Made by a program: the position numbers and the translations under genes. Below, piece after piece: positions 1 to 24,000 of a DNA stretch of 24,000 nt. Below the pieces are notes generated by a model. The model made no database searches. It was not told the DNA's origin and saw only the letters and a program-made list of their open reading frames with translations. Origin of the DNA: Rhodothermales bacterium (GTDB lineage Bacteria; Bacteroidota; Rhodothermia; Rhodothermales; BA12); contig CAWFGU010000001.1 of NCBI GenBank assembly GCA_963815505.1, forward strand, positions 12,111-36,110. The letters run 5' to 3'. Numbering within the stretch: position 1 is the first letter of the stretch; each line of letters opens with the position of its first letter.

Positions 1-106
1 CTGGCGCGCAAAACACGCCGATGTGTGAGCGGGCCAATGTAGACGCCATCGTCGACCCAACGCAAAAGCGCTCGGCCTTTGCGTCGCCCGCAGCCAAGGG
101 TTATGC
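1..106 (-). repeat. integron attC site, truncated by the window edge
   Basis: Carries the conserved arm ctggcgcgcaaaacacgcc...gcctttgcgtcgcccgcagccaagg and ends in GTTATGC at 100-106. It is collinear with the 10 other copies; the left core lies off-window. Confidence 0.8.
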
Positions 107-159
107 GGCCGCAAAAAAAAGCCCCTCTAACACTTTTTTATCGCGCTAGGGTGCTTGAG

Positions 160-253
160 TGGCGGTAGGGGACTCGAACCCCTACGAGCCGAAGGCTCAA
201 CTCGGATTTTCTCCAATGAGCCGCGTTCTTTACCAATTCCCGCCAACCGGGGA
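160..253 (-). ncRNA. tRNA-like sequence (type II, Leu/Ser-like), non-canonical; possible pseudo-tRNA or tRNA-like ncRNA inside a cassette
   Basis: Minus strand reads CCCCGGT-TGGCGGGAATTGGTAAAGAACGCGG-CTCATTGGAGAAAATCCGAG-TTGAGCCTTCGGCTCG-TAGGGGTTCGAGTCCCCT-ACCGCCA. The T arm is perfect (AGGGG TTCGAGT CCCCT). There is a long variable arm (GAGCC TTC GGCTC) and a D arm resembling bacterial tRNA-Leu (TGGCGGAATTGGTAGACGCG). Only 4 of 7 acceptor pairs form, and no canonical 5-bp/7-nt anticodon arm can be drawn. Confidence 0.4.
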
Positions 254-369
254 TGAATCCCTGAGCACATCTTTAGAATGCGATCAGGGACAAACAAACC
301 GAGGCATTGCCTCCACACCGACCCTTTTCAGTGCATAAAGTTTTTCCCAGAAAACTGTCGTTCAAGCCC

Positions 370-492
370 GCATAACAGACAAGGCTCTGGCGCGCAAAAC
401 ACGCCGACGGGTGAAGACAGCAATGTAGACGCCGACGCTGAAACAACGCAAAAACGCTCGGCCTTTGCGTCGCCCGCAGCCCGGGGTTATGC
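370..492 (-). repeat. integron attC site
   Basis: GCATAAC at 370-376 and GTTATGC at 486-492. The conserved arms acaaggctctggcgcgcaaa and gcctttgcgtcgcccgcagcc are imperfect inverted repeats. Confidence 0.85.
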
Positions 493-639
493 GCTCAGAT
501 TTGGAAATATCTAAGCCGAAAATCCTGCCACGCGAAGATACACTAATTTCTAGCGCTATTCCATAAATCCAAACTGACAGTCACTTTTTCGTGGTCGTCT
601 CTCACATTTCTTACCTTCCGCTGGTTTTCATGGCTAAAC

Positions 640-894
640 CTATACGGATAGGGAAATAGGCCTGATTTTTGTATTGTCCATATCTAAACAATCCCAAATT
701 TCTCGCGTCATCAGTTTAGATGAATACTCTGCCTCTCTTATATTGTCGTCCATCACCTCTATTTTGTTCTCTATGTCAATAAGGGTTGCTTTTGCCGACA
801 TCAGATCACTGCGTAAAGCAGCTTGCTGATTCCACTGAAAAATCGACCAGCCCAGTAAGGTCAAAGCAACAAATAGCCAGATTGGATGGCGCAT
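640..894 (-). CDS. small membrane-anchored hypothetical protein (84 aa), integron cassette
   Basis: The ATG (complement of 892-894) lies inside the core site GTTATGC; the stop is TAG at 640-642. MRHPIWLFVALTLLGWSIF is a hydrophobic N-terminus followed by a charged helical tail. The cassette is visibly AT-richer than its flanks. The ORF-track start at 918 is a TTG inside the attC. Confidence 0.65.
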   Translation of the reverse strand: MRHPIWLFVALTLLGWSIFQWNQQAALRSDLMSAKATLIDIENKIEVMDDNIREAEYSSKLMTREIWDCLDMDNTKIRPISLSV

Positions 895-1012
895 AACAGA
901 CAAGGCTCTGGCGCGCAAAGAGCGCCGACGGTGAGCCGATTAATGTAGTCGCCATCGTCGACCCAACGCAAAAACGCTCGGCCTTTGCGTCGCCCGCAGC
1001 CAAGGGTTATGC
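891..1012 (-). repeat. integron attC site
   Basis: GCATAAC at 891-897 and GTTATGC at 1006-1012, with the same conserved arms as the other copies. Confidence 0.85.
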
Positions 1013-1037
1013 GCACACTGCGTCAGACAACCCGGCT

Positions 1038-1412
1038 TTATTCGGAGCGTGGTGTCACGCTGAGATTTCTACCATCGCGCGCAATACTAGCCGAGAGCGT
1101 ATTCGCGCGCTCAGCCGAAAGCGTGCCGCGCTTGACTTTGACGTTGAGACGCGACGTATTCAACGCAACAACCGAACCTTGAAACTGCAATTCGCTGACC
1201 GTGAACATAGCAGGCGTGGTCATACGTTCAGACGAGAAAGCAAAGCCGTTCTCCGAAGCTACTGAGACTGAAAACGGAACGGCACCTTCGTCGGAAGTGA
1301 CTTCGATGACTGCTGCCTCTGGTTCGGATTGATCTACGTCGCGAAGTGACGAGCAACCTGTGAGAACAACTGAGCAGAGCAGAATAGCTGGGAGGAAACG
1401 AAGCGTTTTCAT
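1038..1412 (-). CDS. putative lipoprotein (124 aa), integron cassette
   Basis: ATG at 1412 gives MKTLRFLPAILLCSVVLTGCSS, a signal peptide with lipobox LTGC. Stop is TAA at 1038-1040. The ORF-track start at 1436 is a TTG. Confidence 0.75.
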   Translation of the reverse strand: MKTLRFLPAILLCSVVLTGCSSLRDVDQSEPEAAVIEVTSDEGAVPFSVSVASENGFAFSSERMTTPAMFTVSELQFQGSVVALNTSRLNVKVKRGTLSAERANTLSASIARDGRNLSVTPRSE

Positions 1413-1454
1413 ATGGGTCTCAGAAATCGAGGACAAGTACGCCGTTCAAAGTGC

Positions 1455-1576
1455 GCATAACAGACAAGGCCTCTGGCGCGCAAAACACGCCGGTGATTGA
1501 ACGTGCTCATGATAGCACCGACGACCGAGCGGGCACAACCGCCCGCCTTTGCGTCGCCCGCAGCCAAGGGTTATGC
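1455..1576 (-). repeat. integron attC site (central-region subtype II)
   Basis: GCATAAC at 1455-1461 and GTTATGC at 1570-1576. The central part, gaacgtgctcatgatagcacc, differs from most copies and matches only the left half of the 5576-5792 site. Confidence 0.85.
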
Positions 1577-2008
1577 GGCGGAGGGGGGCCGAGTGGCAAA
1601 AGGCTGCGCCGGAGTTACGTCGTGATATGTGCGGACTAACCATTCGGCGTACTCCTGCGAGCGACCTTCTAGCACCCACGGTCTGCCCCGCCCGATCTCG
1701 CGTCGAGCGCGCCCAACGATTGCGGGATTGCATTCCTGTTTCAGTCGCCAATTTGCAAAGTGTTTGGCAGCGGTACGCATGACGACCAGCCTCCCCGAAC
1801 CGCGATGTCTTCCAAGCACTCCCACCGGGGTGCGCGCACCCATAAATCCGTGAGTCCACAGGACGTAAACTTTGCTTCCGGGCTTGAAATGCTTCGTGCC
1901 ACGACGCGGGATGTGCTCCTCACCATGCAGGCGTTCCCAAACGACGTTGGCAACTGCGAACCACATACAGCCCGAGTCCTCCGTTTCCACGCTGAGGTTA
2001 AGCCGCAT
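1571..2008 (-). CDS. hypothetical protein (145 aa), integron cassette
   Basis: Runs from the ATG inside core GTTATGC (2006-2008) to the TAA inside core GCATAAC (1571-1573). The composition is diverse (MRLNLSVETEDSGCMWFAVANVVWERLHGEEHIPRRGTKHFKPGSKVYVLW...) with mixed third-codon positions. No family recognised. Confidence 0.55.
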   Translation of the reverse strand: MRLNLSVETEDSGCMWFAVANVVWERLHGEEHIPRRGTKHFKPGSKVYVLWTHGFMGARTPVGVLGRHRGSGRLVVMRTAAKHFANWRLKQECNPAIVGRARREIGRGRPWVLEGRSQEYAEWLVRTYHDVTPAQPFATRPPSAA

Positions 2009-2126
2009 AACAGACAAGGCTCTGGCGCGCAAAACACGCCGACTGGTGAGCGGGCAATGTCAGACGCCGATGCCGCGACAGAGCAAAATGCTTGGCCTTT
2101 GCGTCGCCCGCTGCCGTGGGTTCTGC
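2005..2126 (-). repeat. integron attC site with variant core
   Basis: GCATAAC at 2005-2011. The right core is the variant GTTCTGC (2120-2126), the exact inverse of GCAGAAC at 2401-2407. Confidence 0.8.
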
Positions 2127-2400
2127 CGCTGCCCGCCACGAGCACCGAACCAGAGCAAGCCGCGCCGAAAGCTGACGGCCACCGCGCGCCTAGCCGACCG
2201 AGATTCGCGAACGAAGCCACTGAGACGCCGGACTTGTCGAAGTCGCCGCCTGCCGACCGACACCGGAGACGCCGCGCCGCCGCGCCGCCGAAGCTGACGA
2301 GGCCCGCGAGCCAACTGCCACCGGAGACGCCGACACTTGACCGGAGCGGTCACAACAAACAGCGCCGCCACGAACACCGCAGATCAGGCCCACGAGAGCG
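2127..2400 (-). other. ORF-poor cassette body, paralog 1 of 3 (C/A-rich on the plus strand)
   Basis: Shares blocks with 4768-5032: cgaacaccgaaccagagcaa, gccgaccgaga.tc.cgaacgaagc and ccggagacgccgac.c.tgaccggagcggtcacaacaa.cagcgccg. It is open in several frames on both strands. Confidence 0.5.
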
Positions 2401-2450
2401 GCAGAACAGTTCGCGGCTCTGCGGCCCACCTACTCACATTACACAAAGAC
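2401..2450 (-). repeat. degenerate partial attC (relic)
   Basis: gcagaacagttcgcggctctgcggcc parallels the left end gcataacagacaaggctctggcgcgc. No matching right arm or core follows. Confidence 0.45.
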
Positions 2451-2451
2451 G

Positions 2452-2754
2452 ATGAACGACACGATGACTACCGACTCTGAAAATGCTCCTGTGGTGGGTC
2501 CGCCGCAGCCGGAGGTTATGCCGCCGCCGGATTTCCTCAACTTCTGCTGCTACTCGTGCGATGTTGATACGGGGCGCGTAGACAGGCAGGACGTGTGGTC
2601 TTGCGAGAGGTGCGGCGCTCCCCTCTGCGCAGAGCATTTCACGGAGTCCAACTGTGCAGCCTGCCGTGATTTAACGGATGGCGAGTTGGCCGGTACGTCG
2701 TGCTCAGAATGCGGATCAGACGAGGACTCTTGCGTCTGCTTCGCTGAGGAGTGA
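2452..2754 (+). CDS. Cys-rich zinc-ribbon-like protein (100 aa), inverted relative to the other cassette ORFs
   Basis: ATG at 2452, TGA at 2752-2754. Four CxxC motifs (CYSC, CERC, CAAC, CSEC) plus CVC, and an acidic C-terminus. Confidence 0.6.
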   Translation: MNDTMTTDSENAPVVGPPQPEVMPPPDFLNFCCYSCDVDTGRVDRQDVWSCERCGAPLCAEHFTESNCAACRDLTDGELAGTSCSECGSDEDSCVCFAEE

Positions 2755-2758
2755 GGCG

Positions 2759-2876
2759 GCATAACATACAAGGCTCTGGCGCGCAGAGCACTGGTGGTTG
2801 GGCGAGCAATGTAGACGCCGACGCCGATCAACGCAAAGCTGCCCGCCTCTGCGTCGCCCGCTGCCCTGGGTTATGT
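2759..2876 (-). repeat. integron attC site
   Basis: GCATAAC at 2759-2765. The right core is the variant GTTATGT (2870-2876), the inverse of ACATAAC at 3956-3962. Confidence 0.85.
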
Positions 2877-2882
2877 GCATTT

Positions 2883-3911
2883 CTAGCGGGTGGGGTTATA
2901 AATATACCTACCATCTTTATTTATGTATCCAATCCTGCCGTCAACCCTGACCTGAGCTAACCCTTCAATAAACGGACCTGCGGCAGAAAACTGTGGCTCA
3001 ATGACTATTTCACCCTGCCTATCAATGTACCCAAACACTCTTCCTACTTTAACAGCTGCTAACCCCTCGTAAAATTCGCTAGCGGATTCAAATTCGCTCG
3101 TTGGAGAGATTACAAACGAGCCTTGAATATTAATATATCCAATGCGAACGGATTCCCCATGACCATCACGAACTCCCACCGCAGCTAAACCATCAGAAAA
3201 GCTGTTAGCAGTATCAAACCCACTTAACACCACGCGACCTGACCTGTCAACGAATACTGCCGTATCAACCACCTGTGGACCCCCAAGGAATGAAGGCAGT
3301 CCCCATCGCACAAAAGCATTAGCTCTCGCTAGGCCATCAGAGTAAACGCCGACACCAGAAAGTGGAGGTGACGGTCTAATACCAGAAATCCCATCAAACA
3401 CAAATTTTTTTTCACTTACCTGTGCAATCAAATTGTCAACAATTTGGTTCAGATTGACAACTATTTCGCCCGATTGATCTATGAAGGAATTATTTCCAAT
3501 TCCAGCTAAACCCTCACTAAACGAAGACGCTGACCCGAGTATAGGATTTATAACGTAAGAACCTGATTTGTCTATAAAGCCCCAGCTGGATCCGATCCTG
3601 ACAGCAGCTAGGCCTTCCGAAAAGTCTCGAACGTCATCAAACTGCGCTACTATCGCGGTGTCACCCTTAGTATCCAAAAAACCCCGACCTTGATCTCCTC
3701 GGAAAGCACCTCTCCCCTCGCTAAATGTACGAGCAAGGTCAAACCTCGGAGTTATTACCACCTGTCCTTCCACGTTTATATATCCATAAGATCCACTCTG
3801 TTGTATTACATATAACATTCCGAGTTCGACCTTTTCATCCTCCTCGCCAGCGCTATCGCATCCTGCGCAAAAAGCCAGAAGCGTAAGAATCAAAAGGATC
3901 GAACGAGACAT
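2883..3911 (-). CDS. WG-repeat (KWG-type) lipoprotein (342 aa), integron cassette
   Basis: ATG at 3911 gives MSRSILLILTLLAFCAGC, a lipoprotein-type signal. About ten repeats of the pattern W/YGFID..G..VI.P.F....F.EGLA.V follow. Stop is TAG at 2883-2885. The cassette is clearly AT-richer than the backbone. Confidence 0.85.
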   Translation of the reverse strand: MSRSILLILTLLAFCAGCDSAGEEDEKVELGMLYVIQQSGSYGYINVEGQVVITPRFDLARTFSEGRGAFRGDQGRGFLDTKGDTAIVAQFDDVRDFSEGLAAVRIGSSWGFIDKSGSYVINPILGSASSFSEGLAGIGNNSFIDQSGEIVVNLNQIVDNLIAQVSEKKFVFDGISGIRPSPPLSGVGVYSDGLARANAFVRWGLPSFLGGPQVVDTAVFVDRSGRVVLSGFDTANSFSDGLAAVGVRDGHGESVRIGYINIQGSFVISPTSEFESASEFYEGLAAVKVGRVFGYIDRQGEIVIEPQFSAAGPFIEGLAQVRVDGRIGYINKDGRYIYNPTR

Positions 3912-3955
3912 AAGGGCGAATATTTTTAGTGACGGATCAGCTTGGACTCCGAAGC

Positions 3956-4077
3956 ACATAACAGACAAGGCTCTGGCGCGCAAATGCGCCGACGTGTGAG
4001 CGAGCTAATGTAGACACCACCGCCGAGACAGCGCAAAAACGCCCGGCCTTTGCGTCGCCCGCAGCCAAGGGTTATAC
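3956..4077 (-). repeat. integron attC site
   Basis: ACATAAC at 3956-3962 and GTTATAC at 4071-4077, the latter being the inverse of GTATAAC at 4649-4655. Conserved arms are present. Confidence 0.85.
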
Positions 4078-4088
4078 GGCTTAAGGTT

Positions 4089-4379
4089 CTACCCTAATGC
4101 TCCAAACTGACGCGAAGAATGGTAGATCGTCAGCACTTCAACGCGCTCCTCACTCACCACATAGATGATTCGATACTGCCGGTAGATCACTTCGCGAATG
4201 TCATTGTCTCCAATCTCTGGTACCGCGCGACCGACGTTGGGGAAATCCGACAATCGCCGCGTAGCATCAAACGCTCCGGCCACGAAGAGCGGCGCGAAGT
4301 CAGGCGCTACGTTCTCGTAGTATGCCTCAATCGCTTCGAGATCGCGCAGCGCTTGCGGACGCCAGATAACCTCAGCCAC
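4089..4379 (-). CDS. parE: ParE/RelE-family toxin (96 aa)
   Basis: GTG start at 4379 overlaps the upstream ORF stop by 8 nt. MAEVIWRPQALRDLEAIEAYY...REVIYRQYRIIYVVSEERVEVLTIYHSSR is the typical ParE-type plasmid-stabilisation pattern. Confidence 0.8.
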   Translation of the reverse strand: MAEVIWRPQALRDLEAIEAYYENVAPDFAPLFVAGAFDATRRLSDFPNVGRAVPEIGDNDIREVIYRQYRIIYVVSEERVEVLTIYHSSRQFGALG

Positions 4380-4578
4380 AATTCCAAGAGCGCTCGTGCT
4401 TCGGTTTACTAAACTCGGCCTCTGCTGTGGACTGAGCTACACCTTGACCATTCTGCATCAGGCCAATGTTGACCTTGCGGAGCAGAATCAAGCGATCAAT
4501 CACGTCGTCGAGTGACACCTCATTCGGCAGCGACTGTACGACACGCACAATTTCATCTCTGGACTGGAGAGCAGGCAT
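4372..4578 (-). CDS. putative antitoxin (68 aa from ATG 4578; alternative GTG start at 4620)
   Basis: Small ORF immediately upstream of the ParE-like gene and overlapping it (tgt ggc TGA against GTG GCT GAG). No family assigned. Confidence 0.6.
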   Translation of the reverse strand: MPALQSRDEIVRVVQSLPNEVSLDDVIDRLILLRKVNIGLMQNGQGVAQSTAEAEFSKPKHERSWNCG

Positions 4579-4648
4579 GGCAACGAAGGTAGAGCGGGCG
4601 AAAGTAACGCCAGATGACACGTGCGGTTCGCCTGGGAAGTCTGGAGCC

Positions 4649-4767
4649 GTATAACAGACAAGGCTCTGGCGCGCAAAGCCGGGAAGTGTGAGCGAGCAAT
4701 GTAGACGCCCACGCCGCGACAGCGCAAAACCGCCCGCCTTTGCGTCGCCCGCAGCCAGGGGTTATGC
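4649..4767 (-). repeat. integron attC site
   Basis: GTATAAC at 4649-4655 and GTTATGC at 4761-4767, with conserved arms. Confidence 0.85.
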
Positions 4768-5032
4768 CGCACTGCCCGGACGAACACCGAACCAGAGCAA
4801 ACCCAACCGCACGCCGACGACGCCACCGCAAACTGCCGACCGAGACTCACGAACGAAGCTGACAAGACGCCGACCGTGCCGAAGTCGCTGCTCGAACGAA
4901 GCCACCGCAGGCACCGCGCCGCCGAAGCCGACCAAGTCTGCGAGCCGACCGGCACCGAGACGCCGACGCCTGACCGGAGCGGTCACAACAACCAGCGCCG
5001 AAACGAGCCGCACCGGTGAAGCCCAGGCAGCG
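4768..5032 (-). other. ORF-poor cassette body, paralog 2 of 3
   Basis: Homologous blocks with 2127-2400. A minus-strand frame is open from a GTG to the TAA of the core (VRLVSALVVVTAPVRRRRLG...GLLWFGVRPGSAA), but it is Arg/Gly-rich and not convincing. Confidence 0.5.
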
Positions 5033-5152
5033 GCATAACAGACAAGGCTCTGGCGCGCAATCACGCCGACGGTGAGCCGATTAATGTAGACGCCGACGCC
5101 GATCAGCGCAAAAACGCTCGGCCTTTGCGTCGCCCGCAGCCAAGGGTTATGC
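5033..5152 (-). repeat. integron attC site
   Basis: GCATAAC at 5033-5039 and GTTATGC at 5146-5152, with conserved arms. Confidence 0.85.
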
Positions 5153-5569
5153 GGCGTCACGAGCAATGATTTCTTCGATAGCTGACCGAGTATATTTCTC
5201 AGCCGGATCTACTCCTGGGTCGTCAGTACTTCGTAGGTACTCGCCGCTATCGAAGGCTGAGTAAACGTCCATGGTATACCGAGGTACGTCTAATGTGCCA
5301 TCGGCGTCAACTTCCAGCGACATGGCGATTCCCCACAAGTAGTTGGCTATGTCATCGGCGATCCAGTAGGGCAGTTTTTTACCAGCATATTCGTGTGCTA
5401 TGTGCCGCGATACCTGATCGAGAAGGTCTTGCTCCGAAAGCTTCTCTCTTTCGCGGATCGCCTCGAAGTCGCTATGGAATTGGTTTTCAATCAGATCAGA
5501 GTGCCCCTTCGGAATGCTCTCCGCAGCGCTTCGGTAATCTTCGACCAGTAACTTCACGCTCTCGGTCAT
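5147..5569 (-). CDS. hypothetical acidic protein (140 aa), integron cassette
   Basis: ATG at 5569 (MTESVKLLVEDYRSAAESIPKGHSDLIENQFHSDFEAIREREK...). The TAA stop at 5147-5149 lies inside the core GCATAAC. Composition is balanced and protein-like. No family recognised. Confidence 0.75.
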   Translation of the reverse strand: MTESVKLLVEDYRSAAESIPKGHSDLIENQFHSDFEAIREREKLSEQDLLDQVSRHIAHEYAGKKLPYWIADDIANYLWGIAMSLEVDADGTLDVPRYTMDVYSAFDSGEYLRSTDDPGVDPAEKYTRSAIEEIIARDAA

Positions 5570-5575
5570 AAGCCG

Positions 5576-5792
5576 GCATAACAGACAAGGCTCTGGCGCG
5601 CAGAGCGGTGAAGGGTGAACGTGCTCAGGATAGCACCACCGCCCGAGCGAAGCAAGCCGCTGGCCTCTGCGTCGCCCGCAGACAAGGCTCTGGCGCGCAA
5701 ACACGCCGACGGTGAGCGAGCAATGTAGTCGCCGACGCCGAGACAGCGCAAAAACGCTCGGCCTTTGCGTCGCCCGCAGCCAGGGGTTATGC
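5576..5792 (-). repeat. double-length hybrid attC (two attC sites fused)
   Basis: GCATAAC at 5576-5582 and a subtype II centre run up to ...gcgtcgcccgcag (5681). The sequence then continues directly with acaaggctctggcgcgcaaacacgcc, the start of a subtype I attC, ending in GTTATGC at 5786-5792. One inner R'/R'' core pair is missing. Confidence 0.75.
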
Positions 5793-6010
5793 CGCCGACG
5801 ATTGCACGAACGCGCTGAACGCCCAAGTCGAAAGCCAACGCGCCGCACCCGGCCCGACTCCGAACAGCGCCTCAGTCAAGACGCACCCGCCGAAGCCGCG
5901 AAACGAACAGCGCCACCGGAAACACCGACCGAGCCAACCGCCACGGAAGCGACCACAAACACCAATGCCGAGCCGCCACGAACCGCGCGCTTCCCGGCTA
6001 CCGACAGGCG
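5793..6010 (-). other. ORF-poor cassette body, compositionally related paralog 3 of 3
   Basis: Same C/A-rich plus-strand composition as the other two. A minus-strand frame is open exactly from the core ATG (6012-6014) to the core TAA (5787-5789), giving a 75-aa W/R/G/F-rich product of doubtful reality. Confidence 0.4.
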
Positions 6011-6130
6011 GCATAACAGACAAGGCTCTGGCGCGCAAATGCGCGGGAGTGTGAGCGGGCAATGTAGTCGCCGAGCGCCGATCAGCGCAAAAACGCCCGC
6101 CTTTGCGTCGCCCGCAGCCAAGGGTTATGC
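6011..6130 (-). repeat. integron attC site
   Basis: GCATAAC at 6011-6017 and GTTATGC at 6124-6130, with conserved arms. Confidence 0.85.
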
Positions 6131-6558
6131 CGCTGTGCTTCGAGCTTCAACTACTGAACCGAGACCGTGGCACCTGTCGCAGACGCTGTTCGCTGCTCCG
6201 TCGACGCGGTACAAGTCGAACAGGCAGTGACTCGCGCCGAGCGTCGGCGGTTGAGTAGGTCAAGTCTCCGGTACTCCGCGTCGAAGCTGCTCACCTGCTC
6301 CGCAAGAGGCTCCGTTCACCAGAGGCAACGATCAAGAGTCAGTGCCATCTGGGGCGGTGTCGTTGGCAAGCACGCTGATCACAACTGATTGACCGCGAGC
6401 AACTTGGGCACTGATCAATCGTTGACGGCGTAAGCCGCTGTCAAGTATGGATATCGTCGTTCGAGTCGCAGGCTGTGAGCGGCAGAACGATTAGTCAGCC
6501 AGAGCAGCGAGACTACTACAGCGCATGATCTGATTCGGCGAAGCCTGCCGACGAAGCG

Positions 6559-6724
6559 GCATAACCAGTAATTGTGAGGACGGCAGACTGTTATTCCGGC
6601 CCGCCGTCCGGGTAACGGAGAGCAGGATACGACGCAACTCCGGCAAAGACAACGGCTAGACCCCGCCCGGCGAGAACGCATACCGGACGCCGTCCGGATA
6701 AACAGTTTTCCACAGGGGTTATGC
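6559..6724 (-). promoter_or_regulatory. candidate attI region (crossover core GTTATGC on the minus strand at 6559-6565), probably with the divergent intI and cassette promoters
   Basis: This is the last core site before intI. It lacks the conserved attC arms. An inverted core, GTTATGC at 6718-6724, overlaps the intI ATG. There is an internal imperfect inverted repeat, ctgttattccgg (6588-6599) with ccggataaacag (6694-6705). Confidence 0.45.
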
Positions 6725-7761
6725 CAGACGATCTAGCGTGTCTAAAAGGGCAACTCGCCTCCTTTTCCGTGCCCGACGACGCCCCACGCCCCCGCCTGCT
6801 GCACGCCCTCACCAGCGCCTGCCGACGCCGAGGATACAGCCTACACACCGAGCGCGCCTACGCCCTCTGGACCCGCCGCCTCGTCCACTTCCACCAGCGC
6901 CGAGTGGGACGCGCCGTCCACCCACTCGACATGGACGAGGCCGACGTATCCGCTTTCCTGTCGCACCTCGCCGTCGAACGCAACGTCGCCGCGGCCACCC
7001 AGCGGCAGGCACTCTGCGCGCTCGTCTTCCTGTTCACCCACGTGCTCCATCGCCCCCTCGCCGTACTCGACGTGACGCGCGCCAGACGACCCCGACGCCT
7101 GCCCGCCGTCCTCTCGGTCGCCGATACGGGACGCCTCCTCGCCGCACTCACCCACCCGACCGCCGATCTCATCGCCCGCCTGCTCTACGGGTCCGGCCTG
7201 CGTCTGAGCGAGGCGCTGCGCCTGCGCGTCAAAGACCTCGACTTCGACCGGCTCTCCCTCACCGTTCGCGACGGAAAGGGCGCCAAGGACCGCCTCACCG
7301 TCCTGCCGCGGCCACTCGTCGAGCCACTACGCAAGCAGATCGACCGCGCACTCGAACGCCACCGACGCGACCGGACCGACGGCATCGCGGGCGTCTACCT
7401 GCCCCACGCCCTCGCCCGCAAATACCCGTCGGCCCCACTCGAAGCAGCGTGGCAGTGGGTCTTTCCCTCGCCCACCCTCTCCGTCGACCCGCGCGCCCAC
7501 GTCACGCGCCGACACCACGTCTCCGACACGCTCGTCCAGAAGGCCGTCAAGCGCGCCGCCGCCGGATGCGGACTCCGTCTCCGCGTCACGCCGCACACCC
7601 TGCGCCACTGCTTTGCGACGCACCTGCTCGAATCGGGGACCGACATCCGCACGGTTCAGAGCCTGCTCGGGCACGCCTCCATCAAGACGACGCAGATCTA
7701 CCTCCACGTCACCCAGAGCGCCGTCGCCGCCGTCAGCCCACTCGAACGCCTCGCAGCCTGA
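6721..7761 (+). CDS. intI: integron integrase IntI (tyrosine recombinase, 346 aa)
   Basis: Collinear with remembered IntI1: YSLHTERAYALWTRRLVHFH, LLYGSGLRLSEALRLRVKDLDF, DGKGAKDR, HTLRHCFATHLL and LLGHASIKTTQIYLHV, so the R, K, HxxR, H and Y catalytic residues are present. It also has the IntI-specific insertion YLPHALARKYPSAPLEAAWQWVFPSPTLSVDPRAHVTRRHH (about nt 7390-7518). Confidence 0.95.
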   Translation: MPDDLACLKGQLASFSVPDDAPRPRLLHALTSACRRRGYSLHTERAYALWTRRLVHFHQRRVGRAVHPLDMDEADVSAFLSHLAVERNVAAATQRQALCALVFLFTHVLHRPLAVLDVTRARRPRRLPAVLSVADTGRLLAALTHPTADLIARLLYGSGLRLSEALRLRVKDLDFDRLSLTVRDGKGAKDRLTVLPRPLVEPLRKQIDRALERHRRDRTDGIAGVYLPHALARKYPSAPLEAAWQWVFPSPTLSVDPRAHVTRRHHVSDTLVQKAVKRAAAGCGLRLRVTPHTLRHCFATHLLESGTDIRTVQSLLGHASIKTTQIYLHVTQSAVAAVSPLERLAA

Positions 7762-8012
7762 CCCATCCGCGCCCCGAACCGATCCGTCCGCTCCCTCTCG
7801 CAGTCCGTCCGCACATCGACCCGACTCATCCGCACACCCGCGCCCCCCATCCGCGCCCCGCCCTCGCCCATCTGTCCCCTTTCCATGCCCGTCCGCTCTT
7901 CTTTGCCACCCATCCGCGCACCCGACTTACCCATCCGCACCCCGAACCGGCCCATCCGCCCCTCCGAGCCATTCGTCCGCTCCCCGGAATGACCCGTCCG
8001 CTTATACCATTT
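7761..8012 (+). repeat. 12 tandem units of exactly 21 bp, with conserved 10-mer RCCCRTCCGC and variable 11-nt spacers
   Basis: TCCGC, or the variant TCTGT at 7871, starts at 7766, 7787, 7808, 7829, 7850, 7871, 7892, 7913, 7934, 7955, 7976 and 7997. The spacing is a constant 21 bp. The array fills the gap between the intI stop and the next gene. Confidence 0.9.
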
Positions 8013-8030
8013 CTTCACACACCAACTCCT

Positions 8031-8681
8031 ATGTCCTTCGCCTCCCTCCCGCTCGCCGACCTGATCCGTGACGCCCGCACACTCTACACCGGCGCCCGAG
8101 ACACCCCCGATGCCGCCGCTCTGCTCGCCGATTACTACACCGTCCCCGACGACTTCGACGCCGGGCTGACCCTCGTCGCCGACGTCGTCGCCCTAGATGC
8201 CACTCAGAAAGTCGAATACGCCGACCAGTTCGCCGCCACGTCCGAAGCCCAACGCCTGACCGAAGAGGTCAAGAGCCGCTATTCCGCCCACCGGCGCATC
8301 TCCCGCCGTGCCCACGCGCGCGACTCGGAAGGCCACCGCGCCCTCGCCCTCTCGGGCGACACACCCAACGGACGCGCCGACCTCCTGCGCCGAGCCGGGA
8401 CCTTCTGGCAGACCATCGTCGACCGCCCCGACCTCGTCTCAGGCGTACGCGGCCTCGACGCCGCCCGCGCCCAAGACGCCCTCGCCCTACTCGAAACCGC
8501 CCGCACCGCCGACGACGCCCAGACCCAGGAAACCGGCCAGGCCCAACGCGCCACCGACGCCCGAGACACCCAGGTGGCCCAGCTACGCCGCGACGCCGGA
8601 GAACTCGCCGAAATCGCCCACATCGCCCTGTCGGACCGCCCCCAACTCCTCGAAACCCTCGGCCTGATGGACCGCCGCTGA
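8031..8681 (+). CDS. hypothetical protein (216 aa), predicted mostly helical, Ala/Asp/Arg-rich
   Basis: ATG at 8031 (alternative ATG at 7989), TGA at 8679-8681. This is the real 3' part of the artefactual 6738..8681 ORF. No family recognised. Confidence 0.7.
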   Translation: MSFASLPLADLIRDARTLYTGARDTPDAAALLADYYTVPDDFDAGLTLVADVVALDATQKVEYADQFAATSEAQRLTEEVKSRYSAHRRISRRAHARDSEGHRALALSGDTPNGRADLLRRAGTFWQTIVDRPDLVSGVRGLDAARAQDALALLETARTADDAQTQETGQAQRATDARDTQVAQLRRDAGELAEIAHIALSDRPQLLETLGLMDRR

Positions 8682-8695
8682 TGCTGACAGCGAGA

Positions 8696-8738
8696 CCCCT
8701 CCGCCGCTGGCGCGCCACCTCCCCTTGAAAAGGGGAGG
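8696..8738. repeat. palindromic element A, copy 1
   Basis: cccctccgccgctggcgcgccacctccccttgaaaaggggagg contains the hairpin CCTCCCC-ttgaaaa-GGGGAGG. It is repeated essentially identically at 9325-9367. Confidence 0.85.
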
Positions 8739-8753
8739 ACAGTCCGCCCGCCT

Positions 8754-8868
8754 CGACCCGAAGCACCCGTCACTCCCGACCCGAAGCGCCCGTCACTCCC
8801 GACCCGAAGCGCCCGTCACTCCCGACCCGAAGCACCCGTCCCTCCCGACCCGAAGCACCCGTCCCCTC
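8754..8868. repeat. 23-bp tandem repeat x5 (cgacccgaagcRcccgtcMctcc)
   Basis: Units start at 8754, 8777, 8800, 8823 and 8846. They sit between element A copy 1 and element B copy 1. The second A-B copy has a single related 58-bp spacer instead. Confidence 0.9.
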
Positions 8869-8932
8869 CTTAGACAAGGAGGGGTGCCCGTCAGGGCGGG
8901 GTGGTCCGAGCGGCACCCTCCCAAACCACCCG
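8863..8932. repeat. structured element B, copy 1
   Basis: CCCCTCCTT-agac-AAGGAGGGG hairpin, then GCCC-gtca-GGGC, then ggtggtccgagcGGCACCCTCCcaaaccaccc. Repeated at 9426-9494 with a few substitutions. Confidence 0.85.
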
Positions 8933-8940
8933 CCCCCACC

Positions 8941-9303
8941 ATGGGACGTATCCACAACCGCTCTGCCTACACGCCGCGCCGCAAAGAACTGCGCACGCAC
9001 GGCACACACGCAGAAGCCGTACTGTGGCTCGCGCTGCGCAAGAGCGGCCTGCGGGGGCGCAAGTTTCGCCGACAGCACGGCATCGGTCCGTTCATAGTCG
9101 ACTTTTACTGCCCGGCGGAACGCCTCATTCTCGAACTCGACGGGAGCGTCCACGACGACCCACTGCGGGCTGCCTACGACCGAGACCGGCAGCGCGCGAT
9201 CGAAACGCTCGGGCTACGGGTGCTCCGCATTCCCAACAGAGCTGTGCTGAACCGACGCGCCGACGTGCTGGACTGGATTGCCCAACACTTCGCGAGCGGA
9301 TAG
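8941..9303 (+). CDS. DUF559 endonuclease-domain protein (Vsr-like fold, 120 aa)
   Basis: MGRIHNRSAYTPRRKELRTHGTHAEAVLWLALRKSGLRGRKFRRQHGIGPFIVDFYCPAERLILELDGSVHD...LGLRVLRIPN is the characteristic DUF559 pattern. The ORF-track start at 8725 extends into the repeats. Confidence 0.85.
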   Translation: MGRIHNRSAYTPRRKELRTHGTHAEAVLWLALRKSGLRGRKFRRQHGIGPFIVDFYCPAERLILELDGSVHDDPLRAAYDRDRQRAIETLGLRVLRIPNRAVLNRRADVLDWIAQHFASG

Positions 9304-9324
9304 CCTCAGCGTAGGACAGCGCCC

Positions 9325-9367
9325 CCCCTCCGCCGCTGGCGCGCCACCTCCCCTTGAAAAGGGGAGG
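9325..9367. repeat. palindromic element A, copy 2
   Basis: Same 43-bp sequence as 8696-8738. Confidence 0.85.
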
Positions 9368-9425
9368 GCAGGATAGCCTCGACACACCCTTCACCGGTAA
9401 CCCTCAACCCAGCGACAGCGCCCTT

Positions 9426-9494
9426 CCCCTCCTTGGACAAGGAGGGGTGCCCGTCAGGGCGAGGTGGTCCGAGCGGCACCCTCCCAAACCACCC
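9426..9494. repeat. structured element B, copy 2
   Basis: cccctccttggacaaggaggggtgcccgtcagggcgaggtggtccgagcggcaccctcccaaaccaccc. It lies between the convergent DUF559 and pilQ genes and may act as a terminator. Confidence 0.85.
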
Positions 9495-9509
9495 CCAAAC
9501 GCCACCTTC

Positions 9510-10865
9510 TCACCGATCCCGCATCTCCACCCCCAGATCCACCCGAGCAGGCTCCCCGGCCCTACGCAGCGCTTCCTCGACCGCGCGGCGGCGCTCGTCG
9601 TAGAGTTGACCGTCCCGCTTCGGCAAGCGGGCGCGGTCGGGCAGCGTGTCCAGCACGTCGGCCTGGAGCACGATCACGAGCTCGCGCTCCTCCTCCAAAC
9701 TCACCTCGTAGCCGAACACGTAGCGCAAACCGAAGAACCAGCCGGGCAGGTCCTTGAGAACGGGGATGCCACGGCGCTCGTACGAGGTCTGCGTCGACGA
9801 CAGCCCGGCGATGATCGTCTGCTCGCCGTCGAGCAGGACGATCTTGGTGTCCGAACGGGTGCGGTCGACGATGGGGATCGCACCCGACGACACGCGCCCG
9901 CTCGACCGCTCCACGCCCACGTCGAGGTGGATGAACTCGAGATCCTGCTCCTCGCCGCCCGCCCCGATGCGTTCGGTGAACAGCGTCGGCGTCACGTCCA
10001 CGATGATGCCGGTCTGCAAGAACTGCGTGACGGTGTTGCCCGCGAAGTCGCGCGTTTGATAGGGAAAGTCCGTGCCGATCTGGATGCGGCCCGCCTCGCC
10101 GCTCTGCACGCTTACCTGCGGGCTGGCGAGCGTCCGCCCCATACCTTCGCGCTCGTAGTAGCGGATCAGGCTGGTCAGCGTCGCCGTCGAGATGTCGGCG
10201 GGCAGGCTGACGACGCCGCCGATGCTGATGCGCCCGTCCACTCCTCGGTCCAGCCCCGTCGCACCGCTCAGGTCGACGTTGACGCCGGTTCCGGTCGAGA
10301 TGTCGTCGGCAGCCAGCAGCACGTCCCAGTTGACGCCTTTGTCGCGCGCCTCACTGGCGTTGATCTCGAACAGGATCGCGTTGATCTGAATCTCACGCGT
10401 GGCCGTCGTCACGTTGGGCACGTTGCCGCCGCCGCCCTGCGTCGACGGGCGGATGAGCCCGGCAGGACCGTCCTGCACGCGCCCCGCCGAGATCGACGCC
10501 CCCGCGACGGCAGCCGCCCCGTCGACGTTGGACCCGCCGAGTACGAAATAGCGCTCGTTCTCGCGGAACGTCAGCCCATTGGCGCGCAGCACCAGGTTGA
10601 ACGCGTCCATGAAGTGCATCCCCGAAATGGTGACGCCGATGGGCAGGTCGCTGCCTTCGGGATCGATCACGATCTTTCCGGTCTCGCGCTCGAACATCGG
10701 CTCGAGCATCGCCAGAAAGCGGCTCATCGGCACGTCCGACTGGAACGACACCAAGTCCTCGGGCGGCACGTACGTGCGCATCACGCGCTCCGAAGGTTGC
10801 GTCTGGGCGTCCGCAAAGCGCGCAAATGCGCAGGCGAGCAGAAGGAGCAGGAAGAAGCGGGACAT
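9510..10865 (-). CDS. pilQ: secretin, PilQ/GspD family (451 aa from ATG 10865)
   Basis: Signal peptide MSRFFLLLLLACAFARFADAQ. C-terminal secretin pattern: LASPQVSVQSGEAGRIQIG...IPIVDRTRSDTKIVLLDGEQTIIAGL...RGIPVLKDLPGWFFGLRYVFG...ELVIVLQADV. Confidence 0.85.
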   Translation of the reverse strand: MSRFFLLLLLACAFARFADAQTQPSERVMRTYVPPEDLVSFQSDVPMSRFLAMLEPMFERETGKIVIDPEGSDLPIGVTISGMHFMDAFNLVLRANGLTFRENERYFVLGGSNVDGAAAVAGASISAGRVQDGPAGLIRPSTQGGGGNVPNVTTATREIQINAILFEINASEARDKGVNWDVLLAADDISTGTGVNVDLSGATGLDRGVDGRISIGGVVSLPADISTATLTSLIRYYEREGMGRTLASPQVSVQSGEAGRIQIGTDFPYQTRDFAGNTVTQFLQTGIIVDVTPTLFTERIGAGGEEQDLEFIHLDVGVERSSGRVSSGAIPIVDRTRSDTKIVLLDGEQTIIAGLSSTQTSYERRGIPVLKDLPGWFFGLRYVFGYEVSLEEERELVIVLQADVLDTLPDRARLPKRDGQLYDERRRAVEEALRRAGEPARVDLGVEMRDR

Positions 10866-10957
10866 GGCAGAGCGGGAAGAGACGGTGCGAAGAGACGGGC
10901 GAAGACGGTGCGAAACCGTGGCGAAACCGGGGCGGACCGGCGATCCGCCCACAGGAA

Positions 10958-11905
10958 TCAGTTGGCGTCGGGCGTGGGGCGAAGCGAGTCGAGGATCGAG
11001 CCGCCCTCGAGGCGCATCGTCACGTCGTCGACGATGCCGCCTTTGTTGAGCCGCGCCGTGACCAAGCTGGCGCGCGGGTCGATGCGGGTGATGCGGCCCA
11101 GGTAGACTTCGTCGCCCTCGGACAGCGTGCGGTACCCCTGCGCGTCGCGGAAGACGGCGCGCCCGTCGGCGATCGACACCAGATCCGATGTCTCCATGTC
11201 GACGTGGCCGAACGTGTTGGGCGGCAGCGACGCGCTCACGTGCGGATAGAACGGGTTGCCGACCGGTCGCAGCGACGGCATCACGCCATCGGGAACGGCA
11301 GGCGGCAGGTCGTCGGGCAGGCTACCGGCTTCGGCGCTCATCCCGGCGGCCCCGCCGAAGAGGGCTTCGACGGTCATCGTAAAGCCGACCACCACGTCGC
11401 GGCGCGGGCGGCCCTGACTGTCCTCCTGAACCAGGTCCATGTGATCCAGGTCGAGGCGCGTGACGCGGTAGAAGCGTCGGTTGTTTTCGAGCTTCCACAC
11501 CAGCCGGTACAGGCTGGCGTAGTTGGCCTCCCCGACGGCTTCGAGTTGGTAGGCCCGGTAGCCGTCGTTTTCATAGACCCCGCCCACGGTCAGGTCGAAG
11601 CGTTCGAAGCCGTCGCGCGTCAGGTCGTTGAGGTACCCCACCACGTCGGGCGAGCGCAGCGTCGTCGGGACGACTTTGTAGCGGGCGTTCCAGCGCGCCT
11701 CCACGTCTCGGGCCATCTCGTCGGTTTCGACCATCTGCGCCATCAGCGCCGTCGTCTCCTGGCCTTTGATCTCGGCGGCGCGGGCGCGCTGGTCGAGCGT
11801 TTCCATCTCGGCGGGCTGCAAAAAGAACGTCAGCCAGACGCCCAGGCCCGCGACGACCAGCCAGCAGGTGGTCAGGATCAGAATATTGGCTCTAGTCGGG
11901 TTCAT
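10958..11905 (-). CDS. PilO-like pilus assembly protein with a C-terminal beta-rich extension (possibly PilP-like), 315 aa
   Basis: N-terminal TM (ILILTTCWLVVAGLGVWLTFFL), then a coiled-coil segment and a globular core. The start overlaps the upstream stop (ATGA at 11902-11905). The C-terminal 80 aa (DLVSIADGRAVFRDAQGYRTLSEGDEVYLGRITRIDPRASLVTARL) resemble the PilP fold pattern. Confidence 0.6.
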   Translation of the reverse strand: MNPTRANILILTTCWLVVAGLGVWLTFFLQPAEMETLDQRARAAEIKGQETTALMAQMVETDEMARDVEARWNARYKVVPTTLRSPDVVGYLNDLTRDGFERFDLTVGGVYENDGYRAYQLEAVGEANYASLYRLVWKLENNRRFYRVTRLDLDHMDLVQEDSQGRPRRDVVVGFTMTVEALFGGAAGMSAEAGSLPDDLPPAVPDGVMPSLRPVGNPFYPHVSASLPPNTFGHVDMETSDLVSIADGRAVFRDAQGYRTLSEGDEVYLGRITRIDPRASLVTARLNKGGIVDDVTMRLEGGSILDSLRPTPDAN

Positions 11906-13728
11906 CGGATGTCGAGGCTAGCGGTGGCGGTGGGAAGAGAGGCGTCCGAAGCCGCGTCGATAGCGGCCTGGGCGCGCAGGTATTCGGCGGCTTCGGGGAG
12001 CGCGCGGCCCAGTCCCAGCGTGAGCGTGTAGCTGTAGACCGGGAAGTCGCGCACGTCGGCGAACGAGAGCGTCTCGATGTCGCCGCCGACGCGGTCGGCG
12101 AACGTGACGACGCCGTCGCGCGCCGTGGACGTGCCCGAGAGGGAGAGTTTCGTCATCGACGCGTCGTGGGTCCAGCTTTCGATCCACAGCCCCTGCGTCC
12201 CCCTGGCCGCCGCCGACACTTCTTCGAGCGCGTTGCTCCACCGGTCGCTTCCGATGAGGAGCGAGTCGAGCACTTCGAGGGCGTTGAGGTAGCCCAGCGT
12301 CGCCGTCTGGACCGAGTCGATCCGAGACTGCAGCGCCGACGCCGTCGCCGTCGCCGTTTCGGGCGAGAGCATCGCCACCTGGGTCCGGCGCTCAGCCAGT
12401 TCGTTTTCTTGCATCACGTAGCGCCCCGAGAAGAAGAACGCCGTCGCCGCCACGAGCAGGATCAGCGCGTAGACGTGCCACGAGTAGGGCAGCCTGAACC
12501 GCCGACGCGCCAGAGCCGCAGGCAGCAGGTTGACGCGAGGAAACGCGTCGCTCGGAACGATCATTCGGTGCGCCGCAGCATAGGCCAGCACGAACGCGCC
12601 GCCCACTTCGTCTTCGGGCCCGGCCGACAGGTCGTGCGGCACCAGGTCGCGGACCGAGTGGATGCGCGCGTCGGGGAAGAACATCCCCAGATAGTGCGCC
12701 AGGTCGTGCTCCTGGTGATCGCTGAGCACCAGGATGCGGTCGATCTCGCCGATGCCGTGTTCGTCCTGCTGCAGGAGCAGACGCGAGCAGATGGTCTCGG
12801 GCGCGTCGTAGGCCGTCAGCGAGTTGAGCGAGCCATAGTGCGACAGCGTCTGGCCGCTGAGCGCGAGCACCAACGTGTCTTCTCCGCTGGCCCGTACGAC
12901 GAGCGTCGTCCTCCCTCCCTCGGTCGAGGGCGCGATCGTCGGCAGGTCGAGTGCCTGCCCGTCGCCGCCCGCCGCGTCGTCGCTTTGGGACTGGGCGTCG
13001 CGGATCAGGTCGTCGGCACTTCGGGCCAGCCCGACGAGCAGCGACACTTCCGAATCGATCCGCTGCACCGGTGGGGCGCCTCGACTGATCTCACGCAGCG
13101 CTTTGACGCTCTGGACCGCCGCATCATCGGCCATCGGTGCAACGGCGAGCCAGCGCGCCGCCCCCAGATCGCCCGGAGTCATCGGCTCGAACGCGACGCG
13201 CTCGGCGTCGGCGTCGCCGAACTGCTCGGCCAGGATCGCCAGCAGCAGCTTGCGCCGCTTGTCGTCCGTGACGGCAGCCGCCGATTCAGACTCGACGACG
13301 ACGTACGACACGTCGCGGTCGGCGACGATCGACGTGCTGGGGATCAGGTCCAAGGCGTCGCGGCACTCATCGAGCAGGTCGCGCAGTTCGCTGTCGAACG
13401 GATCGCCTACCTGGACCGTCCGCGTCGGACTGGCGCCGGGCGTCGCGCCCGACAGATCGCCGAACTCTCCGGCCAGAAACAGGTCGCCGCCTCCGCCGCC
13501 CGGCGCCCCAAACTGGATCATCGCCCCATCGTCGACCATCTCGCCTTCGGGCGCGGCCATCGCCATCGCGGGCGTCGCCGTTTCTACCGTGGCGTACTGC
13601 GACCGGCTGCGCGTGAACCGGCGCACGACCGACGGCCCGCCGTCGCCGGAGGCAAGCAGGACGCCGTAGACCGAGCGGGGCGTCACGGTGACGCCCAGAG
13701 CGTGGGAGTGGGGAGCGCGTGGTTTCAT
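11902..13728 (-). CDS. fused PilM-like (actin-type ATPase fold) / PilN-like protein, 608 aa
   Basis: The N-terminal ~400 aa is cytoplasmic. Next comes the PilN signature RVNLLPAALARRR, then a TM (WHVYALILLVAATAFFF) and a periplasmic coiled coil plus domain. Gene order matches pilMNOPQ. Confidence 0.65.
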   Translation of the reverse strand: MKPRAPHSHALGVTVTPRSVYGVLLASGDGGPSVVRRFTRSRSQYATVETATPAMAMAAPEGEMVDDGAMIQFGAPGGGGGDLFLAGEFGDLSGATPGASPTRTVQVGDPFDSELRDLLDECRDALDLIPSTSIVADRDVSYVVVESESAAAVTDDKRRKLLLAILAEQFGDADAERVAFEPMTPGDLGAARWLAVAPMADDAAVQSVKALREISRGAPPVQRIDSEVSLLVGLARSADDLIRDAQSQSDDAAGGDGQALDLPTIAPSTEGGRTTLVVRASGEDTLVLALSGQTLSHYGSLNSLTAYDAPETICSRLLLQQDEHGIGEIDRILVLSDHQEHDLAHYLGMFFPDARIHSVRDLVPHDLSAGPEDEVGGAFVLAYAAAHRMIVPSDAFPRVNLLPAALARRRFRLPYSWHVYALILLVAATAFFFSGRYVMQENELAERRTQVAMLSPETATATASALQSRIDSVQTATLGYLNALEVLDSLLIGSDRWSNALEEVSAAARGTQGLWIESWTHDASMTKLSLSGTSTARDGVVTFADRVGGDIETLSFADVRDFPVYSYTLTLGLGRALPEAAEYLRAQAAIDAASDASLPTATASLDIR

Positions 13729-13744
13729 GGCGGAAATCGGTGGC

Positions 13745-15040
13745 CTAGCCCAGCAGCTGCTGGAGTCGGCGTTTGTTGTTTGCGTAGCTGTAGGCCGTCT
13801 CGGGCGTGATCTTGTGCGTGCGGACGAGCCTGAACAGGTCCTGCTCGAGCGTGGTCATACCCTGCCCATGCCCCTCCCACATCATCTGGTAGATCTCGCC
13901 CTGGTTGGCGTTTTTGATGGCGGCGCGCGCGGCGGGCGTCACCCAGAGCACTTCCTTGGCCAGCACGCGGCCACCGGTTCGGCCCGGACAGAGCTTTTGC
14001 GAGACGACGCACCGCAGCACGTCGGCCAGGCGCAGACGCACGCGGTCCTGCTCGTCGGATGGATACTCGCCCAAGATGCGGTCGATGGACTCGACGGCGC
14101 TCGAGGTGTGGAGCGTCGAGAACACTTTGTGGCCCGAGTCGGTGATCTCGAGGGCCGACGAGATCGTCTCGGGATCGCGCATCTCGCCGATCACGACGAT
14201 GTCGGGGTCCTGCCGCAGCGCCTGCACGATGCCGTCTTTGAACGTCGGCACGTCGCGCCCGACTTCGCGGTGGCGCACGATCGACTTGCGGCTCTGGTGG
14301 ACGAACTCGATCGGCTTGCCGATCACGACGATGTGGGCGGCCGAGTCTACGTTGTTGGCGTTGACGACGGCGTCGAGCGTGCTGCTCTTGCCCGAGCCGG
14401 TCACGCCGGTGATGAGCGTCAGCCCGTCGCGCTCGAAGCGGAAGAGCAGGCCGCGCTCGATCTGCGGATGGAAGTCGAGCGAGCGCAGCGCCCGGACCTC
14501 GTCGGTGATGGCGCGCAGGTTGAGTGCCAGCCTGGACTGATCGAAGTAGATCGTGCCTCTGAAGCGGCGTGCTCTGCCGTCCATTCCGGCAAACGGAAGC
14601 GCGTACGAGAAGTCGACCGAGAAGTCGTCGAACAAGACGGCGCGCTGCCGCTCGTTGAGGATCGAAAGGAAGAGCAGATCGGTCTGATCGAGCGTCAGAC
14701 GGCCCATCTCGGCATAGGGCTTCTTCTCCCCCTGGGCGCGGTACCACACCTGCTCGCGCGCCGCCGGACCGCCCGCATCCACGTCGGACGCGTCGAGGTC
14801 GATCATGCGCGCCGCAACCGGCTCGAACGCCTCGCGAATCTGCTGCCGCGTAGGCCGGTCGACCAGGCGCACGATCTCGGCGATCTGAGCCAGACGCTCT
14901 TCTCCCTGCGCGCCGTCGGACACCTGAGCGAGCAGGCGACGGGCAACGTCGGGAAGCTGTACGAGCGCGCGGGACGGATCGGCGTCTTGGAAGGAGACGT
15001 CCGCCCCAGCGGAGAGAACCGGGAAGGGGGAAGCAGTCAC
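13745..15040 (-). CDS. pilT: PilT/PilU-family hexameric ATPase (start uncertain: GTG at 15040 or GTG at 14923)
   Basis: Walker A GVTGSGKSST, DPDIVVIGEMRD, His box SGHKVFSTLHTSSA, and no PilB-type tetracysteine. The ORF-track start at 15127 is a TTG inside the T-run of an upstream terminator, so it was rejected. Confidence 0.85.
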   Translation of the reverse strand: MTASPFPVLSAGADVSFQDADPSRALVQLPDVARRLLAQVSDGAQGEERLAQIAEIVRLVDRPTRQQIREAFEPVAARMIDLDASDVDAGGPAAREQVWYRAQGEKKPYAEMGRLTLDQTDLLFLSILNERQRAVLFDDFSVDFSYALPFAGMDGRARRFRGTIYFDQSRLALNLRAITDEVRALRSLDFHPQIERGLLFRFERDGLTLITGVTGSGKSSTLDAVVNANNVDSAAHIVVIGKPIEFVHQSRKSIVRHREVGRDVPTFKDGIVQALRQDPDIVVIGEMRDPETISSALEITDSGHKVFSTLHTSSAVESIDRILGEYPSDEQDRVRLRLADVLRCVVSQKLCPGRTGGRVLAKEVLWVTPAARAAIKNANQGEIYQMMWEGHGQGMTTLEQDLFRLVRTHKITPETAYSYANNKRRLQQLLG

Positions 15041-15123
15041 AGAACGTGGGGAGGGAAGGAAGTCGTGCTGTGTCTGAGAGGAGGGAAAAGGCCGTACCGC
15101 ACGGCTGCTCTTCCCTATCGGAC

Positions 15124-15159
15124 ACAAAAAACCGGCACCCGTCTCACGACAGGTACCGG
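15124..15159 (-). terminator. rho-independent terminator (minus strand)
   Basis: Stem ccggcacccgtc (15132-15143), loop tcac, stem gacaggtaccgg (15148-15159), with 10 of 12 pairs. On the minus strand it is followed by TTTTTT (plus-strand A-run 15126-15131). Confidence 0.6.
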
Positions 15160-15375
15160 TCTGGGTATCGGTTGGAGGCGGGCAGGCTTAAATCGAAACG
15201 CACATTCCCTTTGCACGCAGACACTTGGCCGACCCGTCTCCACGTTGGCGCTCGCACGTGCCTTCCCGGGCACGCGCTCCAAGCGCCTACTCCTTCCCAA
15301 GAACCGATAATCCCATAGGGGCGGGGCGTGTGCGTGTGTGACGATGGTGAGGCGTTCGCGGATGCGTACCGGTCT

Positions 15376-16536
15376 TCACTTCTTGCCGCTGTCCGTTGCC
15401 TGGGTTGCTGCTGTCGTAGCAGCCGCATCGTTGCCGTGCCCGTTGTTGCCGTCGTCCGCTGCCGTCCTCCGATACTCGCCACCTGAGTGATCGGCGTAGC
15501 GGTCGTCGTGGTAGAGCGGGTTATCGGGCGTGATCATGGTCACGTCGAAGACCTGGTCCGAGAAGTCGGGCCATTTGCTGGTGTTGCCGGTGCGGACGAA
15601 GCCCGTTGCCGCGTCTTTGGCCCAGCCGTTGCCGCCATACGTCCAGACGTTGTCGACTTTCTTCCAGCCGTGCGAGCCGTAGCCGTTGCGCTTGATGTCG
15701 TTGTGCTGCTCGACCGAAAACTTCTTGATGTCCTCGAACGCGACGCGATAGACGTTGGGATCGGCCTTGCTGTGCGTCACCATGGCGCGGGCGCCGGTTT
15801 TCATCTCCCCACTCGCCGAGTCGTACTCGAGTGCCGAGTAGTAGTAATCGTACGTGCTGCTCGTCATCGGGAGCGCGCGCTGCTCCTCATCCGACATGCT
15901 TCTGTTGGAGCAGTTCTGATCGACGACCAGAAAGAAGTTGACCTGCGTACCTGGGGGGATGGACTTGGTGTAGTCCCCCTCGAAGCCGTCGCGGTTCTTG
16001 CTGGCCGTGAAGATGATCTCGGGTTCGGGCAGTGGCTGTCCCTCGACCCACCCGGGAGGCGTTTGCTGCAAGTAGACGCCCGAGCAGTAACCCGCTTTGG
16101 ACTCGACGAACTTGAAGTTCAATTTGGTCGGCTGGACGGTGACCAGCAGGCCCGACGCCAGAAGCGTGCTGCCGATGCGCACCTCGGCGTCGCCGTAGCG
16201 GCCGATGCTCGTCACGGTATAGCTGGACGTGCCCATCGGCGTGATCTGCGTTTCGTACTCGCCGCCCTGAAGCGCGCCCTTGTGCCAGCTTTTGGCCGAC
16301 CCGCCGTTGACCTGCTTGACGAACGCGTCGATGTCGAGCGTGGTCGAGCGCTCGACCGATTTAGCGTGGGCGCGCATGTAGTTGTAACCGCTGCGCGCGA
16401 TCTCACGAGCGATGATCTCCTCCTGCCGCTCCCCCAAGCGGTTGACGGATTCGACGCTCGTCTGGTCGGACTGCGAGAGGACGACGACGCCGCCTACCAT
16501 AGAGGCGGCGACGAGTAAGAGGGCAAGTTTTCCCAT
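15376..16536 (-). CDS. pilus-associated hypothetical protein with N-terminal membrane anchor (386 aa); possibly PilX-like
   Basis: MGKLALLLVAASMVGGVVVLSQ anchor, followed by EIIAREIARSGYNYMRAHA. The C-terminal tail is Gly/Asn/Asp/His/Ala/Thr-rich. It is the last gene of the minor-pilin block. Confidence 0.7.
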   Translation of the reverse strand: MGKLALLLVAASMVGGVVVLSQSDQTSVESVNRLGERQEEIIAREIARSGYNYMRAHAKSVERSTTLDIDAFVKQVNGGSAKSWHKGALQGGEYETQITPMGTSSYTVTSIGRYGDAEVRIGSTLLASGLLVTVQPTKLNFKFVESKAGYCSGVYLQQTPPGWVEGQPLPEPEIIFTASKNRDGFEGDYTKSIPPGTQVNFFLVVDQNCSNRSMSDEEQRALPMTSSTYDYYYSALEYDSASGEMKTGARAMVTHSKADPNVYRVAFEDIKKFSVEQHNDIKRNGYGSHGWKKVDNVWTYGGNGWAKDAATGFVRTGNTSKWPDFSDQVFDVTMITPDNPLYHDDRYADHSGGEYRRTAADDGNNGHGNDAAATTAATQATDSGKK

Positions 16537-16587
16537 CGGAGTGTTGGTGTGGTGGACGTGGTGCTGTGGTGGACGTGGTGTCGATTG

Positions 16588-17361
16588 TCAGGGACCTGCG
16601 GCGCCGAGGCTCTGCCCGTCGTGCATGATCATCAAGGTGGCGGCGTGCTGGATCGAGCGAAGCGTCGACGTGGACGTTTCGAAGGGGGGCGCGATGCTCA
16701 GGCGCAGACGCACGTTGAGCGGCTCTCCGCCGTCGTACCGCGCCACTACGTCGGTGTTGGGCACGTCCTCCATCAGCGCGCTGACGAAGCCCAGGTCGAA
16801 CTGCCGCAGCAGCGGCGGCGTGCCTCCGGCGGGCGCCCATCCGGGGTGGCTGGAGCGAAACGCCTGGTCGAGGTCGGCACGCGCCAGCGTCGGCGTGTCG
16901 GACCCCAGGCCCAGATCGACGCGCATCGTGTCGCGCGAGACGCGGAATAGCGGGTAGCTTCCGCCGCTGCCCGAACGCACGCCTTCGGATTGGATGCGGA
17001 AACGCGTGCCGATCAGAAGCTGGCTCGAAACCGACGAAGGCGACGTTTCGGGATCGTAGGACGGGTTCATGACGGCGCGCAGAAAGCGAAACTCGCCCGC
17101 CAGTGAGACGGTGTCGGCGCCCACGATGAGCGTCGTGTCGCGCGGAGCGAGGATGGGCGACACGTCCGACGGCATATTCAGGCCGACGCGCATCAGGTCG
17201 TCTTCCATCCACGTCATCGTTTCGGACGCGAGGGTGCGAGCCGCATAGGCCGCCGTAACGTCCACGTTGAGCGCCTGCACGCGCGTGGACGATGTAATCA
17301 AGATCAGCAGCACGACCGATCCGACTACAGCGGCGAGCAGGTTGTCCATGAGTGCGATCAT
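16588..17361 (-). CDS. PilW-like minor pilin-like protein (257 aa) without a leader peptide
   Basis: M-IALMDNLLAAVVGSVVLLILI mimics the mature pilin N-terminus FTLVELMVA, with Asp at position 5. The motif TLASETMTWMEDDLMRVG resembles the PilW pattern ...DLR.AG. Confidence 0.6.
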   Translation of the reverse strand: MIALMDNLLAAVVGSVVLLILITSSTRVQALNVDVTAAYAARTLASETMTWMEDDLMRVGLNMPSDVSPILAPRDTTLIVGADTVSLAGEFRFLRAVMNPSYDPETSPSSVSSQLLIGTRFRIQSEGVRSGSGGSYPLFRVSRDTMRVDLGLGSDTPTLARADLDQAFRSSHPGWAPAGGTPPLLRQFDLGFVSALMEDVPNTDVVARYDGGEPLNVRLRLSIAPPFETSTSTLRSIQHAATLMIMHDGQSLGAAGP

Positions 17362-17362
17362 C

Positions 17363-18031
17363 TCAGACCTCCAGGGAAAAGACGCGCGAGATACGAATCG
17401 GCTGAGGTAGGAACGTGCCGGTGCGGGCGCCGTCGTTCCACACGTCCTGAATCAGGACGGTGACCTGCTTTTGCAGCCGGGGCGCGCTGACGGGCACCAT
17501 GGCACCTCCGGTACTCTCGACGTAGGTCATTTCGACATCGACGTTGAACACGACTTCTCCGCCCGCTATGGGGTACGCCACCTGCATCGTCCGCGCGCCG
17601 TTGAAGTCGTTCATCGTTGGGCAGTTGTTCGTCCAGTTGCCGTAGCCCCGCTTGGCGTCGGGCCGCTCGCCGCCGCCGCCCAGCCTTTTGAGCAGATTCC
17701 ACAGGTCCAACTCTCTCGGATCTCTCCCCTGAACGGACTTGCACCGCTTGTTGCTTTCGGACAGCAGGCCCAGGTCACTCAGAATGGTCAGATCGGACAG
17801 GCCCGGCAGCAAGCGTCCGTCGGGTCCTTTGTACTGGTCGAGCGGCTTGAGTCCGTCGTCGTAGGGCAGTTCGCGGATGCGCGCGAGCGTTTCGAGCGTG
17901 ACCGACGTAGCCATCTCCTCGATCTCCATCGACAGGTTGTCGCGGTCGAAGTCGATGCGGCGCTGCGACACGTCGTTCGAGTACATCAGCGCCATCATCA
18001 GCGCGAGTGTGGCGAGCATGGTCTGTGGCAT
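17363..18031 (-). CDS. minor pilin-like hypothetical protein (222 aa)
   Basis: Hydrophobic N-terminus MPQTMLATLALMMALMY. It is tightly packed between pilB (stop 18035) and the next gene (start 17361). Confidence 0.6.
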   Translation of the reverse strand: MPQTMLATLALMMALMYSNDVSQRRIDFDRDNLSMEIEEMATSVTLETLARIRELPYDDGLKPLDQYKGPDGRLLPGLSDLTILSDLGLLSESNKRCKSVQGRDPRELDLWNLLKRLGGGGERPDAKRGYGNWTNNCPTMNDFNGARTMQVAYPIAGGEVVFNVDVEMTYVESTGGAMVPVSAPRLQKQVTVLIQDVWNDGARTGTFLPQPIRISRVFSLEV

Positions 18032-18034
18032 CGC

Positions 18035-20710
18035 TTATCCCTCGCTGGCTGTGACGCGCATCATCTCGTCGATCGACGTGACGCCGCGCGTGGCGTAGAC
18101 GCGGGCCGAGTCTTGGAGCGTGAGCATCCCTTCTTTCTCGGCCTGGGTGCGAATCGCGTCCTCGTCGATGGCGTCTTTGGCCGTTACGATCATGTGGCGG
18201 ATGGCGCGGCTGAAGTAGAGCGCTTCGGTGATGGCGCGTCGCCCCTTGTACCCGCCGTTGCACCTGGCGCAGCCCTTGGGATTGGCGCGGTAAAGTGTAT
18301 TCGCGCGGTCCTCATCGGTAAAGCCCATGCGCTCCATCAGGACCGGATCGGGATCGTCGTCGACCTCTTTGCAGCTCTCGCACAGCGTACGGATCAGGCG
18401 CTGGGCCACGATCAGGTTGATGGCGTAGGCAATCAGAAACGGCTCGACGCCCATCTTGTAGAGCCGCGAAACCGCGCTGGGCGCGTCGTTGGTGTGGAGC
18501 GTCGAGAACGTCAGGTGGCCCGTGTTGGCGAGCTTGACGCCCATCTCGGCCGTCTCCTTGTCGCGCATCTCGCCGACCATGACCACGTCGGGGTCGTGCC
18601 GCAGGATGGCCCGGAGCGCGCCCTCGAGTCCCAGCTTGTGACTCAGCTTGATCTGCCGCACGCCGTGGATGATGTACTCGACCGGGTCCTCGACGGTGAG
18701 CACGTTGACCGTCGGGCTGACGACCTGGTGCAGCGCTGCCACGAGCGTCGTGCTCTTGCCGCTTCCCGTCGGTCCGGTCAGGATGACCATGCCGTTGGGC
18801 TGGCGGATCGCCATTTCGAAGCGCTCCATGGCGTTGGGCAGCATGCCCAGCTTGTTGAGGTCGGTCACGACTTTGCGGTCGTCCAGAATTCGGATGACGA
18901 TGCTCTCGGCGCGGATCTCCTGGCTCGCCGTGGCGATGGGCAGAATCGATACGCGAAACCGAATCAGCGCGTCGTCGATGCGCCGCTGGATGAACCCATC
19001 CTGGGCCTTGTCGCGCTCGAAGCGGTCGACGTTGCTGGCGTTGTCCTTGATGACGGCGAGCAAGGCTTCGGGATGCACGTTCTCCTCGGTGTGCCACTTC
19101 TTCAAAGCGCCGTCGAGCCTGAAGTGGATTTCGACCTTGCCCTTGGCGTTGGGCCACACGTGGATGTCGCTGACGCCCTGCCGGACGGCTTCGACGAGCG
19201 TGGCCTCGAACAGGTTGATCAGCGCGCTCCGGCCGATCTCGGCTTCGAGCGCTTCCTCGTCCAGTCCGCCCTCGTCCTCGAACGTGGCGCCCAGGTCGAA
19301 CGCCATGCCGCCGCCTTCCTCCATCTTCTCGAGGTACTCGTTCTTGCGCGGGTAGGCGTCGCGCAGCGTTTTGACGACGAGGGCTTCGGGCGCGTACTGG
19401 AGTTCGTAGCGCTCGAGCTTGAGCGCGTGGATGGCGCGGTGGACTTCGGGACGCGCCGGGTCGTAGGTGACGAAGATCAGCTTGACGGCACCGGTCGCCG
19501 TGTCCACGTCGCACTCGGCGGGGACGACGGACAGGTCGAGCAGGCGCGCGCGCTTGCCTTCGTCGAACGTCGCCATGACCGAGCGGACGAACTCGGGCGT
19601 CGGCTGGCCTTCGTCGAGGTCGGCTTCGGGGAAGGCGTAGACCTGAGCGGCCTCGGCAAAGATCGCGTCGCGGTCGACGCCGTCGAGTTTGCTGATGGCC
19701 CGCCACAAGGCTTCTTTCGAGCCGTCGGCTTTGAGCGCCTCGTGCGCCGCATCGACCTGGTCGGGGTGGACGATCTGCTTGCGGAGCAGCATCGCCACGA
19801 CCCTGTCGCGGGCGTGGGTGGGGCTGGGAACGGCGGAGGGAGCGGCCGATGCGGCGCCGTCGCCGGAGAACTCAGGCGGCGGCGTAATCGGAGGCGTTGC
19901 CTGCAACGAGGGAACGTCCGGTGGAGGCTGCGGAAGGGGCGCTGGCGCGCTCGCCTCGAAGGACGCAGCCGAACCGCTTGGCTTGACCTTTTCCCACGAA
20001 GGCGTCGGAGGGGCGTCGGGGGCCGGGACAGGCGTGCGACGGGGAGCAGGCTGGACGGTACCGGAAGGCGCGTCGGTCGAGCGGGCGGACGCGGTCTCGC
20101 CGGGGAGCCGATTGGCATTGATGGATACTTCGGCCGCGGAGCCGGAGGGCGACCCGTCCCCCATCGGACGCATCGCACGGTCGAGCCGGCGGCGTACTTC
20201 GCGCTCGTCGGCGTAGCAGAGTTCGACGTTTCCGCCGAGCATTCGCACGGTTTCGATGACTTCGGCATCGGACGGATCGTGGGTCGCCAGAACCAGCCGT
20301 TGGGCGCGTGTCTGGGCGTCGAAGCCGAACCGGTAGGGCAGCAGGCCCAGCCGCGCCACGCGCTCGAGCACGTCGGGCGTCATCAGCCCTAGAACCGCCT
20401 GCACGAATTCGTCCTTGGGATGGGCGCCCAGCTCGGCCAGCGGGTAGCCCTGCACGCGCGCCGCGATTTCGTACGTCTTGGCCCGATCGACGCCGTCCAT
20501 CGTCAGCAGCACGCGCCACACCGGCCGGTCACCTGACGCGTAGCGCCGCGCCTGCTCGGCCTGCTTGAGGCGCACGCCGCCCGAATTGACCAGCGCCTGC
20601 GTGATCGGATCGTCGCCGAACCGGTCCGCACCGGCACGCCCCGGCATCGCGCGGTCGTCGACTACGGCGGTGTCGTCCTTGCGGAAGGGGTTGGAGAAGA
20701 AGCGGCTCAT
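18035..20710 (-). CDS. pilB: type IV pilus assembly ATPase PilB/GspE family (891 aa) with a duplicated N-terminal domain
   Basis: Walker A GPTGSGKSTT, DPDVVMVGEMRD, TGHLTFSTLHTND, and tetracysteine CESC...CARCNGGYKGR. Two N-terminal GspE-N/MshEN-like modules are separated by a Pro/Ala/Ser-rich linker (about nt 19811-20170). Confidence 0.9.
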   Translation of the reverse strand: MSRFFSNPFRKDDTAVVDDRAMPGRAGADRFGDDPITQALVNSGGVRLKQAEQARRYASGDRPVWRVLLTMDGVDRAKTYEIAARVQGYPLAELGAHPKDEFVQAVLGLMTPDVLERVARLGLLPYRFGFDAQTRAQRLVLATHDPSDAEVIETVRMLGGNVELCYADEREVRRRLDRAMRPMGDGSPSGSAAEVSINANRLPGETASARSTDAPSGTVQPAPRRTPVPAPDAPPTPSWEKVKPSGSAASFEASAPAPLPQPPPDVPSLQATPPITPPPEFSGDGAASAAPSAVPSPTHARDRVVAMLLRKQIVHPDQVDAAHEALKADGSKEALWRAISKLDGVDRDAIFAEAAQVYAFPEADLDEGQPTPEFVRSVMATFDEGKRARLLDLSVVPAECDVDTATGAVKLIFVTYDPARPEVHRAIHALKLERYELQYAPEALVVKTLRDAYPRKNEYLEKMEEGGGMAFDLGATFEDEGGLDEEALEAEIGRSALINLFEATLVEAVRQGVSDIHVWPNAKGKVEIHFRLDGALKKWHTEENVHPEALLAVIKDNASNVDRFERDKAQDGFIQRRIDDALIRFRVSILPIATASQEIRAESIVIRILDDRKVVTDLNKLGMLPNAMERFEMAIRQPNGMVILTGPTGSGKSTTLVAALHQVVSPTVNVLTVEDPVEYIIHGVRQIKLSHKLGLEGALRAILRHDPDVVMVGEMRDKETAEMGVKLANTGHLTFSTLHTNDAPSAVSRLYKMGVEPFLIAYAINLIVAQRLIRTLCESCKEVDDDPDPVLMERMGFTDEDRANTLYRANPKGCARCNGGYKGRRAITEALYFSRAIRHMIVTAKDAIDEDAIRTQAEKEGMLTLQDSARVYATRGVTSIDEMMRVTASEG

Positions 20711-20824
20711 GAGCGTGCGGGGTGCGGCGGGACTACGGGTGGTGTATCAGCAGCAAGCGGAGTTTTCTTAAGTGGAGACGATATGACGGATCGGGTTTGA
20801 GCCGCGATCGGTGCCGGAGGCGTG

Positions 20825-22184
20825 CTAGCGGGCGTTTTGCAGGTCTTGAGCCGATGGCTGGACGAGCGCGATCTCGGACGAGACGAGCGTGAGGAAGATG
20901 ATCGCGAACGTGATGAAGACGGCGATGGCAGTCTGAATCGCCTCGACGGTCGTGGCGAGCTTGAGCGTGGTTTCCTTCTCGTAGTAGTTCGCCATCTGCT
21001 CGGCGCTGTTCTTGACGTTGCCCGTCTCGGCGCCGCTGCGGAAGCGCGCCAGCGCCATTGTCGTGAACACGCCGCTGGCCTCCATCGCCTTGACCAGATC
21101 GACGCCGCGTGCCACCATCAGCGGGATCGTGATGGTCTTGATGCGCTGCTCCATGTAGCGGTTGCCGCACGCCTCGGCAGCGATCTTGATGACCGCGATG
21201 TTGTCTCCGGCTCCGCTGTAGAGGACCGAGAACACGCGGCAGAACACTTCGATGTTGAGCTTGTGCAGCAGGCCCCCGATGACCGGCAGCCGGATCAGGT
21301 TGCGGTGGATAAACATCTCGCCCTTTGTCGGACCGCACGAACAGGATCGCGGCAACCGTCGTCACGACCAGGACGGCCAGCACCAGAGGCCAACCCGTAT
21401 CCATCCACTCGGCGAACGCGAGCGATTTGGTGCTCAGGTAGGGCAACTCGACGCCCAGATCGGCCATCAGCCCAGCCGTTTGGGGAATGATCGTCCACAG
21501 GTACCACACCATCACGCCGATCAGCGCGACGACGGTCAGCGCGGGCGTGATCATGGCGCTGCGGATGTTCTTGCGGAACTCGTCCTTGCGCTCCATGAAG
21601 CGGGCCGTGCTCTCGTAGATTTCGGCCATGTTGCCGCTCTGGCTCGCGATGCCGAGCATGTACGCGGTGAACTTGCCCAGCATGTGCTGGTGCTTCATGA
21701 ACGCCTGTTTGGCCTCCATACCGCTCTTGAGGTCGGCGTTGAGGTCGCGGAGCACCTGCTTCAAGCTCTTGCTCGATATGTCGTTGATGAGCAGGCCCAG
21801 GATCTCGTCGAACGGCAGCTTCTCGCGCAGCAGGTTGGCCGAGAGGCGGACGAACATGATCAGGTCTTGGGTCGGCGGCTTCATCTGGAAGCTGATCAGC
21901 TTCTTCTCGACGCGCAGCACTTCGAGCCCCATCTTCTCCAGCGCGCCCTTGACCTCGTCTTGCGCATACGCCTTCTGCTCGCCGCTGATCGTCTTGCCGT
22001 TGGGATGGCGGACTTTGTAGAGAAACGCGCGCCGCTGCTGAAGCTCCCTGAGCGTGAACCGGTGCTTCTCGGACAGCTCCGTCACTTTGCGCTGCGCATG
22101 CCGCTTGTTGGGCGCGAACACGGTGCCCTGGACGGGCTGGCCGCCGGGACCGACGCCGTTGAAGCGAAACTCGGATACGGGCAT
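20825..22184 (-). pseudogene. pilC: PilC/GspF-family platform protein, reading frame broken by an apparent +1 frameshift near 21315-21330
   Basis: The N-terminal ~290 aa (ATG at 22184) read as GspF-type up to ...AAILFVRSDKG. The C-terminal half continues only in the next frame (EMFIHRNLIRLPVIGGLLHKLNIEVFCRVFSVLYSGAGDNI...) to the stop at 20825. After the break the first frame turns into an Arg/His/Gly-rich sequence that does not look protein-like. Confidence 0.8.
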
Positions 22185-22336
22185 GAGGAGGCGGGCTGGA
22201 TGGAAAGCGCTCTTGGTATCGACGGTCGATCGCGGCGGCTTAAGCAGCGAGATGCGAAATGGACATCGCCCCGCTCTTTCGCGACGGTCGGGTTGGCGGA
22301 ACAGGCTCGGGCTCGGGTTTTGGGGGCAGGGGGATG

Positions 22337-22380
22337 CGCAAACGACAACAGGCGACCTCCCGCAAAGGAGATCGCCTGTT
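22337..22380 (-). terminator. rho-independent terminator after the pilin gene
   Basis: AACAGGCGA (22347-22355) pairs with TCGCCTGTT (22372-22380), with an inner CTCC/GGAG pair and a cgcaaa loop. On the minus strand it is followed by tgttgtcgttt. It lies 20 nt downstream of the TAA at 22401-22403. Confidence 0.6.
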
Positions 22381-22400
22381 CTGGTGAGGATCGATCGGAC

Positions 22401-22821
22401 TTATTCGTAGGCCCAAGTCACATCTTCGGAGTCGCCGCCGGCGATGGTGACCGTAGCGACCTGATCTCCGCATGCGTTACTTGCATTGAGCTCGAACAGC
22501 TCTACGACGGCAGTGCTGCCTGTGCTGGCAAGCTCATGCAGCCGTTGCGTGGTGGAGTACGACGTCCGAGGTGTCGGGACGGCTGATGATCGACCAGTTG
22601 TCGAAGTTGCCGAGTTCGGTGGCATCTTCGCCAGCGCCGCCGAAAGGCTTGGGCTTGTAATACCACGCCTGAATGTCACCGACGACGCGGCTGGCGTCGG
22701 CTACGAGCGCGTCACGCTCGGCGCCTGCTTTGCCTTCCGAGAAGGCCTGGATTCCGGCGACTGCGGCGATGCCGACGATGACGATGCCGAGCACCAGGAG
22801 GAGGAGTTGTTGTTGTCCCAT
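22401..22821 (-). pseudogene. major pilin-like protein, frame apparently interrupted (+1) between about 22534 and 22600
   Basis: ATG at 22821 gives MGQQQLLLLVLGIVIVGIAAVAGIQAFSEGKAGAERDALVADASRVVGDIQAWYYKPKPFGG..., ending at TGA 22534. A protein-like C-terminus (LHELASTGSTAVVELFELNASNACGDQVATVTIAGGDSEDVTWAYE) continues in the next frame to TAA 22401 and has no start codon of its own nearby. Confidence 0.6.
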
Positions 22822-23185
22822 GGGTAGTGACCTTGCGGCGGTTTGGGTGGGAAGAAATGTGTGCGGCTCCTTCCGAGTCCGCACCATCTCTGGTCGGACA
22901 GAGGAAAAACCCTTCTGCAAAAGGCGTATCGGCGCTCGGACCACTCCTTTAAACACTTCCCGGTTTTTATTTCGCCGGACCCACGCCGTTTCAGGCACAA
23001 ACGGGTCTTGCTCTGCCCTGCCGCGCCCTCTCAGGAGGAATGTCACACGCTATGTAATGGGATTGCGACGCGTGCCACTTGCCCCGTCCATCTGCGTATC
23101 TCATGCAGATACGTCCGAACAATGAGCAGCCTGGAGACTCTCGCGCCGCATTACCAACCACTCGCTCACCCAACCCACTCCTCTC

Positions 23186-23539
23186 ATGGATACGCCCGAC
23201 CCCAAGATCGTCGTCGAAGAAATCAAGCTCAAAGGCAATCAGCTGATCGACAAAGTGCGCAGCATCGCCGCCGATGGTAATGCCAAGCGCGTCATCATTC
23301 GCACGCCCGAGCGCACGCTGCTGGAGTTTCCGCTTTCGGTTGGCGTCGGCGGGACGGCTGCCGCCCTTCTGATTGCGCCCCAGCTCGCCGCCATTGGCGC
23401 CATCGCCGCGCTGCTGACCGAAGTCGAGATCGTCGTCGAGCGCGAAGCTCCAACGGTGAGCGACATCATCGCCACTCCGGTCGCGACCCACCCGGTCGAC
23501 CCATCCGACTTGACGGGCAAGACGATGGGCGGCGTCTGA
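23186..23539 (+). CDS. DUF4342 domain protein (117 aa)
   Basis: VEEIKLKGNQLIDKVRSIAADGNAKRVIIRTPERTLLEFPLSVGVGGTAAALLIAPQLAAIGAIAALLTEVEIVVER matches the remembered DUF4342 pattern. Confidence 0.75.
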   Translation: MDTPDPKIVVEEIKLKGNQLIDKVRSIAADGNAKRVIIRTPERTLLEFPLSVGVGGTAAALLIAPQLAAIGAIAALLTEVEIVVEREAPTVSDIIATPVATHPVDPSDLTGKTMGGV

Positions 23540-23560
23540 TCGCCTCGCTCGCCTGACCTT

Positions 23561-23600
23561 CGGGCTGCTCGCGCATCTGCCGGGCAGCCCGTTTCCTTTT
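23561..23600 (+). terminator. candidate rho-independent terminator
   Basis: cgggctgc (23561-23568) pairs with gcagcccg (23584-23591) and is followed by tttcctttt. The loop is 15 nt, which is long. Confidence 0.4.
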
Positions 23601-23610
23601 GTGCCCCGCC

Positions 23611-24000
23611 ATGACGTACGCCCCTGCTCTCCCCGTCACCTATGCCGACGTAGAAGCCGCCTCGGTCCGCATCGCCGGACGCGCGCACCGGACGCCGGCC
23701 GTCACGTCGCGCACGCTTGATGCGCAGACGGGCGCGCAGGTCGTCCTCAAGTGCGAGAATCTGCAGCGCAGCGGCGCGTTCAAGTTCAGAGGCGCAGTCA
23801 ACGCCCTGCTCTCGCTGACGGACGACGAGCGCGCACGCGGCGTGCTCACGTACTCGTCGGGCAATCACGCCGGAGCGCTCGCACTGGCAGGTCGCGACTT
23901 GGGCGTTGCGGTGACCGTCGTCATGCCCCAGGACGCGCCGAAAATCAAACGGGCCGCAACCGAAGGCTACGGCGCGCGCATCGTGACGTACGACCGAGCA
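23611..24000 (+). CDS. PLP-dependent threonine/serine dehydratase family (fold type II), 5' part; continues beyond the window
   Basis: ATG at 23611, open to the window end. It has the PLP-lysine motif KCENLQRSGAFKFRGA, then YSSGNHAGALALAG. It is absent from the ORF track because it has no stop in the window. Confidence 0.85.
   Translation, partial: MTYAPALPVTYADVEAASVRIAGRAHRTPAVTSRTLDAQTGAQVVLKCENLQRSGAFKFRGAVNALLSLTDDERARGVLTYSSGNHAGALALAGRDLGVAVTVVMPQDAPKIKRAATEGYGARIVTYDRA

Follow-up and report, generated by a model that had tools for sequence, protein, structure and literature searches.

A phased 21-bp repeat array coupled to PQLLE-family genes

It was found that an array of phased 21-bp repeats lies directly upstream of a gene of the PQLLE protein family, and that nearly every relative of this gene, in at least eight bacterial phyla, has its own 21-base repeat array. 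The array is real and non-coding and has been selected for its core sequence and its exact phase; it belongs to the PQLLE gene, to which it is physically coupled across phyla. The module is chromosomal and is widespread in the FCB-group phyla and in Chloroflexota. Table 1 lists the features of the locus in the window, that is, the whole 24-kb stretch of DNA that was analysed.

Table 1. Features of the array locus in the window
Feature	Position	Strand	Remarks
intI, integron integrase gene	6721..7761	+	TIGR02249, 393.6 bits (cutoff 265); context, outside the module
21-bp array	7762..8013	+	12 units in exact 21-bp phase, each a 9-nt core (YYCRTCCGC) and a 12-nt near-random spacer
Junction stretch, last unit to start codon	8014..8030	+	
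PQLLE-family gene, 216 aa	8031..8681	+	NCBIfam NF052641, 122.2 bits (cutoff 80)

Anatomy of the array in the window

The initial annotation had described twelve phased 21-bp units with largely non-conserved spacers, and both points hold. The core is present in 11 exact copies and one degenerate copy, with starts at 7762 + 21n (exact cores on the plus strand at 7762, 7783, 7804, 7825, 7846, 7888, 7909, 7930, 7951, 7972, and 7993), while the sixth unit, at 7867, has the degenerate core CCCATCTGT. All 11 core intervals are 21 bp. The identity between units is 82% in core columns 1-9 and 39% in the 12-nt spacers, compared with a composition expectation of 32%. The 10-mer RCCCRTCCGC named earlier as the recurring element was roughly right: the conserved core is nine nucleotides long, and the base preceding it is R in 10 of the 12 units. 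YYCRTCCGC occurs 17 times in the entire window, whereas 5.15 +/- 2.0 occurrences are expected from shuffled sequence, and none of 100 shuffles has as many as 17. The remaining six matches are scattered on the minus strand, and the core is at chance level outside the array. The orientation of the array is that of the arrays of Rhodothermales relatives, and CCGAA remnants are found in the spacers. A 23-bp tandem repeat further downstream (8754-8863) has no significant similarity to the 21-bp unit.

The spacers of the window array are randomised, yet no indel has been fixed in them. Since the spacers have diverged, Tandem Repeats Finder (TRF) at default stringency detects a mere 2.2-copy fragment. 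In homologous arrays, the core-to-core distance is exactly 21 bp in 425 of 455 cases, 42 bp in 11 cases, and 20 bp in one case, and it is never 22 bp. Thus, randomised spacers without indels, together with this constant spacing, indicate selection on the core and on its phase. The earlier view that the array looks like candidate same-face sites and not like a slippage satellite is therefore upheld, as neutral slippage would not keep the core and the exact phase while the spacers randomise.

Coupling of the array and the gene among relatives

I examined the periodicity of PQLLE loci of about 8.6 kb at lags of 5 to 60. In 70 of the 80 loci on genome contigs, the upstream periodicity peaks at a lag of 21 or 42 (in rare cases 20 or 41) and lies within about 700 nt of the gene start; for 69 loci, no stronger periodicity exists anywhere in the locus. 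Six further loci have the array directly 3′ of the PQLLE gene; three of the four remaining loci end at a contig edge. All eight separately retrieved loci have an array, that of L005, the closest PQLLE relative, being weak and degenerate. The paralog L006 has no array. Cultivable bacteria with the module include Kaistella chaponensis DSM 23145, Kaistella haifensis DSM 19056, Ekhidna lutea DSM 19307, and Marinoscillum furvescens DSM 4134. Upstream of PQLLE genes, TRF gave rows of period 21 (72 rows), 42 (32 rows), and 63 (18 rows), while periods of 12-18 dominate elsewhere in the loci. It had been proposed that the 8031-8681 product is the partner of the array, and this co-occurrence supports the proposal strongly.

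PQLLE is the only gene family common to all loci. The neighbours are diverse housekeeping genes, and no conserved neighbour gene, regulator gene, or defence-island context was found among the PQLLE loci. DNA methyltransferases are in excess among the neighbours, which is unexplained. A metagenome scan for three phased CCRTCCGC cores gave at least 120 stretches, none of which is beside a PQLLE gene; most are near-perfect repeats within long ORFs. Therefore, the core sequence of the window is no marker of the system elsewhere.

Conserved period and divergent cores

In arrays with decayed spacers, 96 of 101 core distances are 21 bp. Across lineages an array has 7 to 17 copies, and in many of them the core is about one helical turn long. 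L048 has GGAAC every 10-11 bp, and several unit types have small dyads inside the unit, GGAA-N4-6-TTCC or GATATATC. L001 and L002, compared at strain level for copy number, are identical in sequence.

The period is conserved across phyla, whereas the core sequence is lineage-specific. The similarity between motifs is 0.93 where the proteins are at least 80% identical and 0.63 at 60-80% identity, and it is at the baseline of 0.5 below 45%. The head region of the protein follows motif divergence marginally better (rho 0.31) than the protein overall (rho 0.29). Simple linkage would also make motif and protein diverge together. Different cores are found in paralogous modules of the same genome (L007/L009, L012/L021, L078/L083, L074/L085, and L207/L209), which argues against a single shared host factor. 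In Chryseobacterium and Kaistella, the proximal array and the promoter region are 88-95% identical, while the third positions of the CDS are 68-70% and the 3′ intergenic region is 35-38% identical. These identities point to purifying selection on the orthologous units in the two genera.

The neighbouring integron integrase gene

The first base of the array is the base after the stop codon TGA (7759-7761) of intI, and the initial annotation had framed the array around this gene, a framing that has to be given up. Among about 86 related loci, intI is beside the PQLLE gene only in the window and in L005. The array-intI adjacency is an incidental, lineage-specific accident; the array marks the true integron boundary in this genome and is not to be read as part of the integron platform. 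An array of accessory or arm-type integrase sites, or an array that is part of attI, would explain why it begins right after the intI stop codon and why L005 shares the order intI-array-PQLLE. However, the attC-like cassette repeats (52-6138), and hence attI, are on the opposite (5′) side of intI from the array, which is 3′ of intI, and no GTTRRRY or RYYYAAC site was found in 7741-8031, array included. Moreover, about 85 other PQLLE loci have arrays without intI, and the L005 core, GCGYTCC, differs from that of the window despite a 51% identical IntI. Such integrase sites are thus a very remote prospect.

Non-coding nature of the array

A unit of 21 nt equals seven codons, and it was once thought that all three plus frames of the window array are open. 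In fact, two plus frames and one minus frame are free of stop codons, and the frame from 7762 has a TGA in unit 11. The array as such had nevertheless been taken as non-coding, and this agrees with the homologous loci: at least 13 arrays have stop codons in all six frames, and in 10 of the 13 GC-rich relatives, L005 among them, an in-frame stop separates the array from the start of the gene. The conserved block of the window array has no third-position wobble. A minus-strand ORF of 106 aa (7698-8018) overlaps the array and has no match to an NCBIfam family. In a few database proteins, P0026 and P0031, the array is read as an N-terminal extension, whereas most PQLLE homologs begin with the same conserved M-x-F N-terminus. 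The long database forms were considered as genuine N-terminal extensions and rejected; they are read-through calls. It is scarcely credible, then, that the array is translated into heptads, be it as an extension of PQLLE or as the minus-strand ORF, or that it is a neutral satellite. Gene callers sometimes translate the array as a bogus proline- or arginine-rich N-terminal extension.

Orientation and transcription signals

The gap between the end of the array and the ATG at 8031 is 18-30 nt. Because of this short distance, a promoter inside the array is plausible in the window. The junction stretch plus the last spacer reads TTATACCATTTCTTCACACACCAACTCCT, in which TTATACCA (8002-8009) resembles TTTTTTACCCA, the sequence found after the final unit of L207 and L208; from this resemblance, TTATACCA is possibly a -10-like element. 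A scan of 6000-9600 for the sigma-70 consensus gave no match, and no clear Shine-Dalgarno sequence precedes the ATG. Around 29 AT-rich loci, the Bacteroidota promoter TAnnTTTG has no exact plus-strand match.

Of 56 upstream arrays, 47 have more A than T on the sense strand of the gene; inverted downstream arrays show the opposite skew. L026, L064, L083, and L085 have the array 3′ of the gene in inverted orientation, and L060 and L075 have inverted sub-arrays. The array reaches the start codon in L209 and L044, and those of L032 and L041 also abut or overlap it. The A>T bias and the arrays at or over the start codon, or as near to it as that of the window, are equally compatible with a function of the transcript. 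In Chryseobacterium, a terminal inverted unit adjoins an AT-rich promoter-like region, which lies between the array and the gene, and the terminator of the upstream gene directly adjoins the first unit, so that a promoter would not fit there. Four of 56 loci have a terminator-like hairpin with a T-run between array and gene, although the scan is crude for these phyla. The arrays have no general RNA structure (mean folding z -0.36 sense and -1.0 antisense), and Rfam at the gathering threshold found nothing over the arrays of the window and 17 loci.

The PQLLE protein

The match of the window protein to NF052641 spans profile positions 6-210 of 211 and places it in the family. The PQLLE family has 2591 cluster representatives (50% identity) at E<=1e-3, and almost all of the best 150 of these 2591 are about 215 aa in length. 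AF2 predicts (pLDDT 96.1) an elongated bundle made up of helices only, the long ones spanning residues 40-94 and 144-199. Two conserved motifs, QxxEYGEQxxAT and QxxExGEAQRAT, are duplicated versions of each other. The protein is acidic, with a mean net charge of about -5.5; a slight positive charge (+1.6) is confined to the tip region, residues 95-143. Conservation is highest at Glu, Gln, Tyr, and Thr residues of the long helices, a pattern that, on the predicted model, is more in keeping with a ligand-binding or interaction site than with a DNA reader.

No match to the protein was found in Pfam, PADLOC, PHROGs, or PDB sequences, and no DNA-binding domain is recognisable, with no RHH, HTH, or Rep match. 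Fold searches of the model with Foldseek against the PDB and BFVD gave no match (best E 0.13 and 0.24). A tblastn search of two PQLLE members against 72,556 plasmids and 50,697 phages gave no match, and neither did a scan of IMG/VR. A literature search on PQLLE, 21-bp repeats, and iteron-like arrays returned nothing relevant, and the pairing of gene and repeats was not found described.

Possible function of the array

The array may well be a set of candidate same-face sites on double-stranded DNA for the adjacent PQLLE protein, operator-like or iteron-like, a reading that is tentative and comes from sequence comparison. It would be the cis-acting half of a self-contained two-part module, the 21-bp phased repeats and the PQLLE gene. 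Each core of about 9-12 bp would be a sequence-specific protein site, and with a site at every two helical turns, 7-17 binder molecules would sit along the same face of the helix. Most likely the neighbouring PQLLE gene itself encodes this binder, which could form a cooperative nucleoprotein array over or beside its own promoter, as an autoregulatory operator or an iteron-like complex. I infer in this sense that the element acts as double-stranded DNA, that PQLLE binds it, and that PQLLE expression is controlled as a result. Counting against this model are the acidic character of PQLLE, which has no DNA-binding domain or structural neighbour, and the array-less paralog L006. It is more doubtful, though possible, that PQLLE is a new nucleic-acid binder that forms a filament of one subunit or dimer per 21 bp, as part of an undescribed self-specifying chromosomal module. 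If so, an acidic elongated helical bundle would bind nucleic acid without a known DNA- or RNA-binding fold, and its recognition specificity would co-evolve rapidly, like incompatibility groups. The candidate cellular roles would be a switch, an insulator, a nucleoid anchor, or a defence-related sensor.

The main rival is that the array acts as RNA, either as the 5′ leader of the PQLLE mRNA or as a separate repeat RNA that binds or controls PQLLE. In that case the locus would look like a type III toxin-antitoxin system, in which tandem repeats immediately precede one protein gene, and the modules are likewise stand-alone and multicopy per genome, with a family-specific repeat length and a cognate-specific sequence. 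The array and the gene are co-oriented in most loci, as the strand bias and its reversal in inverted downstream arrays indicate. Where the array adjoins the start codon or extends over it, as in the four loci named above and in the window, part of it must be transcribed or contain the promoter, and the mostly unstructured sense strand would suit a single-strand-binding partner. On the other hand, no consistent RNA structure is found, an intrinsic terminator before the gene is limited to the 4 of 56 loci, and PQLLE is acidic, belongs to no PADLOC family, and is unlike ToxN, CptN, or TenpN. The Chryseobacterium loci, with a terminator abutting the first unit and a promoter-like AT-rich block between the array and the gene, also speak against RNA, as do the inverted downstream arrays and inverted sub-arrays. 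In addition, an RNA processed unit by unit would not need a strict 21.0-nt phase with free spacers. Taken together, a function as RNA is rather unlikely.

It is improbable, to a greater degree, that the cores are sites of one or more unlinked host transcription factors, for example of the AraC/XylS or hybrid two-component system (HTCS) type, with PQLLE as a heavily regulated target. Direct repeats of 21 bp from centre to centre match the footprint of an AraC-type protein with two HTHs, and PQLLE has no DNA-binding signature. However, the paralogous modules of one genome differ in core, core turnover parallels the adjacent protein, no regulator gene is conserved nearby, and the core is at chance level elsewhere in the window; it is also hard to explain why different regulators in eight phyla would have 7-17 sites at a single gene family. 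There may instead be no specific binder, the array being curved or anisotropically flexible DNA whose in-phase bends tune the PQLLE promoter. The conserved period with a free sequence would fit, and the only feature common to arrays across phyla is an A-tract, (G)AAA(T), that occurs once in each unit of 21 bp. Yet A-tracts are absent from the window array, which has kept a GC-rich 9-mer amid randomised spacers instead; the Chryseobacterium and Kaistella units are conserved far above synonymous sites, and some arrays are 3′ of the gene. Bent DNA without a binder is thus highly improbable.

Whichever molecule is involved, the coupling to the array is the first functional handle on the large PQLLE family of about 2,600 clusters, which lacks a Pfam entry, a structure, and any literature. 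If PQLLE does bind the array, this could point to a new nucleic-acid-binding fold or to a new system of repeat RNA and protein. A conserved helical period with a free sequence is also a natural data set for the evolution of cognate specificity.

Comparison with known systems

Two kinds of element suggested by the locus itself differ from the array. It is unlike integron attI and attC sites, being 3′ of intI and having no GTTRRRY core sites, and it is unlike a heptad-repeat coding sequence, since no open frame is conserved in the homologous loci.

The type III toxin-antitoxin systems (ToxIN, CptIN, and TenpIN) have repeats of 34-45 nt, a pseudoknot RNA, and an endoribonuclease toxin of the ToxN fold. 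Like them, the PQLLE module has co-oriented tandem repeats directly upstream of a single gene, with exceptions; it is free-standing, is found several times per genome, and combines a family-typical repeat length with a cognate-specific sequence. In contrast, its repeats are 21 nt long, have no pseudoknot-like structure, and are usually not followed by a terminator before the gene. The predicted helical bundle of PQLLE does not appear to be a ToxN, CptN, or TenpN fold, and there are arrays that are inverted or lie 3′ of the gene.

The operators of AraC/XylS regulators and of Bacteroides HTCS proteins have 2-4 direct-repeat copies bound by a regulator with two HTHs. They resemble the array in having direct repeats with a 21-bp (two-turn) period upstream of a gene, whereas PQLLE arrays have 7-17 copies, no linked regulator, and cores that differ between paralogs of the same genome. 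KfrA of IncP plasmids is an alpha-helical coiled-coil DNA-binding autoregulator with a single operator. By description, it recalls PQLLE as an all-helical elongated protein encoded beside its own (for PQLLE, putative) operator, but a single operator differs from a long phased array.

In partition centromeres, F sopC consists of 12 repeats of 43 bp bound by SopB and R1 parC of 10 repeats of 11 bp bound by ParR, and the cooperative nucleoprotein complex doubles as an autoregulatory operator. A dozen phased repeats adjoining the gene of the binder, putative in the case of PQLLE, are common to both. Unlike these systems, there is no ParA-, ParM-, or TubZ-type NTPase near PQLLE, the protein does not resemble RHH- or HTH-type ParB proteins, and the module is chromosomal, with no plasmid match for the two members tested.

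The iterons of P1, R6K, pSC101, RK2, and pPS10 are direct repeats of 17-22 bp, in 5-9 or more copies, beside a Rep gene. Each lineage has its own iteron sequence, sometimes with an inverted partial repeat at the promoter for autorepression, and iterons are found on either side of the gene (P1 incC and incA). PQLLE differs from these systems in that the protein is not of the winged-helix Rep_3, RepA, pi, or TrfA type and the copy number is higher, at 7-17. The PQLLE module is also chromosomal among housekeeping genes, with no evident DnaA boxes or origin context, and the two members tested have no plasmid or phage match. On the other hand, the module has direct repeats in the size range of iterons, phased at about two helical turns beside a gene; its repeats are the lineage's own, an inverted unit is sometimes found at the promoter, and the arrays occur on either side of the gene.

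The phased array and its surroundings in the window

It was found that the array between intI and the PQLLE gene keeps a perfect 21-bp register. The core YYCRTCCGC starts at positions 7762, 7783, 7804, 7825, 7846, 7888, 7909, 7930, 7951, 7972, and 7993, and the sole gap in this series, at phase position 7867, holds a degenerate CCCATCTGT. Thus, the twelve perfectly phased units of the initial annotation were recovered as 11 exact cores and one degenerate core. In the whole window, YYCRTCCGC occurs 17 times versus 5.15 ± 2.0 in shuffled sequences, and the 6 matches outside the array are dispersed and lie on the opposite strand. Identity between units is 82% in the 9-nt core and, in the 12-nt spacer, 39% versus 32% expected from base composition; thus, the spacers are essentially randomized. 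No indel disturbs the phase. Tandem Repeats Finder (TRF) detects just a 2.2-copy fragment because the spacers have diverged. The array begins at the first base past the intI stop codon and ends 18–30 nt before the next ATG. Two plus frames and one minus frame are free of stops across it; the initial annotation had all three plus frames open, but the third contains a TGA. After the last unit comes a short conserved element (TTATACCA at 8002–8009 of the window; GGCATTTTTTACCCA at 2917–2937 of both L207 and L208, two related GC-rich loci), a possible −10 region in the promoter of Rhodothermales-type PQLLE genes.

Coordinates of features in the window and of methyltransferase or restriction-modification (RM) neighbors in related loci
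Feature	Sequence	Position	Strand	Basis or remark
attC-like cassette array, chromosomal integron	window	52–6138		imperfect inverted repeat of ~100 nt, in at least 12 copies
intI, bona fide integron integrase	window	6721–7761		TIGR02249, 393.6 bits (cutoff 265)
21-bp array, 12 units	window	7762–8013	+	YYCRTCCGC pattern search
PQLLE gene, 216 aa	window	8031–8681	+	NCBIfam NF052641 "PQLLE family protein", 122 bits (cutoff 80)
Hairpin-bearing repeat pair	window	8686–8742/9315–9371		flanks DUF559 gene
Near-perfect tandem repeat, 23 bp × 4.8	window	8754–8863		directly 3′ of PQLLE stop codon
Hairpin-bearing repeat pair	window	8854–8931/9417–9494		flanks DUF559 gene
DUF559 gene (Vsr-like endonuclease fold)	window	~8970–9303		between the two repeat pairs
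Methyltransferase/RM gene	L003	3273–5828		
Methyltransferase/RM gene	L208	235–2631		
Methyltransferase/RM gene	L022	1816–3090		
Methyltransferase/RM gene	L083	5036–6319		
Methyltransferase/RM gene	L085	5066–5875		
Methyltransferase/RM gene	L069	1835–2830		

The cassette repeats have CATAAC...GTTATG ends and are spaced by 340–1200 bp; GC content across them is lower and patchy (0.44–0.65). Since the cassettes lie upstream of intI, attI must lie around 6140–6720, and the 21-bp array is past the other end of intI. An attI or attC identity was rejected for the array, which is on the wrong side of intI and has no GTTRRRY or RYYYAAC site. The 23-bp repeat and the 21-bp unit look somewhat alike (CCCGAA...CCCRTC), but not significantly so (45 of 500 shuffles). 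Past the DUF559 gene, there is a secretin operon on the opposite strand. DUF559 neighbors recur in L040 and L053, two other PQLLE loci. The plus strand is C-rich over intI, the array, and the PQLLE gene (GC skew −0.26 to −0.38 over 7000–9000), and the cumulative skew reaches its minimum near 10–10.5 kb.

The array accompanies the PQLLE gene

Is the array a companion of intI? In the first three homologous loci, intI is absent, yet about 10–12 units of 21 bp lie immediately 5′ of the PQLLE gene. Cores entirely unlike that of the window were found, namely GYGCRAGCCCCAGA in L001, CCAAACGACACYCCGA in L003, and AAAAnnGnCGACCGYCGCC in L004. With each GTDB species represented by one genome, a scan gave 80 loci, the majority from metagenome-assembled genomes (MAGs). 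They belong to Rhodothermales, Cytophagales, Flavobacteriales, Bacteroidales, Chitinophagales, and Ignavibacteria, and also to Calditrichaceae, KSB1, Marinimicrobia, Cloacimonadota, Fibrobacteraceae, Chloroflexota (Ardenticatenaceae and Anaerolineales), and a few others; the closest relatives of the window protein are from Rhodothermales and Bacteroidota MAGs. I performed an autocorrelation scan (168-nt windows, lags 5–60) over each ~8.6-kb locus. The top upstream periodicity was at lag 21 or 42 (rarely 20 or 41) in 70 of the 80 loci, within about 700 nt of the gene start, and was the strongest of the whole locus in 69 of those 70. In six further loci, the array lies immediately downstream of the gene; the one in L060 precedes a second tandem PQLLE gene copy. 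Of the other four loci, three are truncated at a contig end, and only L006 truly lacks an array. TRF rows upstream of the gene have periods of 21 (72 rows), 42 (32), and 63 (18), while periods of 12–18 prevail elsewhere in the loci. The array is also present in all four GC-rich loci L206–L209 (z 8–11). L005, the closest relative (56% identity), is the sole other locus with intI ahead, and its array is degenerate (period ~20.6 bp, core GCGYTCC). The neighbors include tRNA synthetases, SelA, Clp protease, and metabolic enzymes, and no gene other than PQLLE was found to be common to the loci. These results firmly establish the array as a conserved companion of the PQLLE gene, the partner tentatively named in the initial annotation. 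The tie to intI drawn there has to be given up, as the cassettes lie on the opposite side of intI and other loci keep the array without it.

The 216-aa window protein has no Pfam domain. An AlphaFold2 model from a 46-sequence alignment is confident (pLDDT 96.1, pTM 0.83) and predicts an elongated, all-helical bundle made up of two helices of ~55 residues (40–94 and 144–199), short helices at the N-terminus, and a small tip, also helical (residues 95–143). Foldseek gave no significant match (best E 0.13 in PDB and 0.24 in BFVD), nor did profile searches of PDB sequences, PADLOC, and PHROGs. At E ≤ 1e-3, the family comprises 2591 cluster representatives, of which the best 150 are nearly all single-domain proteins of ~215 aa. 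The highest conservation is in two similar motifs, one on each long helix (QxxEYG(D/E)QxxAT and QxxExGEAQxATxxRD), a pattern that points to a duplication within the protein and to a polar functional site. Neither tblastn searches of plasmids and phages with two family members nor an IMG/VR scan yielded a match. NCBIfam gives the family a name and states no function.

Anatomy and specificity of the arrays

Among 455 consecutive core distances, 425 are exactly 21 bp, 11 are 42 bp, one is 20 bp, and none is 22 bp, although this regularity is somewhat inflated by circularity because the arrays were found via the 21-bp signal. In arrays with decayed spacers, 96 of 101 distances are 21 bp. Phase slips within arrays are very rare. 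A unit consists of a conserved core of ~8–12 bp and a free spacer. Some arrays have a 42-bp super-period of alternating units, L048 has GGAAC once per 10–11 bp, and several unit types contain small dyads (GGAA-N4-6-TTCC or GATATATC). The cores are lineage-specific; in an iterative PWM alignment, all that the arrays had in common was one A-tract, (G)AAA(T), in each unit. The A-tract is on the sense strand of the gene in upstream arrays (A>T in 47 of 56) and on the opposite strand in the downstream arrays of L026, L064, L083, and L085, which are thus inverted. The L083 array (4700–4900) lies after the terminator of the gene and before a C5 methyltransferase gene. In both L060 (4685–5050), with its tandem genes, and L075 (2910–3510), the unit of the direct array recurs behind it as an inverted sub-array, with four copies at 42-bp spacing in L060 and three copies in L075.

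Motif similarity follows protein identity: it is 0.93 at ≥80% identity, 0.63 at 60–80%, and at a baseline of ~0.5 below 45%. Module pairs in the same genome usually have different cores (L007/L009, L012/L021, L078/L083, L074/L085, and L207/L209), and those of L072/L076, whose proteins are 88% identical, are related. Across four species of Kaistella and Chryseobacterium, identity is 88–95% in the proximal array and a promoter-like block, compared with 68–70% for third codon positions and 35–38% for the 3′ intergenic region. The copy number varies from 7 to 9, at the distal end only. One inverted unit terminates the array beside a conserved AT-rich stretch. A metagenome contig, L134, has an 11-unit 21-bp array in the style of the window (6160–6390, minus strand; core CCAACCGTCCGC) and no detectable PQLLE homolog within 6 kb; such arrays may serve other genes, or the L134 gene may have been lost.

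Stops occur in all six frames in at least 13 arrays, and in 10 of 13 GC-rich loci an in-frame stop separates the array from the start codon. The array as a coding sequence was thus rejected, and the non-coding character assumed in the initial annotation held, with no conserved frame among homologous loci. The database proteins P0026 (325 aa) and P0031 (279 aa) carry the translated array as a proline-/arginine-rich heptad-like N-terminal extension, and the window ORFs 6738–8681 and 7698–8018 (minus) likewise include it; the PQLLE frame of the window stays open back across the entire intI. These are read-through artifacts of GC-rich, stop-poor sequence. It is firmly shown that the array is real, non-coding, and under selection for the core and the exact two-turn phase.

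How the array may act

All readings of binding, transcription, and function are drawn from sequence. The cores may well be same-face sites on double-stranded DNA, although I would stop just short of calling this probable. The product of the adjacent gene would occupy them cooperatively, and the bound array would be an operator or iteron-like autoregulatory complex. This is suggested by the period of 21.0 bp, or two turns of the helix, with 10–11 bp sub-periods in one lineage; the one-turn core with a free spacer; the dyads; the inverted terminal unit and sub-arrays; the arrays 3′ of the gene; the cognate specificity of cores within one genome; and the lack of any other linked gene. The chief weakness lies in the PQLLE protein, which bears no resemblance to DNA-binding proteins and is acidic (mean net charge about −5.5, with slight basicity in the tip only). 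It is conceivable but doubtful that the protein has a new nucleic-acid-binding fold and forms a filament on its own array.

The principal rival is a role at the transcript level, with the array serving as a repeat leader or as a type III toxin-antitoxin-like repeat RNA. Array and gene are co-oriented, and some arrays touch the start codon: those of L209 and L044 run in phase up to or across it and that of the window comes near, so that proximal units there must be transcribed or promoter-bearing. However, the arrays show no consistent RNA structure (mean z −0.36 sense, −1.0 antisense), terminators between array and gene are mostly missing, downstream arrays are inverted, and the phase is strict, which makes a role in RNA unlikely. 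The arrays are not covered by any Rfam family. In promoter and terminator scans, which are crude for these phyla, a terminator-like hairpin lay between array and gene in only 4 of 56 loci, and no exact Bacteroidota −7 motif was found on the strand of the gene. In Chryseobacterium, the terminator of the upstream gene abuts the first unit, and an AT-rich block separates array and gene. Binding of the cores by unlinked transcription factors is improbable, and pure DNA curvature more so; accessory sites for IntI are very improbable, and translation or neutral slippage is hardly credible.

Comparison with known systems

DNA methyltransferase or RM genes (HSDR_N_2+N6_Mtase, C5 MTase, and N6_N4 MTase types among them) are immediate or near neighbors of the module in ~6 of ~86 loci, far more than expected by chance. 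In L003, L208, and L022, this gene is oriented divergently, and the array lies between the two genes.

No relevant literature was found on PQLLE, 21-bp repeats, or iteron-like arrays in these phyla. The layout is similar to that of type III toxin-antitoxin loci, but a ToxN-type protein, a terminator, and RNA structure are missing. Unlike iterons, the module has no Rep-type protein or replicon context, and unlike the sopC and parC centromeres, it has no ParB/ParR-type protein or partition NTPase context. It thus fails the defining tests of each of these classes. The module is a phased repeat array paired with a neighboring gene, and by analogy it would work most like iterons with Rep or repeat centromeres with their binding proteins.
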